Shown here: one piece after another, positions 1-64,000 of the stretch | Numbering within the stretch: position 1 is the first letter of the stretch | How the letters are laid out: every line of letters begins with the position of its first letter | Origin: an uncultured bacterium | GTDB lineage: Bacteria > Patescibacteriota > Minisyncoccia > Minisyncoccales > RBG-13-42-11 | Assembly: GCA_963790795.1 (NCBI GenBank) | Contig: CAWBPO010000001.1 | Location: forward strand, 396,073-460,072 | DNA: 64,000 bases | Reading direction: 5' to 3' | Notes under the pieces: model-generated | What the model saw: only the letters and a program-made list of their open reading frames with translations | What the model was told of the DNA's origin: nothing | Database searches by the model: none | Translations under genes and position numbers: made by a program

Positions 1-1
1 T

Positions 2-454
2 TACATTCAGATTACTCCTTTGGAAGTAGTTACTGCTTTTGGAGCGATTGTTAACGGAGGCATATTGTATCAGCCCCAGGTTGTAAAAGAGATAATTGAT
101 ACTTCAACAGGCTCCAACCAAGTGATAGAAGGGTTTTCTCCGAAAATCATCCGTCAGGATTTTATTGATTCTCAGTATCTTCAAATTATTAGAGAAGGGA
201 TGAGACAGGCAGTAACCGGAAAAAACAGTCCCCAGGCCTCGTCTGTTTTATTGAATTCTCTGCCAGTGTCTGCTGCAGCCAAAACCGGAACCGCTGAATT
301 GGGAAAAGACCATTATCAGAATTGGGTTACGGTTTTTGCGCCTTACGAAAATCCTGAGATTGTTTTGACGGTGATGATTGAGGACGTCAGGGGTATTCAG
401 GCTGCTGCCTTGCCAGTGGCCAGAGCGGTTTTGGAGTGGTATTTTAATAAATAG
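2..454 (+). CDS. Penicillin-binding protein (PBP2/FtsI-type transpeptidase), C-terminal fragment; 5' end outside window
   Basis: Frame open from window edge (IQITPLEVVTAFGAIVNGG...); KTGTAE (KTG box) near C-terminus; stop at 452-454. Confidence 0.8.
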   Translation, partial: YIQITPLEVVTAFGAIVNGGILYQPQVVKEIIDTSTGSNQVIEGFSPKIIRQDFIDSQYLQIIREGMRQAVTGKNSPQASSVLLNSLPVSAAAKTGTAELGKDHYQNWVTVFAPYENPEIVLTVMIEDVRGIQAAALPVARAVLEWYFNK

Positions 455-509
455 AAAAAATCTGTATAATTAATGTGTAATTAATAAGAAAGCTCACAGT
501 ATTATCACT

Positions 510-1973
510 ATGGCTACTATTGATGAAATAAGGAAAACTCGGCTTAAAAAACTTGAAGCTGTTAAAAAAGCTCTTTTTAATCCGTATCCTGAAAAAACAA
601 AAAGAACCCACACTGTTTCTCAGGCTTTGGCAGATTTCAATAAGATTTCCCGCTCCAAAAAAGAGATTATTTTGGCAGGTCGGATTAAATCTTTGAGAGG
701 TCACGGCGGTTCTGTTTTTTTGGACATTGAAGACGGAACAGGGAAAATACAGGCTTTCTTGAAAAAAGATAGAGTGGGCGAAAAAAAATACAAGTTTTTC
801 TCAGACAGCTTTGATATTGGCGACTTTGTTGAATTAAGAGGAGTTTTGTTTAAAACCAAAAGAGGGGAGAAAACAACAGAGATAAGCGATTTTAAGATGC
901 TGGCTAAATCTTTGCTGCCTTTGCCTGAAAAATGGCACGGCCTGCAAGATATGGAAGAAAGATTCAGGAAAAGGTATCTGGATTTGGTGTTTAATTCTGA
1001 GGTGAAAAAGAAATTTGAACTGCGCTCAATGATCATTCAGGAAATCAGGCAGTTTTTGGAAAAACAAGGGTTTTTGGAGGTAGAAACGCCCATTTTGCAA
1101 ACAATTTACGGCGGGGCCGCTGCCAAGCCCTTTAAAACATATTTGAATGCTTTGGATTTACCTTTGTTTTTGCGGATTGCGCCAGAGCTTTATTTGAAAC
1201 GGCTTTTGGTCGCTGGATTTGAAAAGGTTTTTGAGATAGGAAGAGTTTTTCGCAATGAAGGAATGGACAGGTTCCATAATCCTGACTACACTATTTTTGA
1301 GTTCTATTGGGCTTATGCCGACTACAAAATGGCCATGAAATTGACCGAAGACATGCTTGGAACTTTGGTCAAGAAAATATTCGGCAAATTACAGATTAAG
1401 TACGAAGGTAAAGAGATTGATTTTAAAACTCCCTGGCCGAGAATAGAGTTTAATAGTTTGTTTAAGAAATACACAAAAATAAATTTAGATGAGATAAACG
1501 AAAAAGCGCTTAAGGAAAAAGCGAAAAAGATGGGCATTGAGATTGAGAAAGGGGAAGGAAAGCCTGAAATGGCAGACAAGATTTTCAAGAAATACTGCCA
1601 GCCGAAAATTTGGAACCCCACTTTTATCATCCACTATCCTTCATCTTTGAAGCCTTTGGCCAAAACTTTGGAAGATAATCCTAAAAAATCAGCCAATTTC
1701 CATTTAATTGCCGCTGGCTGGGAATTGATCAACGCATATTCAGAGCTTAACGATCCTTTAGAGCAGCGCCAGCGCTTTAAAGAACAGGAAAAGTTTTTTA
1801 AAGAGGGATTGGAAGAAGCCCAGAGAATGGATGAAGATTTTATAGAGGCTTTAGAATACGGCATGCCGCCAGCTGCTGGTTTTGGCATGGGAATTGACAG
1901 ATTAGTCGCTTTATTAACCGATTCCCATTCTTTAAGAGAAGTGATATTATTTCCAACAATGAAACCGAAATAA
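510..1973 (+). CDS. lysS: Lysine--tRNA ligase (class II)
   Basis: 487 aa; class II motifs FRNEGMDRFHNPDYTIFEFY and GFGMGIDRLVALL. Confidence 0.95.
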   Translation: MATIDEIRKTRLKKLEAVKKALFNPYPEKTKRTHTVSQALADFNKISRSKKEIILAGRIKSLRGHGGSVFLDIEDGTGKIQAFLKKDRVGEKKYKFFSDSFDIGDFVELRGVLFKTKRGEKTTEISDFKMLAKSLLPLPEKWHGLQDMEERFRKRYLDLVFNSEVKKKFELRSMIIQEIRQFLEKQGFLEVETPILQTIYGGAAAKPFKTYLNALDLPLFLRIAPELYLKRLLVAGFEKVFEIGRVFRNEGMDRFHNPDYTIFEFYWAYADYKMAMKLTEDMLGTLVKKIFGKLQIKYEGKEIDFKTPWPRIEFNSLFKKYTKINLDEINEKALKEKAKKMGIEIEKGEGKPEMADKIFKKYCQPKIWNPTFIIHYPSSLKPLAKTLEDNPKKSANFHLIAAGWELINAYSELNDPLEQRQRFKEQEKFFKEGLEEAQRMDEDFIEALEYGMPPAAGFGMGIDRLVALLTDSHSLREVILFPTMKPK

Positions 1974-1976
1974 TTC

Positions 1977-1997
1977 TGTTGAGGACTAACCTCAACA
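1977..1997. repeat. Palindromic element copy a: TGTTGAGG-ACTAA-CCTCAACA (intergenic, lysS/serS)
   Basis: Perfect 8+8 bp inverted arms read directly; same arms at four other sites. Confidence 0.9.
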
Positions 1998-2007
1998 AAT
2001 CAAAAAT

Positions 2008-3267
2008 ATGCTTGATATTAAGTTCATTCGCGACAACCCGGAAAAAGTGAAAAAGGCCTGCCAGGAAAAGTGCGTCAAAGCTGATATTGACGAGCTTTTG
2101 GATATTGATAGAAGAAGACTGGAATCATTGCAAGGGATAGAAGATATGAGGGCAAAGAAAAACAAAGCGAACAAGGAAATCCAGAAAGCTGTAAACCAAA
2201 GGGAAAAGAACAAGATTATTCTGGAGATGAAAGAGCTGGACAAGAACAGCGACAGGTTAGACAAAACCTTAAGGGACTTGGAAAAGAAATTAAACAAATT
2301 GATGTGCAGGATTCCCAATATTTGCCTGGACGGAGTTCCTATTGGCGGCGAAAAAGACAGCCTGGTCTTGGAAAAAATCGGGGAAAAACCCAGGTTTGAT
2401 TTTAAGATAAAAGACTATATGGAAATTGGCGAAAGTCTGGGCTTAATTGACATCAAAAGAGCGGCTAAGATAAGCGGAACAAGATTCGGTTTTTTAAAGG
2501 GCGAGGTCGCTTTGATGGAATTCGCTCTGATAAAGTTTGCTTTTGACGTTTTAATAAAAAAAGGGTTTATTCCGGTTATCCCTCCGGTAATGATAAAATC
2601 TGAAATGGCCATGGGTATGGGATTTATCCAGCAGACAGACGATGAAGAAGCATATTATCTTCCGAAAGACGATCTTTATCTTACAGCCACTTCAGAACAG
2701 GCTTTAGGTTCTATGCATTCCGGTGAAATTTTTAAGGAAAAAGACTTGCCCAAAAGATACGCTGGTTTTTCAACTTGTTTCAGGAGGGAGGCTGGCTCCT
2801 ACGGCAAGGATACAAAAGGCATATTCAGGGTTCATCAGTTTGACAAAGTGGAAATGTTCAGCTTTGCCAGACCAGAGGATTCCGAGAAAGAGCACAAGCT
2901 TTTGCTGGAAATCCAAAAAGAGCTGATGGACGAATTAAAGCTTCCTTATCAGGTTGTTAATATTGCTTCCGGAGACTTGGGTCTACCTGCTGCTGCTAAA
3001 TACGATATTGAAACCTGGATTCCTTCCGAGAACCGTTATCGGGAAACACATTCCGCTTCAACCTGCACTGATTTTCAGGCAAGAAGATTGAATATACGTT
3101 TTAAGAGCAAATCCGGAAAATTGAATTTTGTTCACACGCTTAACGGCACTGCCTTTGCCATTGGCAGGATGATTATTGCCATTTTGGAGAATTATCAGCA
3201 GAAAGACGGAAGCGTAAAAGTTCCCGAAGCTTTACAAAAATATACGGGATTTAAGAAAATCGGATAA
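2008..3267 (+). CDS. serS: Serine--tRNA ligase
   Basis: 419 aa; N-terminal coiled-coil arm; TCFRREAGSYGKDTKGIFRVHQFDKVE; GTAFAIGRMIIAILENYQ. Confidence 0.95.
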   Translation: MLDIKFIRDNPEKVKKACQEKCVKADIDELLDIDRRRLESLQGIEDMRAKKNKANKEIQKAVNQREKNKIILEMKELDKNSDRLDKTLRDLEKKLNKLMCRIPNICLDGVPIGGEKDSLVLEKIGEKPRFDFKIKDYMEIGESLGLIDIKRAAKISGTRFGFLKGEVALMEFALIKFAFDVLIKKGFIPVIPPVMIKSEMAMGMGFIQQTDDEEAYYLPKDDLYLTATSEQALGSMHSGEIFKEKDLPKRYAGFSTCFRREAGSYGKDTKGIFRVHQFDKVEMFSFARPEDSEKEHKLLLEIQKELMDELKLPYQVVNIASGDLGLPAAAKYDIETWIPSENRYRETHSASTCTDFQARRLNIRFKSKSGKLNFVHTLNGTAFAIGRMIIAILENYQQKDGSVKVPEALQKYTGFKKIG

Positions 3268-3296
3268 AGAATTGAGAATAAACCTCAACCAATTAA

Positions 3297-3998
3297 ATGA
3301 CAGATATATTGATTATTAGGGGGTGGGGGTCTCGCAGAGAGAACTGGCAGAAATTTATTTCCATATTAGAAGAGCGGGGCTATCGAATTTTCAGTCCTGA
3401 CTTACCAGGATTCGGCAGTACTCCTTCTCCTTGCGATCCTTGGGCAATAGATGATTACGTTGACTGGGTGAAGGATTTTTGCGAAAATAACAATCTTTCG
3501 CAGTTTTTTTTGTTGGGACATTCATTCGGAGGAGGGGTAGCAATAAAATATATTTTAAAATATCCCAAAAGCGTAAAAAAATTAATTTTGGCAGATGTAG
3601 CAATAATAAGAAAAAAAACAAAGAGTAAAGAAGGGCTAAAAAAGAAGGCGAGTTTCCTGAGAAAACTTTCTTTTCTACCATTTTACAACCAATTCAGAAA
3701 ATTATCTTATAAATTAATCTTTAGGAAAAGCGATTATCCTTTTGTTCAGGGAGTGATGAAAGATACTTATCTAAAAATAATAAATGAAGATTTAAGTGGT
3801 CTTTTAGAAAAGATCAAGATTCCAACAATGATTGTGTGGGGAGAAAAAGACGAGTCAACTCCAATCCAAGATGCTTTTTTAATAAAAGAGAAGATTACTG
3901 GATCTGAATTGAAAACATTGCCAAAGATATGCCATAATCCTCATTTGGAAGCGCCGGAAAAATTAGCTGAAATAATTTTGAAGTTTTTGAATAAATAA
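3297..3998 (+). CDS. Alpha/beta-fold hydrolase
   Basis: 233 aa; GHSFGG nucleophile elbow; C-terminal His region CHNPHLE. Confidence 0.7.
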   Translation: MTDILIIRGWGSRRENWQKFISILEERGYRIFSPDLPGFGSTPSPCDPWAIDDYVDWVKDFCENNNLSQFFLLGHSFGGGVAIKYILKYPKSVKKLILADVAIIRKKTKSKEGLKKKASFLRKLSFLPFYNQFRKLSYKLIFRKSDYPFVQGVMKDTYLKIINEDLSGLLEKIKIPTMIVWGEKDESTPIQDAFLIKEKITGSELKTLPKICHNPHLEAPEKLAEIILKFLNK

Positions 3999-3999
3999 T

Positions 4000-5454
4000 A
4001 TGTTTTATTTTTTAAGTTTTTTTTGGTTTGTTAGAACGACAAAAGCGATTTTGTTCTGGTTTTATCTTTGGCAGTTGAAAGAATACCATATTGGTAGGTT
4101 TTTGGACCATTTTCACACTGAAAAAGGGAAAAATATTTTTTTTAACAAATTGAATATTTTTAAAGTATTTTTGCTTTTGCTTTTTCCGCTTTTTCCTGTT
4201 TTGGTATTTTTCATGATTCTTTTTGTATATATCTTTGAATCAATCAAGGTTTTTTTTGATTTTTTAAAGAGAAGATTAAAGAGGCCGGTTCTGACCCAAA
4301 AGACTGTTTTTTTGATACTGATGGGGTTGTTTGTTGAAAGTTTGATTATTTTGCTTTTATTTTCAAACATTGAGAATCTTCGTTCGTTTGCTCTATGGCT
4401 GTTGATTTTTGACATTTTGACTCCTATTTTCACTTCGCTTATTGTTCTTCTTTTCCAGCCTTTTGCTGTTTTGCTGAGGAACCGGATTATTAAAAAAGCG
4501 AAAGAAAAAAGGAAAAGGTTTGAAAACTTGTTGGTTGTCGGCATTACTGGAAGCTACGGTAAAACCTCAACCAAAGAGTTTTTAGCTGACATTCTGTCCC
4601 GGAAATACAAAGTTTTGAAAACAAAAGAGCACCAAAATTCAGAAGTGGGTATCGCTCAATGTATTTTAAATGAATTAGAAGAAGAACATGAGGTATTTGT
4701 TGTGGAAATGGGAGCTTACAACAGGGGCGGGATAAAGTTATTGTGCGATATTGTTAAGCCGAGAATAGGGGTTTTAACCGGAATCAACGAGCAGCACATG
4801 GCCACTTTCGGCTCGCAGGAAAACATTATTAATGGAAAATACGAGCTGATCGAGAGCTTGCCAGAGGATGGTTTAGCTTTTTTTAACGCAAGGGACAAAT
4901 ACTGCTTGGAGCTTTACGATAAAACCAGCCTTAAGAAATTCTTATATGGGAAAGAAGCAAGTTTTCCTGGCCAGGAAAATATTCTTGGAGCTGTGGCTGT
5001 TGCTAAGGAATTGGGAATGTCAGGGGAAGAAATTTCCAAAGTTACAGAAAAGATTGATAAAATTCCCGGCACTCAAATTAAAAAGGGAATTAACGGTTTG
5101 ACTGTTATTGACGCCACTTATTCTGCCAATCCCGACGGCGTTATGGCGAACTTGGAATATTTGAAGAGCTTTTCCGGCAAAAAAGTGATTGTTATGCCTT
5201 GTTTGATTGAACTGGGAAAAGCTTCAAAAGATGTTCACAGAAGAATCGGTCAGAAAATTGGCGAAGTTTGCAATTTGGCTATAATTATAACCAAAGAAAG
5301 ATTTAAAGAAATTAAGGAAGAAGCTGGCGATAAAGCCGTATTTATTGAAAACGCAAAAGATATTTTTGATAAGATTGAAAATTTTTGCAAAGAGGGAGAC
5401 GTAGTCCTTTTGGAAAGCAGGGTGCCAAAGCAATTAATTAAAAGATTAGTATGA
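4000..5454 (+). CDS. murF: UDP-MurNAc-tripeptide--D-Ala-D-Ala ligase (MurF-type Mur ligase) with a hydrophobic N-terminal extension of about 160 aa
   Basis: 484 aa; GITGSYGKTSTKEF P-loop at residue ~181; Mur ligase middle and C-terminal regions follow; residues 1-160 form several hydrophobic helices. Confidence 0.8.
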   Translation: MFYFLSFFWFVRTTKAILFWFYLWQLKEYHIGRFLDHFHTEKGKNIFFNKLNIFKVFLLLLFPLFPVLVFFMILFVYIFESIKVFFDFLKRRLKRPVLTQKTVFLILMGLFVESLIILLLFSNIENLRSFALWLLIFDILTPIFTSLIVLLFQPFAVLLRNRIIKKAKEKRKRFENLLVVGITGSYGKTSTKEFLADILSRKYKVLKTKEHQNSEVGIAQCILNELEEEHEVFVVEMGAYNRGGIKLLCDIVKPRIGVLTGINEQHMATFGSQENIINGKYELIESLPEDGLAFFNARDKYCLELYDKTSLKKFLYGKEASFPGQENILGAVAVAKELGMSGEEISKVTEKIDKIPGTQIKKGINGLTVIDATYSANPDGVMANLEYLKSFSGKKVIVMPCLIELGKASKDVHRRIGQKIGEVCNLAIIITKERFKEIKEEAGDKAVFIENAKDIFDKIENFCKEGDVVLLESRVPKQLIKRLV

Positions 5455-6752
5455 ATTCAATAAAGCCAATATCAATATCTTTATCTCCCAATACGGAAAA
5501 AGACGATATCCTATTAGCTTTTAAATTGCTTTTTCAGCCCTGGCGCTGGAAATTGGTTGAAGACGAACTTCAACAGTTGGAAGATGAGTTTAAAAAGTAT
5601 CTTGGTGTAAAATATGCTGTTTCCTTTAATAGCGGAAGGTCAGCTTTAATGGCCATTTTAAGTTCTTTAAGAACTGTTGAGGATCGACCTCAACAGGCAG
5701 AGGTGTTGCTTCAGGCTTTTACCTGTAATGCATCAGCAAATCCAGTTATCTGGTCTGGGTTAAAGCCAATTTATGTTGATTGCGATGAGAAAACTTTTAA
5801 TATTGATACAGCTGATTTGGAGAGGAAAATCACTTCAAAGAGCAAAGCAGTTATGGTCCAGCATACTTTTGGGTTGCCGGCTAATATGGATGATGTTTCA
5901 GATATTTGCCGGAAAAACAATTTAGTTCTAATTGAAGACTGCGCTCATTCTTTGGGAGCAAGCTACAAAGGAAAGAAGATAGGGACTTTTGGTAAAGCTA
6001 CTTTTTTCAGCTTTTCCCGCGATAAGGTTATTTCTTCTGTTTACGGCGGAATGGCAGTGACTAATGATGATGAATTGGCTGGAAAATTAAGACAATTCCA
6101 GAAGAAAGTCGATTATCCTTCTTGTTGCTGGACTTTTCAGCAATTATTGCATCCTGTTTTGATGAATTGGCTGATTCTGCCGACCTACAAGTTTTTTGGT
6201 AAGTATTTATTGGTATTGTTCCAGTGGTTTCAGGTTTTGTCAAAAGCTGTCCATTGGAAGGAAAAAAGAGGAAAAAGGCCTTGTTATTTTCCGAAAAGAC
6301 TACCCAATGCTTTAGCTGAACTTGCCTTAAACCAATTTAAAAAACTGGAGTCGTTTAATGAGCATCGTCGTGAAATCGCTGATTTCTACTACAATGAATT
6401 AAAGAATACTGGTTTTGAATTGCCTTTAAATCCAGTTGATGCGAAACAAACATTTTTAAGGTTTGCGATAAAACATCCAAAAGCCCATCAGATTATTAAA
6501 TCAGCCTGGCAGAAGAACCTTTTAATAGGGGATTGGTATACGACTCCTATTGCTCCGCATGATACCAGATTGGAGAAAGTGGAATATGTGTTGGGCAGCT
6601 GTCCTAAGGCTGAAAAGCTGGCTAAAGTCGTTTTTAATTTGCCGACTCATATCAATATATCAAAGAAGGAAGCCCAAAAAATAGTGGATTTTTTGAAGAA
6701 ATATGAAAATCAGAGAAGTAAGAACCTGCTTTGCAGAACCTTGATTCTTTAA
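5451..6752 (+). CDS. DegT/DnrJ/EryC1/StrS-family PLP-dependent aminotransferase
   Basis: 433 aa; FFSFSRDKVISS PLP-lysine region; ATGA overlap with murF stop; contains palindrome copy b. Confidence 0.8.
   Translation: MNSIKPISISLSPNTEKDDILLAFKLLFQPWRWKLVEDELQQLEDEFKKYLGVKYAVSFNSGRSALMAILSSLRTVEDRPQQAEVLLQAFTCNASANPVIWSGLKPIYVDCDEKTFNIDTADLERKITSKSKAVMVQHTFGLPANMDDVSDICRKNNLVLIEDCAHSLGASYKGKKIGTFGKATFFSFSRDKVISSVYGGMAVTNDDELAGKLRQFQKKVDYPSCCWTFQQLLHPVLMNWLILPTYKFFGKYLLVLFQWFQVLSKAVHWKEKRGKRPCYFPKRLPNALAELALNQFKKLESFNEHRREIADFYYNELKNTGFELPLNPVDAKQTFLRFAIKHPKAHQIIKSAWQKNLLIGDWYTTPIAPHDTRLEKVEYVLGSCPKAEKLAKVVFNLPTHINISKKEAQKIVDFLKKYENQRSKNLLCRTLIL
5675..5695. repeat. Palindromic element copy b: TGTTGAGG-ATCGA-CCTCAACA, in frame inside DegT gene (encodes VEDRPQQ)
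   Basis: Read directly; 23 nt identical to copy c. Confidence 0.9.
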
Positions 6753-6773
6753 TATATATAAAATTTTAAAATA

Positions 6774-7853
6774 ATGAAGATTAAAGAATTAAAAAATAAA
6801 AATATTTGGGAAGATTTTCTTTTGCAGTGCGAGGATAAAACATTTTTGCAATCCTGGAATTGGGGAGATTTTAATGAGGTAATGGGAAACAAAATTTGGC
6901 GGCTTGGAGTATATGATGAGCACGGAGGTCTGTCCTCTGTTGCTTTGACGATTAAGATTGCTGCTAAAAGAGGAACTTTTTTGTTGATTCAGCACGGACC
7001 AACAATAATTCAAAGTTCAAAAGTCAAAAATCAAAATTGCCCACTGTTCCCACACAGCAATTCAAAACTTAAAATTGACGTTTTTAGCGCTTTATTAAAA
7101 AAACTGAAAGAAATAGGAAAGAAAGAAGGGGCAAGTTTTATCAGGGTTAATCCTATGTTTGAACGGAACTCGGAGAACCAGAATATACTGGAAGCGTTAG
7201 GTTTCAAAAAAGCTCAAATGCATGCTAATGCCTATGAGGCTACTTGGAAGCTTAACATTGATTTACCGGAAGAGGAGCTTTTGGCTAATATGCGGAAAAC
7301 CACCCGTTATCTTATCCGCCAGGCTCAAAAGAATTCTGACATTGAAATTTCAAAAAGCAATGAGATAGAAGACGTAGCTCTTTTCGACAAACTCAACAAG
7401 GAAGTTGCCAAGCATCAAAGGTTTGTCCCTTTTTCCTTTAATTTTGTTAAGAATGAGTTTAATATTTTATCAAAGGACAATCAGGTTTTATTATTTTTCG
7501 GCAAGTACAAAGGGGAGATTGTTGCTTCAGCTCTGGTTGTTTTTTGGTCTGGCATTGCTTTTTACCACCAGGCAGCTTTGTCTCCGAAATACCACAAAGT
7601 GCCTGTTGCTTATCTTTTGCAGTGGGAAGCGATAAAAGAAGCGAAAGAAAGGGGATGCAAGCTGTATGATTTCTGGGGGTTTGTTGACCCTCAAAAAAAT
7701 CCCAGTCATCCCTGGGCAGGCCCCACTTTGTTTAAAATGGGTTTTTCCGGAAAACTTTACGAATATGTTAAGACGCAGGATTTGCCTTTGTCTTGGAAAT
7801 ACTGGCTGACTTTCATTTTTGAGAAATTGAGGAAAATTAAAAGAAGCCTTTAA
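6774..7853 (+). CDS. FemAB-family peptidoglycan interpeptide-bridge aminoacyltransferase
   Basis: 359 aa; FYHQAALSPKY...PVAYLLQWEAIKEAKERGCKLYDFWG typical of FemA/FemB/FemX family. Confidence 0.8.
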   Translation: MKIKELKNKNIWEDFLLQCEDKTFLQSWNWGDFNEVMGNKIWRLGVYDEHGGLSSVALTIKIAAKRGTFLLIQHGPTIIQSSKVKNQNCPLFPHSNSKLKIDVFSALLKKLKEIGKKEGASFIRVNPMFERNSENQNILEALGFKKAQMHANAYEATWKLNIDLPEEELLANMRKTTRYLIRQAQKNSDIEISKSNEIEDVALFDKLNKEVAKHQRFVPFSFNFVKNEFNILSKDNQVLLFFGKYKGEIVASALVVFWSGIAFYHQAALSPKYHKVPVAYLLQWEAIKEAKERGCKLYDFWGFVDPQKNPSHPWAGPTLFKMGFSGKLYEYVKTQDLPLSWKYWLTFIFEKLRKIKRSL

Positions 7854-8651
7854 ATGAAGCATTACAGGAAATCGCACAGATATAAGAGGAAAAAACCGAT
7901 TTACCGCAATCGTTTTTTTTGGTTTTTTCTATTATTTTTGATTGTTGCTGCCGGCATTTGCTATTTCGTTTTTTTCACGCCATTTTTCAAAATTAAAGAA
8001 ATTAAAATCAGCGGCAATGAGAAGATATCGAATCAGGAGATTGAAAACATAGCTCGAGAAGAACTTGATTCAAAAGGAAATCTCTTTTTTAAAATTAATG
8101 CCAATGAGATAAGGAAGATGATTTTGTTGAGATATCCTGAAATTGGTTTGGTTGAGGTAAAAATGGGGCTGCCTGACAATTTGGCGATTGAAATAAAAGA
8201 AAGGCAGGCTGTTGGTGTTTGGTGCCGGGATGAAAACGATTGCCAGAAAATAGACGGAGAGGGCGTAGTGTTTGAAAAGATTGAAGAAATTATTGGTGGA
8301 GCTTTAATTATTAAAGATTTTGACTCTCAGGGAGAAATACAGATGGGCGGGAAAGTGATTGAAAAAGATGATTTAGTTTCTATATTAAAGATAAATTCGC
8401 AACTGGAGCATAATTTGAATATTCCAATCAGAGAGTTCATCGTTTCTTCTTCGGACAAATTAACGGTTGCTGCAGAAGAGGGCTGGGAGCTATATTTTAA
8501 TTTACAGAACGACGTAGAATGGCAGCTGATGAAGCTTAAAGTGCTTTTGGAAGAGAAAATTCCTTCAGAACAGAGGCAGGATTTGGAATATATTGAATTG
8601 CGGTTCGGCAATTTTGCCAATTCCAAGTTCAAGACCGTTAGCACTCCTTGA
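7854..8651 (+). CDS. ftsQ: Cell division protein FtsQ-like (POTRA domain)
   Basis: 265 aa; basic N-terminus, single TM helix, POTRA-like FKIKEIKISGNEKISNQEI; position after mur/fem genes. Confidence 0.65.
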   Translation: MKHYRKSHRYKRKKPIYRNRFFWFFLLFLIVAAGICYFVFFTPFFKIKEIKISGNEKISNQEIENIAREELDSKGNLFFKINANEIRKMILLRYPEIGLVEVKMGLPDNLAIEIKERQAVGVWCRDENDCQKIDGEGVVFEKIEEIIGGALIIKDFDSQGEIQMGGKVIEKDDLVSILKINSQLEHNLNIPIREFIVSSSDKLTVAAEEGWELYFNLQNDVEWQLMKLKVLLEEKIPSEQRQDLEYIELRFGNFANSKFKTVSTP

Positions 8652-8664
8652 CAGTGACTGCTAA
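8638..8664 (+). promoter_or_regulatory. CIRCE operator (HrcA binding site)
   Basis: TTAGCACTC-N9-GACTGCTAA versus consensus TTAGCACTC-N9-GAGTGCTAA (one mismatch); directly upstream of hrcA. Confidence 0.85.
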
Positions 8665-8676
8665 CTCGGTTATCAT
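8648..8676 (+). promoter_or_regulatory. Sigma-70-type promoter of the hrcA operon, embedded in CIRCE
   Basis: TTGACA (8648-8653), 17-nt spacer, TATCAT (8671-8676). Confidence 0.6.
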
Positions 8677-8678
8677 GG

Positions 8679-9389
8679 ATGTATATGGAATTAACCGAAA
8701 GGCAGACAAGGATATTGAATAATATCATCAAAAACTACATCAGATCGGTTGAGCCGGTCAGTTCTGAGTTTCTGGAAAAGAAGTATGATTTTGGCGTTTG
8801 CTCTGCCACCATCAGGAACGAAATGCAGAAATTAACTGACGCGGGCTTTCTTTTCCAGCCTCATACTTCAGCCGGAAGAGTACCGACGGACAAGGGCTAC
8901 CGCTTTTTCGTTGACAGCTTACTACAGGAGTATGTTTTGGAAGATAATGTTTCTGAATCTGACTGGTTTGATAGGGAAATGAATGATACAATAAAGTTTC
9001 TCCAGTCTATAACTAAGAATTTGGCTTTAGTTTCTTCAAACTTATCTCTGGGGTATTTATTGGACAAGAAAATATTGTGGAAGGAGGGCTGGGAGGAAAT
9101 AATCAAGGAGCCGGAGTTCAAGGAAAGAAAGCTGGTTGATGATTTTATTGAAATGGTTAAAAGCTTTGAAGAGGGAATAGCTGATTTTGAGATAAATTCA
9201 GAGATCAGGGTTTTTATCGGCAAAGAGAATCCTTGGCCAAAAGCAAAAGAATTCAGTGCCATAGTCACTAAGTGTTATTTCCCGAAAAAGGAACAGGGAC
9301 TTTTGGCCATATTCGGCCCGAAAAGAATGGACTACGACAAAAGCATCTGTTCTCTGAATTCTTTGGTTCATTTGTTGGAAAAAGTTTAA
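8679..9389 (+). CDS. hrcA: Heat-inducible transcription repressor HrcA (short form); true start may be ATG at 8685
   Basis: 236 aa; N-terminal winged-helix pattern LTERQTRILNNIIKNYIRSVEPVSSEFL; precedes grpE-dnaK-dnaJ; CIRCE upstream. Confidence 0.8.
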   Translation: MYMELTERQTRILNNIIKNYIRSVEPVSSEFLEKKYDFGVCSATIRNEMQKLTDAGFLFQPHTSAGRVPTDKGYRFFVDSLLQEYVLEDNVSESDWFDREMNDTIKFLQSITKNLALVSSNLSLGYLLDKKILWKEGWEEIIKEPEFKERKLVDDFIEMVKSFEEGIADFEINSEIRVFIGKENPWPKAKEFSAIVTKCYFPKKEQGLLAIFGPKRMDYDKSICSLNSLVHLLEKV

Positions 9390-9392
9390 TAT

Positions 9393-9875
9393 ATGCCTGA
9401 AAAAGAGGAAAAATTAGATATGGAAGCTTTGAAAAAAAAGCTGGAAGAGTGCTTAAAGCAGAAAGACGAGTATTTGGCTGGCTGGCAGAGAGCGAGGGCT
9501 GATTTTTTGAATTACAAAAAGGAAGAAATGGAGAGAATTTCAGCTTTGCTCGCTTATTCCGGAGAAGAATTGATTTTAAAAATTCTGCCTATTTTGGACA
9601 ATTTTGAATTAGTTGAGAAGAAAATGCCAGAAGATTTGAAGAAAGATGAAAGCGTAAAAGGAATTTTGCAGATTAAAAATCAGATTCTTGATTTTTTGAA
9701 GAATCAGGGAGTTGAAGAGATAAAGACTGTCGGTGAGAAGTTTGATCCCAATTTGCACGAGGCAGTTGAAACGCAGGATGGCCAAGAATCCGGGATTATA
9801 TTAGAAGAAGTACAAAAAGGATATATGATAAATGGTCGTTTATTGAGGGCGGCTAAAGTTAAAGTCGCAAAATAA
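9393..9875 (+). CDS. grpE: Nucleotide exchange factor GrpE
   Basis: 160 aa; WQRARADFLNYKKE and FDPNLHEAV motifs; operon context. Confidence 0.9.
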   Translation: MPEKEEKLDMEALKKKLEECLKQKDEYLAGWQRARADFLNYKKEEMERISALLAYSGEELILKILPILDNFELVEKKMPEDLKKDESVKGILQIKNQILDFLKNQGVEEIKTVGEKFDPNLHEAVETQDGQESGIILEEVQKGYMINGRLLRAAKVKVAK

Positions 9876-9904
9876 AATATTAATTTATTAAATCAACAAA
9901 AAAT

Positions 9905-11773
9905 ATGTCTAAAATATTAGGTATCGATTTGGGAACCACCTTTTCCGCTATGGCGGTCATAGAAGGCGGCGAACCCAAAATAATTGAGAACAAAGAAGGA
10001 GCAAGAACCACTCCTTCGGTCGTTGCTTTCACTAAAACAGGAGAAAGATTGGTCGGTGTTTTGGCTAAAAGGCAGCAGGTAACCAATCCTCAAAACACTA
10101 TTTTCTCGGCCAAAAGATTAATCGGCCGGCGCTTTTCCGATTCGGAAGTGCAAAAAGACAAGAAGCTTCTTCCTTATGAGATAAGAGAAGCTGCGGATGG
10201 CGGGGTTGAAGTGAAAATGGGTGATAAATGGCTGAAGCCAGCTGAGATTTCAGCTATGGTTTTGCAGAAATTGAAAGCTGATGCAGAAGCGAAACTGGGA
10301 GAAAAGATAGAGGAAGCGATTATTACTTGTCCTGCATATTTTGATGACAGCCAGAGAAAAGCAACCAAAGTTGCCGGAGAAATAGCCGGATTCAACGTCA
10401 AAAGGGTGATTAACGAACCGACAGCCGCAGCTTTGGCTTACGGCTTGAACAAAAAGAAAGGAGAGCAGATCATTGTTTACGATTTCGGCGGAGGCACTTT
10501 TGATATATCTGTTTTGGATGTTTCCGAAGATACGATAGAAGTGAAAGCAACTGGCGGAGACACTCATTTAGGAGGGGACGACTTTGACCAGAGAATAATG
10601 GACTGGCTGGTTAATGAATTCAAAAAGAGCGATGGCATTGATTTGTCAAAAGATCCTCTGGCTTTGCAAAGAATAAAGGAAGCAGCTGAAAAAGCGAAGA
10701 TTGAGTTGTCTTCTATTTTTGAAGCTGAAATCAATCTGCCTTTTGTTTCAGCTGATTCTTCAGGTCCAAAGCATTTTTACTTTAAGCTAAGCAGGGCGAA
10801 ACTTGAAGAACTGGTAGGCGATTACATTGCCAAATCCATTGATCTAGTAAAGCAGACTTTGAAAGAAGCGAAGATGGAGCCAAAAGATATTGAAGAGATA
10901 GTTTTAGTAGGAGGCCAGACCAGAATGCCAAAGATTCAGGAAGAGTTAAAGAAAATATTCGGCAAAGAAGCTAATCGCTCAATTAATCCCGATGAAGTGG
11001 TGGCTGTCGGAGCGGCCATCCAAGCTGGCATTATGCAGGGAGAAGTGAAAGACGTTTTATTGCTGGATGTTACTCCTCTTTCTTTGGGGATTGAAACCTT
11101 GGGAGGAGTGAGCACTCCTTTGATTGCAAAGAACACGACCGTTCCCACTTCCAAAAGCCAGGTTTTTTCCACAGCAGCTGATAATCAAACATCAGTTGAA
11201 ATCCATGTTCTGCAGGGAGAGCGGCCAATGGCCCACGATAATAAAAGCTTGGGCAGGTTTATGCTGGACGGTATTCCGCCATCTCCCAGGGGTATTCCCC
11301 AGATTGAAGTGACTTTTGATATTGATGCCAACGGCATTTTGAACGTTACTGCCAAAGACAAGGCAACTGCTAAATCCCAGTCAATAAGAATAGAAGGGTC
11401 TACCGGCATTTCAAAAGAAGAAGTGGAAAAGATGAAAAAAGAAGCTGAAGCGCACGCTCAAGAAGACAAGAAAAAGCAGGAATTGATTGAAGCCAAGAAT
11501 ACAGCTGACAATCTTGTATATATGACAGAAAAAACGCTGAGAGAATCAGGAGACAAGATTTCTGCTGAAGCGAAAAAAGAGATTGAAGAAAAGCTCAATG
11601 AGTTGAAGAAGGTGAAAGAGAGTGATAATATTGAGGATATTAAGCAGAAAACTAATGATTTATCCCAGAGCGTCCAGAAAATCGGAGCTGAACTTTACCA
11701 GCAAGCGCAAAAGCAGGAAAAACCTCAGGACGAAGAAAAAGGATCGGAAGAAGGCGAATACAAAGAAAAATAA
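9905..11773 (+). CDS. dnaK: Molecular chaperone DnaK (Hsp70)
   Basis: 622 aa; [32 protein letters not shown] signatures. Confidence 0.97.
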
Positions 11774-11776
11774 TTT

Positions 11777-12853
11777 ATGAAGGATTATTACCAAATCTTA
11801 GGCCTTTCTCAAGATGCTTCTCCCGAAGAAATCAAAAAAGCATATTACAAGCTGGCTCACAAGCATCATCCTGACAAAGGCGGAGATGAGAAAAAATTCA
11901 AAGAGATAAACGAGGCTTACCAGACTCTTTCAAATAAAGACAAGAAAAGCCAGTACGATAGATTCGGCAGGGTTTTTGATGAAGGAGCTGGTTTTGATAC
12001 TGGATTTGATTTTGGTTCTTTTTCCGGAAGGCCGAATATTGATTTTGAGTTTGATTTTGGCGATTTGAGCGATTTGATGGAAGATTTTTTGGGTTTTGGA
12101 GGAAGAAGGAAAAAAGATTTCAAGCGCGGCAAAGACATTGAGGTTGAAATGGAAGTTCCTTTAGAAGACGTTCTCTCTGGCAAAGAAAGAGAGATTGTTT
12201 TGGAAAAGTTTGTTTCCTGTTCCAGGTGCCAGGGAAGTGGGGCAGAGCCAGGAACCAAGGTTAAAGAATGTTTTTCCTGCAGAGGCACAGGCTGGGTCCA
12301 GCAGATAAAGAGAACTCCTCTTGGTTCTTTTACACAGAGCGCCACTTGTCCTGAATGCGGAGGAGAAGGATTTAAACCGGAAAAAACCTGCAACGTTTGC
12401 AAAGGCGAAGGAAGGATAAAAAAACAGGAAAGAATTAAAGTTTTCATTCCAGCTGGCGTAGACACCAATCAAATAATCAAGATTGAAGGAAATGGAGAGG
12501 CTGGCAGACGTTCTGGAAAACCAGGCAATTTGTATGTTAGAATATTCGTTAGGAAGCATCCGGTTTTTAAAAGAAAAGGCGATGATTTGTACGTTCAAGT
12601 GCCGATTTCTTTCAGCCAGGCAGGTTTGGGAGGCGAGGCAGAAATTCAGACATTGCAGGGAAAGAAGATTTTGCTTACAATACCTTCCGGAACAGAATCA
12701 GGCAAGATATTGAAGATTTCAGGCAAAGGAATTCCTCATTTTTCCGGCTTTGGAACTGGAAATATGTATGTTGAAATAGTTTTGAAAACTCCGAAGAAAT
12801 TGACCAAGAGACAGAAAGAGTTATTAGAAGGATTGAAGGAAGAGGGACTTTAA
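11777..12853 (+). CDS. dnaJ: Molecular chaperone DnaJ
   Basis: 358 aa; J domain with HPD (KHHPDKGG), G/F region, four CxxCxGxG zinc-finger repeats. Confidence 0.95.
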   Translation: MKDYYQILGLSQDASPEEIKKAYYKLAHKHHPDKGGDEKKFKEINEAYQTLSNKDKKSQYDRFGRVFDEGAGFDTGFDFGSFSGRPNIDFEFDFGDLSDLMEDFLGFGGRRKKDFKRGKDIEVEMEVPLEDVLSGKEREIVLEKFVSCSRCQGSGAEPGTKVKECFSCRGTGWVQQIKRTPLGSFTQSATCPECGGEGFKPEKTCNVCKGEGRIKKQERIKVFIPAGVDTNQIIKIEGNGEAGRRSGKPGNLYVRIFVRKHPVFKRKGDDLYVQVPISFSQAGLGGEAEIQTLQGKKILLTIPSGTESGKILKISGKGIPHFSGFGTGNMYVEIVLKTPKKLTKRQKELLEGLKEEGL

Positions 12854-12913
12854 AAAGAGGATATTGGCACGAAGTGCCAGAGAGGGCGAGCGATTAACTA
12901 AGTATTACCACTA

Positions 12914-12986
12914 GCCCCCGTAGCTCAATTGGTAGAGCAATTCCCTTTTAAGGAAGTGGTTCCGCGTTCGAGTCGCGGCGGGGGCA
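12914..12986 (+). tRNA. tRNA-Lys (anticodon UUU)
   Basis: Cloverleaf folded by hand: acceptor GCCCCCG/CGGGGGC, D arm GCTC/GAGC, anticodon stem ATTCC/GGAAG with loop CTTTTAA, T arm CCGCG-TTCGAGT-CGCGG; 73 nt, no encoded CCA. Confidence 0.93.
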
Positions 12987-12995
12987 TAATCTAAG

Positions 12996-13016
12996 AACCC
13001 TAATAAGGGTTTTTTG
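12996..13016 (+). terminator. Rho-independent terminator after tRNA-Lys
   Basis: AACCC-TAATAA-GGGTT followed by TTTTT. Confidence 0.6.
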
Positions 13017-13119
13017 GTTGTATATTTGCTTGTTTTTAATATTTAATTGTGGTAAATTGATATAATAGTTTTTAAATCAAAACAATATTTTGTTTTTTTA
13101 GTTTATTTTTTAAATAGAT

Positions 13120-14307
13120 ATGTTGAATAAATTGGCGAAAATTTCTACTCTTCTTTTTTTAATTGTGATGATAGCGGTTGCTTTTGGTTGCGGTTTTTGG
13201 TTCGGCAAATCCCAGGTTGTTTGTCCGGTTTGCCCTCCGGAAGATCTGGATTTCTCGCTTTTTTGGGAAACTTGGCAAGCTATCCGGGATAAATACGTAG
13301 ATAAAGACAAATTTAATGTTCAGGAAATGATTTACGGAGCAATCTCCGGCATGGTGGATTCTTTGGACGACCCTTACACTGTTTTTTTAAAGCCTGATGA
13401 CGCCAAAAGATTTATTGAAGACGTGAAAGGAACTTTTGAAGGCGTGGGTATGGAAATCGATATCAGGGACGGTCAGCTGCAAGTAGTTGCTCCTTTGGAA
13501 GGAACGCCAGCTCAAAAAGCAGGACTGAGAGCTGGAGACAAGATTATTAGCGTTGACGGAAAACCAACTGCTGATATGACAATAGATGAAGCAATAAGCC
13601 TGATTCGCGGGCCCAAAGATACGGAAGTCGTTTTAACGATTAACAGGGAAGAATGGGAAGAGACCAAAGACATTAAAATAGTAAGAGGAGTGATTGATAT
13701 TCCTTCTTTGAAACTGGAAATCAGAGATGACAATATCGCTTATCTGAAGCTTTATCAGTTTTCTGAAATAGCTTCTTTTGACTTCGGAGAAGCAGCCATT
13801 GAAATATTGAACAGCGACGCCAAGAAAATCATCTTAGACCTCAGGAATAATCCTGGTGGATATTTGGAAGTTGCTCATGATATTGCCGGCTGGTTTTTGG
13901 AAAAAGGCCAGGTAGTGGTTACTGAGGATTTTGGTGAAGGAAAAGAGCAGGAAATATATCTGGCCGAAGGCAATGCTAAATTGCTCACTTATCCTGTGGT
14001 AATATTGATTAACAAGGGTTCAGCTTCCGGTTCTGAGATTTTAGCAGGAGCTTTAAGGGACAACCGGGGAGTAAAGCTGATAGGCGAAACCTCATTCGGC
14101 AAAGGGTCTGTCCAGGAATTGACTGAATTAAGAAGCGGTTCTTCTTTGAAAGTGACCATTGCCAAGTGGCTAACTCCTAAGGGCGACTTCATTACTGACA
14201 AAGGCCTGGAACCTGATATAATAGTAGAAATGACGGATGAAGATTATAATTCAGGCTTGGATCCCCAGCTTGATAAAGCAGTTGAAATAATAAAAGAATT
14301 GAATTAA
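13120..14307 (+). CDS. S41-family carboxy-terminal processing peptidase with PDZ domain
   Basis: 395 aa; N-terminal TM/signal; PDZ (GTPAQKAGLRAGDKIISVDG); GSASGSEILAGALRD and FGKGSVQ catalytic regions. Confidence 0.85.
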   Translation: MLNKLAKISTLLFLIVMIAVAFGCGFWFGKSQVVCPVCPPEDLDFSLFWETWQAIRDKYVDKDKFNVQEMIYGAISGMVDSLDDPYTVFLKPDDAKRFIEDVKGTFEGVGMEIDIRDGQLQVVAPLEGTPAQKAGLRAGDKIISVDGKPTADMTIDEAISLIRGPKDTEVVLTINREEWEETKDIKIVRGVIDIPSLKLEIRDDNIAYLKLYQFSEIASFDFGEAAIEILNSDAKKIILDLRNNPGGYLEVAHDIAGWFLEKGQVVVTEDFGEGKEQEIYLAEGNAKLLTYPVVILINKGSASGSEILAGALRDNRGVKLIGETSFGKGSVQELTELRSGSSLKVTIAKWLTPKGDFITDKGLEPDIIVEMTDEDYNSGLDPQLDKAVEIIKELN

Positions 14308-14319
14308 GATTATATAATT

Positions 14320-14772
14320 ATGAAAGTTATTTTATTAAAAAACGTTGAAAAGGTGGGAAAACAGTTTGAGGTCAAGGAAGTTAAAGACGGCTATGCCAGG
14401 AATTTTTTGATTGACAAAGGCTTGGCAAAACCAGCTACTGAAGAAGCTTTGAAATGGCTTGAAGTTCAGAAAGAAATTCAAGAAAAAAAAGCTGAGGACG
14501 AATTGAAGAAAGCTCAGGAGCTTGCCTCAACCGTTGATGATATGGAACTTACCATTCCAGTAAAGGTTGGAGAAGAAGGACAGCTGTTTGAGTCGATTAG
14601 CGCTCAAAAGATTTCTGATAAATTGAAAGAAATGGGTTTTGACGTGAAGAAAAGCCAAATTGAATTAGCAGAATCGATTAAAGAGATTGGAGAGTTTCCA
14701 ATTAAAATTAAACTTGAGCACAATTTAGAGGTCGAAATCAGAGTGATACTTACTAAATTAGAGGATGAGTAG
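14320..14772 (+). CDS. rplI: 50S ribosomal protein L9
   Basis: 150 aa; [31 protein letters not shown]-terminal signature. Confidence 0.9.
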
Positions 14773-14774
14773 GT

Positions 14775-16430
14775 ATGGCTCGATTTATTTTCATTGCAGG
14801 CGGAGTGATGTCCGGCATCGGCAAAGGAGTGGCTACAGCTTCAATCGGAAAGATTTTGCAGGGCAAGGGTTTTAAAGTAACAGCAGTAAAAATTGATCCT
14901 TACATAAATGTTGATGCGGGGACGATGAATCCCATAGAGCACGGAGAGGTTTTCGTGACCAAAGACGGAGTGGAATGCGACCAGGACGTGGGCAATTACG
15001 AAAGGTTTTTGGACGAGGAATTGACCACGGAAAACTATATCACCACTGGCCGCGTTTACGAAACAGTCATTCGCAAAGAAAGGAATTTAGAATACGGAGG
15101 CAAATGCGTGGAAGTCGTGCCGCATATTCCGAATGAAGTGATTTCCCGCATCCAGAAGGCCGCCAAAAAAACCAAAGCTGAGTTCGTTTTGATAGAAATT
15201 GGCGGAACAGTCGGAGAATACCAGAACCTTTTGTTTCTGGAAGCAGCCAGAATGATGAAACTGCAACATCCAAAAGATGTTCTTTTTATTTTGGTCAGCT
15301 ATTTGCCGATTCCCAACATGATTGGAGAAATGAAAACCAAGCCGACCCAGCACGCTGTCAGAACTTTAAACTCTGCCGGTATTCAGCCGGATATTATCAT
15401 TGCCCGTTCGGAAGTGGCACTTGACCAGCCGAGAAAAAAGAAAATATCCATTTTCTGTAATGTCCAGGAAGAAGACGTTATTTCCGCCCCTGACATCAAG
15501 TCAATTTACGAGATACCGATTAATTTTGAAAAAGACAACTTGGGAAAGATGATTTTGAAGAAATTCGGACTGAGGACAAGGAAAGAAAACTTGAAAGACT
15601 GGCAAAGACTGGTCAAAGTTATCAAGACCGCCAAAAAAACAGTGAAAGTCGGCATTGTCGGCAAATATTTTGAAACGGGAGATTTCACTTTGGCTGATTC
15701 CTACATTTCCATTATTGAAGCTGCAAAGCACGCTTCCTGGTTCTATAAATTGAAAATAGAATTATCCTGGTTATTAAGCGAATCTTACGAGAAAGACTCC
15801 GGGAAACTAAAAGAGTTGAAGAAATTAAACGGCATCATCGTGCCTGGCGGATTCGGGAACAGGGGAACGGAAGGAAAGATAAAAGCGATTGAGTACTGCA
15901 GAAAGAATAAAATTCCTTATCTTGGACTTTGTTTTGGCATGCAACTGGCAGTGATTGAATTTGCCAGAAACGTTTGCAAAATGAAAGACGCCAATACAAC
16001 TGAGATTATCAAACATTGTAAATATCCTGTTATTGACACTCTTCCCGAACAAAAAGCTTTAATTCAGGAGAAAAAATACGGGGGAACAATGAGACTGGGA
16101 GATTATCCGTGTTTGATTAAAAAAGGAACCATTGCTTATTCTGCTTACTTGAAATCCCGCTGGGGCAAGCAAAACAAAAAAGGCGATATTCTGGTTAAAG
16201 AGAGACATCGTCACAGATATGAGTTGAACAATGAATTCAGGAAAGAGCTTGAAGATAAAGGTTTAATAATGTCAGGCATCAATCCTGAAAGAGATTTGGT
16301 GGAGATCATTGAAATTAAAAAACATCCCTTTTTTGTGGGAAGCCAATTCCATCCTGAATTTAAGTCAAAGCCTTTGAATCCGCATCCTTTGTTCAGGGAG
16401 TTTATAGCGAGTTGCGCTCGATATAAGTGA
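14775..16430 (+). CDS. pyrG: CTP synthase
   Basis: 551 aa; FIAGGVMSGIGKGV N-terminus; glutamine amidotransferase GLCFGMQ and HRHRYE motifs. Confidence 0.95.
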   Translation: MARFIFIAGGVMSGIGKGVATASIGKILQGKGFKVTAVKIDPYINVDAGTMNPIEHGEVFVTKDGVECDQDVGNYERFLDEELTTENYITTGRVYETVIRKERNLEYGGKCVEVVPHIPNEVISRIQKAAKKTKAEFVLIEIGGTVGEYQNLLFLEAARMMKLQHPKDVLFILVSYLPIPNMIGEMKTKPTQHAVRTLNSAGIQPDIIIARSEVALDQPRKKKISIFCNVQEEDVISAPDIKSIYEIPINFEKDNLGKMILKKFGLRTRKENLKDWQRLVKVIKTAKKTVKVGIVGKYFETGDFTLADSYISIIEAAKHASWFYKLKIELSWLLSESYEKDSGKLKELKKLNGIIVPGGFGNRGTEGKIKAIEYCRKNKIPYLGLCFGMQLAVIEFARNVCKMKDANTTEIIKHCKYPVIDTLPEQKALIQEKKYGGTMRLGDYPCLIKKGTIAYSAYLKSRWGKQNKKGDILVKERHRHRYELNNEFRKELEDKGLIMSGINPERDLVEIIEIKKHPFFVGSQFHPEFKSKPLNPHPLFREFIASCARYK

Positions 16431-16450
16431 CTCCGTCATTATCAGGGCAG

Positions 16451-16723
16451 CTATTCGACGTTAACAATTTTGGCAATTTTTTGAGAGCCGTCAAAATTCT
16501 TTTTCCTTTTGGTTTTAAATTTAACTACGCCTTCTTTTAAAGCAAAAAGAGTGTCATCGTTGCCTCGTTTGACATTTTTTCCCGGGAAGAATTTGGTGCC
16601 TCTTTGTCTGACGATAATACCGCCAGTTTTAACTTTTTGTCCGGCAAAAAGCTTTATTCCTAAGTATTTAGGCCCGGAATCCCTTCCCAGTTTAGTTGAT
16701 CCTGCAGCTTTTGTTTTTGCCAT
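16451..16723 (-). CDS. rpmA: 50S ribosomal protein L27
   Basis: 90 aa; [45 protein letters not shown]. Confidence 0.95.
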
Positions 16724-16776
16724 AGTGGTAATACTTAATTAGTCGCAACTAATCAGCAATAATCAGTAATATTAAA

Positions 16777-16956
16777 ATGTTATCAAAAATAATTCATTTT
16801 GTCAAAGACCATAAAGTCGATATAATCTTAGTTGTCGGCGTTATTTTAATCTCTTTGCTTTCTTTTGCTTTGGGATATATTATGGCAAAGCAGCAGGAAA
16901 AAGGACCGATTAAAATAGAGTACCAAGCAGATAATTTTGAAGATAAAAGCCTATGA
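16777..16956 (+). CDS. Small single-pass membrane protein (59 aa), below ORF-track cutoff
   Basis: Hand-translated MLSKIIHFVKDHKVDIILVVGVILISLLSFALGYIMAKQQEKGPIKIEYQADNFEDKSL; stop overlaps next ATG (ATGA at 16953-16956). Confidence 0.45.
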   Translation: MLSKIIHFVKDHKVDIILVVGVILISLLSFALGYIMAKQQEKGPIKIEYQADNFEDKSL

Positions 16957-17888
16957 AAACAGCTATTGTCGGAGCAGGCATTAACGGGCTTTATTTGGCT
17001 TGGCGTCTTTCAAATAAAGGCAATGAAGTGGTTGTTTTTGAGAAAAAAGACAAAATAGGAAAAGAAGCCTGTTCTGGATTGTTCAGTCAGAGAATTTTAA
17101 AGTTTATTCCTCAAAGCAAAAAATTGATTCAAAATAAGATTAATTCCGCTTTGATTCATTTTCCGAGAAAAACTTTGAAAATTATATTTTCCAAAAGCTT
17201 TTTCGTAATGAGCCATTTTGAACTTGATAATTTAGCGGCTGGTTTGGCGGAAAAATCAGGCGCAAAAATTATGCTGAAGCATGCTGTAACCGATGTTCCT
17301 GCGTTAAAAGAAGATTTTGAAAGAATTATTGGTTGCGACGGGCCGAATTCCGTAATCAGAAAAAGCTTGGGGTTAAAACAATTGGATGTACGTTTGGCTA
17401 TTCAGGGGTTTTTAGCAAAAGAAGATGATTCTGATATTGTTGAAACCTGGCCGATAAATAATGGTTTTATTTGGAAGATTCCCAGAGTTAAAGAGATTGA
17501 ATACGGTATAATCGGAAATCCAAAAGAAGCAAAGCCCATATTTGAAGAATTCTTGAAGAAAAACAATATTCATTTGGAAAGAATATTTTCAGCTGTTGTC
17601 TCTCAGAGTTTTCTTTTTTCTTCCAGAGAGAAAATAACTCTTTGCGGCGATGCGGCCGGCCTTTGCAAGCCTTGGTCGGGCGGGGGAGTGGTCTGGGGTT
17701 TGATTGCCGCAGATTTGCTCTTGAAAAATTTCCCTGATTTTTTAAAATATATCAAAGCAGTAAAGATTTTTTTTATTCCGCGCATTATCTTTTCAAAAAT
17801 TGCCGTTAAAATAGTTTATTTCCTTGGATTTCATTTGCCTTGGATTCTGCCAAAGAAAATTAAAATTGAAAGCGACTTCTTAATTTAA
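16953..17888 (+). CDS. FAD-dependent oxidoreductase, geranylgeranyl-reductase-like
   Basis: 311 aa; Rossmann IVGAGINGLYLA...VVVFEKK; GDAAG motif (LCGDAAGLCKP); next to uppS. Confidence 0.65.
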   Translation: MKTAIVGAGINGLYLAWRLSNKGNEVVVFEKKDKIGKEACSGLFSQRILKFIPQSKKLIQNKINSALIHFPRKTLKIIFSKSFFVMSHFELDNLAAGLAEKSGAKIMLKHAVTDVPALKEDFERIIGCDGPNSVIRKSLGLKQLDVRLAIQGFLAKEDDSDIVETWPINNGFIWKIPRVKEIEYGIIGNPKEAKPIFEEFLKKNNIHLERIFSAVVSQSFLFSSREKITLCGDAAGLCKPWSGGGVVWGLIAADLLLKNFPDFLKYIKAVKIFFIPRIIFSKIAVKIVYFLGFHLPWILPKKIKIESDFLI

Positions 17889-17891
17889 AAT

Positions 17892-18593
17892 ATGTTAAAA
17901 CACATAGCTATTATTCCTGATGGCAACAGGCGCTGGGCGCAAAAAAAAGGCCTTAGGCTTTGGATTGGCCACCGGGAAGGAGTGAAGACCATAGAGAAAA
18001 TTTTAGAGAAAAGCCGAGAACTGAAAATCCCATATATTACTTTTTGGGCCGGTTCTTGGGATAATCTGACTAAAAGGCCAAAAAAAGAGGTGGATTTTTT
18101 ATTTAAGCTGTATACCGAACACTTTCAAAGAATAGCTAAAGATGAAGAAATTCACCAGAATAAAGTGAAGATTAATGTTCTTGGCCGCTGGAAAGAAGTT
18201 TTGCCAAAAAAAACAAAAGAGGCGATAAGAAAATCCATGGAGGCGACAAAAAAATACAATAATTATTTTTTAACTTTTCTTTTGGCTTACGATGGAACTG
18301 ATGAGATGCTGGATTGTTTTCAGAAGATTGTTAAACTTTGCCGGAGAAAGAAAATAAAAATCAGCAAAAATTTAATTAAAGAAAATCTTTGGACAAAAGA
18401 TTTGCCGGCTGTTGACCTGGTTATCAGAACGGGCTGCGAGAGCGACCCGCACATATCTGCCGGCTTTATGATGTGGGATACAGCTTACTCTCAGTTTCAT
18501 TTCACAAAAACACTTTATCCTGCTTTCACTCCGAAAGAGTTTGAAAGAATAATTAAAGATTATTCCAAAAGAGAAAGAAGATTGGGTGCTTAA
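17892..18593 (+). CDS. uppS: Isoprenyl transferase (undecaprenyl-diphosphate synthase)
   Basis: 233 aa; HIAIIPDGNRRWA and RTGCESD...SAGFMMWD motifs; C-terminal ERRLG. Confidence 0.9.
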   Translation: MLKHIAIIPDGNRRWAQKKGLRLWIGHREGVKTIEKILEKSRELKIPYITFWAGSWDNLTKRPKKEVDFLFKLYTEHFQRIAKDEEIHQNKVKINVLGRWKEVLPKKTKEAIRKSMEATKKYNNYFLTFLLAYDGTDEMLDCFQKIVKLCRRKKIKISKNLIKENLWTKDLPAVDLVIRTGCESDPHISAGFMMWDTAYSQFHFTKTLYPAFTPKEFERIIKDYSKRERRLGA

Positions 18594-18855
18594 ACGAAAA
18601 ACCCGCCGTAAGGCAGGTACAACCCCGCAAGCGGGATTAGTTTTCTCTTAAAATTAAGACGTTTTAACTTGATATTTATTACACTATTATTTTAGAGTTA
18701 GTGTCAAGTTTTTTTGAGAACTTGATTTTTTTATTATTTTTTTGTATATTATTATTAGCTTATTTATACGCAGCTGGATTTCCGGGAATGGAAATTTTTG
18801 ACACAAATAAAGCCTGCCCTTTGATAATTTAAAAAATAAATGGAGGTGAAAAAAA

Positions 18856-19722
18856 ATGACAGTAAAGGTAGTAACCGACAGCGGAGCCGATATTCCGAAG
18901 GAAATCATGGAGGAATTGGGAATTAAGACTGTTCCTTATCTCGTCCAGTTTGGTGGTGAGACACGCCGGGATAGAGTTGACATCACACCAGAGGAGATTT
19001 ATCAACGGCTGGAAGAATCACTTAAAGAAGGGCCCCAACTAACAACTTCCGCTCCTTTTCCAAAAGATTTTATTGATATTTACCAAGAATGTGGAGCAGA
19101 TGGAATTATTTCAATTCATCTTACGGGAAAACACAGCGCTACTTATGACTCAGCTCTTAATGCCAAAGCAATAGTTGAAGAAGAAAAGAAATGCCAATAC
19201 CACATTGAGGTGATTGATTCTCGGTTAATAGTGATGGGAATGGGCTTTTTGGCGATTTTAGCTGCTGAATTAGCTAAAGAAGGGAAGAGTTTAAAGGAAA
19301 TTGTCAAAGCAGTGGAAGATGCTATTCCTAAGATTCATCTTTTGTGTGTTTTAGACTCTCTAAAATATGTTGAAAAAGGAGGAAGATTAGGGAAAGTTGC
19401 TCTTCGAGCTGCTCAAGCCGCGACTAGTATGCTTAACTTAAAAGCTCTTTTAACTCTAAAAAAAGGGGAAATTTCTTTTGCTGGAGTTGTCAGACCAAAC
19501 AGAAAAAAAGAGAGGCTAATGGAATTTATCAGTAGCTTTACCAGAGTAAAGGAAGCGGCAGTGGAATATACTGCAGCTAAAGACAAGGGAGAGGCCGAGG
19601 ATTTGCTTGAAACGATAAATCATCTCTTTCCGGGAGTTCCTCTTTATTTGTCTCAAATTAGTTCAGTTATCGGCGTTCATTCGGGCCCCGGCGCTTTAGT
19701 AGTCGCTCTCAGAGAAGAATAA
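18856..19722 (+). CDS. DegV-family fatty-acid-binding protein
   Basis: 288 aa; VKVVTDSGADIP start, TTSAP, SSVIGVHSGPGAL C-terminal pattern; GGAGGTG RBS upstream. Confidence 0.85.
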   Translation: MTVKVVTDSGADIPKEIMEELGIKTVPYLVQFGGETRRDRVDITPEEIYQRLEESLKEGPQLTTSAPFPKDFIDIYQECGADGIISIHLTGKHSATYDSALNAKAIVEEEKKCQYHIEVIDSRLIVMGMGFLAILAAELAKEGKSLKEIVKAVEDAIPKIHLLCVLDSLKYVEKGGRLGKVALRAAQAATSMLNLKALLTLKKGEISFAGVVRPNRKKERLMEFISSFTRVKEAAVEYTAAKDKGEAEDLLETINHLFPGVPLYLSQISSVIGVHSGPGALVVALREE

Positions 19723-19755
19723 GGGGCTCAAAAGAATAGAACCATCAAAGCGTAT

Positions 19756-19795
19756 AGCCGCCCGAGTAGGATAAAACCCAAACGGCGGCTTTTTA
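19756..19795 (+). terminator. Terminator after degV
   Basis: AGCCGCC ... GGCGGCT stem (large loop) followed by TTTTT; abuts left inverted repeat. Confidence 0.5.
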
Positions 19796-19809
19796 TTGTG
19801 CGACATTAA
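19793..19809. repeat. Left copy of perfect 17-bp inverted repeat TTATTGTGCGACATTAA
   Basis: Exact reverse complement found at 21848-21864. Confidence 0.9.
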
Positions 19810-19912
19810 TAGGGAACAAGGGCAAAATAGGGAAGAGGGTAGTTTTATACTATTGAAGATGTAACTAGGCTAAAAAGGCCTATTTTGGCCTAAAAATAAG
19901 GGGGGAATAGGG

Positions 19913-20404
19913 CTATTTTATAAGGTGTTCCAATACAGCCTCAGCAACAGGAATCCACTTGGGAATCCTGTTTTTTTTGCTTTTGTACTGCTGGGCTGTT
20001 TTCTGGATAGTTATTAGCCGCTTGAACAAGTCTTTAGGCCACTGACTGAGAGCTTTGCCTTTGTTTTGGTAAAGAATTCCAATTGCTTCAGACCATAATT
20101 CAAAATCTTTCTTTTTATGTCCAGAAAGAGGATATTTTTCAAAAAACTTAACAATTTTATTATAAAGTTCATCAATGTTTTGAACAGAATATCTCAATTG
20201 GGTTCCAGTGATATAGTGCAGCCGGCCGCATTCCAAGACATCTTTGACTTTTTTCAGCAAATCCTCCTTATCAACAGAGCCGACAATGACAAACTGCGCT
20301 TTCCAGCAGTAATATGTGGGAGAGTTGGTTCTTTTGTGCTTAACATCTCTGCGGAACTGCAGGTCAAAACAGCCGGTTTCATTGACTATTTTGGTTATAT
20401 TCAT
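19913..20404 (-). CDS. LAGLIDADG-like (single-motif, I-CreI-size) homing-endonuclease-family protein
   Basis: 163 aa; degenerate N-terminal motif ITKIVNETGCF (compare LAGxxDGEGCF); FFEKYPLSGHKKKDFELW resembles the conserved core; 5 nt downstream of the recombinase gene. Confidence 0.5.
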   Translation of the reverse strand: MNITKIVNETGCFDLQFRRDVKHKRTNSPTYYCWKAQFVIVGSVDKEDLLKKVKDVLECGRLHYITGTQLRYSVQNIDELYNKIVKFFEKYPLSGHKKKDFELWSEAIGILYQNKGKALSQWPKDLFKRLITIQKTAQQYKSKKNRIPKWIPVAEAVLEHLIK

Positions 20405-20409
20405 AATTA

Positions 20410-21357
20410 TTAATTTTTAATACCATGGTATTTTCGGTGTATTTCTCTCAATTGAGGTCTTGTGACGTGAGTGTAAATCTGGGTTGTAGCAATATTTCGA
20501 TGTCCCAAGAATTCCTGGACTATTCTGATATCAACTCCTTTATTTAAAAGATCAGTAGCAAAGCTGTGGCGCAAAACATGGGGAGTGGTAGTAATCGGAC
20601 AGCCAGCCATTAAAGCATATTTTTTCACTGAGCTTTCAATTGCCCGGGCGCTTAGCCTTCCGCCAGCTTGTTTTTTTGGGCCTTTGTAGTTTATAAACAA
20701 AGCTTTTTCTTTGTCTTTGCGAGTTTCTAAATATTTTTTGAGCCAACTCAAAGCTCTTTCTGAAAAGTATATTGTACGAGGGTGGCTTCCTTTGCCAATA
20801 ATGCCCAATTCTAAATCTTTCTTGTCTTTTATATTAGTGAATTGTTCTCGATTTAAAGCCACTAATTCAGCTATTCTTAATCCGGCAGAGAAAAAACTTT
20901 CCAAAATAGCCCTGTTTCTAAGTCCGGTTCTAGTTTTTATATTTGGAGTTGATAAAAGCTTTTTAACCTGATCCAAATCAAGGAACTTTATAGACCTTTC
21001 TTTTTCTTTTATCAGTTTTATCTTTCCAGCGGGCAAAGAAAGTATGTCGCGGTCTGCAAAGAAATTTAACAAATTCCTTACGACAATCAAATAATAGTTC
21101 TGAGTAGATCTTTTTATTGGTTCTTTAGTGGTTCTATTGAATGACTGCGATAGGAAAATCCTATATTTTCTTATATGTTCTTCAGTTAATTCGTGGGGGA
21201 GCAGTTTGCCTAAATTATTACTTTCCAGCCAGCGAGAGAACTTAGCCAGAGATTTGCCATAAGTTTCCTGACTTTTATTGCTTAATCCTTTTTCTATGTC
21301 TAAATATTCTTTAAAATCCTCAATGTGGCTGATTATGGGTTGATTGTCTTTTTTCAT
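20410..21357 (-). CDS. Tyrosine site-specific recombinase (XerC/XerD/integrase family)
   Basis: 315 aa; N-terminal SAM-like core-binding domain; catalytic R (GLRIAEL), HVLRHSFAT (HxxR), LGHRNIATTQIYTHV (H...Y). Confidence 0.9.
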   Translation of the reverse strand: MKKDNQPIISHIEDFKEYLDIEKGLSNKSQETYGKSLAKFSRWLESNNLGKLLPHELTEEHIRKYRIFLSQSFNRTTKEPIKRSTQNYYLIVVRNLLNFFADRDILSLPAGKIKLIKEKERSIKFLDLDQVKKLLSTPNIKTRTGLRNRAILESFFSAGLRIAELVALNREQFTNIKDKKDLELGIIGKGSHPRTIYFSERALSWLKKYLETRKDKEKALFINYKGPKKQAGGRLSARAIESSVKKYALMAGCPITTTPHVLRHSFATDLLNKGVDIRIVQEFLGHRNIATTQIYTHVTRPQLREIHRKYHGIKN

Positions 21358-21477
21358 AGGGGCATTTCGGTTGTTATTGTATACTGCGGTAAAGCTACAT
21401 TATGCGAAGTATCCCACATTCACAATATCAGGCCCAAAAGGCCTGTCAAGTGCTCCCCTCAGCGTTTGTCTTTATAT

Positions 21478-21755
21478 AAAAAAACGAAGGGACCCACAAG
21501 AGAACAAATAAGGGGTCCCATAACTCTAATATTGACTGAATATAGGAGTTTTTGCCATCATTATGGCGAGTATATTTTAAGAAAGAGCATTTAGTGTGTT
21601 TTAAAGGAACTTTGAAATTTGGTGAAGAGAGGGATTGGGTTGCAAGTGTTTGCTCCGCCAGGATATATTAATCCTTTACATGGGAGTTTTAGGATCCAAA
21701 TCCCTCTCCTGGGAGATTCGCCTCCTCCTTGTGCTTTGAATTAAGCTAACCTCCT
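21478..21755 (-). ncRNA. Candidate non-coding transcript (about 275 nt) between a consensus promoter and an internal terminator, upstream of the recombinase gene
   Basis: No ORF despite AGGAGG motifs; 10-bp long-range stem GAGAGGGATT/AATCCCTCTC (about 21627-21711); GGGACCC-N17-GGGTCCC hairpin plus U-run at 21476-21519. Confidence 0.35.
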
Positions 21756-21761
21756 ACTTTA

Positions 21762-21790
21762 ATTATAATTTTCCACAGACATACTGTCAA
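21762..21790 (-). promoter_or_regulatory. Consensus sigma-70 promoter (minus strand)
   Basis: TTGACA (21790-21785), exactly 17-nt spacer, TATAAT (21767-21762), verified base by base. Confidence 0.65.
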
Positions 21791-21797
21791 GTGTACT

Positions 21798-21840
21798 AAA
21801 AAACAAAAACCACCAGAGTTCCCTTCTCTAGTGGCTGGTG
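21798..21840 (-). terminator. Rho-independent terminator (minus strand) after the gltX/small secreted gene unit
   Basis: CACCAGCCACTAGAG...CTCTGGTGG imperfect hairpin followed by TTTTTGTTTTTT on minus strand. Confidence 0.55.
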
Positions 21841-21847
21841 TCCAATT

Positions 21848-21864
21848 TTAATGTCGCACAATAA
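21848..21864. repeat. Right copy (reverse complement) of 17-bp inverted repeat
   Basis: TTAATGTCGCACAATAA is the exact reverse complement of 19793-19809. Confidence 0.9.
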
Positions 21865-21915
21865 TATATATTAACAAGAGATTGTCTGTAATTTGTTTTG
21901 TCAGAATTTCTTCCG

Positions 21916-22287
21916 TCATTTTATTAATTCTTTAAATTTATTCCACAGATATGACGCCCCGCTTTTTGTTTCCTGTTGCATTTCTTGTTTTTCTCCTGGA
22001 AAGCTTTCTTTAATGAATGATTTTCTTTTTTCAACTTCAGGCTTCAGCCAGTTTTTAATTTTAGAGCCAAAATGCGAAAGAAGCCAGTTCCACATTTTTT
22101 GCCAGATAGGCAGAATGTTTTCGTTCCACATTCTTTCAATTAATCCTGGCATTTGTTCTTCGCTTTCTTCAAATAATTTTTCGCCGAACTCTCCGGCTTC
22201 TTCCATGGTTTCCGGTATTTTCTGGGCGAATGAAAAATTGGGCGACAGCAGGCAAACTATTATTGAAATTACGATTATGTTTTTCAT
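21916..22287 (-). CDS. Small secreted protein, unknown function
   Basis: 123 aa; signal peptide MKNIIVISIIVCLLSPNFSFAQ; Trp/Glu-rich mature part; 1 nt after gltX stop. Confidence 0.5.
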   Translation of the reverse strand: MKNIIVISIIVCLLSPNFSFAQKIPETMEEAGEFGEKLFEESEEQMPGLIERMWNENILPIWQKMWNWLLSHFGSKIKNWLKPEVEKRKSFIKESFPGEKQEMQQETKSGASYLWNKFKELIK

Positions 22288-22288
22288 T

Positions 22289-23767
22289 TTAGAAAAGCTC
22301 TTTGGCTTCCCGTATTCTTTTTAATGTTTTTTCCTTCCCTAAAATTTCAGCTATTTCAAATGGTCCGGCTGAAGCTTCCTTGCCAGTAAGCGCCACTCTC
22401 AAGGGCCAAAGCAGCGCTCCCCTATTGTTTGTCTTTTCCGCTTCTTCCAGTAAGACGCTTTCCAGTTTTTCTTTGTTCCAATCCTCGTTTTTTATCTTAG
22501 ATAACAATTTTTCCAGCTTGTTAAGAGAATCTTTTGTTTCCTTATCAGACATCTCTTTCCATTTTAACAGATTTTTGTCAAACTCAAGCTTGTCTTTGAA
22601 GAAAAAGTCAGTCAATTCAACGATTTCTGACAGTTTCTTCAATCTTTCTTGATAAATTGAAACGATTTTAACCAAATTATCAGAATTATCTTTTTCCACT
22701 AATCCTGCTTCAAGAAGATAAGGAAGGCAGAGCTCAGTCAGTTTTTCCGGAGAGCGCTGGCGGATGTAAAAGCCGTTTAAAAAGTCCAGCCTTTTGATAT
22801 TGAAAACAGCTCCGCCTTTTTGGATTCTTTCCAAGGAAAACTCCTTAATCAGAGAAGGTAGAGAATATATTTCCCTTTCGTCTCCGGGATTCCATCCCAA
22901 AAAAGCCATAAAATTAACCAGGGATTCAGGCAGATACCCTTCTTTTCTGAATTCGGAAACTGAAGCCGCTCCCTCTCTTTTACTTAATTTTGCCCTATCT
23001 TCTCCCAGAATAAGGGGCAAATGAGCATACAAAGGCCGAGGAAAGCCCAAAGCTTCCTGAATTAAAATCTGCTTTGGAGTGTTGGAAATATGGTCTTCTC
23101 CCCTGATTACGTGGGAGATTTTCATTTCAAAATCGTCAATTATCACAGCGAAATTGTATAAAGGAGCATCCAGGTTTTTAGCAATGACCATATCCCCTAT
23201 TAAAGAGGTGTCAAATTCCAATCGGCCACGTATCAGGTCGTCAAAGCTTATCTTTTTTAGAATAACCCTGAATCTAATTATCGACGGTTTGCCTTCAGCC
23301 AGATATTTTTTAACGGTTGCTTTGTCCAAATTGGCGCATTTGCCGGAATAATGAGGAGCCAGTCCTTGTGACATTTGATATTGTCTTTCAGCTTCCAGGT
23401 CTTGTTCCGAACAAAAACAATAATAGGCCTTATCTTCGGCAATCAGTTTTTCTATATATTTTCTGTAAATATCTGTTCTTTGAGTTTGTCTGTAAGGGCC
23501 GTATTTTCCTTCAATATCCGGTCCTTCGTTCCATTCAAGGCCAAGCCATTTTAAATTTTCAATAATGTCTTGCTCAGATTCTAAAGATGAACGTTCCAGG
23601 TCAGTATCTTCAATTCTCAAAACAAAACTGCCTTCGTGTTTTTTGGAAAAGAGATAGTTGAAAAGAGCGGTTCTGGCCAAACCAAGGTGCAGGTATCCTG
23701 TCGGCGAGGGCGCAATTCTCGTTCTCACTTCGCCTGGCTTGATAAACTTAAATTCTTCGCTGGTCAT
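22289..23767 (-). CDS. gltX: Glutamate--tRNA ligase
   Basis: 492 aa; RIAPSPTGYLHLG (HIGH-type) and KLSKR (KMSKS-type) motifs. Confidence 0.95.
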   Translation of the reverse strand: MTSEEFKFIKPGEVRTRIAPSPTGYLHLGLARTALFNYLFSKKHEGSFVLRIEDTDLERSSLESEQDIIENLKWLGLEWNEGPDIEGKYGPYRQTQRTDIYRKYIEKLIAEDKAYYCFCSEQDLEAERQYQMSQGLAPHYSGKCANLDKATVKKYLAEGKPSIIRFRVILKKISFDDLIRGRLEFDTSLIGDMVIAKNLDAPLYNFAVIIDDFEMKISHVIRGEDHISNTPKQILIQEALGFPRPLYAHLPLILGEDRAKLSKREGAASVSEFRKEGYLPESLVNFMAFLGWNPGDEREIYSLPSLIKEFSLERIQKGGAVFNIKRLDFLNGFYIRQRSPEKLTELCLPYLLEAGLVEKDNSDNLVKIVSIYQERLKKLSEIVELTDFFFKDKLEFDKNLLKWKEMSDKETKDSLNKLEKLLSKIKNEDWNKEKLESVLLEEAEKTNNRGALLWPLRVALTGKEASAGPFEIAEILGKEKTLKRIREAKELF

Positions 23768-23771
23768 CTTT

Positions 23772-24905
23772 TTAATTTTCTAATTTATTAAGATATTTGA
23801 CAAGATATTCGGCAATCTTTTTTCCCGCTTCAATTCTGGAAAATGCTTTTGCCTTTTCAGCCATTCTTTTCAATTCTTCTGGCTGATTGAAAATCGTTTT
23901 TAATTTTTCCAGAAAAAGGCTGGCAGTAAAATTGTTTTCTTCTATTACCAAACAAGCTCCGTTTTCCTGAAAAGAATAGGCGTTTTTCACTTGATGGTTT
24001 TGGGCAGCTTCCGGCAAAGGAATGAGAATGGAAGGCTTGCCAGCAGCTGCAATTTCAAAAATGCTTCCAGAGCCTGCCCGGCTGATAATCAAGTCAGCTG
24101 CAGCATATGCTCTTCGCAGTTCCGGCTCTTTCAGAAAAGGAAAAAGATGGTAAAAAGCTTCCTCACTTCTGCCGATCACCGCTCTTGCTTCTGCTTTGGT
24201 CGTTTTAAAGTTATTTTCGCCGCATTGATGAATCAATTCAAAGTCTTTTAAAAGTTGCGAGAGAATTTCCAGGATTTTGTCGTTAATTCTTTGCGCTCCC
24301 TGCGAACCGCCCAAAATCAAAATGACGGGTTTTTTTGAGTTAAGATTGAAAAACTTTTTAGCTTCGTCTATTTTGTTGTCCAACAATTCTTTTCTTGTCG
24401 GATTGCCCACCAGAATCATTTTCTCCAGAGGAAAATATTCTGTTTTTGGAAAAGAAACAAAAATCTTAATGGCAAAATCACTTAAGAATTTATTGGCTGC
24501 TCCCGGAGTAACGTCAGATTCGTGAAGAAAAACCGGCACAAAAAGAAGTTTGGCGGCGATAACCACCGGAATTGAGCCGAAGCCACCCTTGGAAAAAACC
24601 AAATCAGGAGAAAGAAAGAAAATATGGAAAAACGATTGTATAATGCCTATCGGTATTTTTATGCAGAGATCAACGAAATTTTTTAAAAGAGTTTTCCAAT
24701 CTAAATATCTTCTGACTTTTCCGGCCAGAATAGTTTTTATCTTAATATCTTCTTGTGAAAGCAAAACAGAGCCGAATTCGTCTTTCGGACCGACAAAGAA
24801 CAATCTTAAATCTTCTGGCTGGCAGATTTTCCTCAGTTCCCTGGTTATGGCGACGATTGGTACGATGTGGCCGCCCGTTCCGCCGCCGGTAAAAAGTATT
24901 TTCAT
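23772..24905 (-). CDS. murG: UDP-GlcNAc:lipid I N-acetylglucosaminyltransferase MurG
   Basis: 377 aa; GGGTGGHIVP N-terminus; ISRAGSGSIFE C-terminal region; dcw context. Confidence 0.9.
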   Translation of the reverse strand: MKILFTGGGTGGHIVPIVAITRELRKICQPEDLRLFFVGPKDEFGSVLLSQEDIKIKTILAGKVRRYLDWKTLLKNFVDLCIKIPIGIIQSFFHIFFLSPDLVFSKGGFGSIPVVIAAKLLFVPVFLHESDVTPGAANKFLSDFAIKIFVSFPKTEYFPLEKMILVGNPTRKELLDNKIDEAKKFFNLNSKKPVILILGGSQGAQRINDKILEILSQLLKDFELIHQCGENNFKTTKAEARAVIGRSEEAFYHLFPFLKEPELRRAYAAADLIISRAGSGSIFEIAAAGKPSILIPLPEAAQNHQVKNAYSFQENGACLVIEENNFTASLFLEKLKTIFNQPEELKRMAEKAKAFSRIEAGKKIAEYLVKYLNKLEN

Positions 24906-24945
24906 ACTTCGATAAACTCAGTATGACCCTGAACTTGTTGAAGGG

Positions 24946-26061
24946 TCATGTAGTTTTAGATATATTTAATAATATTCCTGATCCGATCATGGTCATAATA
25001 AGCGCAGAGCCGCCGTAGCTGATAAAGGGCAAAGGAATGCCGGTTATAGGCAAAAGTCCTATCATTGCTCCGATATTGATAAAAGCTTGAATGGCAATCC
25101 AGGAAGTAATGCCAACAGCGCTCAATTGCAAAAACGCGTCTTTACTGTCTCTAGCTATTTTAAACCCTCGCCACAAAAAGAGCAAAAAAAACATAATTAA
25201 AACCAAACCGCCGACAAATCCTGTTTCTTCTGAAAAAACAGCGAAAATTGAATCTGAAAACGATTGTGGGAGGAATCCGAACTTTTGAATGCCCATTCCC
25301 AGGCCAGCTCCGGAAATTCCGCCAGAGCCCACAGCAATCAAGGACTGTTTTAACTGGTAGCCTATTCCCATTGGGTCTATTTCCGGATTGAAGAATACCA
25401 ATAGCCGATTGGCGCGATAAGGAGCTATTTTGGCCAGGACAAATATGGCTGTCATGCCCAGCAATCCTGTTAAAGCAGTCTGGAACAAAGGAGTGTTGGC
25501 GGAAAAATACATTATGGCGACAACAATGAATATGATCGCCAAAGTGCTGATATCCGGCTGGAAAACCAAAGTTAAAGCGACAATGCCGAAAATAACGAGA
25601 AAGACGATAAAAGTTTGGCTGAATTTCTTTTTATCTTTGTTTTGAGAAGGCACTTTACTGGCCAGCCAGGCAGCCAAATAAAGAATAAAAGTCAATTTTA
25701 GAAATTCAGAGGGTTGAAAAGTTACAGGTCCCAAACTTAGCCATCTGGCCGCCCCTCCAATTTTCAAGCCGATTCCCGGGATAAAGACTATTAAAAGCAG
25801 AGCCAAAGTTCCGAAAAGCAAAAAAGGAACCCATTTTTTCAAAAGAGAAAGCTTAATTTTGTAGAAAAACAAGCCCAAGATTAGCCCCGGAATCAGACCG
25901 AAAATAATCTGGTGCTGGAGAAAGCCGAAAGTGTTGCCGAATTTTTCCTGTGAATAGGGGGCGGAAACGCTTGCTAATATGACAATTCCAAAAGCCAGCA
26001 AAAAAACTATTGCTCCCAGCAGAATATAATCGGGATGGTTATATTTTTTTTCCAAGGGCAT
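24946..26061 (-). CDS. ftsW: SEDS-family lipid II flippase/peptidoglycan polymerase FtsW
   Basis: Polytopic membrane protein; LPITGIPLPFISYGGSAL signature; start moved to ATG 26061 (MPLEKK...) because the longer ORF overlaps murD extensively. Confidence 0.85.
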   Translation of the reverse strand: MPLEKKYNHPDYILLGAIVFLLAFGIVILASVSAPYSQEKFGNTFGFLQHQIIFGLIPGLILGLFFYKIKLSLLKKWVPFLLFGTLALLLIVFIPGIGLKIGGAARWLSLGPVTFQPSEFLKLTFILYLAAWLASKVPSQNKDKKKFSQTFIVFLVIFGIVALTLVFQPDISTLAIIFIVVAIMYFSANTPLFQTALTGLLGMTAIFVLAKIAPYRANRLLVFFNPEIDPMGIGYQLKQSLIAVGSGGISGAGLGMGIQKFGFLPQSFSDSIFAVFSEETGFVGGLVLIMFFLLFLWRGFKIARDSKDAFLQLSAVGITSWIAIQAFINIGAMIGLLPITGIPLPFISYGGSALIMTMIGSGILLNISKTT

Positions 26062-27319
26062 ATTTTCTTGCGTATTTTTTAAACAGATTCCCCTTTTCTT
26101 CGTAATCTTTAAAAATGCTGAAACTGGAAGAAGCAGTTGAAAGAAGACAAATCTTGTTCTTTTCCGTATATCGGTATGCCAGCTTAACCGCATCTTTCAT
26201 ATTGTTTGCGAAAAACGGTTCGATGTGACTCATCGCAGGATGTTTTTGTCGAAGAGCTTTATCCTGAGCTTGTCGAATGGATTTCCAAATCTTTTCTCCT
26301 GTTGTCGGAAACAAAATAACGGTTTTTATCTTGCTTTTTAAAACCTTTCCAGCCAGTTTTTTAAAATCAATGTTTCTGTCAAAGCCGCCGAGCATAATTG
26401 TTTCCACTTTATTTCCCAAAGCTTTCATGGCTGATATTGTTGCTTCCGGAATAGTGGCTAAAGCGTCATTGTAAAAAGTGATTCCTTTATAAGTTCCCAC
26501 TAATTCCAATCTGTGAGGCAAGGGCTTGAATTGTTTTATTGCTTTTTTAATTGTCTTTTCCGGAATTTTGAAAACTTTGGCAACTGCTCTGGCTGCTGTT
26601 TTGTCCAATTCATAGTATTTTCCTTTAATCGGGATTTTCTTAGCTTTTGATTGTTTGGCGAAAGCTTTAACTTTTTTATCCTGGGAATTAAAAATTAAGA
26701 AATCTTCTTTTTTTTGATAGCGAGCGATATTTGCTTTAGCTGATGCATATTCTTTAAAGCTGCGGTAATAATCCAAATGTTCCGGGTAAATATTCAGAAA
26801 TACGGCAACCTGGGGAGATTTCTTAAGATTGTATAATTGATGACTGGAAAGCTCATATACATAAATATCTTTGTTTGTTGCTGAAGACAAAAGATTTAAA
26901 ACCGGCTTTCCGATATTGCCGACCAGGTGAACTTTAAACTTTCCTTTCTTTAATATCTGGAAAATCAAAGAAGCAGTAGTGCTTTTTCCTTTGGTGCCGG
27001 TAACCCCGATAATCTTGCCAGGACAATTGTTAAAGAAAATCTCAGTTTGGGAAGTGATTTTACTGAGAGCTATTTTGGGCAATATTTTGAAAGGAATGCC
27101 CGGTGATTTTATAATCACATCGTAATCTTTAATCGCCTTGAGATAGTTTTTACCGAAATGCTTTTTAATTATTTTAAACTCAACTTTAATTTGCTTTCTA
27201 TCTGCTATTCCCAACACTTTATTCGGGAACATTTTCCTGAAAAACAAAAAAGCGTCTCTCCCCTCTTTGCCGAAACCAAGAATCAGAATACGCTTGTTTT
27301 TAAATTCATTTAACAACAT
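26039..27319 (-). CDS. murD: UDP-MurNAc-L-alanine--glutamate ligase MurD
   Basis: 426 aa; GVTGTKGKSTTASL P-loop; Mur ligase C-terminal HRLE region. Confidence 0.9.
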   Translation of the reverse strand: MLLNEFKNKRILILGFGKEGRDAFLFFRKMFPNKVLGIADRKQIKVEFKIIKKHFGKNYLKAIKDYDVIIKSPGIPFKILPKIALSKITSQTEIFFNNCPGKIIGVTGTKGKSTTASLIFQILKKGKFKVHLVGNIGKPVLNLLSSATNKDIYVYELSSHQLYNLKKSPQVAVFLNIYPEHLDYYRSFKEYASAKANIARYQKKEDFLIFNSQDKKVKAFAKQSKAKKIPIKGKYYELDKTAARAVAKVFKIPEKTIKKAIKQFKPLPHRLELVGTYKGITFYNDALATIPEATISAMKALGNKVETIMLGGFDRNIDFKKLAGKVLKSKIKTVILFPTTGEKIWKSIRQAQDKALRQKHPAMSHIEPFFANNMKDAVKLAYRYTEKNKICLLSTASSSFSIFKDYEEKGNLFKKYARKYALGKKI

Positions 27320-27354
27320 CTTGTCTTAAAAATACCATAAATTTAAGCTTTTTC

Positions 27355-27390
27355 AAACGAAAAAAGCCCATTGCGCGAACACAATGGACC
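27355..27390 (-). terminator. Rho-independent terminator after the small membrane gene
   Basis: CCATTGTG-TTCG-CGCAATGG (one G-U) followed by GCTTTTTTCG on minus strand. Confidence 0.55.
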
Positions 27391-27478
27391 GAGATTAGGG
27401 AGGAGACAAAGCAGCAGTGGGTATGGTAAAAGGTGCTATGGTAATTGTTTTGGGCTGCTTTGCCTCCATGCGAGTTGC

Positions 27479-27709
27479 TTAGGGCTTTAGCTTACGATCG
27501 CAAAAAGCTATCAGGCCGGCCAAGATAATAGTTATGGCGAGGGCCCACGTTGCCACGATCCATAAAGGAGTGGTTCCGGGGATAAAACAATCGCCACCGG
27601 CCAGACAACTAACAGTTGTATACTTTGTACTAGCAAAGTACAAAGCTCCGGTAGTCGCTAGTCCTATAGCAAGAATGATTTTTGAAGGAGCAACTATTAA
27701 ATTTTTCAT
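27479..27709 (-). CDS. Small two-helix membrane protein, unknown function
   Basis: 76 aa; AGGAGGT RBS upstream; two hydrophobic helices flanking CLAGGDC; visibly more GC-rich than neighbours. Confidence 0.45.
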   Translation of the reverse strand: MKNLIVAPSKIILAIGLATTGALYFASTKYTTVSCLAGGDCFIPGTTPLWIVATWALAITIILAGLIAFCDRKLKP

Positions 27710-27733
27710 TAAAACTTACCTCCTATGCTTTAA

Positions 27734-28996
27734 TTATACCATCTTTTTAACTTTTGTCAATAGATAAGGAACTTTGTTTTCTTTTTTCGCTTTCTGCAAA
27801 CTCAGCTTTAAAGCGAGCAGACTTTCTTTTTTAGTCCCCACGCATTCAAAAGGCTTCGCTCTCCCCTGCCCTATTAAAGATTTCATTGTTGGTAGTAATC
27901 TTTTGTTTTCAAAAATATCTTTTCCAAAAATCAAAAGCAATTGTTTTTTATTTAAAAACGGATACAGAGTCAGATAAACAAACAAGCATTTCGGGCAGTT
28001 CCCGCACCACCTGACCTGTTTTGCCCCAATTCTCATGCTGGCATTGCAGCTGGAAAAAACTGGAAAATACTGAGGATATTTAATCAGCATTTTGGATATT
28101 TGAAGCTCAGTATATTTTCTTAAAAAACTGAAATAATTTACATTTTTTACCAGATATTTTTTGCAGTATTTTTTGAACATTATTTCAAATTGGGAGCTTT
28201 TTGCCCACTGGTGATTTATTGTTCTGCCAAGATACTTTACGTTTCCATCATTGGCGCTTTTTTCGTTTGAGAAAACAACATTTTTGTAATCAAACAAAAC
28301 AGCGCAAAAAACGCTCAAAAAAGACAAAAGCGCGGTAAAAGGAGTATGGCCGTTCAAGTATCCTTTCTTGTTCAGTTTTAAAAGTTTTTTGTCAATTATC
28401 CTTTTAACGATAATTTGTTTTTTTACGGCTGATACTTTAGCTGCTTTTTTGATCTGCTCGTTGGGGTTTACTAAAAACAAAGCTGTTTTTGATTTTTTAT
28501 TTAAAATCTCAAGAGTTACAATTGAATCCCTGCCTCCGGAAAAAGGCACCAAATACCTGTTTTTAAGCTTTCCGCTGAATGTCTTGTATTTATTCTTGCT
28601 TTCACATTCTATTGTTAGAAAGTTTTTAGATCGCCAGTCAATCTTGTTTTCGTAAAAAAACTGGCCCATGCCCTTAATAATCAAATCTTTCCACCAGCGG
28701 ATTTGCCCTTTATCCAAAAAACCAGCTTTGATGATAATTTTCGGAGAACAGGTTGCTTTCCAGTAAGTCGGAATTTCCATCAATCCTAAATGGAAAATCA
28801 AGTTTTCCAATATGTTGAAGTTAGACTTCAACAGGCTTGAGCGGCTTATATTTTTGATTTTTATTTCCGGTTTGAAATAAATATCAGGTTCGATTTTAAA
28901 ATCAAAAAAAACCTCTAAGTTGTTTCCAGAGATTCTGTAAGAATATTTCTCAAAAACAAACTTTGGATATTTTTTTATTAATTCTTGGAGTTTCAT
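27734..28996 (-). CDS. PP-loop (SGGxDS) ATP-pyrophosphatase-fold protein; candidate MurL-type UDP-MurNAc-L-Ala-L-Glu epimerase
   Basis: 420 aa; LVPFSGGRDSIVT PP-loop; C-terminal CGNCPKC; sits between mraY and murD. Confidence 0.5.
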   Translation of the reverse strand: MKLQELIKKYPKFVFEKYSYRISGNNLEVFFDFKIEPDIYFKPEIKIKNISRSSLLKSNFNILENLIFHLGLMEIPTYWKATCSPKIIIKAGFLDKGQIRWWKDLIIKGMGQFFYENKIDWRSKNFLTIECESKNKYKTFSGKLKNRYLVPFSGGRDSIVTLEILNKKSKTALFLVNPNEQIKKAAKVSAVKKQIIVKRIIDKKLLKLNKKGYLNGHTPFTALLSFLSVFCAVLFDYKNVVFSNEKSANDGNVKYLGRTINHQWAKSSQFEIMFKKYCKKYLVKNVNYFSFLRKYTELQISKMLIKYPQYFPVFSSCNASMRIGAKQVRWCGNCPKCLFVYLTLYPFLNKKQLLLIFGKDIFENKRLLPTMKSLIGQGRAKPFECVGTKKESLLALKLSLQKAKKENKVPYLLTKVKKMV

Positions 28997-28997
28997 T

Positions 28998-30065
28998 TTA
29001 TCCTAGTAATCTAATGGTCATCCCGACAATGGCTGCCACCACTCCGATAATCCAGAAGCGCATTGTTACTTTGTAGTGCGGCCAGCCTTTGGCTTCAAAA
29101 TGCTGGTGTATGGGAGAAGACAAGAATATCTTTTTATGCCTGAATTTCTTGGAAAGAAGTTGCAGAATGACAGAAGCTGATTCTATAACCAGCAAAAAGG
29201 CAATAATCGGCAGAACAAAAACAGAGTCAGTTAAAAAAGCGACAACAGTCAAAAGAGCGCATAGACCCATCATCCCGGTTTCTCCCATGTAAAATTTGGC
29301 AGGAGGAATGTTAAACCACAAAAAAGCAAGCAGTGCCCCTAAAATTACCGTGCAAAAAGCAGCGATATCAATTTGGCCTAAAAACAAAGAAATTCCGGCA
29401 AAAGCGGCAAAAATAAAAACAAAGGAGCCGGCAGCCAGACCGTCCAATCCGTCGATTACTCCTCCGGAATAAACAGCCATCATTACCAGGACGAAAACGG
29501 GAATATACCAGCCGTTGATTTCCAGATTACCTATTCCTGGGATGTGGATGCTTGTCCAGTCCAGCTTGAAATAAAACCATAAAGCTCCGACTAAACCGAT
29601 TAAAGCAATGATTAACAGCCGCTTTTTCAAGCTCAATCCGCCGCCAATATATTTCCCTTTGCCAAAAACTTGCAGCAAATCGTCTGTCAAACCCAATAAA
29701 GAAGCAGCCACCAAAGCAAAAAGAGGCAGCCAGGTCTGGTTTCTACTGAGGAAATTGAGCTTTTCCAACCACCAGATGTCAGTGAATTGAGAGATCAGCC
29801 AGAAAAAAAATATTATTATCAAAACAGTGCCCCAAATTAAAATTCCACCAGCTCTTGGGATGTTTGTCTCCCCTTCTTTGTGGAATTTTTGAAAGACAGT
29901 CACCTCGCCTCCGTCAATTGCTTTTTGCCTTACTTCTTTGCGCCAGAGTTTGTATTTGTATAAAAAATGAGTTAAAAGAGGAGTCAATAAAAAAGCAACA
30001 ATAAAACTGAAAGCTCCCAAAGTGAATATTTTAATGGCGTCTATTGCTGCTTCAGGTATATACAT
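28998..30065 (-). CDS. mraY: Phospho-N-acetylmuramoyl-pentapeptide transferase MraY
   Basis: 355 aa; polytopic; DDLLQV, VIDGLDGLAAG, SSPIHQHFE motifs. Confidence 0.95.
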   Translation of the reverse strand: MYIPEAAIDAIKIFTLGAFSFIVAFLLTPLLTHFLYKYKLWRKEVRQKAIDGGEVTVFQKFHKEGETNIPRAGGILIWGTVLIIIFFFWLISQFTDIWWLEKLNFLSRNQTWLPLFALVAASLLGLTDDLLQVFGKGKYIGGGLSLKKRLLIIALIGLVGALWFYFKLDWTSIHIPGIGNLEINGWYIPVFVLVMMAVYSGGVIDGLDGLAAGSFVFIFAAFAGISLFLGQIDIAAFCTVILGALLAFLWFNIPPAKFYMGETGMMGLCALLTVVAFLTDSVFVLPIIAFLLVIESASVILQLLSKKFRHKKIFLSSPIHQHFEAKGWPHYKVTMRFWIIGVVAAIVGMTIRLLG

Positions 30066-30077
30066 AGTAGAAATATC

Positions 30078-31046
30078 TTACCACTTATAAGCTTGATTCA
30101 GCCAGTCAACCAATCTTTTCATTTCGTCAAATCTGTCTTCTGTTCCTTTTGCTCCCAAAATTACATTAATTAAAGTTCCTTGGTCTCTGGTTGCTTTCAT
30201 CACTAAAACCAAACATCCTCCTGCTTTTTCCGTGTAGCCTGTTTTACCGCCGATTATCATATCCTGCCAAACGTTTGAATTGTCTATCAAGAATCTGTTG
30301 GTATTGACCAGTTCAGGCCCGTATAAGGAATATCTGGGGACTGAGAGTATTTCCCAAATCAAAGGTTTTTCCAATAGCTTTTTAGTAAGCTTCACTAAAT
30401 CATTAACAGTTGAATAATTAATTTCTGTTTTTGATTCTTCCGGATCAAGACCGCTCGGATTGTCAAAGAAAGTATCGTTAAGCCCTATTTTCTTTGCTTC
30501 TTCATTCATCAGTCCGACAAAATCTCTTTCTGTCATGTCCTGGTAATCATTAGCTAGAGCAAAAGCAGCTATATTACTTGATTCCATGAGCAAAGGATAA
30601 AGGAAATATTCTGTAGGGAAAGTTTTTCCTTCTTCTAGCTTTTTAATGCTTCCGTTCTGGTTGCTGGCTTCTTTGGAAATGGTAATTTCTGTTGAAAGGT
30701 CGTAATTTTCCAAAACAACCCAGGCAGTCATTAATTTGGTCAAACTGGCAATCGGCAGTTTCTCATCGGTGTCTTTTTCAAAAAGCTTTTTTTCTTCATT
30801 GCGGTTGTCAACTAAGACTGAAATTGCTGATTTTGCTTCTGTTTCCAAATCTGGTATTTCTTTATTTCTAACAGGTCTCATTTCCCGCAATTTTTCTTCC
30901 AAAGAGATTTGGGCGGCAAAAATCTTTGGATTGTTGCCCACTTGTTGCCAAAAGAAAAAATTGCTCAGGTTTTTATCCAAAACGTTTATTCCCCAACAAA
31001 TCGGCAAACTTAACACGAAAGCAGTAAAGAAAATTTTTAATCTCAT
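30078..31046 (-). CDS. D-alanyl-D-alanine carboxypeptidase (peptidase S11)
   Basis: 322 aa; signal/TM start; ASLTKLMT (SxxK), ESSN (SxN), GKTGYT (KTG). Confidence 0.8.
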   Translation of the reverse strand: MRLKIFFTAFVLSLPICWGINVLDKNLSNFFFWQQVGNNPKIFAAQISLEEKLREMRPVRNKEIPDLETEAKSAISVLVDNRNEEKKLFEKDTDEKLPIASLTKLMTAWVVLENYDLSTEITISKEASNQNGSIKKLEEGKTFPTEYFLYPLLMESSNIAAFALANDYQDMTERDFVGLMNEEAKKIGLNDTFFDNPSGLDPEESKTEINYSTVNDLVKLTKKLLEKPLIWEILSVPRYSLYGPELVNTNRFLIDNSNVWQDMIIGGKTGYTEKAGGCLVLVMKATRDQGTLINVILGAKGTEDRFDEMKRLVDWLNQAYKW

Positions 31047-32461
31047 TTTTGTTTTTCGCTTTTCGCTTTTCGTTTTGCGCTTATTTCAATATGCAGCTCT
31101 TTTAATTGAGCTTTTTCAACCTCAGAAGGAATATCCATCATTAAGTCCCGGTTGTCGCCTGTTTTCGGAAAAGCAATAACTTCTCTGATATTGGGTTCAT
31201 TGCACAAAATAGCGACAAATCTGTCTATTCCAGGAGCGATTCCACCGTGTGGAGGAACGCCGTACTCAAAAGCTTCAAGAAGATGACCGAATTTTTTCCT
31301 AATATTCTGTTTTTTGTGCCCCATTACTTCAAAAACCGCTTCCAGGGTTTCTGGTTTGTAAGATCTTAAAGAGCCGCCACCGATTTCCTGGCCGTTTAAA
31401 ACAAAATCATATTGGAAAGCTAAAATGTCTTTGGGATTTTTTTTCAATTCTTTTATATCTTCGGTTTGCGGACGGGTAAATGGATGATGGACCGCGTCCC
31501 ATCGTTTTTCCTCTTTTCTCCATTCAAACATCGGGAAATCAACAATAAAGGCAAAAGCAAGTTCGTTAGGATTCTTTTTGTCTTTTCTCAAATCGGGTTT
31601 GTCAGTGCCGTATTTTTCCATTACTTCTTTATAGTTTAAGCGGGGAAAAGGAATTTTTTGAATTGTTTTTTCCGGAGTAATTTTTTTTACCACTTCAACG
31701 TAAAGCTTTTCAATAAGGTTAAGAATGTCTTCCTGTCCGACAAAAGACATTTCCAAGTCCAGTTGGGTGAATTCTGCCTGTCTGTCAGCTCTCGGGTCTT
31801 CATCCCGGAAGCAGCGGGTAATTTGGAAATATTTTTCCAAGCCAGAAACCATTAAAAGCTGTTTGTATTGCTGAGGGCTTTGAGGTAAGGCATAGAAATT
31901 TCCAGGGTATAATCGGCTGGGCACAATGAAATCTCGCGCTCCTTCTGGCGTTGATTTTGTAAGAATCGGCGTTTCGACTTCAATAAACCCTTGCTTAGTT
32001 AAAAAATCCCTTATATGATTTATAATCTTATGTCTCAAAATAAGATTGTTTCTCATTTTCTCTCTTCTCAAATCCAAATAGCGGTATTTCATTCTGATAT
32101 CTTCTCCGACAGCTTCTTTTTTCTCGTCTATTTCAAAAGGCAGGGTTTTTGCCTTGCTGAGAACTTCCAATTTTTCAACCTGAAGCTCGATTTTTCCGGT
32201 TAACAACTTCGGGTTGACCATTTGTTTCGGTCTTTCTTGGATAGTTCCTTCAAGCGAAACAACCCATTCTGGCCTTAATTCCTGAGCTTTTTTGTAGATT
32301 TCACTATCTTTCGGAGTAAAAACAATTTGCAGAATTCCGGAAATATCCCTTAAATCAATAAAAATAATTTTGCCGTGGTTTCTCCTGGAATTGACCCAGC
32401 CTGCAACCTTAACTTTTTTGCCCACGTATTTAACTGTTTCTGCGTTTAATGTTCTTTGCAT
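31043..32461 (-). CDS. aspS: Aspartate--tRNA ligase, bacterial-type core without the GAD insertion domain
   Basis: 472 aa; FRDEDPRADRQAEFTQLDLEMSF motif 2; GGIAPGIDRFVAIL motif 3; KPDLRKDKK runs straight into FIVDFPMFEW. Confidence 0.92.
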   Translation of the reverse strand: MQRTLNAETVKYVGKKVKVAGWVNSRRNHGKIIFIDLRDISGILQIVFTPKDSEIYKKAQELRPEWVVSLEGTIQERPKQMVNPKLLTGKIELQVEKLEVLSKAKTLPFEIDEKKEAVGEDIRMKYRYLDLRREKMRNNLILRHKIINHIRDFLTKQGFIEVETPILTKSTPEGARDFIVPSRLYPGNFYALPQSPQQYKQLLMVSGLEKYFQITRCFRDEDPRADRQAEFTQLDLEMSFVGQEDILNLIEKLYVEVVKKITPEKTIQKIPFPRLNYKEVMEKYGTDKPDLRKDKKNPNELAFAFIVDFPMFEWRKEEKRWDAVHHPFTRPQTEDIKELKKNPKDILAFQYDFVLNGQEIGGGSLRSYKPETLEAVFEVMGHKKQNIRKKFGHLLEAFEYGVPPHGGIAPGIDRFVAILCNEPNIREVIAFPKTGDNRDLMMDIPSEVEKAQLKELHIEISAKRKAKSEKQK

Positions 32462-32463
32462 GA

Positions 32464-32832
32464 TTATTTAAGATAGTTTTTAATCTTATCAATGATTTCT
32501 TTTGGAGTGAAATTTGTTTTAATCAAATAATCTTTCACGCCCAATTCAAAGGCAGCTTTTTTGGTTTCAGGGCTGTCAAAATTGGAAAAAGCCACAACCG
32601 GCAAAGAATTAAATTCCGGTTTTTTTCTTAATTTAGTTAAAAACTTAATTCCATTTGCTTTTGGCAGCAAAATATCAAGAAGAATTAAATCCGGCTTTGT
32701 TTTTGAAAGAATCTTTATCCCTTCTTCTGTTGAATTGGCCAGAACAATGTCAAAGCCCGCCTGAACGAATTTATCATAGTACATTTCTCTTAAGATTCTT
32801 TCGTCTTCAATGATTAGTATTTTTTTAGCCAT
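32464..32832 (-). CDS. Stand-alone response regulator receiver domain (CheY-like)
   Basis: 122 aa; acidic pocket IIEDE, phospho-acceptor LILLDILLP, conserved K in DYLIKT. Confidence 0.85.
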   Translation of the reverse strand: MAKKILIIEDERILREMYYDKFVQAGFDIVLANSTEEGIKILSKTKPDLILLDILLPKANGIKFLTKLRKKPEFNSLPVVAFSNFDSPETKKAAFELGVKDYLIKTNFTPKEIIDKIKNYLK

Positions 32833-32836
32833 AGAT

Positions 32837-35057
32837 TTATTTTATTGGTAGTTCTATATAAAACGTTGAACCTTTATTTTTGCCTTTTGATTCAGCCCAA
32901 ATTTTCCCCTTATTTAGTTCAATGAACTTTTTGGTAACATAAAGGCCGAGCCCGGCTCCTTCTGTCCAAAGTTTGGCTCCTGCTTTTCCTCTGGAAAAGC
33001 TTTCAAAAAGGTAGGAAAGTTCAGTTTTTGTCTATTCCTTCGCCAGTATCTGCAATAAAATTTGTAGTTTGTTCCCTGATCCTGGATTTTTACAGTAATT
33101 CCGCCTTTTGCCGTATAGCGAATGGCATTATCTATAATATTGACAATCGCTTGTTCGTTCTATCTTTATCGGCAAAAGCTTTGGGCAGAGCTTTTTTGGT
33201 TTTTCAACTTTAAATATATATTCTTTTTTTCAGTCAGCCCTTTTAATTCTTCAATAATGCTGATTACCATTTCTTCCAGAGAAAAGGTTTCTTTCTAATT
33301 TCGATTTTCCCGGCGTCAATCTTGGAAACGTTCAAAAGGTCATTAACCAATTTGATCAATCTTTCATTGGAGGAAAATATTTTTTATAGGAACGTTAATT
33401 TCTTCTTTAATTTGCCGTAGGCTTTCTCCAAAATCATTGAAATATATCCTTTAATTGCTGTCAAAGGCGTTCTTAATTGGTGCGAGGCGATGGAAACAAA
33501 TTCTGATTTTGCTTTGTCCAATTTTTTAAGTTGTTCGTAAGCTTCTTTCAATTCTTTAGTTGCTTTTTCCACCTCTTTTTCAAGTTTTTTGCTGAATCCT
33601 TGAACTTCAGAATATAATTTTGCGTTTTGTAGCGCAATTGATGCCTGATTTGAAAGATTGACTAAAAGATCAATGTCTTGTTCGAAATAAGGATCCCCTG
33701 AAATTTTATTTCCCAAAACAATCATCCCCATAATTTTCCCCTCAATTAAGAGCGGTAAACATAATGCCGCTTCAATTTTTTTCATATTTACCTGTAAGTT
33801 TTCCAATTTTTCTTTTTCTTCTTTAATTTGAGTATCTTTAATGACTAATGATAGTTCTTCATAAATTAATGGTTTTTGATTCTTTTCTAAATAAATAGTA
33901 AGAAAATTATCTTTTACTAAGGAAATTCCGTTTTCTTCTCTAAAACCTATATTCTTTTGAATTTTATAATCGCCATTACCTTCTTTTCTTATAAGCACAA
34001 CTGTTCTGTCTAATTTCATAGTTTCGATTAAAGTATCGACAATTAAAGAAGAAAGCTTGTCTAAATCCAAATATTGAGTCAATCTTTTTCCCAAATCTGA
34101 TAAGACTTTTTGATAGGAATAAAAAGTATAATGAAAATATTTTGAAGCTATTTTTTCAAAAAAATTAAAAACTGGCCGAAAAAGAAGAATGCTGATGATT
34201 AATATTAACGAATTAATAATTGCCGAAGATAATGTTGAAAAAAAATGATTACTAACAAATAGTAATAAAAAAGCTGATATTAAAATAGTAATAATAGAAA
34301 AAAGATATACCACTCCTTTTCCCAAAACAAAACGAACATCCATCAAGCGGTAACGAGATATAGCATATCCTAAAATAAATGGATAAAGAGGAACGAGAAA
34401 AGTTCCGAAGGGAGTCAAATGAATGCCAAACCATAAAGGTATATTCGTTGCTCCACCGCCTATCCCTAAGAAGGTACCTATAATTGTATATTTAATTTGT
34501 TCCCTTTTATATCCTTCCGTTTTTTTGTATGTTTTTAATAAAAGATAAAAACCATAACCCATAAGTCCTATATAATTTAAAATTACATAGGGATAAAAAA
34601 AAAGAAGGCCAGCTTTTGGCCACCATAAAAAATTCAATTCTGGTTCTACAGTTTTAACGAATAAAGAAGTTGGTAAAAACACAAGAAACAATAAGCTCAT
34701 AAAATAACCAAAATATAACGTTTTCTTTTTTTCTGTTTTAAGATTAGTTAAAACTAAAATCCAATGATAAAAAAATATAGGAATAAAAATAACTCCAGCG
34801 CTTAATGCTTTGGTCCAAAATAAAGCAGTTGTTTTGTCGGTTGAAATCTGCCACATGCCATAACTGAATCCCCATAATATTATTGATACACTTAATAATC
34901 CAAAAATTTTATTGATTTCTCTTTTTCTATTTTTAAAATAAACAAAAAGCCCCAGAATAAGACTTATAATTCCACTTATAAACCCCGATAAAGCATATAT
35001 AGACATAAAATTATAAAATAAAACGCTCCTAGAGAAAGTATTATTAGATAATAACAC
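32837..35057 (-). pseudogene. Sensor histidine kinase (7TM + GAF + HisKA + HATPase_c) with a degraded 3' third
   Basis: N-terminal 557-aa ORF is intact through the H-box SHQLRTPLTAIKGY. In-frame TAA at 33384-33386. The HATPase_c sequence (IDNAIRYTAKGG, DTGEGI, GAGLGLYVTKKFIELNKGKIW) is readable only by switching frames at least 4 times between 32837 and 33300. Confidence 0.8.
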
Positions 35058-35080
35058 TTTTCTAGGAGCTAGACAATGGT

Positions 35081-35932
35081 TTACGCTTTTTTAATGGAGC
35101 TATTTACAAAGGTTTGGTGCCAGAAAACATAACTCCACTGAGGTTTGACTAACTCTGCTTCCTCTAGAATTTTGTTCCATTCGCCGGGATACAAATATGT
35201 GTAGAGACCTTCTTGGCCCTTCCGTTCAAGTTCCTTTCCATATTTTGAAAGTTCTTTAACTTTCGCAGGCAGGTCAGGAATCTTTCGCAAATTACACAAC
35301 ACGTCTGGAACAGCGCCAAGCACAATTATATTAATATTCATGTTTGGCTTTGGCGCTGACCAAACTATTTGTCCTCCGGGCTTTAGCACACGAGACAGTT
35401 CTTTGAAAAGCAATTTTATCCCCTCTTTTTCTGGTATTCCTTCAAATTCAAAGACATAAGAAAGGGCTATATTGCTTATGATCCCGTCAAATGTGCAGTC
35501 TGGGAAATCTAACCGTTCGCCCAAACTTCCCAGTTTTAATTCTAGAACGGGAATCTCTTTTCTCATCGCTTCAGCCCATGGCGACATAACAATATCTAAA
35601 CCAATGATTTTCTGGAGCTTTTTTCCAGACTTTTCCCACAAGAGTTTAGTCGTTATTCCCGGGCCAATTCCACCATCAAGCCAAATCTGATTTGGTTGCG
35701 GATTAGCAAATTTCGTTATTGTATCTAGCAATTGTCGATACGGACGGCCGATCGCCATAAGGGGGTATATCGGGATAATCCTTCGCCAGAACTCAAACTC
35801 TTTGGCTTGCAGAGAAAGCCTTTCTCGCGTTTTAGAATCCAATGTGTTACAAGAAAGGAAGTCGTTGATAGCTTCAAGAGTCATCCCGCCCTTTTCCCTT
35901 GCCCCTACTAGAGTATACAAACCGATTGCCAT
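35081..35932 (-). CDS. Class I SAM-dependent methyltransferase
   Basis: 283 aa; WLDGGIGPGITT (motif I-like), LKPGGQIVWS. Confidence 0.7.
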   Translation of the reverse strand: MAIGLYTLVGAREKGGMTLEAINDFLSCNTLDSKTRERLSLQAKEFEFWRRIIPIYPLMAIGRPYRQLLDTITKFANPQPNQIWLDGGIGPGITTKLLWEKSGKKLQKIIGLDIVMSPWAEAMRKEIPVLELKLGSLGERLDFPDCTFDGIISNIALSYVFEFEGIPEKEGIKLLFKELSRVLKPGGQIVWSAPKPNMNINIIVLGAVPDVLCNLRKIPDLPAKVKELSKYGKELERKGQEGLYTYLYPGEWNKILEEAELVKPQWSYVFWHQTFVNSSIKKA

Positions 35933-36104
35933 TTCTTTCTTTTGCCTCCCTTTTAATTTATTTTACTGAATAATGAAAAAACAGATAACTGCCTTTCATT
36001 TCAGTTGCTGATAATATTCTAATGAATTTATATATTTTGTCAACCGCCGTACAAAAAAAGCACTCTTTGGAATGCTTTTTTTGTTTAGCTTGTAAAAACG
36101 AAAT

Positions 36105-36257
36105 TTACATTGTCGGTGGTTCGGAAGGCGGTGGTGTCATTGGAGTTCTTGGTTCCTCCTGTTTTTTCGGTAGAGTTTCGCCCTTTTTCTTTTTTGACAT
36201 TAAAGCCCAAAGAAGTCCAATTGCCACAACTGCCACAATTACCCAAAATAATGTCAT
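36105..36257 (-). CDS. Possible small membrane protein with Pro-rich tail
   Basis: MTLFWVIVAVVAIGLLWALMSKKKK...; no clear RBS. Confidence 0.3.
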   Translation of the reverse strand: MTLFWVIVAVVAIGLLWALMSKKKKGETLPKKQEEPRTPMTPPPSEPPTM

Positions 36258-36341
36258 ATTAATATGCTCAATTATTTTTAAAATTATCGACCTTGAAAAC
36301 AATAACTTCTATATACATTTTTTCCTTATTAATCCTTTTTG

Positions 36342-37652
36342 TCAAGTTTTGAATTTTGAAGCCAACTGATATATGTCTCCAGCACCCATTATTATTAAAA
36401 CGTCAATTTCCTCAATATTGGCTTTAATATAATCAAACAGCTTTACTTTTGGCAGATAAACCACGTTTTTTCTTTTTATTTCTTTCACTAATTTTGCAGA
36501 AGAAACTTTCTTTTTGATGTTTTTCTCTTCCCTGCCTGCCACGTCAAAAACATCCGTAATAATTATCTTGTCCGCCGATGATTGCCTGAAAGCTTCTGTG
36601 AAATCTTTAAATAAATAATATGTTCTCTGATATTGGTGCGGCTGGAAAATGCACCAGATTTTGCTTTTCGGGAATTTCTCACGAGCTGCTTTTAATGTCG
36701 CTTTTATCTCGGTTGGATGGTGTGCATAGTCAGAGATAATTTTCAATTTACAATTTCCAATTTTCGAATTTTTTTCCTCAAAGCGCCGCCAAGACCCTTT
36801 ATACATTGAAAGGGCTTTAAAAGAGACTTTATCCGATATTTTCAAAACCCTGGCAACGGTCAAAGCGGCCAAAGCATTAGAAACATTGTGTTCTCCCGGC
36901 ACTTTGAGAATTTTCTTCAGCTTTTTCGCTTCGGGTTGCTTTAATGAATAATACTTTTTTGAGGCAAAACAAGCTATTTTTTTAATGTTTTTATCGTCTT
37001 TATTAGCAATGAGCAGTCCGTCTTTTGGCAAATGTAAAACATATTTTTTAAAAGCTTTAATAATGTTTCTAAGATTCTTGTAGTAATCCAGATGGTCTTT
37101 TTCAATATTTGTCAGAACTATTATTTTCGGCCAGTAATTCAAAAAAGAAGCAAAGTGTTCGTCAGCTTCAATAACCAGATATTTGCTTTTGCCGACCCGG
37201 CAATTGCCATTCTTGAATTCTTTCATTTTCGTGCCGACAATTATAGTCGGATCAAGACCAGCTTTAACCAATAACAACCCAATCATACAGGTAACGGTGC
37301 TTTTTCCGTGAGTTCCTGAAATGGCAATAGTATAATGTTGTTTCGTAAGTTCGCCCAGCGCCTGAGGATAACTCAAACATTTAATCCCCGCTCTTCTTGC
37401 GGCTTTTAATTCTAAATTGCTCTCTTTTACCGCTGGACTATACACCACCAAATCTATTTGTTGAGGATCGACCTCAACAGGCTTACCGATGCGTATTTTT
37501 GCGCGATTATTTTTTAGGGCGTCGGTAATCTCCGACCTAACTAAATCTGAACCGCTAACTTTGTGGCCTTTTTTCAAATAATATCTGGCTAGAGCGGAAA
37601 CACCGATTCCTCCGATGCCGATAAAATGGATTTTTAATTTTTTAGCGGGCAT
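36342..37652 (-). CDS. murC: UDP-N-acetylmuramate--L-alanine ligase MurC
   Basis: 436 aa; FIGIGGIGVSALA, ISGTHGKSTVTCM P-loop; contains palindrome copy c. Confidence 0.93.
   Translation of the reverse strand: MPAKKLKIHFIGIGGIGVSALARYYLKKGHKVSGSDLVRSEITDALKNNRAKIRIGKPVEVDPQQIDLVVYSPAVKESNLELKAARRAGIKCLSYPQALGELTKQHYTIAISGTHGKSTVTCMIGLLLVKAGLDPTIIVGTKMKEFKNGNCRVGKSKYLVIEADEHFASFLNYWPKIIVLTNIEKDHLDYYKNLRNIIKAFKKYVLHLPKDGLLIANKDDKNIKKIACFASKKYYSLKQPEAKKLKKILKVPGEHNVSNALAALTVARVLKISDKVSFKALSMYKGSWRRFEEKNSKIGNCKLKIISDYAHHPTEIKATLKAAREKFPKSKIWCIFQPHQYQRTYYLFKDFTEAFRQSSADKIIITDVFDVAGREEKNIKKKVSSAKLVKEIKRKNVVYLPKVKLFDYIKANIEEIDVLIIMGAGDIYQLASKFKT
37459..37479. repeat. Palindromic element copy c: TGTTGAGG-ATCGA-CCTCAACA, in frame inside murC (encodes VEVDPQQ on minus strand)
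   Basis: Read directly. Confidence 0.9.
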
Positions 37653-38201
37653 GATTCTAAAATATCATATTCTGGTCCTCCTTTTTTTAACTTGCTTTCC
37701 ATTACTTCAATGGAATTAACTTCAAAACTTAAACTGATTTCTTCATTAACTTCCGGCCTTTCCTCTAACTCCAATCGCCTGAATTCCCATGTTTTTATCC
37801 TTCCTAAATTAATGTGCGGGATGTACGGTCTAGCCTCGCTTTTTTCCGAGCCGCCGTAAAGTGAATTTTCAAGGTCTTTTTGCAAATCAGCCAATTCCTG
37901 GCTTTGCTTCCCCTTCCACCCAAACCATTCTGGGAGGCATCTTTTTCGGAGGACCGTAAATGATTTTGTTTAAGATTATTGAAAACGGTTTGTTTTTTGA
38001 AGAAATTTCTTTTGTCGCGTTGATAACTTCCAAAAGTTCTTCATCGTTCAAATAACCTAAGAAAACGAGAGTGATGTGCAGGTTTTCCTTTTTTGTCCAT
38101 CTAACAGGCAGATTTGGCCATTTTTCTTCGTATTCGGCCAGCTTTTTTTTAGTGTTTTCCGGCAGATTAACGGCGATAAAAATTCTGTGAGACATATTCA
38201 A
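37634..38201 (-). pseudogene. thpR: RNA 2',3'-cyclic phosphodiesterase / 2'-5' RNA ligase (ThpR/LigT, 2H family), frame interrupted once
   Basis: HITLVFLG and PHINLGR (two HxT/S-type motifs) lie in two overlapping ORFs; frames join at about 37896-37903 (...WVEGEAKP / ELADLQKDLEN...). Confidence 0.7.
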
Positions 38202-38302
38202 TAATCCATATTATCAGAATATGGCGAGGTTTACAATTTACTGAATTGTGATATATAGGAAACAGTTTTGCCACATATTAAATTAAGGAAAGGAGGTTTA
38301 AA

Positions 38303-39272
38303 GTGGCTCTTGATCTTTCACAAACTGTTTCTGAAGGATTAGCTTATTCAGCAGCTGAAAATACAGAGGAAGATTTGCATCTTACGCCGAGAAGAAACTG
38401 AGGCACTTATTAAAAGATACGGTATAGTGCTTCCGCCGACGCCTTTGCTCTCCCGGGAAGAGGAGCAGGATTTATTCCAGCAGCTGGAAAAACACCCAGA
38501 CGACGATTCAACCAGGAATAAAATCATAGAGTCAAACTTAAGACTGGTGCTTCACATTGCCTGGTTAAAGAAAAAGAAACTGCCGACCGGCATTCTGGAT
38601 GTGGACGATTTGTTCGGAGAAGGATATTTCGGCTTATTGCGGGCAATAGAGTATTTCGATTGGCGCCGTAATATAAGATTCTCCACTTACGCTTTCTGGT
38701 GGATAAATCAGACTATTTTCCGCGCCATTGAGAACTACGGAAACGTTGTCAGGATTCCCATTTATGTCCAAAAGACAATGAGGTATTACCGCAAGACTGA
38801 AAGCACTCTTAGCCAGGAATTGGGCAGATTTCCTTCTACTAAAGAGATTGCCGAGAGAATGGAGCTTTCTGCCGCCAGGTTGAATACATAAAGCAACTTC
38901 TTAATTTAAGGATAAGGATCTCTCTGGATAAACCATCAGAATGATGGCGATAATTCCGAAAGTAATGCCAGCTTGAAATTAGCTTCCATGAAGGCTGGCC
39001 GCGAAGATGATATCAATCCCGGATTTAGGGCCTTTATGAGGGAAGCCGTTTTAAACGCAGTAAACAGGTGCGTATCTTTATCTTTAAAGGAAAAAGAAGT
39101 AATACTGCTGCGCTACGGTCTGGATGATATAGGAAGGCCTCACACCCTTGAAGAGATCGGTAAGAAGTTTAATGTAACGCGGGAAAGAATCCGCCAAATA
39201 CAAGGTAGAGCCATAAGCAAGCTGAGAGCTGATCCAAATTTCGAAAAGTCGGTAAAGGACTTTGTCTTCTAG
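38303..39272 (+). pseudogene. Sigma-70-family RNA polymerase sigma factor (RpoD-like regions 2-4), at least 3 frame interruptions
   Basis: GTG 38303 with AGGAGG RBS. Region 2 (YFGLLRAIEYFDWRRNIRFSTYAFWWINQTI) and region 4 ([21 protein letters not shown]) are in different frames, with shifts near 38343-38399, 38878-38890 and 38930-38945. Confidence 0.75.
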
Positions 39273-39310
39273 GCGCCATCAACAGAAAACAGGTGGCGCC
39301 TTTCTATTTT
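39272..39310 (+). terminator. Terminator after sigma factor gene
   Basis: GGCGCCA...TGGCGCC stem followed by TTTCTATTTT. Confidence 0.55.
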
Positions 39311-39330
39311 AATGATAAAATATAGATAGT

Positions 39331-40347
39331 ATGAAAGAAGCGTATTTGTACAAAAAACCAAACAGTCAGACAACGCAATGCCAGAATTGCGCCCACTATT
39401 GTGTTATTGAGCCAGGCAAACGGGGAATTTGCGGAGTAAGGGAAAATATAAACGGCAAGCTGTACGCTTTAAACTACGCAAAACTTGCTGCCTGCAACAT
39501 TGATCCAATTGAGAAAAAGCCGTTTTTCCATTTTCTGCCAGGCACTCGTTCTTTATCTATTGCCACTGTCGGCTGCAACTTAAAATGCTTGAACTGTCAG
39601 AACTGGGACATATCCCAGGAAGTTAAAGAAACAAAAGAAATTCCCGGAGATTACTTATTGCCGGAAGAAATTATTAAAATCGCTTTGAAAAACAAAGTAC
39701 CGAGCATTTCTTACACCTACACCGAACCAGCTGTTTTCTCAGAATATGCTTTGGATATCATGAAGTTAGCCAGAAAAAAAGGCCTGAAAAACGTTTGGGT
39801 AACCAATGGATTCTGGTCAAGGGAGCTCCTAGATTGGGTGTCGCCTTATCTGGATGCGGCAAATGTTGATTTGAAAAGCTTTTCTAATGAATTCTACATT
39901 AAAAACTGTGGCGCCAGGCTTCAGCCGATATTGGACAACTTGAAAAGATTGAAAAGAAAAAACATCTGGCTTGAAATAACCACTTTGGTCATTCCTACCT
40001 TGAGCGATTCAAAAGAAATGTTTAAAGACATTGCCAGATTTATTAAACAGGAATTGGGCAATGAAACTCCTTGGCATATCAGCCAGTTTTCCGGTGCCAT
40101 TTCATGGCAATTAAAAGATTTGCCGGAAACCTCAGTTGATACTTTAAAAATGGCTTATGAAATCGGAAAAGAAACCGGCTTGAAATACGTATATACTGGC
40201 AACGTTCCTGGTTTGCCAACAGAAGACACTTTCTGTCCTGAGTGCGGGACATTGGCGATTGACAGGACAGGTTATGCGATTTCGCGACACGACAAAAAAG
40301 GCAAATGTCAGAAATGCGGCGCAGATTTAAATTTAATTTTGAAATAA
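39331..40347 (+). CDS. amrS: AmmeMemoRadiSam-system radical SAM enzyme
   Basis: 338 aa; CNLKCLNCQNW (CxxxCxxC) cluster; N- and C-terminal Cys pairs; AMMECR1 and LigB/Memo-like genes nearby. Confidence 0.8.
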   Translation: MKEAYLYKKPNSQTTQCQNCAHYCVIEPGKRGICGVRENINGKLYALNYAKLAACNIDPIEKKPFFHFLPGTRSLSIATVGCNLKCLNCQNWDISQEVKETKEIPGDYLLPEEIIKIALKNKVPSISYTYTEPAVFSEYALDIMKLARKKGLKNVWVTNGFWSRELLDWVSPYLDAANVDLKSFSNEFYIKNCGARLQPILDNLKRLKRKNIWLEITTLVIPTLSDSKEMFKDIARFIKQELGNETPWHISQFSGAISWQLKDLPETSVDTLKMAYEIGKETGLKYVYTGNVPGLPTEDTFCPECGTLAIDRTGYAISRHDKKGKCQKCGADLNLILK

Positions 40348-40398
40348 GAACCTTGCCTTCAGCAAGAACCTTGATTTTTCACTTCGTTCTAAAATAAA

Positions 40399-41328
40399 AT
40401 GTACGATCCTGAAAAACCTTATAAAAAACAAATTCTTGAACTGATTCAAAAAACTTGGGATACGCCCTACGTTTCTATTAAAAATAACGTTATTAAGAAG
40501 AAGATTTCCTATCCCGACATTGACCATACGGATGGTATTGGAACAAAAGGAATTTTTCATTGGCAAAAACAAACTTTTAATAACGCTGTTTTGGATGTTA
40601 TGGCCATGAATCTGAATGATTTGGCTTTAATGAGGGCGAGGCCATACAAGCTTTCAAATCATATTACAGTTCCGGAAGAAGACGAAAGAATCTTAAAAAT
40701 AATCAAATTTCTTTCAATAGAATGTAAAAAGAGAAATATAGCAATCGCTGGCGGAGAAGTTTCTTTTCATAATAATATTAATGGAATGGATATAAGCGCA
40801 ACCGTTTCAGGGTTTGTTAAAAATTATAAGAAAAACATGTTTGAAGTTGGCGACATATTATTAGGTATTAAAAGCAATGGATTGCATTCAAATGGTTTTA
40901 GTAAAGTAAGAGAGGTTTTTGGTGAAGATTATAGGCCTGAGTTTACTGAACCGACAAATATCTATTCTGATATAATTCTTTCTTTAAATGATAAATTTGA
41001 TATTCATGGAATGGTTCATATCACGGGCGGAGCTTATACGAAAATTAAAGATTTATTGAATAACGCGGATGTTTATTTAAAAAGAGGTCATAGATTGCAA
41101 CCACACCAAATATTTAAAGACTTATACCAAAAAGGAATTTCTGATGAAAAAATGTATAAAACTTTTAATTGCGGCACAGGATTTATCTTGTCGGTTAACC
41201 CTAAAGATGCTACGGGAATAATTTCTGTAATAAAAGATTTCGAATCGGATATTATCGGAGAAGTAGTTTCGGGAAATGGAAACGTTAAAATAGAGTCTTT
41301 GTTCAGTGAGAAAGAAGTAATTTTTTAA
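40399..41328 (+). CDS. PurM-like (AIR synthase-related) ATP-binding protein
   Basis: 309 aa; HTDGIGTKGIF...LDVMAMNLNDLALMRARP resembles the PurM DGVGTK / VAMxVNDL core. Confidence 0.6.
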   Translation: MYDPEKPYKKQILELIQKTWDTPYVSIKNNVIKKKISYPDIDHTDGIGTKGIFHWQKQTFNNAVLDVMAMNLNDLALMRARPYKLSNHITVPEEDERILKIIKFLSIECKKRNIAIAGGEVSFHNNINGMDISATVSGFVKNYKKNMFEVGDILLGIKSNGLHSNGFSKVREVFGEDYRPEFTEPTNIYSDIILSLNDKFDIHGMVHITGGAYTKIKDLLNNADVYLKRGHRLQPHQIFKDLYQKGISDEKMYKTFNCGTGFILSVNPKDATGIISVIKDFESDIIGEVVSGNGNVKIESLFSEKEVIF

Positions 41329-41338
41329 TTATATTAAA

Positions 41339-41969
41339 ATGGTAAATTTAGTTTTCGCTGTCATATCCCCTCACCCGCCGATAATATTGCCATCGGTCGG
41401 CTCAAAGGAAGACAGAGAAAAAGTTAAAAAAACCATAGATAGCTTATATTCTTTGCGAAAGAAGTTTGTTGAGGTTAGATCCTCAACAGATTGTTATTTC
41501 TTCTCCTCATCCTGATTGGGGATTTGAAGTGCCTTTGTTTTTTCTAGCTAATGATTTTAAAGGAAAAATTGATAAAGTTTTAACCGGTTTGGAACCGCTA
41601 GAATTCTATTTCAAAGAAGGCAAAAGAATATATAATAATTTGGAAAAAGACAAAAAATACGCCATAATTGCTTCTGGAGACCTTTCTCATTGTTTAAAAG
41701 AAGACGGACCTTATGGATTAAACCCACAAGGTCCAAAGTTTGATGAAGAACTGATTGAATCTTTAAAAAAGAAAGATGTTGAAAACATTCTAAAACTGGA
41801 TGACAAATACCCTGAAGCCGGAGAGTGCGGTTTAAGGTCCATTTGTTTTTTATTGGGTATGCTGGAAGCCCATTCGACAAGCTCAGGGCAAGATTGGCAG
41901 CCAGAGATTTTATCGTATGAATCCCCTTTTGGCGTTGGATATTTAGTGGTAAATTTTAAATTAATATGA
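41339..41969 (+). pseudogene. Class III extradiol dioxygenase subunit B-like / Memo-like protein, frame broken inside palindrome copy d
   Basis: ATG 41339 gives MVNLVFAVISPHPPIILPSVGS...KKFVEV, then the frame shifts. Removing one nt of the 6-nt loop restores ...VEVRPQQIVISSPHPDWGFEVP...SGDLSHCL...SYESPFGVGY. Confidence 0.65.
41467..41488. repeat. Palindromic element copy d: TGTTGAGG-TTAGAT-CCTCAACA (22-nt variant)
   Basis: Read directly; loop is one nt longer than copy e (TTAGA). Confidence 0.9.
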
Positions 41970-42526
41970 ATCAATACGTTTCAATTGCTAAATCAGCCGT
42001 AGAAACATATATAAAAGAAAAGAAAGTTATTGAGCCATCGGAAATTCTGCCAAAAGAACTTTTTGAAAAAAGAGCAGGAGTTTTTGTCACCATTGAACAG
42101 GATAAAAAACTGCGAGGATGCATTGGCACTTATCTGCCGACTAAAATAAACATAGTTGAGGAGATTATCAATAATGCCATTGCCGCTGCCACTGAAGATT
42201 ACAGGTTTGAATCTATCAAAAAAGAGGAACTTCCCCATCTTTCTTATTCTGTATATATTTTAAGCGAACCGGAATTAGTTGAAAACACAAATGAACTGAA
42301 TCCGAAAAAATTTGGTATAATTGTAAAAACAGCGCCTTTTACCTATCCTAATGAAAATCCGGTGTTTGACGGTAATATTTCTTTTAAAGCAGGCGTTTTG
42401 CTTCCTGATTTGGAAGGAATCAATACGCCAGAAGAACAGTTTTCCATCGCCTGCCAAAAAGCAGGGATAAATCCGGAAAGAGAAAAAGTATTCATTTATC
42501 GCTTTACAACGGAAAAATGCCAATGA
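41966..42526 (+). CDS. amrA: AMMECR1-domain protein (AmmeMemoRadiSam system protein A)
   Basis: 186 aa; AGVFVTIEQDKKLRGCIGTY signature; ATGA overlap with upstream gene. Confidence 0.85.
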   Translation: MNQYVSIAKSAVETYIKEKKVIEPSEILPKELFEKRAGVFVTIEQDKKLRGCIGTYLPTKINIVEEIINNAIAAATEDYRFESIKKEELPHLSYSVYILSEPELVENTNELNPKKFGIIVKTAPFTYPNENPVFDGNISFKAGVLLPDLEGINTPEEQFSIACQKAGINPEREKVFIYRFTTEKCQ

Positions 42527-42978
42527 AAATAAGCAAAGAAAAAAAGAAATTAAAGAAGCAAAGAGAGGAAACAAAAATCCAGGAAATAGTCAATTGCTAT
42601 TTTTACAGCAAAGGTTTAAATTTGGAACAAATTAAAAAAGACGCAAAAAAGAAAAAAATAATCTATTCTCGCTTTACCAGACCGGCAAAACAGCTTTTGG
42701 AGCTGGCAGGCTCTGTCAGAAAAGCAAAGAATGCCGTAAATAAAGTGGCTGAATGGGCCAAGTCCCGGGGACTGGATTATGCCATTGAAACTGTTTTTAA
42801 AAAATGGCTGGAACTGGATAAATTAAAACCAAAAGAAATAGTGAAAAAGCCATATTTCCAGGGCAATTCCATGGTTTGGTCAGAATCCAAGAAAAAATGG
42901 TACGTCATTTCTCCTGAAAACGATTGGCTGGAGTTTGCCGGCAAGGAAGACGAAATAGAATGGCGCACTATTAAATGA
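42517..42978 (+). CDS. Hypothetical basic protein
   Basis: 153 aa; overlaps both neighbours (translational coupling); no motif recognised. Confidence 0.4.
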   Translation: MPMKISKEKKKLKKQREETKIQEIVNCYFYSKGLNLEQIKKDAKKKKIIYSRFTRPAKQLLELAGSVRKAKNAVNKVAEWAKSRGLDYAIETVFKKWLELDKLKPKEIVKKPYFQGNSMVWSESKKKWYVISPENDWLEFAGKEDEIEWRTIK

Positions 42979-43971
42979 TTTATATGCCCAAAAACATAAA
43001 ACCAAAAATAGTATTTATTGGGACGCCAGAATTCGGCGCCATTATTTTAGATAGGCTTTGTCAAAATGAATACAAGCCGGTTTTGGTTATAACGGCGCCA
43101 GACAAGCCAGTGGGCAGAAAACAGGTTATCACTTCTTCGCCAGTAAAAATTACAGCTCAAAAATATAAAATTCCAGTAGCCCAGCCGGAAAATATTCAAA
43201 ATTTAAAGTCAGAAATTAAAAAATTAAAACCTGATTTGGCAATTGTCGCAGCATACAGCCAGATAATTCCAAAAGACATATTAGACATTCCCAAATTCGG
43301 TTTTTTAAACGTTCATCCCTCTTTACTGCCAAAATACCGTGGTCCTTCCCCTATTCAATATGCAATTTTGAACGGAGACAAAGAAACAGGCGTGACAATA
43401 ATGTTAATGAATGAAAAAGTGGACAGCGGTAAAATTATTTCCACCTCTAAACTTTCCATTAAAGATGAAAAAATAACATCAGAGCAGTTAACTGAAAAAA
43501 CAGCTGACTCGGGAGCAAAATTATTGTTAAACACCATTCCAAAATGGATAAATTCTGAAATAAAGCCCATTCCCCAGGATGAGAAAAAAGCAACGTATAC
43601 TAAAATATTGAGAAAGGAAGACGGAAAGGTTGATTGGCAAAAATCAGCAAAAGAAATTGAAAGGAAAGTAAGGGCTTTCTTATCCTTGGCCCGGAACATA
43701 TACTTTTTGGCAAAACAATAGCAAAACAATGAAAATCAAGATTTTGAAAGCAAGAATTTTTAAATCGCCTCATTATAAACGCTATACTGTCGGCAAAGTT
43801 TTGGTTGTTCCCCAGAATGAAATCGGCGTACAATGCAAAGAAGATTTTCTGGTTATTGAAAAACTGCAAATGGAAGGCAAAAAAGAATTAAATGCGGAAG
43901 AATTCTTAAGAGGCTATTCTCGGTTTTGCAGGTTCAATTCTCAAATAATATGTTGTCGCATAACGATTTGA
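42975..43971 (+). pseudogene. fmt: Methionyl-tRNA formyltransferase, frame interrupted once
   Basis: IVFIGTPEFG and HPSLLPKYRGPSPIQYAIL motifs. RAF / YPWPGTYTFW junction requires a 1-nt shift at about 43677-43682, then continues in ORF 43729-43971. Confidence 0.8.
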
Positions 43972-44513
43972 AAAAAGGAATAGATTTCATTTTAAACAAT
44001 CAACCCTACGAAGTTTTGGAGTCCTCTTTGGTTTTTAAAGGAAGAGGGAGTTCTGTTGTCCAGACAAAGGTAAAAAATCTGATTACCGGCAGCGTATTTT
44101 CAAAGACTTTTCATGCCGGAGAAGAATTTGAAGAAGCGGAAATTGAGAAAATAAAAGTAAAATTTATTTATTCCAATAAGGATAAGTTTTTCTTTTGCCA
44201 CGAAAAAGACCCTTCCAAGCGCTTTGACTTGAATAAAGAAGCAATTGGAGATAGCGCTGTTTTCTTAAAACCGAATCAAATTGTAGAAGGATTGGAATTT
44301 AAAGGAAAAATAATTAACGTTTCTCTGCCGATTAAAGTTCAGTTAAAAGTTTTTGAAGCTCCGCCGGGAATTAAAGGAGACAGAGCGCAAGGAGGGACAA
44401 AGGCAGTAAAACTGGAAACAGGAGCTGAAGTTAATGTTCCCCTTTTCGTTGAGACTAACGACATTATTGAGGTCAACACAGAAAAGGGAGAATATGTCAG
44501 AAGGGTGGAGTAA
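43950..44513 (+). CDS. efp: Elongation factor P
   Basis: Start placed at MLSHNDLKKG; KGRGSSVVQTKVKNLITG loop; three OB/KOW-like domains. Confidence 0.92.
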   Translation: MLSHNDLKKGIDFILNNQPYEVLESSLVFKGRGSSVVQTKVKNLITGSVFSKTFHAGEEFEEAEIEKIKVKFIYSNKDKFFFCHEKDPSKRFDLNKEAIGDSAVFLKPNQIVEGLEFKGKIINVSLPIKVQLKVFEAPPGIKGDRAQGGTKAVKLETGAEVNVPLFVETNDIIEVNTEKGEYVRRVE

Positions 44514-44580
44514 TATTCTTTCAAGAAGAGATAAGAGAGTTTCAGAAGAGTGGAGTAATATTTTTAAAAAAGAAAGAGGT

Positions 44581-44766
44581 TCATTGGAGAACCTCTCTTT
44601 CTGGGACAATTTTCCCGGTGTTTTTTAATTGGTACTTTTCCCTTGAGGAAGCCGGTGGATCAATCCTACATACTGTAAGAATGGTTGTCTGGGATACACA
44701 ACCACCTTTTTTTGGCTTAAACCACCACCAGACTATTCTCCCTTTTTCGTCTAAAGCAGTCCACAT
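44581..44766 (-). CDS. Small Trp-rich protein, unknown function
   Basis: 61 aa; AAGGAGGT RBS 6 nt upstream; own TTGACA-16-TATGAT promoter (44815-44788). Confidence 0.45.
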   Translation of the reverse strand: MWTALDEKGRIVWWWFKPKKGGCVSQTTILTVCRIDPPASSREKYQLKNTGKIVPEREVLQ

Positions 44767-44811
44767 AATAACCTCCTTAATAAGGTAATCATAACATTTT
44801 TTTAAAAACTG

Positions 44812-45099
44812 TCAAGTCCATCTTTCTTTTCTTATTTTTATCGCTTTGCCCTCAATTAGGGCTTCGGCAATTTTTTGGCGGGCTGATGTTAAAGTCCGTT
44901 GAAGCGTGCTTTGGGAGATTTTCATTCTTTTTGCAGCTTCAGCCTGGTCTAGATTTTTAAAATCGCAAAGCCGTATAGCTTCTAATTCGTCCACGTTCAA
45001 ATTCACCTCTTCTAAAGCAGACAAAGGTATTGCCCTTGGTTTAAAATAAGTTACATTCGGATCAAATAATATTCTTCTTGGTTTTATCGGTCTTACCAT
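44812..45099 (-). CDS. DUF134 (UPF0251) family HTH DNA-binding protein
   Basis: 95 aa; MVRPIKPRR...FKP...LNVDELEAIRLCD...QAEAAKRMKISQSTLQR typical of the family. Confidence 0.8.
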   Translation of the reverse strand: MVRPIKPRRILFDPNVTYFKPRAIPLSALEEVNLNVDELEAIRLCDFKNLDQAEAAKRMKISQSTLQRTLTSARQKIAEALIEGKAIKIRKERWT

Positions 45100-45162
45100 A
45101 TTTTTTTTGCAAGAGGTTTTACCCCGCTCCTGAATTTTACTCCAGAAGCGGGGATATTTCTG

Positions 45163-45396
45163 TTATTTTTGTCCTTTGAGTTCGCTTAAACGTTCTTTTA
45201 CCGCTTTTAATTCTTCTTCCATTTCAACAACTTCGTCTTGCAGCATCTCTGACTCTTCTTTTTTAGTAAGGAATCTTCTCCAGCCGTAACCGCGGCCGAA
45301 TCCCCTTCCCCAGTCCATTCCAGCGCCGCAAGGACCAAATCCCCGGCCTGTGCCGGCACCGTAACCTAAAGGGCCAGTTCCGTCAAATCTTGGCAT
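45163..45396 (-). CDS. DUF5320-like Gly/Arg-rich small protein with C-terminal coiled coil
   Basis: 77 aa; MPRFDGTGPLGYGAGTGRGFGPCG start characteristic of the family. Confidence 0.65.
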   Translation of the reverse strand: MPRFDGTGPLGYGAGTGRGFGPCGAGMDWGRGFGRGYGWRRFLTKKEESEMLQDEVVEMEEELKAVKERLSELKGQK

Positions 45397-45444
45397 AGTT
45401 TTAAATAAGTGTTGATTATATCAGAGAACTCGACCAAGCGTCCT

Positions 45445-45481
45445 CTATTATGAATATATACCCATAATAGAACATTGTCAA
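45445..45481 (-). promoter_or_regulatory. Promoter with overlapping 8-bp-arm palindrome (candidate operator) upstream of the DUF5320/DUF134 operon
   Basis: TTGACA (45481-45476), 17 nt, TATATT (45458-45453); CTATTATG-N10-CATAATAG (45445-45470) centred on the -10. Confidence 0.45.
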
Positions 45482-45508
45482 GTCACCTACTCCTTAAAAC
45501 AAATTATC

Positions 45509-46645
45509 TCAAAGAAGAGTAGAAAAATAATAGAAAGCGAGCAAAAACAGCAAAATTGAAGCTACGAGATTGAGAACAATGATAAATCTTGGAGAAAGAA
45601 TCCAGATTTTCATTGTGAAAACCGCAATCAAGAAAACAGCTATTTCATCCAGCATGTAAAACAAAACATAGACGCCAATATATAACAAAGACAAATATAA
45701 AGGCAGATTGGCTTCAGCCAGTATTCCCGAGAATATAGCCGGAAAAACAGCAGAACAAGGAAATTCAACGATAGTAATGACTGCGCTGAATAACAATACT
45801 GCTCCGGATAAAGCTAAAACACTTGTTTTACTTTCGAATATCCCCTGGACTTTTTTGGAAAACTTTTCAGAAATGCCGCCGAACTGGCAAGTAGCTCCTT
45901 TTTTGCGAACTTTCAGAAATTCTTTCAGGAAATATATGGCGCCGGCCAAAGCCAGAAGTCCTATCAGTATTTCCATTTCTTTTATGTAAGGAGCGACGAA
46001 AACAAAAAGCTGGTGCCATAGGAAAATTAAAAAACCGTAAATAATTATCGTAGTTAAGATATATATTCCTCCGAAAATCAATATCTTTCTTTTTGACTTT
46101 AAAGCAAGTGTCAGTCCCAAAATTAAGACTAAAGCTCCTAAAGAGCAGATGTTGAATCCATCAAGAGTGCCCAGAACTACGGCAAGAGCAGGAAGAGAAA
46201 AATTACTAATATCAATTTTCCCGAAGAACGGGATTTCTATTGTTTTTTCCGAAGTTGTTGCGGAGCATTGTTCTAGCAGCTCTTTTCCTTCGGTCAGTTC
46301 TAAAATATAGTTTTCAATATTCTGACCGATTTTTTCATTAAATCCGATAAAGTATCTGTCTTCTATGAAAGTAAGCGGTACAAAGCCCTGTTCCTGCGCA
46401 GAAACGTTGTACTTTTGGTAGAATTCCTTTGCCAATTCAAGGTTTTCGGCAAAGTCATATCTTTTTATTTCAACCTGAGCGCATTTGTTTTCCAATTCAT
46501 CCAAAAACGCCTTTTCCGCCAAGCAATGGGGGCAGGTCGGACTGCCAAAAAAATAAAGAGTCGGCTTGCTGTCTGTTTGTCCGAAAACAGGCAAAGCCGC
46601 AAAGACAACCAAAGAAAATAAAATTGCTAATGTTATTTTTTTCAT
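45509..46645 (-). CDS. Secreted thioredoxin-fold (CPHC) domain fused to a CcdA/DsbD-type thiol-disulfide transporter membrane domain
   Basis: 378 aa; signal peptide; FGSPTCPHCLAEKAFLDEL; C-terminal about 200 aa polytopic with conserved Cys (FNICSLGAL, EFPCSAVFP). Confidence 0.7.
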   Translation of the reverse strand: MKKITLAILFSLVVFAALPVFGQTDSKPTLYFFGSPTCPHCLAEKAFLDELENKCAQVEIKRYDFAENLELAKEFYQKYNVSAQEQGFVPLTFIEDRYFIGFNEKIGQNIENYILELTEGKELLEQCSATTSEKTIEIPFFGKIDISNFSLPALAVVLGTLDGFNICSLGALVLILGLTLALKSKRKILIFGGIYILTTIIIYGFLIFLWHQLFVFVAPYIKEMEILIGLLALAGAIYFLKEFLKVRKKGATCQFGGISEKFSKKVQGIFESKTSVLALSGAVLLFSAVITIVEFPCSAVFPAIFSGILAEANLPLYLSLLYIGVYVLFYMLDEIAVFLIAVFTMKIWILSPRFIIVLNLVASILLFLLAFYYFSTLL

Positions 46646-47019
46646 ATTTTTCTTCTGCGTTTTTCGGCGTTTCTTACGCTTTTTTCATCCATGCCGAAGT
46701 GATGGGCAAGTTCGTGCCAAACAGTGTTTCTGACGATTTCCTTAATACTTTGGTCAGAACCGCCTGCTTCTTCAATCGGCTCCTTAAAAATAGTGATTTT
46801 GTCCGGCAAAGCTTGGCTGTATCCCCACCTTTTCGTCTGAGGAACGCCTTCATACAAGCCTAAAAGAAAAACGCCTTTTCTGATTTTTAACTTTTCTAAT
46901 TGTTCCTGGTTGGGATTTTCTTCAACAATAATATCCACGTTTTCCAGCATTTTCAAGAAACGCTCGGGAATATCTTTTATCCCCTCTTGCACCAGCTCTT
47001 CAAACTTTTCCATTGTCAT
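46642..47019 (-). CDS. Zincin-like metallopeptidase-fold protein (HExxH)
   Basis: 125 aa; WHELAHHFG motif; size and pattern of small cytosolic metallopeptidase-family proteins. Confidence 0.65.
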   Translation of the reverse strand: MTMEKFEELVQEGIKDIPERFLKMLENVDIIVEENPNQEQLEKLKIRKGVFLLGLYEGVPQTKRWGYSQALPDKITIFKEPIEEAGGSDQSIKEIVRNTVWHELAHHFGMDEKSVRNAEKRRRKI

Positions 47020-47092
47020 GTCAGTTATTATATCAAAAAACCGCCTTTTTTTAAAGACAGCCAGCTGCCTGAGGCGATTCTCTGAAAAATTT

Positions 47093-47515
47093 TTATTGGT
47101 TGTTTGGTAAAGTCATTTCTCTCAGTTGAATGGTTTGAGCAGTATAGCTGCCGTCAGAATTTTCTTTGCCGCTGATTGTTATTTGTTTGCCGATTTCAAT
47201 ATCGTTCATTGTTCCCTCTGTCATTTTGGACACCTGGATGGAATCGGAAAAAAAGACTATTTTTGAGCTGCCGTCCGATGTTTTAACGGTTAAGCTTTGT
47301 TCGTCTTTGGCAATAACCTCACCGTTAAGGAAGTTCATTCCGTTTCCCTTTCCGTTTGTGCCCAAGTTTCCTTGCGGCAGTTGCTGGTCGTTTTGCAAGT
47401 TCTGGCCAAAATCTTTGGGCAGAGAATTCTTGCTTTGTCCGTACTGCATTCCTCCGAAAAATGCGCCAACGCAAATTATTACAGCTGCGACAATAATTGG
47501 TAATGTTTTTTGCAT
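47093..47515 (-). CDS. Secreted protein, unknown function
   Basis: 140 aa; N-terminal TM/signal; beta-rich C-terminal part similar to the C-terminus of ORF 51232-51984. Confidence 0.45.
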   Translation of the reverse strand: MQKTLPIIVAAVIICVGAFFGGMQYGQSKNSLPKDFGQNLQNDQQLPQGNLGTNGKGNGMNFLNGEVIAKDEQSLTVKTSDGSSKIVFFSDSIQVSKMTEGTMNDIEIGKQITISGKENSDGSYTAQTIQLREMTLPNNQ

Positions 47516-47560
47516 ATTTTTTTAAATTATTAATTAATCGTTCGACTAGACGATAAATTA

Positions 47561-48785
47561 TTATTCATATCTTAAAGCTTCAATCGGATTGAGTTTGGCT
47601 GCTTTTTGGGCCGGATAATATCCGAAGACAATTCCTATCAAAGCAGAAACGCCAAAAGCCAAAGCAATAGACCAAATTGAAATGCTGGTGCTGGTATCGC
47701 CGAATTTACTGATTGCAAAAGAAATAATGCAGCCCAAAATAACGCCGATTATTCCGCCGATAAAAGTAAGACTGGTTGCTTCTGAAAGAAACTGCAGACT
47801 GATATCTTTGTTTTTGGCTCCGACCGCCTTGCGAAGGCCGATTTCCTTTGTTCTTTCGGTTACTGTCGTTAACATCATGTTCATAATGCCGATGCCTCCG
47901 ACAAGAAGAGAAATTCCGGCAATCGCTCCCAGTAAAAGAGTCAATGTTCCTGTTACAGAAGACATGGTATTTAAAATATCTGCCTGATTCATTATGGAAA
48001 AATCTGCCGAGGTAGCGTCTGAAATATTATGCCGGTAAAGCAAAAGAGCTGCTAATTTGTTCTTGGGCGATTGACATGTATTTTTCACTTTGAACCTGAA
48101 CGTTAATCGTAGACACAGAATCGCTGCCCGATAAAAAACGCTGGGCAGTAGAAATGGGAATATAAATCCTGTCATCCTGGCTGCCGAATCCAGTGCCGCC
48201 CTTAGCTTCAGAAACGCCAATGACCGTAAAAGTAATTTTATTTATTTTGATTTTTTGCCCTACTGGATTTACGTTTTCTCCAAATAGATCTTCGCTGGTT
48301 GTTGGACCCAAAACTGCCACTTTTGACAAATTTGTTACATCCTGGTCGGAAATAAAAGCGCCCATATCCATTTCAAGATTTTTTACTTGGGTATAAGAAG
48401 AAACCGTGCCGATAACAGAAGTGTTGGTGTTTGTCCCTTTGGCTGTAACTTGGTATCTGCTTGAAACTTCCGGAGCGACAGCTTCAATAAAAGAAATTTC
48501 TGTTTCAATAGCAGAAGCGTCCTCCAAAGTGAGCGTTTGGGCAGAACCGCGGCCCGAACTTACTTGCGTGCCAACACCTCTCTGGAATCCCGGAGAAATC
48601 ATTAATAAATTTGAACCGATGGATTCAATGCTTTCTGTAACTGAGACCTGCGCTCCCTGGCCGATGGAAATCATGGCAACAACCGAACCTACGCCAATGA
48701 CAATGCCTAAAATCGTCAGACTAGACCTGGCTTTGTTGGAAATAATGGCAAAAAATGTTTCTTCAAATAAATCGCTAATAAGCAT
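47561..48785 (-). pseudogene. MacB-type ABC transporter permease (MacB_PCD + FtsX domains), frame interrupted once
   Basis: N-terminal half 48027-48785 and FtsX half (GGIGIMNMMLTTVTERTKEIGLRKAVGA) lie in different frames; junction at about 48035-48052. Confidence 0.8.
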
Positions 48786-48786
48786 A

Positions 48787-49494
48787 TTATTCTTTAATTT
48801 CTTGAGTCATTTTTGATTTGTCGGTTAAAACATCCTCAACAATCTCTCCGTCTTTAATGGCAATTATGCGTCTGGCTTTGCTTGCGATATATCTTTCATG
48901 GGTAATTAAAATAATCGTCCGGCCCTGCTTGTTCAAATTTTGAAAAGTTTCCAGGACGATTTCACCTGTTTTGCTGTCAAGATTTCCGGTCGGCTCATCG
49001 GCAAAAATTAAAGAAGGATTGTTTACAAGAGCCCTGGCAATGGCCACTCTTTGCATTTGTCCTCCGGAAAGCTGGTTGGAAAGATGGTGAAAGCAGGATT
49101 CGTCCAATCCCGCATCTTTAAGCGCTATTTTTGCCCGTTTTTCCCGTTCTTCTTTTGGAACACCCGCATAAATAAGGGGCAGAACAACATTGCGAATGAC
49201 CGATGTGCGTCGTAGTAAATTGAACGACTGAAAAACGAACCCTATTTTGTTTTTACGGATGTCAGCCAATTCGTCGTCTGATAAACGGGAAACGTCTTCT
49301 CCGTTAAAGAAATATTGGCCGCTGGTCGGAGTATCCAAACAACCTAAAATATGCATTAAGGTTGATTTTCCGGAACCCGAAGGCCCGATGATTGCCACGA
49401 ATTCGCCACTCTTGATTTTGAAAGAAACGTTTTTTAAGGCCTTAGTTTCAACATTTTCACTTTTGTATGTTTTGCTGATGTTTGAAACATTCAA
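48787..49494 (-). CDS. MacB/LolD-type ABC transporter ATP-binding protein
   Basis: 235 aa; Walker [10 protein letters not shown], signature LSGGQMQR, Walker B LIFADEPT. Confidence 0.92.
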
Positions 49495-49520
49495 TCATAG
49501 TTTTTAACACATCGTTCTCA

Positions 49521-51149
49521 TCATTGCACCATTCTCATTATTTCCATTGAACCGCCGCCTGACGGCATAGCTCCGTCAGTTTTTGAAGAATTAGAAGAGT
49601 TGGAAGAACTATTAGAAACTGTTTGAGTAACAACCTTGTCGCCTTCCGATAAGCCGCTGACAACTTCCGTATTCGTATCGTTTGAAATTCCAACCTCAAT
49701 TTGCTGGAGAGAAATGGTATTGTCTTCTTTCATAATTTGCACGTATTGAATGCCATTTTGCGTTTTTATCGCGGAGTTCGATATTGAAAGAACGTCTTGC
49801 TTCATTTCGGTAATTATAACCACGGAAACGCTCATACCCGATTTAATTCGTTCGTCCTCAGTATCAATGGTAATTTTGGCATTATATGTTACAACCCCCT
49901 GGCTTACCGTGCCGACAGCGTCAACTTCCGCGACCTGGCCGACAATTGTCAGGTCTTCAATTGCGTCAAAAGTAATAGTTGCTTTCTGCCCCACTTTCAC
50001 TTTTGCAGCGTCTACTTCATTGAGAGTGATTTCAGCTATCTTTTGTTTGGTAATAAGGTTTATTAGGGCTGTGCTGACTGAAACCGAGTCGCCATACTCA
50101 ATATTTACTTCTATGACAAGGCCGTCAAAGGGAGAATAGATATAGTGCTGGGCCAGGCTTGTTTTTGCGTCATCTAAGGCGTATTGGCATTGTTTTACTT
50201 TAAGATTTTGCGTTTCAATGTCTAAATTAGATTGAGAAAGCTCTTCTTTTGCATCGCTTATAGCTTTCTTGGCAGAAGAAAGGTCGCTGACAAGACTGAT
50301 AAGCGAAGAAGTATATGTTTCCAGCAGAGCGAACTGGTCGTCGGTTGAGTCTGTTGGAATCGGCGGAGTTATCTCTTCTTCTTCAATAAGTGATTGATAA
50401 TTTTGGACGAGATTGTAACTTTGGCGGACAAATTCCAAAATCGTCTTAGTAAAATCATAGGTTTCATTTAGAACGATTTCTATCTGGTCACAGGAAGAAT
50501 TTTGATTAAGAGCAGAATAATCGGTTTGAATTGTTTTTAATTGTTTTTTAGAAGCTAGATCCAAATATTTGTCTTCGGCGCCGCCCTGCCAATAAGACAG
50601 CTCATAGGCAGCATTGTAGCCGCGAATTATTCGTATGTAATAATCAATATCACTTTCATCGCCGCTATAGCTGCTTTCCGTGAACATTGCTTCCAAGTTT
50701 GGAATAATTGGCAGCAAGTCTTTGAAAGTGTTTGTTAAATCGTTTAATCCGTCTTCGCAAGATTCAGCAAGCGATTCGCCTGTTGCTTCTTTGGTGTTTT
50801 TTAGTGTTAGTTCAGCGTCTGCCAGATTAATCTCTGCGTCTTTTACCGCTTTTTCCGCGTCCCTTGTATCAAGCCGGGCAATAAGTGTGCCGGTTTTTAC
50901 TTCCTGGTTTTCTTTTACGCCGACATAGACCACATCGCCTGAAACCTCTGGTTTTACATCTATTTCATCCAAAGAGGCCATCTGGCCGCTTCCTGAAACA
51001 GACACAATAATAGTGCCTTTTTCAACTGCGGCAGTTACATAAGAAGCTTTACTTTCTTTATTAAACAAGGCCTTATAACCAAAATAACCTCCTAAAATTA
51101 GGATTAATAAAAGGAAAACAATTACCGGTTTTTTCTTAAAAAATTTCAT
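49521..51149 (-). CDS. HlyD/MacA-family periplasmic adaptor (long variant)
   Basis: Start set at MKFFKKKPVIVFLLL; TM anchor, biotinyl-lipoyl-like and coiled-coil regions, beta-barrel C-terminus; upstream of ABC genes. Confidence 0.75.
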   Translation of the reverse strand: MKFFKKKPVIVFLLLILILGGYFGYKALFNKESKASYVTAAVEKGTIIVSVSGSGQMASLDEIDVKPEVSGDVVYVGVKENQEVKTGTLIARLDTRDAEKAVKDAEINLADAELTLKNTKEATGESLAESCEDGLNDLTNTFKDLLPIIPNLEAMFTESSYSGDESDIDYYIRIIRGYNAAYELSYWQGGAEDKYLDLASKKQLKTIQTDYSALNQNSSCDQIEIVLNETYDFTKTILEFVRQSYNLVQNYQSLIEEEEITPPIPTDSTDDQFALLETYTSSLISLVSDLSSAKKAISDAKEELSQSNLDIETQNLKVKQCQYALDDAKTSLAQHYIYSPFDGLVIEVNIEYGDSVSVSTALINLITKQKIAEITLNEVDAAKVKVGQKATITFDAIEDLTIVGQVAEVDAVGTVSQGVVTYNAKITIDTEDERIKSGMSVSVVIITEMKQDVLSISNSAIKTQNGIQYVQIMKEDNTISLQQIEVGISNDTNTEVVSGLSEGDKVVTQTVSNSSSNSSNSSKTDGAMPSGGGSMEIMRMVQ

Positions 51150-51231
51150 ATTCCTAATTATTATTACAACCAAATGGTTTTTTTATTTCACCAATGAAAA
51201 ATCGCCCTGAGGGGCGCTTTTTCAAAAATGT

Positions 51232-51984
51232 TTACTTAAATTGGTTGAACATATGCGGTGGCAAAACCTGGGGAGGGGCTGGAAATAATTCTAAATTATC
51301 ATCAATCTTTCTGATATTAAGAGCGTTGATAGTACTGTCAGTCTTTTCCCCGAATACCACGACTTCATCCCTTTCTTGAACTTCAAAATCAGGCGCTGTT
51401 TTTGTCTGGGAGCCAATAATTATGGTCAGTTTTTGAGTTTGAGGAGTTTCCAAAATAAATCCGTTTTCTGTTATTTCCGAAACAACTCCTCTGTGCACGT
51501 TGTGGAATTCAGGCATGCCGAAACCTCGGTACATCGGGCCAGCCAAAGGCAGTTTTCCTTCTCTGGCTTTTAAGAACAATTTTGAATGGAAAGTAGTTTG
51601 GTCAATAATAAAGCCGCCCACAAACACGATTAAAACAATAGCCAGTAAAGAATAGAGAACAGGCTTGCGGTATACGAGAGAGAAACGCTTCATAAATATT
51701 TCCAAAGCGGCAATCAAAAGCAGAGCTGCTACAATCAAAATCCAGGGTAAAGAGCCCAAGAATATGCCAAAGCCATGGAAGCCGAAATTAGGCAAAAACC
51801 ACAAGCCACTAGCTCTTAAAGTAAAAGAAATAAAGCTTATTAAAAATAAGATGAAAATACCGACAACTATACTTCCCAAGATAACCAGAACGGTTTTCAA
51901 AATAAAGTATAGCTTCGGCTTTATCTTAATTTCGCCGCTTTTTATCTTATTTAATACTTTATCTTTTATTGAATGGTTATTCAT
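51232..51984 (-). CDS. Polytopic membrane protein, candidate anti-sigma factor
   Basis: 250 aa; overlaps the stop of the ECF sigma gene by 8 nt; several TM helices plus extracytoplasmic C-terminal domain. Confidence 0.45.
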   Translation of the reverse strand: MNNHSIKDKVLNKIKSGEIKIKPKLYFILKTVLVILGSIVVGIFILFLISFISFTLRASGLWFLPNFGFHGFGIFLGSLPWILIVAALLLIAALEIFMKRFSLVYRKPVLYSLLAIVLIVFVGGFIIDQTTFHSKLFLKAREGKLPLAGPMYRGFGMPEFHNVHRGVVSEITENGFILETPQTQKLTIIIGSQTKTAPDFEVQERDEVVVFGEKTDSTINALNIRKIDDNLELFPAPPQVLPPHMFNQFK

Positions 51985-52552
51985 AAATATATCCTGTTTT
52001 TTTAAAAATAGATTTCATTATCTTTTTTGCCCGTTTTATCCTTACGCCAACGGTTGAAATCGGAATTTGTATTATATCGGCAATCTCCTTGTAATTTAAA
52101 TCTTCAAAATAATAAAGGATAAGCGGCTCGCGGTATTTAAATTCCAGCTTATCAAGGCATTTGTCAATTGTTTTCTGCATGTTTTGACGGTCAATCTGCT
52201 GTTCAAGATTATTGTTGTAACTGTATTGGGGCAAAAAGACATCTAGGTCGAATAAGGGCAATGTTTTTGTATTTTTCTTTTTAAGGGTGTTGATTAATTC
52301 ATTGTGGGCGATGCGGTAAAGCCATGGTGAAAATCTCCTTTTTACATCAAAGCTTTGGATGTTCTTGTATGCCTTTATGAAAATATCTTGGAGAACGTCG
52401 CTTATATCTTCGGGGCCAGAAAGAAATTTTCTTGCATAGCGTTTGATTTTATCCTCGTATCTGTTAATCAAACTGCCGAAAAGTTCAGTCTTGCCCAACT
52501 GGACGAGCCGTACAATTTCTTCATCTTTTTTTTGAGATATGTCTTCCTGCAT
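51977..52552 (-). CDS. ECF-type RNA polymerase sigma factor (sigma-70 family)
   Basis: 191 aa; region 2 (DVLQDIFIKAYKNIQSF...SPWLYRIAHNELIN) and region 4 (YKEIADIIQIPISTVGVRIKRAKKIM). Confidence 0.88.
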   Translation of the reverse strand: MQEDISQKKDEEIVRLVQLGKTELFGSLINRYEDKIKRYARKFLSGPEDISDVLQDIFIKAYKNIQSFDVKRRFSPWLYRIAHNELINTLKKKNTKTLPLFDLDVFLPQYSYNNNLEQQIDRQNMQKTIDKCLDKLEFKYREPLILYYFEDLNYKEIADIIQIPISTVGVRIKRAKKIMKSIFKKTGYIYE

Positions 52553-52576
52553 ATTATTACAAACAATAACGTTGTT

Positions 52577-53203
52577 TTATTTCATGCTTTTAATGTTTTT
52601 TACCAGTTCGGGGAATGAAGATTGGTCAAAATGGCCTCTGTTTTTAAACGCTATGGCTTTTGCTTCAGGCAGGACTTTTTCATATTTTTTGAAGTCGGCA
52701 AACGGAACAACTTTATCGTCTTTACTGTGGTATAAAAAAATACTGCCGCCTTGTTTTTGGAGTTTTTTTAAGTTTTTTGGCAAGATAAAATCAGCTAGAG
52801 AATAGTTCGCGTCTTTTTCATTATAGGAGGCACTAACCAATAATGTTGCCAATATTTTTTTGGGGAATTTGTTTTCAGACAGATATTTGGCCAAAAATGT
52901 AGCGCCAAGAGAGTGTCCCACCAATATGACATTGTTCTTTAAAAAAGGAAGCAGTTTGTCAAAGATGATTTTCCATTCCTTGTATTTTGCATTCATCGGA
53001 TTTGGCATTCTGGGATAAATGACTTCAAATCCTTTTCCCAGCTTTATGGCTAAAGTTTCCTTCCATCTTTTTGTTTTCAGTTTGTTAATCTCAATCTTAT
53101 GGCTTTTTAAAAAAGCTAAATAATCTTTGTAGCTTTTAAAGGTATCGCCGCCGTGAATAACGACAACTTGTTTTTTCATATTTATATTCATACATTTTAA
53201 CAA
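52577..53203 (-). CDS. Serine hydrolase (alpha/beta fold, YdeN/RBBP9-like); start may be ATG at 53179
   Basis: LVGHSLGA nucleophile elbow; VVVIHGG start of fold. Confidence 0.6.
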   Translation of the reverse strand: MLKCMNINMKKQVVVIHGGDTFKSYKDYLAFLKSHKIEINKLKTKRWKETLAIKLGKGFEVIYPRMPNPMNAKYKEWKIIFDKLLPFLKNNVILVGHSLGATFLAKYLSENKFPKKILATLLVSASYNEKDANYSLADFILPKNLKKLQKQGGSIFLYHSKDDKVVPFADFKKYEKVLPEAKAIAFKNRGHFDQSSFPELVKNIKSMK

Positions 53204-53223
53204 AAAATCGCTACATTGGCGAC
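53194..53223 (-). repeat. 30-nt intergenic module copy 1 (hairpin + T6 + extended -10)
   Basis: Minus strand GTCGCCAATGTAGCGATTTTTTGTTAAAAT. Confidence 0.8.
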
Positions 53224-53321
53224 TTGTTGAGATGAAACCTTTTAACTCTTGACAACTCTTTATGTCTTGCTATAATTATAATAGTTTTACAGTACGTCCC
53301 GGCGCAAGCTGGGGCGGTTTT

Positions 53322-53846
53322 TTATTCTCGCGTTATTTTATCTTTAATATCCTCTAAATAAACATAATCAGACGCCTCTAATTTTATTTCCCAAGAGATA
53401 GTTTTTCGAGAAGAGAAAATTATTACTCTTTTACCCAAATTTTTTAATTTCTTAACCAAATATTGAAAGTCACTGTCTCCAGTAAATAGAATTATCTCAT
53501 TAATTTCTTTCCTCTCAAGAAGAATATCTGTAGTTATTTCTACGTCGCAATTTGATTTATACATCTCAGAATAATCATAAAGTTTTTTTAGGGGATGCTT
53601 GTTATTAATTTTAATTACTTTTATCGGTTTGGTAATGGGAATGATTTCCACATTGTCCAAATATCTCAAAAAACTTGTCATCTTTTCGTCGTTAGATTTG
53701 ACTCCAGTATAATACCGTATCTCCAGAATATCCCATTTTTCCTGGAGATAATCCTTTATTTTCTTCCAATTGAAAAACCACCCTAATTTCTTTTGAGCAT
53801 AAAACATATTTGCTCCATCAATATACACTTTTGCTTTGGCTTTCAT
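53322..53846 (-). CDS. NYN-domain (LabA-like) protein
   Basis: 174 aa; VYIDGANMFY start, FTGDSDFQYLVKKLKNLGKRV typical of the NYN/LabA PIN-like fold. Confidence 0.7.
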   Translation of the reverse strand: MKAKAKVYIDGANMFYAQKKLGWFFNWKKIKDYLQEKWDILEIRYYTGVKSNDEKMTSFLRYLDNVEIIPITKPIKVIKINNKHPLKKLYDYSEMYKSNCDVEITTDILLERKEINEIILFTGDSDFQYLVKKLKNLGKRVIIFSSRKTISWEIKLEASDYVYLEDIKDKITRE

Positions 53847-53901
53847 AATTTTCCCAATTTTGGTCTAAATTTTGATTATTTTACTATCTCTATTCCTGAT
53901 T

Positions 53902-53931
53902 TATTTTAACAAAAAATCGCCCTAATAGCGA
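53902..53931 (-). repeat. 30-nt intergenic module copy 2
   Basis: Minus strand GTCGCTATTAGGGCGATTTTTTGTTAAAAT; directly abuts palindrome copy e. Confidence 0.8.
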
Positions 53932-53932
53932 C

Positions 53933-53953
53933 CTGTTGAGGTTAGACCTCAAC
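53933..53953. repeat. Palindromic element copy e: TGTTGAGG-TTAGA-CCTCAACA (intergenic)
   Basis: Read directly. Confidence 0.9.
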
Positions 53954-53967
53954 AAAGACTTATTTTA

Positions 53968-55095
53968 TTATTTTAGATATTTCTTGCCTTTCAGCCGTTC
54001 CGGCAGATAATTCTCTTGGGAATATTTTTCATATCCTTTTCCGTAATCCAGCTCTTCCATAAGCTTTGTTTCCGGATTTCTTAATTTCAAAGGAATAGGC
54101 AGGTTGCCGTATTGTTTTACGTCTTTCATCGCAGCCATATAGGCATTGTATGAACTTCTGTTTTTTTTGCATTGGCAGAGGTAGACAACGCCGTGAGCCA
54201 GATTGATGCCGCATTCAGGCAAGCCAATTATTTCTACGGCTCTGAAAACGTCATTAGCCACAACCAAAGCAGTGGGTAAGGCTAGTCCAATGTCTTCTGA
54301 GGCGAAAATAACCATTCTTCTGGCAATAAACTTTGGATCTTCTCCGGAATCAATCATCCTTGCCAAATAATATAAGGCGGCATCCGGTTGACTTGCTCTC
54401 ATACTTTTAATAAAAGCTGAAATGGTATTATAATGCTCTTCCCCTTTTTTATCATATCTTAAGAACTTTGACTGAAGAGTGTTTTTTAAGCTTTCTACGG
54501 TGATTTCGTCATAAAACTGGTGCGTGCTTTCAAGTATTGTAATAGCCTGTCTGGCGTCTCCGTTAGCCATGGCAACCAGCCAGTCTTTTGCTTTTTTGTC
54601 CATTTTAAATCCGGTTCGCTTAATAATGGCCAGTATGTCTTTTTTCGAGAGTTCATTTAAAACAAAAACCCGACAGCGGGAAAGCAAAGGCGGAATTACT
54701 TCAAAACTTGGATTTTCTGTCGTAGCGCCGACAAGAGTTATTTCTCCTCTTTCAACAAACGGAAGCAGATAATCCTGCTGGGACTTGTTGAAACGATGAA
54801 TTTCATCAAGAAATAAAACCTTAGGATGGCCTTTTGTGTCTTCGTTAACGATTTTTTTAATGTCAGGTTTGCCAGCTGAAACAGCGGACAGTTCATAGAG
54901 TTCGGCATCTAAACTCCTGGCATATATTTTTGCCAGAGTTGTTTTTCCCGAACCAGGCGGTCCCCAGAGAATAAAGGAAAAGAGGTGTTTTTGTTTTGTG
55001 GCGATATTTAAAGGTTTTCCTTCCCCAACCAAATGTTCCTGTCCCTTAAATTCTTTCAGGGTTTTTGGCCTTATTTTTGAAGCTAACGGTTCCAT
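53968..55095 (-). CDS. rarA: Replication-associated recombination protein A (RarA/MgsA AAA+ ATPase)
   Basis: 375 aa; [11 protein letters not shown] Walker [12 protein letters not shown] Walker B, MgsA C-terminal region [23 protein letters not shown]. Confidence 0.9.
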
Positions 55096-55110
55096 TGTTT
55101 TTACTTTTTA

Positions 55111-55140
55111 ATTCTAACAAAAAATCGCCACATTGGCGAC
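55111..55140 (-). repeat. 30-nt intergenic module copy 3
   Basis: Minus strand GTCGCCAATGTGGCGATTTTTTGTTAGAAT, 15 nt upstream of rarA ATG. Confidence 0.8.
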
Positions 55141-55154
55141 AGAAAAGGATAAAC

Positions 55155-55228
55155 TGAAAAAAGGCGAGAAGAAAAACCAGAATGGAACAGATGTTTCCTC
55201 CACTCCTCTGCTAGTCTCACTCCTCGCC
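55155..55228 (-). ncRNA. Candidate small hairpin RNA or leader (about 74 nt)
   Basis: TTGACT-16-TATATT promoter (55262-55235); transcript folds as GGCGAGGAG...CTTCTCGCC long hairpin followed by TTTTTT. Confidence 0.3.
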
Positions 55229-55280
55229 ACTTTAAATATAGCAAAGCCTATTTGAAAGTCAAGTTTAAAAAGTCAAGCTA

Positions 55281-55308
55281 ACGAAAAAGCCCCGCCCTAA
55301 GGCGAAGC
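55281..55308 (-). terminator. Terminator after the giant VWA/Cys-rich gene
   Basis: GCTTCGCC-TTAG-GGCGGGGC (two G-U pairs) followed by TTTTTCG on minus strand. Confidence 0.55.
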
Positions 55309-55977
55309 TTTTTCTTTTTCAACCTTTATATGGTTTGTTATTTCTTTCTGTTGCTCCAGAAAATTAATCCTGCGATAAGAACCAAAGCGATTATCAGCCA
55401 AACCCACCATAAAGAATTGCCTTTCTGAGTTTCTTCAGGAGTTTGTTCGGTAGTTCCCGGTTCTTCTGCAGTCAAAACTTCCTCTTCAGGCTGTATTTCT
55501 TCTGTTCCAGTAGCCTTCTGATTCAGTCTCTTCTCCTAAAACTTCTCCAGTTTTCCCTGTATAACCAATCCAATCTGCTAAAAGATCAGGCATGGGTATG
55601 TTAAGAGAAGGACATTTCAGAAGGTTAATCCATCTTTTAGTTGTTTTATAAACATAGCCTGTAGGAACGTTTTCATCGTTATGCAGTCCGACTTGCACCC
55701 AAGGCCTCAAAACCTGTTCTTTGTAAGCTAATTGGAACTGGTTTACGGCGTTTAAGGTCGCTTCGTCGTAAATGCCGTTTACAGCCAAGTTAGCTCCCAT
55801 GAACTCATTTAAGAACATCTGCAGTTTCATTACTTCTGCCGGGTCATTATTAGCTCCGTATTTGATGTATTGGAGCAGATATATGCCGCAGGTCATGCCT
55901 TCAGTAGTTGTTGCTTCACCTAAAACTCTACCTTGAGTTGCTACATATCCTCCTGGGTATCCTCCCCCTCCTTCTGA

Positions 55978-56169
55978 TTGACAGGTTGCTGAACAACCAT
56001 CACCACTTGTGTTATTACCGTCATCACATTGTTCGCCGCCATTCAGAACTCCGTTTCCGCAAACTGATCCTGTTTGTTCCAGCTGACAGGTTGCAGAACA
56101 ACCATCGCCATTTGCAGTATTACCGTCATCACATTGTTCGCCAATTTCCACAGCTTCATTTCCGCAAAC
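55978..56169 (-). repeat. Two tandem Cys-rich CGNG...CDDGN...DGCS..C repeats (coding)
   Basis: aa 742-770 and 777-805 of ORF 55486-58392 are near-identical. Confidence 0.8.
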
Positions 56170-56496
56170 TGGTCCTCCTTCTGATTCCTGATAATAATTC
56201 AGGAAATACACTTCAGGATCAGGAGTTTCGCCATCAATAGTTGCTGTTTGAGTGCTGGATGCCGGAAAAGAGCGGACCCAATTTTCCGGATTGTCTTCTG
56301 TTATAGAATATTCTCCGTAAGGCAAGCCAGGGTTTGTTACACAGCCAGTGTCTCCATTAGTTGCTGTGTACAAAGTGCCTTGGTCTGGATATATAACCGT
56401 CATCTCCCATGCCAAAGGAGTATCAATACCTTCTTCATACTGGCCGATATTTCCCTTATCTTCATATTTACAAATCGTTAACGAGCCAGTGGTTGG

Positions 56497-56883
56497 TTGA
56501 CAATCTGTATCTGCAGCGTCTGTATATCCATCGCAATCATCATCTAAATCATTGTCGCAGATTTCTGGAATGGGTTGATTGGTTTGTACACATTCTTCCC
56601 AAAAACCATTCTCGCCACAGGTTTGAGTGCCTGCAGAACAAATACCCGAACCACTAGCTTCACAAGATTGAGTTGCTTGGGGTGCACATTGCTGGCAATC
56701 GGTATCTGCGGCATCTGTGTAACCATCACAATCATCGTCTAATTGGTTGTCACAGATTTCTGGAACGGGTTGATTGGTTTGTTGACAACTTCCCCAGAAA
56801 CCTGATTGATCACAGGTTTGAGTGCCTGCAGAACAAATACCTGGTTGACCAGTTTCGCAAGGTTGAATGGCTTCAGGCGTACA
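56497..56883 (-). repeat. Tandem duplication of a 65-aa (195-bp) Cys-rich module (coding)
   Basis: aa 504-567 versus 568-632; DNA blocks about 195 bp apart are visibly near-identical (...GTATCTGC.GC.TCTGT.TA.CCATC.CAATCATC...). Confidence 0.85.
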
Positions 56884-59513
56884 TTCAGGAATTGCATTGT
56901 TCTCACACTGACAAGTATCTAAATTACAAACATCAGCAGTATTTGGATTTTGGTCATCACAATCTGCATCGCTTTCACAATCGCCACATTGATTATCACA
57001 AGTATGAGTTATTGTTTCATCTCCTGTTGAACATATACCATTTGGTTCCTGACATTCAGAGATAAATGAATCTCTGTAATCCCATGTGTAGGGATTACAA
57101 TCTGGATCATAACCACACGTAGTTACTCCAAAGATATTATTACTTGAACAATCTACTAGCGTACCCGGGACACATTGGGCTGTACTACAAGTCTCTTGAC
57201 CATTACAAGCTAAACCATCATTACAGTCCTGAACAACTGTAGTATTTGCAACACACGCATAATTAGTACATACTCCTTCGTCGTGTTTTATTGCAGTTCC
57301 ATCACAGTAATCTTGGTTTAATTTATTACAATCATCATCTGTCTGACATTCTGTACAGGCGGAAGCATTATAAGATATTTCTGGTTCTCCGCAGGAATTA
57401 TTTGTACAAGTACAATCTTCTAGGCAAGTATTACTTACATCGCTGTAAGTGTAGTAATCATTACCCTGACAACCGTTTTGCGTATGGCAAATTGTGTCTG
57501 CGCACAAATGTGTTGCATCACATTGAGCTCCACATTGACCTACGTCGCAAGTGTGAGTTATTGTTTCATCACCAGTGGTACAACTATCGGTGTCTTCGTT
57601 ACATTGACTTTCAAAGATGTTTCTGAAATCCCAAGTAAAGTTGCAATTATCAGGATCATTTAGGCAGGTTGCTATGTCGTTAATATTATTACTTGAACAA
57701 CTTACCGGCGTTCCATCAACGCAAGCACCGCCGACACATGTTTCTTGGCCGTTACAATATAAATAATCGTCACAATCTAAATCGGTGGCACATTCTGGCA
57801 CAGGTGAATTATAGAAAATGCAAGATATGATATTATCAGTTCCAACCTGGACTCCCGTCACGCCATTCTGCGTCGGACTGCCACTGTTAGTGACGCCGCT
57901 ACAGCTAGCGTCAATAAAATAGTAACCACTAACGGTTCCAGTTTCAATAACATCGTAAGTGCCGTTTGACAGTTCTACGGCTGCAGTCTGTCCGTAAATG
58001 TCCGTTATCTCGCCGCTGTAAGTGCCGATGTTAAAAGTCCAGCCAAGTCCGCCGTTAGTCTGATCACCGGTCGTTTGTAAACTGCCATCAGCATCAATTA
58101 TCTTAGTCACAGTAATCGTACCTCCGCAGAGCTGGGTCGCTAATCCTTGAAGTGCAGTGGCTAATTCTCCAAAATTAGCAACGCTGTAATATGCATCTGC
58201 GCTGGAAATAGCTTGCAAATTAGCCGGTACCACATCAGAACCGATACCCAAAGTAATTATGCGGGTGCCGTAACCCTTAATAATGTTAGCTTGGGCTATG
58301 GCTGCATTTAAAGACGCTTGATCAAATCCGTTACCAGGTCCTTGATTGGGATTATATTTATTAGGATTACCGTCAGAAGAAAAAATAATCAAATTTGGAA
58401 CTCATGTTTGCTGATCAAAAGTATTTTGAGATTTGATTAATCCACTTTCCAATTAGTATAGCCACCGCTTGCAATAGCAGAGCTGTCAATAGTAATTTTA
58501 ACCGCATTTGGATCGGAGGTAAATAACTGTCGTACCGTAGCCGTGGTGTCAAAATCTGTCACAGAAAACTGAGTCGGCGTTACCGACACAGTATCCACAA
58601 ATCCTTTGAAAGCGTTCTTCATCTGGGTAAGCTCGGTGCTACTAATACTACCAGAGCTATCCAAAACCAAAGCAACGTCTAAACCGCAGGATTGACCCAG
58701 TTGCGGATTTTGGATAGGTTCAGTGTAGTAGACTTTCGCTCGCAAATGATCCAAAGAGACCGTTGAGTTGTCGCATGAACCACTTGATACGTCATCATAA
58801 GAAACTCTGGCTACAAAGTTAGCATTAGTAAATTCGCCCGCTGACCAAGTTCTGCTCCACGTATCTGAATTACTACCCAATGTATAAACAACATCGCTTC
58901 CGCTCATACCGGCTGTTTTCATGCCAGTGTAAGTTGAACCGTTATTCCACGAAAGCGCCACTTCAATCCGGAAACCGCTCGTATCTGAAGATTTAGCTTC
59001 TGCAGTCACTTCAATACCATTAATTGTTGAGCTGACGGGAATAACAGGAAAGCCAAAGTTAGAATATCCTTGCTCAGCGCTTTCAGAATTCGCTGTCGCG
59101 TATTGATCGTTGCTAGAGAATGCGTTAGTCGCACTACTCCATCCGTTTGGAGAATGAGTGCTAGTGGGCGAATAAAATCCCGTATCTGCCGCAAAAGCTG
59201 TTTGCGGAGTCAACATTAAAATCGGCATTGCTATATAACCGACCATTGCCGCAATCATAAACCATGAGTTTGCGGTTTTTAAAACTTTGAATTTTTTTAC
59301 TTATCATATATTTTTTTTGTTAATTATCGTTGAACGACTATTCAACGTTAAATTAATAATACGATTAATTAAAACGATAAAAAAACCACCATTCTAATTT
59401 CCTTTTGAAAATTAGGATACTAGTTTTGAAAAATTACCTCCTATATAATCTTTCGCAACGTATAAACGTGTCTAATTCAAAATAACACACCGATAATCCT
59501 TGTCAAGTTTCTC

Positions 59514-60780
59514 CTATTTCCCCTTTATTCTTCCAACAAATAAAGAGACAAGGAACAAAACTATATCAACGATAATTAAAATCCAGCAGATATTACAGCA
59601 AAATAAACCTCCGCAACCTGAGCAACAGAAAATGCAGTAAATAGCAATTAAAATAGCTATAATTAAGGGTGCAATCCATTTTATTTTCTTTTTCTCATCT
59701 TTCCTTACTATTGATAACAAATACAAGGCAAGTAAAAGAATTATGACAATGAGTAAAGCCAAACAGAGATTATTCTGAAAATATTTTCTACACTTGTCAT
59801 TAATCCTTTAACTTCAGCTGGTATTGCTCCTTGCAAGGCTGCTTCTGTTTCTTCTCCAAGCACTCCGCTGCTTTCTGCTCCACCTGAAACACCTTCTGGC
59901 AAAGTGGTTGCTCCTGCCACTCCAGTTGTAGTGAAGTTAAGTTCCTGACTGATTGCCAAAGAACCACGTGATACACATCTGAAAAAATAAGTGGTTCCAG
60001 GAGTTAAACCGTAAATAGTAACTGAATGATTAACAACTTTAGAAGATGTATCAGTCTCTGGAGTTGCATGAGCATAGCCGTACAAAGGAGCATCATTGAA
60101 ATCGAAGATATGCGATTCTCCTGTTGCACTATAAATCACTTGGCTGGAAGCAGGATAAGGAATGTCGGTTGAACCAACCTTAGTTTTCCAGGTTATAGTG
60201 GCAAAGGTATCTCCACTGTTTAAGATTGTTTCTTCATAAATAACCAAATTAGTTCCTCCTCCAGCTCCAGCTCCTAAGGTTTGGCCTGGTCGAGGAATCG
60301 GCAAATCACCTTGAAAGCCAATTTGAATATCAAAACCCACTCTTTTTGTTTGATAAGGGTTATCAGTTAAAGGATCAAAATTAACTTCAAAATCGTATTG
60401 AGTTTGAGCTCCGTTAGCTAAATTAGAAAGATAGACTTCACCAGCTGCTAAGAATTCAGCTAATGTTCCGGTATATAGAGTATTAATTCCTTGTTTAATA
60501 TTTAAACTTAATTTAGAACCAAGATTATCAGGATCACTGATGTTTACTGCCTTAGTGGCAATCGGCATATCGTAACCCCTATTGTTCGTTGCTTTTACCC
60601 AGCGATTGATCGTGTCTCCTGGCATAATGTTTGATTCATTGAACAAAGGTGTTTGTTCAAACTGAACTGATAAATTAGCATTAGCAGAAGTTTCAGGCAC
60701 AGCAAAAAATCCCACACCGATTAATGCGATAGATACTGTTAAAATTTTATAATTATGGGGGTTTTAAATAATTTATTCAT
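59514..60780 (-). pseudogene. TasA/camelysin (peptidase M73)-like domain + fibronectin-III-like domain + Cys-rich TM anchor; two frame interruptions
   Basis: Signal peptide ...IALIGVGFFAVPETSANA. Family patterns NIMPGDTINRWVKATNNRG and DNPYQTKRVGFDIQIGFQ. Fn3-like ITWKT...VTIYGLTPGTTYFFRC. Shift in a C5 run at about 60750 and another at about 59750. Confidence 0.6.
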
Positions 60781-60781
60781 A

Positions 60782-63700
60782 TTATTGGCTTACACTTTCT
60801 TCTAAAATTGCTGCGCTTTCTAATTCTGCTGGAGCTGTACTGTCGCTAATAGCACTGTCAGTAGAATTACTAATTTCAGCTTCGCTACTTTTTGGAATAT
60901 CACCTTCAGGATTCTCGATTGTATTATCTTCAGGTACAGCAATTACTTCAGTTTCAGAGCCGGGGGATTTTCAATGGTTCAATAATTGGAATTTTTCTTC
61001 AATAATTGGTTGTTCTTCAATAACGGAGCTTCACGTTTCCTGGTTATTTCTTCGATTATTGGTTCTTCGATGGATGGTACAGTTTCCGGGAATATTTCTT
61101 CAACTATCCATCTATTATTTCGTTTAATATCTCATCAATTATTCCCTTCTTCTTGATATGGTTCGGGGATAACTTCTTCTTCAATAAGATATTCTTCTTC
61201 AATAATTTTTGGTTCCTCAAATTTCTTCCACATAAGGAACAACAAACATATTATTTGGTTTTCCTGGTGTTGGTTCTGGATCAACCCAGTTTTCCGTGCC
61301 GTCGGGTATGCGGGCAAAAGATTTATTTTCAGGAGCTCCGCCTGCGTAATCATAATCATGAAAATCAACTAATGTTCGGTTGAGATTTGGTCGTCATAGA
61401 GTCTTACGGTATCTGAAGTATTATCTAAATCAAAGTCAGCATCGCCGTCACGATAAACCACGAAATAGCCGCCAGCAGGAATAGTAGTTCCTCCGGTATT
61501 GGTATTGGCTGAAGTAATTAAAAGTTCATGAGTATTTTCTGCATCGTATAAAGCCCAGCCGTTAACATCTACTGTAGTATTTGTACCGTTATATAGTTCA
61601 ACCCATTCGCCGTCATGCGGCTCGCCAATATTTCCAGTTTCACCAGAAATAGAATAATAAACATTCGCCCTTAACCAATCTAGATTAGTTGTTGCTCCAC
61701 CAGTACAGGAATGAACACGAGCTCGGAAAGCAGAATTGATTTCTGCAAGCGTCCAAGCATGTTCCACAAATCGGAAGCTGTGCCCAAGGTGTAAGTTGTT
61801 TGAGCCCCTGTAAGCGTTTGTGTTTTTTCCGGACTTGTCCAACTCGTCCCACCATTCCAAGATAAATCTACACCAAGCTCACAAGCGGAACAGGGCTGTT
61901 CACTGGAAACTGAAACGCCGTCAATGCGGAAATTTTCATCTGAAGCGCTAACATCAGTATTCCTAAATCTGATACTGAAAGTAGAATTATTCAAACTAGC
62001 GGGTAAACCAATTGTTTGAAGCGAACTCCAAGAAGACGAATTTGTATCATTATCATCAAGTTCGTAACTTACAAGAGTTACAAGACCCGCAGGAGAATCG
62101 CATGAGCCTCCGGTATAATACTGAACGTCACCCACTTCTCCGTTTTCAGCATCGCTATCGCCTCTCCAATAATACTGTAAAAAAAGATTACTTAGTTCTG
62201 TGGCATTTACGGAACGACAAATCCACTCATTCTCACCAATAAAGGCAAATCTCTCGCCATCGGGGCTTGCACTATCATCCCCGCTTCCGGCTATTTGGGC
62301 ACGGGTTGAAGAATCGCCATCATCGCCTTGCTCTTCCCAATTAGGAATATCATTAGAATTACTACCACTTGTACCAAAATTATCAGACCAAATATTTGAT
62401 AAAGGTGCGGCTGACCATGCATCCGCGCTAACTTCAATTCCGTCGATCATCGCCGAACTTGGAATGTTGAATCCAAAATTATAATATTGGTGTTTATCGC
62501 TTTGATTATCCGTAGCCGGAGGACTACCACCGTCAGTATAAGCATTACCCGCATTATTCCACCCATCGCCAGTCCCAATTGCGTTAGCGGTTGGAGAAAT
62601 AACTCCTGTGTTGTAAGGACCAGCAGGAATTGTGTAATAAACCTTTATTTGTGCTTGGTCAACATATGTTGTACCACTACAATCGCCACCCGGATCAATA
62701 TCCTCTAAACGCATAACGAAATTCGCGTCGGAAAATTCTGTTATTAACCAAGAATGACCCCACAAATCACTAGAGGGAACCAAGTGTATATATAGTATCT
62801 GATCCGCTTAGATTTTGTTTTGTGTTGCGTAAGAAGAACCGTTATTCCAAGAAAGATTGACGCCCACTTGGCATCCGGGAAGGATCGGAGGAGCGTGTTT
62901 CAATCTGCACCTCCAAGCCATTAATTATAGCACTAGTAGGAATACCAAATCCGAAAATGGGAATAACCCTGCTGATCCTCGTCGTTATCGTTTACATAAC
63001 TATCATTGCTTGTTTGGATATTACCAACTGTTCTAGTATCCCAATCGTTTGGTGAGTGGATAGATGTAGGAACTTCAAATCCACTATCTCCACCAATTCC
63101 CGTATCCGGAACATTCGGGACGAATTCGTTGATTACCACCCGATTTAAATCTATAAATTGCGGACCGCAAGCGGCTTCCGAAGGAAGCGTACCATCGGTA
63201 CTTGTCGCCTCCCAAGTAATTGTTTGTCCGGCAATAACCCAATGAACATTTATGCTCATATGATCAACGGAAACGTATCTGAACCCTGCTGATCGTGCTC
63301 TGCCGCAAATACAGCACCGAAGTTAGTGCTTATTTATATCAGAAGGAGACCATGTGGTGCCCCAAGTATCACCAGATCCGCCATAAATTACAGGCGTTTC
63401 TGCGGTTCCCCATTGATCCCCAATCGCCTTGTCATCTCCCACTATTCCACTGTTTTCTCTTAACTTAACAATGTTATCTCTTACTTCGTCATAGTGAGTT
63501 ACTTTCCTTTCAACACGCAATTCTATACCGTAATGGTTGCTTCAGTGGATACATTAAAAGCAAAACCAGTTGTTTGGAGATAATCACTGTGTCCACTACT
63601 GCCAATATTTACTGTCGCATAGCTATCATCTGAATGCATACGTATTGGCAAGAGATGACCAACTAACGCCACTGCTGTTATCAACGTTCGCACTCGCGCT

Positions 63701-64000
63701 CGGTGACAAGAAGCCTGTATCTCCTAAACTTCCAGTTCGTTGTAACGTAAGCGTCTAAAACCGTTCGATTATCGCCAATATGTATGTTTCCGTTTACGGC
63801 AAATAAGACTGCGTCGCCAAGATTGCCGTTTAGAGCCGGTACCGTCAAGAATGTCAATCACGGTAGAGCCAGCTGGCGCATTGGAAACCAATAATATTGC
63901 TCCTTCAGTAGGACCGTCAGCGCCAGCGCCGTCAAACGTAACATTATCGGCAATAGTAATTGTTCCATCAACGATTATTGCCGCAAAATTATCGCCAAAA
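60782..64000 (-). pseudogene. 3' part of a giant surface protein (5' end outside window), many frame interruptions. Contains beta-helix-like repeats, at least 3 copies of the uncharacterised beta-domain, a lamin-tail domain and an acidic EEPII-type repeat tail
   Basis: LTD: EWVELYNGTNTTVDVNGWALYD...IPAGGYFVVYRDGDADFDLDNTSDTVRLYDD...SFARIPDGTENWVDPEPTPGKPN (needs a shift near 61380). Domain repeats have conserved NFGF..IP....I.GIEV, LSWNGG, YTLG...D.WG..W, KVYYT. Stop at 60782-60784, 1 nt before the next ATG. Confidence 0.6.

Follow-up and report, generated by a model that had tools for sequence, protein, structure and literature searches.

Two neighboring large genes on the minus strand of the window, the whole 64-kb stretch of DNA that was analyzed, carry a repeated domain. 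Gene 1 (59307-55486) was delimited by frame analysis and has a Pfam VWA match (1.2e-05), within which DSSGS is compatible with the DxSxS pattern of a metal-ion-dependent adhesion site (MIDAS). Its product comprises, in order, a signal peptide, one copy of the domain (copy A), VWA, a SpaA-like domain, Cys-rich repeats/DUF4215, PG_binding_1, and “GEVLGEETE”. The SpaA and PG_binding_1 matches are sub-threshold, and myxo_disulf_rpt was matched along with DUF4215. Copy A lies directly behind the predicted Sec-type signal-peptide cleavage site, between AFA and ADTGF. The gene 1 frame is interrupted near 59270 and near 58400-58440.

The product of gene 2, which reads as a secreted protein, carries three copies in tandem (D-B-C), followed by a lamin tail domain (approximately 61615-61330, minus strand; Pfam LTD PF00932, 2.2e-14) with a frameshift at ~61372. 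From there, an acidic low-complexity tail extends down to about 60.8 kb. Upstream of copy D, gene 2 (64000-63725, minus strand) is G/D/N-rich in three-frame translation, and no Pfam or NCBIfam match was found within this stretch. Gene 2 continues past the window end at 64000, which puts the N-terminus of its product outside the window, and further copies are possible there. An ORF at 59741-60715 was considered, from its sequence, as TasA/camelysin; this assignment has no Pfam support.

The copies were located with a profile HMM built from 119 database homologues and copy A, with copies B, C, and D kept out of the build, and searched over the window translated in six frames. Matches fall on the minus strand only, between 58716 and 63721, and resolve into exactly four copies, each collinear with the profile. 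Copy A (59189-58716; 158 aa) occupies a single reading frame and covers profile positions 1-158 (E = 1.4e-52). Copy D (63724-63239), the most divergent, is spread over five frame pieces with four single-base frameshifts; its HMM pieces lie at 63721-63638, 63636-63532, 63529-63332, and 63295-63239 (profile 2-25, 26-57, 59-124, and 137-155). Its final strand is VSVDHMSINVHW, with which the copy ends at 63239, and it lacks the LSWNGG motif. Copy B (63091-62628) is likewise in five frame pieces with four single-base frameshifts, and its HMM pieces at 63088-62951, 62955-62884, 62876-62817, 62826-62776, and 62774-62628 (profile 2-48, 47-70, 74-93, 93-109, and 110-157) together span profile positions 2-157. 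Copy C (62621-61639) is split by an insert. Its N-terminal half (62621-62409), ending in IDGIEVSADAWSA, matches profile positions 2-70 (62612-62406, E = 4.9e-17). Its C-terminal half (61892-61639) runs from CSACELGVDLSWNGG to NVYYSISGE, with HMM pieces at 61928-61761 and 61821-61651 (profile 56-115 and 96-156) and one frameshift at ~61764, where a G is missing. These results bear out the original prediction of at least four copies distributed over the VWA gene (A) and its neighbor (D, B, and C). The positions it gave are off by no more than a few tens of bases, apart from the end of copy D, which had been placed at 63330.

After frame stitching, identity to copy A is 50% for copy B, 41% for copy C with the insert removed, and 30% for copy D. 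This required nine repairs (four in B, one in C, and four in D), each a 1-nt indel in a 2-4-nt homopolymer; in copy B, the junctions fall in TTTT, CCC, AAAA, and CCC runs. The repeats might have dissolved on proper frame correction; instead, repair makes them clearer. The repeated block is a genuine, self-folding, all-beta domain of ~158 residues.

Three of the four copies lie in a frame-broken gene, so expression as written may be absent. The copies in gene 2, and possibly that in gene 1, could then be real repeats that persist as functionless relics in decaying pseudogenes, and the concentration of at least 17 frame breaks at 58.4-64.0 kb, against about one (a MacB split) in the other 58 kb, fits such decay. 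Yet all breaks are 1-nt indels in short homopolymers, a single in-frame stop was seen, and larger deletions are absent. The stitched copies also match the family profile end to end, which is the pattern of indel-type consensus errors, and a related contig in a public assembly is similarly damaged in a housekeeping gene (ribonucleotide reductase, in four pieces). We consider pseudogene decay quite improbable.

Structure models were made of copy A alone and of the insert alone. The AlphaFold2 model of copy A, a plain copy, is a confident all-beta jelly-roll (pLDDT 96.1, pTM 0.91). In Foldseek, its best PDB fold matches are CBM36, CBM16, CBM4, CBM32, Cry toxin, Kex2/furin, and APC10, each with probability 1.0. 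The likeness to these solved structures is loose, at E values of 1e-4 to 1e-3, TMq 0.33-0.52, rmsd 5-12 Å, and identity of 8-18%. The modeled similarity to galactose-binding-domain-like and CBM jelly-rolls supports a likeness of fold class, short of demonstrated homology. Conserved residues of the family are T3, G4, E60, W111, W115, and D147. The Asp-box has the consensus S-x-D-x-G-x-T-W and is placed on a beta-hairpin. The family consensus LSW(D/N)GGxx(Y/W)T is compatible with an Asp-box at S1, D/N3, G5, and the aromatic at position 8. According to DSSP of the model, this motif follows strand 73-80 and leads into a 10-residue non-strand stretch, not a tight hairpin; it is also missing from copy D and several other members.

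The domain could not be assigned to a family, as had been claimed from the sequence. None of the four copies has a Pfam match at E≤1, and in a scan of 120 members, no Pfam family comes up repeatedly above its threshold; of the scattered weaker matches on the domain, the best are Mo-co_dimer (8 of 120, E = 0.004) and F5_F8_type_C (3 of 120). Scans of the window copy and of eight homologues per library produced no relevant match in NCBIfam or PHROGs, and the family profile found no match among PDB sequences at E≤1. A phmmer match to mouse IgG2a CH1 chains (Ig C1-set, E ~2e-3 to 1e-2) was treated as chance (“SWN.GS...YTL”), because the profile matches no PDB sequence at that threshold. No account of the domain came up in literature searches.

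In an exhaustive search, the profile nonetheless recovered 19,270 cluster representatives (50% identity level) at E≤1e-3, of which 14,092 pass E≤1e-10. The family is new in the sense of being uncurated; it is not rare, and its fold is common. Members include giant proteins of Asgard archaea, and Manganitrophus is represented as well. A metagenome scan turned up only a 39%-identical relative, and among 80 Patescibacteria and other relatives, none had the domain within 10 kb of a RarA-like gene. Fusion partners are VWA, dockerin, a T9SS sorting tail, PETase-like hydrolase, PA14, TIG/RHS, Big_13, and LamG. All of them are either extracellular or of the kind usual for binding modules attached to other proteins.

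In surface proteins and phage tails, many beta-sandwich domains serve just for spacing or assembly. The domain might accordingly be a passive spacer or stalk, like Ig or fn3, that has no ligand of its own and holds VWA, LTD, or tail parts off the surface. Its generic beta-sandwich fold and its long tandem arrays, with up to 10-11 copies per protein, are what such a stalk would present. A spacer would be unusually placed, however, in a domain that often sits at the extreme N- or C-terminus or forms a standalone ~170-aa phage gene. Also at odds with a spacer are its single fusion, in CBM fashion, to secreted hydrolases (PETase-like) and the conservation of the polar and aromatic residues E60, W111, W115, and D147 in at least 90% of 120 members. 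A passive role is thus unlikely.

Copy C is interrupted after profile position ~70 by an insert of 172 aa with a conserved Cys pair (62408-61893, minus strand; insert HMM E = 3.3e-80 on the window). A nested jelly-roll in one copy had been predicted correctly, and only its length was overestimated, at ~190 aa. Modeled alone with AlphaFold2, the insert is a ten-strand all-beta domain (pLDDT 86, pTM 0.87), and its Foldseek matches are CBM, gingipain cleaved-adhesin, Eph-LBD, and meprin (MAM-containing) jelly-rolls, at TMq 0.5-0.63. It has no match in Pfam or NCBIfam. It shares 46-60% identity with the domains that end otherwise different proteins (P0122-P0131). These include P0122-P0128, where the domain stands behind a Pro-rich linker; P0130, where it stands behind VWA; and P0131, which has a camelysin-like signal peptide and SpaA_2. 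In P0187, the insert-type domain is un-nested. Its occurrence in unrelated architectures and its predicted ability to fold alone mark the insert as an independent, mobile second jelly-roll. A strong hhalign match between the host-domain and insert alignments came from the C-terminal half carried by P0129. With trimmed alignments, a weak local match remained, restricted to the last two strands (probability 26%), and we claim no homology between the two domains.

The insertion point is a hairpin between the two longest strands of the host domain, at about residues 68-72 of copy A. We find the same insert in the same loop in at least five other proteins (P0129 at locus L005, P0201, P0148, P0203, and P0200), and other inserts occupy that loop in seven further proteins. 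Nesting at this site is thus recurrent. Four of these proteins (P0201, P0148, P0203, and P0200) are intact CPR homologues with a common order of pilin-like N-terminus, VWA, nested composite, and plain copy, and they begin with a pilin-like “RGF(I/M)AL...” helix. The P0129 locus is part of an operon that resembles those of type IV pili and includes T2SSE, T2SSF, and N_methyl pilins. At another locus (L004), the domain gene adjoins genes for Peptidase_M73 (TasA/camelysin) and a SipW-like signal peptidase.

The original prediction held the domain to be a candidate for a new surface-protein module. It is not confined to surface proteins, since many members are phage tail-module genes. Standalone genes of ~170 aa occur in a phage structural module downstream of the capsid gene (L001) and between a tail-fibre gene and an endolysin (L002). 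A podovirus tail protein is among the family members, and the domain makes up the N-terminal part of a 753-aa protein whose annotation is “tail tubular protein A” (E = 1.3e-36 with a local HMM). Against GenBank phages, copy A gave only one weak tblastn match, afterward confirmed by HMM, and the standalone member P0082 gave none. Among predicted viral protein structures (BFVD), TMq values reach 0.64-0.81, including a tail protein of Methanobacterium virus Drs3. BFVD matches annotated as tail fiber, BppU, or baseplate fall below Drs3 and the uncharacterized members, at TMq 0.38-0.48.

This adjacency to tail-fibre and tail genes, together with the TasA-like, SipW-like, and pilus genes at L004 and L005, would also suit an assembly or oligomerization module, either a trimerizing phage tail-fibre knob or a docking element of TasA-like or pilus filaments. 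Weak Foldseek matches to a TNF-like lectin and to the Bd2734 C-terminal domain point in the same direction. The matches to trimeric knobs nevertheless have TMq of only about 0.3, and an obligate oligomerization knob is hard to reconcile with internal copies in tandem and with fusions to soluble enzymes. We regard an assembly role as very unlikely.

The best explanation, which we hold to be probable, is that this uncurated extracellular domain serves in binding or adhesion and has a hot spot for domain grafting. The analysis shows that the domain is real, what its fold and family size are, that it occurs in extracellular and tail contexts, and that nesting recurs; ligand binding is the inferred part of this explanation. 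In a tiny bacterium of the episymbiotic type, an adhesion or binding role is the most likely. In this Paceibacterota (CPR) genome, the domain caps a secreted VWA protein at its N-terminus, and three arrayed copies precede the lamin tail in the neighboring large secreted protein. The hairpin loop is a family-wide grafting site for extra domains; in copy C, it carries the second jelly-roll, a mobile module that elsewhere forms the C-terminal end of pilin-like, TasA-like, and VWA proteins. The ligands are probably cell-envelope glycans, a suggestion that concerns their nature and is itself inferential. Tandem copies and the nested domain could then add avidity or a second specificity, and phages might bind cell surfaces with this module, carried by their tail proteins or next to them.

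A bolder reading, possible but in our view doubtful, is that the domain is an unrecognized receptor-binding jelly-roll found across domains of life and exchanged between tailed viruses and host adhesins, with the hairpin loop (positions ~68-77) as an evolved “socket” in which further binding domains are grafted time and again, yielding new specificities. If so, the domain would be a modular specificity platform with a role comparable to that of phage receptor-binding protein (RBP) heads, and the exchange partners would be surface and pilus adhesins of CPR bacteria, Asgard and methanogenic archaea, and others.

Under the preferred reading of a binding or adhesion module, no new kind of biology is involved: the family is new but its kind is familiar, one further jelly-roll that serves as a binding or scaffold module. 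Its importance lies in the annotation gap, as ~19,000 representatives at 50% identity have no coverage in Pfam, NCBIfam, PHROGs, or the PDB. In CPR bacteria and Asgard archaea the gap affects giant surface proteins, and in phages the tail modules. A family name and one solved member would provide annotation for thousands of “hypothetical” proteins, and would also point to probable adhesins in episymbiotic bacteria and to the parts with which uncultured phages probably recognize their hosts. In addition, a loop that repeatedly accepts whole domains would be a natural example of use in protein engineering.

The architecture of the CPR homologues agrees with the “modular pilin” adhesin concept (PMC8179133). 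Like modular type IV pilins and VWA tip adhesins (S. sanguinis PilB and PilC; PMC8179133), they combine a pilin-like helix, VWA, and grafted beta-sandwiches, and they occur within a T2SSE/T2SSF/pilin operon. The VWA gene of the window differs in that it starts with an ordinary Sec-type signal peptide and lacks a prepilin leader, and no pilus genes were seen beside it within the window. The insert resembles the cleaved-adhesin, MAM, and ephrin-receptor LBD domains, which are extracellular binding domains of similar size (TMq 0.53-0.63, probability 1.0, identity 7-14%). The host domain shares with CBM4, CBM16, CBM32, and CBM36, its top matches among solved structures, an all-beta jelly-roll of similar size, and it is attached to secreted enzymes and dockerin proteins in a like manner. 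It has no sequence relationship to these CBMs, TMq is only 0.4-0.5, and the N-terminal DTGF, IPxGATIxGIEV, LSWxGG, DxWGRxW, and VKVYYT motifs are unique to the domain family. CBM-type modules also decorate phage tail and baseplate proteins, for example as insertions in the “evolved” Dit of lactococcal phages. The domain is similar in being a jelly-roll on or beside tail proteins and in taking part in domain-in-domain loop insertion. It differs in having no PHROGs match and just one weak GenBank phage match, and in its part in the nesting, where it hosts the insertion and is not the guest.

A repeated block of about 158 residues, here called the host domain, occurs four times in the window. With copy A and 119 homologues from databases as input, leaving copies B, C, and D out, we constructed a profile and searched it against all stop-to-stop stretches in the six frames. 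Matches are confined to the minus strand (58716-63721) and fall into four sets, each collinear with the profile: copy A at 59189-58716 (E = 1.4e-52), copy D at 63721-63239, copy B at 63088-62628, and copy C in two parts, at 62612-62406 and then 61928-61651. The block is therefore real, even for the three copies not used in building the profile. The original prediction placed the copies well overall, except that copy D reaches about 90 bases further, to 63239. It had warned that the repeats might dissolve on frame correction; instead, stitching completes them, with 50% (B), 41% (C, insert removed), and 30% (D) identity to copy A.

From 55.5 to 64.0 kb, all genes lie on the minus strand, three of them in succession. 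Gene 2 runs from the window edge at 64000 down to about 60.8 kb and carries copies D, B, and C; a middle gene (about 60.79-59.51 kb) has a domain resembling fn3 and the N-terminal domain of purple acid phosphatases; and gene 1, a von Willebrand factor A (VWA) gene with copy A, occupies about 59.30-55.49 kb. A homologue 58% identical to copy A (P0012) has its signal peptide, domain, and VWA start arranged as in gene 1, and thus this architecture is conserved elsewhere. The middle gene (59741-60715, minus strand) encodes a beta-rich N-terminal region, for which we found no family match, followed by the fn3/Pur_ac_phosph_N-like domain (2.1e-09). Only after frame repair near 60760 does this gene regain a signal peptide. 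The motif G(E)VLGEETE ends two adjacent minus-strand genes (59765-59900 and 55338-55560), each time followed by a frame break and then a hydrophobic helix with a basic tail (RKDEKKK / SNRKK). Judged from sequence, this looks like a common C-terminal sorting or anchoring signal, which we could place in no known sortase or exosortase class. Gene 1 adjoins a RarA-like gene that is 82% identical to one from a Candidatus Paceibacterota metagenome-assembled genome and has mostly Patescibacteria among its best matches. None of 80 relatives (Patescibacteria and others) has the host or insert domain within 10 kb of this gene. The cluster of surface-protein genes forms a lineage-specific, accessory island.

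In the last 5.6 kb of the window (58.4-64.0 kb), single-base breaks interrupt the reading frame at least 17 times, affecting all three surface-protein genes and both signal peptides. That gene 2 is dead is one possible reading of these breaks, which we consider distinctly unlikely: without exception they are 1-nt indels in homopolymers of 2-4 nt, as the junction sequences show (e.g., CATTTTCGG, TTCCCGGA, and a G missing from TGG(G)AA), stop codons are almost absent (a single in-frame TGA, near 58.41 kb), and the profile matches are still intact. In a related public contig (L005), a ribonucleotide reductase gene (1-1831) is called in four pieces, indicating that this long assembly has the same kind of damage. 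Together, these observations point to consensus errors, and the 58.4-64.0 kb segment looks like a poorly polished or strain-variable island with indel-type errors. The other 58 kb of the window contain one candidate break, near 48.1 kb, where a MacB-type ABC permease gene (47561-48785, minus strand) has its MacB_PCD and FtsX parts in two overlapping reading frames, probably through one more single frameshift. Upstream of it lie an ABC ATPase gene (48.8-49.5 kb) and an HlyD-like gene (49.5-51.2 kb). An overlap at 26.0-26.2 kb was rejected as a break, being two separate genes (FtsW and a Mur ligase).

The domain could be assigned to no family, as originally proposed. Pfam gave nothing at E ≤ 1 for any of the four copies, and neither NCBIfam nor PHROGs gave a relevant match for a window copy and eight homologues. 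Scanning 120 aligned members individually against Pfam yielded scattered sub-threshold matches (Mo-co_dimer in 8/120; F5/8 type C in 3/120). A single-sequence match to mouse IgG2a CH1 (E about 2e-3) was deemed chance, since a search of PDB sequences with the family profile gave nothing at E ≤ 1. The family is very large and uncurated. Using a word index, the profile retrieved 633 proteins; run exhaustively over 1.84 billion representatives, it matched 19,270 at E ≤ 1e-3, of which 14,092 also passed E ≤ 1e-10 and 2,694 passed E ≤ 1e-30. Some members carry up to 10-11 copies.

An AlphaFold2 model of copy A (120-sequence alignment; pLDDT 96.1, pTM 0.91) has ten beta-strands and one short helix. 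Foldseek found only loose PDB matches (E 1e-4 or weaker; query-normalised TM-score, TMq, ≤0.52): carbohydrate-binding modules (CBM36, CBM16, CBM4, and CBM32), Cry toxins, Kex2/furin, and APC10. Going by the model, the domain resembles galactose-binding-domain-like jelly-rolls at the level of fold class, and no solved structure is a close relative. Predicted viral structures match far better (TMq 0.64-0.81); they comprise uncharacterised 170-230-aa proteins from Caudovirales and segments of large proteins, the tail protein of Methanobacterium virus Drs3 among them.

We find the domain both in phage tail modules and in proteins of the cell surface or associated with pili. Of the best matches, about half are standalone proteins of about 170 aa that start M-ADTGF, the ADTGF motif lying at residue 2. 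In phage contigs, the domain lies in a structural module with a capsid gene upstream (L001), between a Collar tail-fibre gene and an Amidase_2 endolysin (L002/L003), and in the first 162 aa of a podovirus protein of 753 aa annotated "tail tubular protein A" (L006; local HMM E = 1.3e-36). Two standalone proteins of the M-ADTG type (P0005 and P0048) have short KINIGD(T/A)WK repeats C-terminal to the domain. In cellular members, the signal peptide is cleaved immediately before ADTGF. Fusion partners include VWA, dockerin, a T9SS sorting tail, a PETase-like hydrolase, PA14, TIG/He_PIG/RHS, Big_13, LamG/DUF2341, and the lamin tail domain (LTD), and named sources include Saccharibacteria, Clostridia, Bipolaricaulota, Manganitrophus, and Asgard archaea (Hodarchaeales and Promethearchaeota). 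In one 2.66-Mb genome (L004, ena:ERZ25039477:contig_1315, 8855-13340), the genes of two proteins with the domain at their C-terminal end, P0070 and P0087, are interspersed with a gene for a SipW-like signal peptidase and two for Peptidase_M73 (TasA/camelysin-like) proteins, adjoining prophage head genes. This arrangement hints at a connection to TasA-type fibre operons.

In copy C, the profile match ends at position ~70 ("...IDGIEVSADAWSA") and restarts 172 residues on at "CSACELGVDLSWNGG", a shorter insert than the ~190 aa originally estimated. The break falls in a hairpin loop of the copy A model (residues 68-72) that joins the two longest strands, 55-67 and 73-80. The insert is an independent domain, as had been suspected, and occurs in other architectures: the C-terminal domain of P0122-P0128, which follows a pilin-like helix and a Pro-rich linker, shares 46-60% identity with the insert, and the same domain also ends P0131 (after a camelysin-like signal peptide and SpaA_2) and P0130 (after VWA). 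The insert has 28 invariant columns, a Cys pair among them. Modelled alone (pLDDT 86, pTM 0.87, ten strands), it matches CBMs, gingipain cleaved-adhesin domains, ephrin-receptor ligand-binding domains, meprin, and reelin (TMq 0.5-0.63), bearing out its description as jelly-roll-type. Profile similarity between host domain and insert is weak, local, and limited to the last two strands of each, and we do not claim homology.

The nesting is conserved and no local accident. L005, which encodes P0129, has the order N-half, insert, C-half, plain copy; this unit follows a VWA segment, and its operon also contains T2SSE, T2SSF, and N_methyl pilin genes. Of the 150 best representatives, four (P0201, P0148, P0203, and P0200) carry the same insert in the same loop; they run from a pilin-like helix at the N-terminus through (SpaA_2) and VWA to the nested composite and a plain copy. 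P0187 (TasA-like N-terminus, two plain copies, insert domain, LTD) follows the module order of gene 2 (D, B, C with insert, LTD), but its insert is un-nested. A different insert of ~140-155 aa occupies the same profile position (~72-77) in six further proteins (P0198, P0204, P0176, P0259, P0157, and P0194), twice in one of them, and P0190 has a third kind, of 205 aa, in the same loop. The loop is thus a family-wide domain-grafting site and a conserved insertion hot spot. Motifs of the ~140-155-aa insert (Y..W...DE.G.P.C and SSIP.GSTI..V.VT) are faintly like the host domain's own.

These results confirm the original observation overall and support its interpretation as a surface-protein module: the domain is a real, autonomous, extracellular jelly-roll. 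It probably has a ligand, for which glycans of the cell envelope are the most plausible candidates, because its fusions resemble those of CBMs, it takes terminal positions in proteins, and T3, G4, E60, W111, W115, and D147 are kept in at least 90% of members. A passive spacer is unlikely, and an assembly or oligomerisation element highly unlikely. If the domain does bind a ligand, arrays and nested domains would raise avidity or specificity, and in a candidate phyla radiation bacterium binding would serve host-cell attachment. The family merits curation and testing. Ligand binding is also suggested by the parallel with modular pilins, onto which VWA or lectin modules are grafted for adhesion (PMC8179133). 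The family is unnamed yet widespread and of a familiar kind, rather than a new kind of system.
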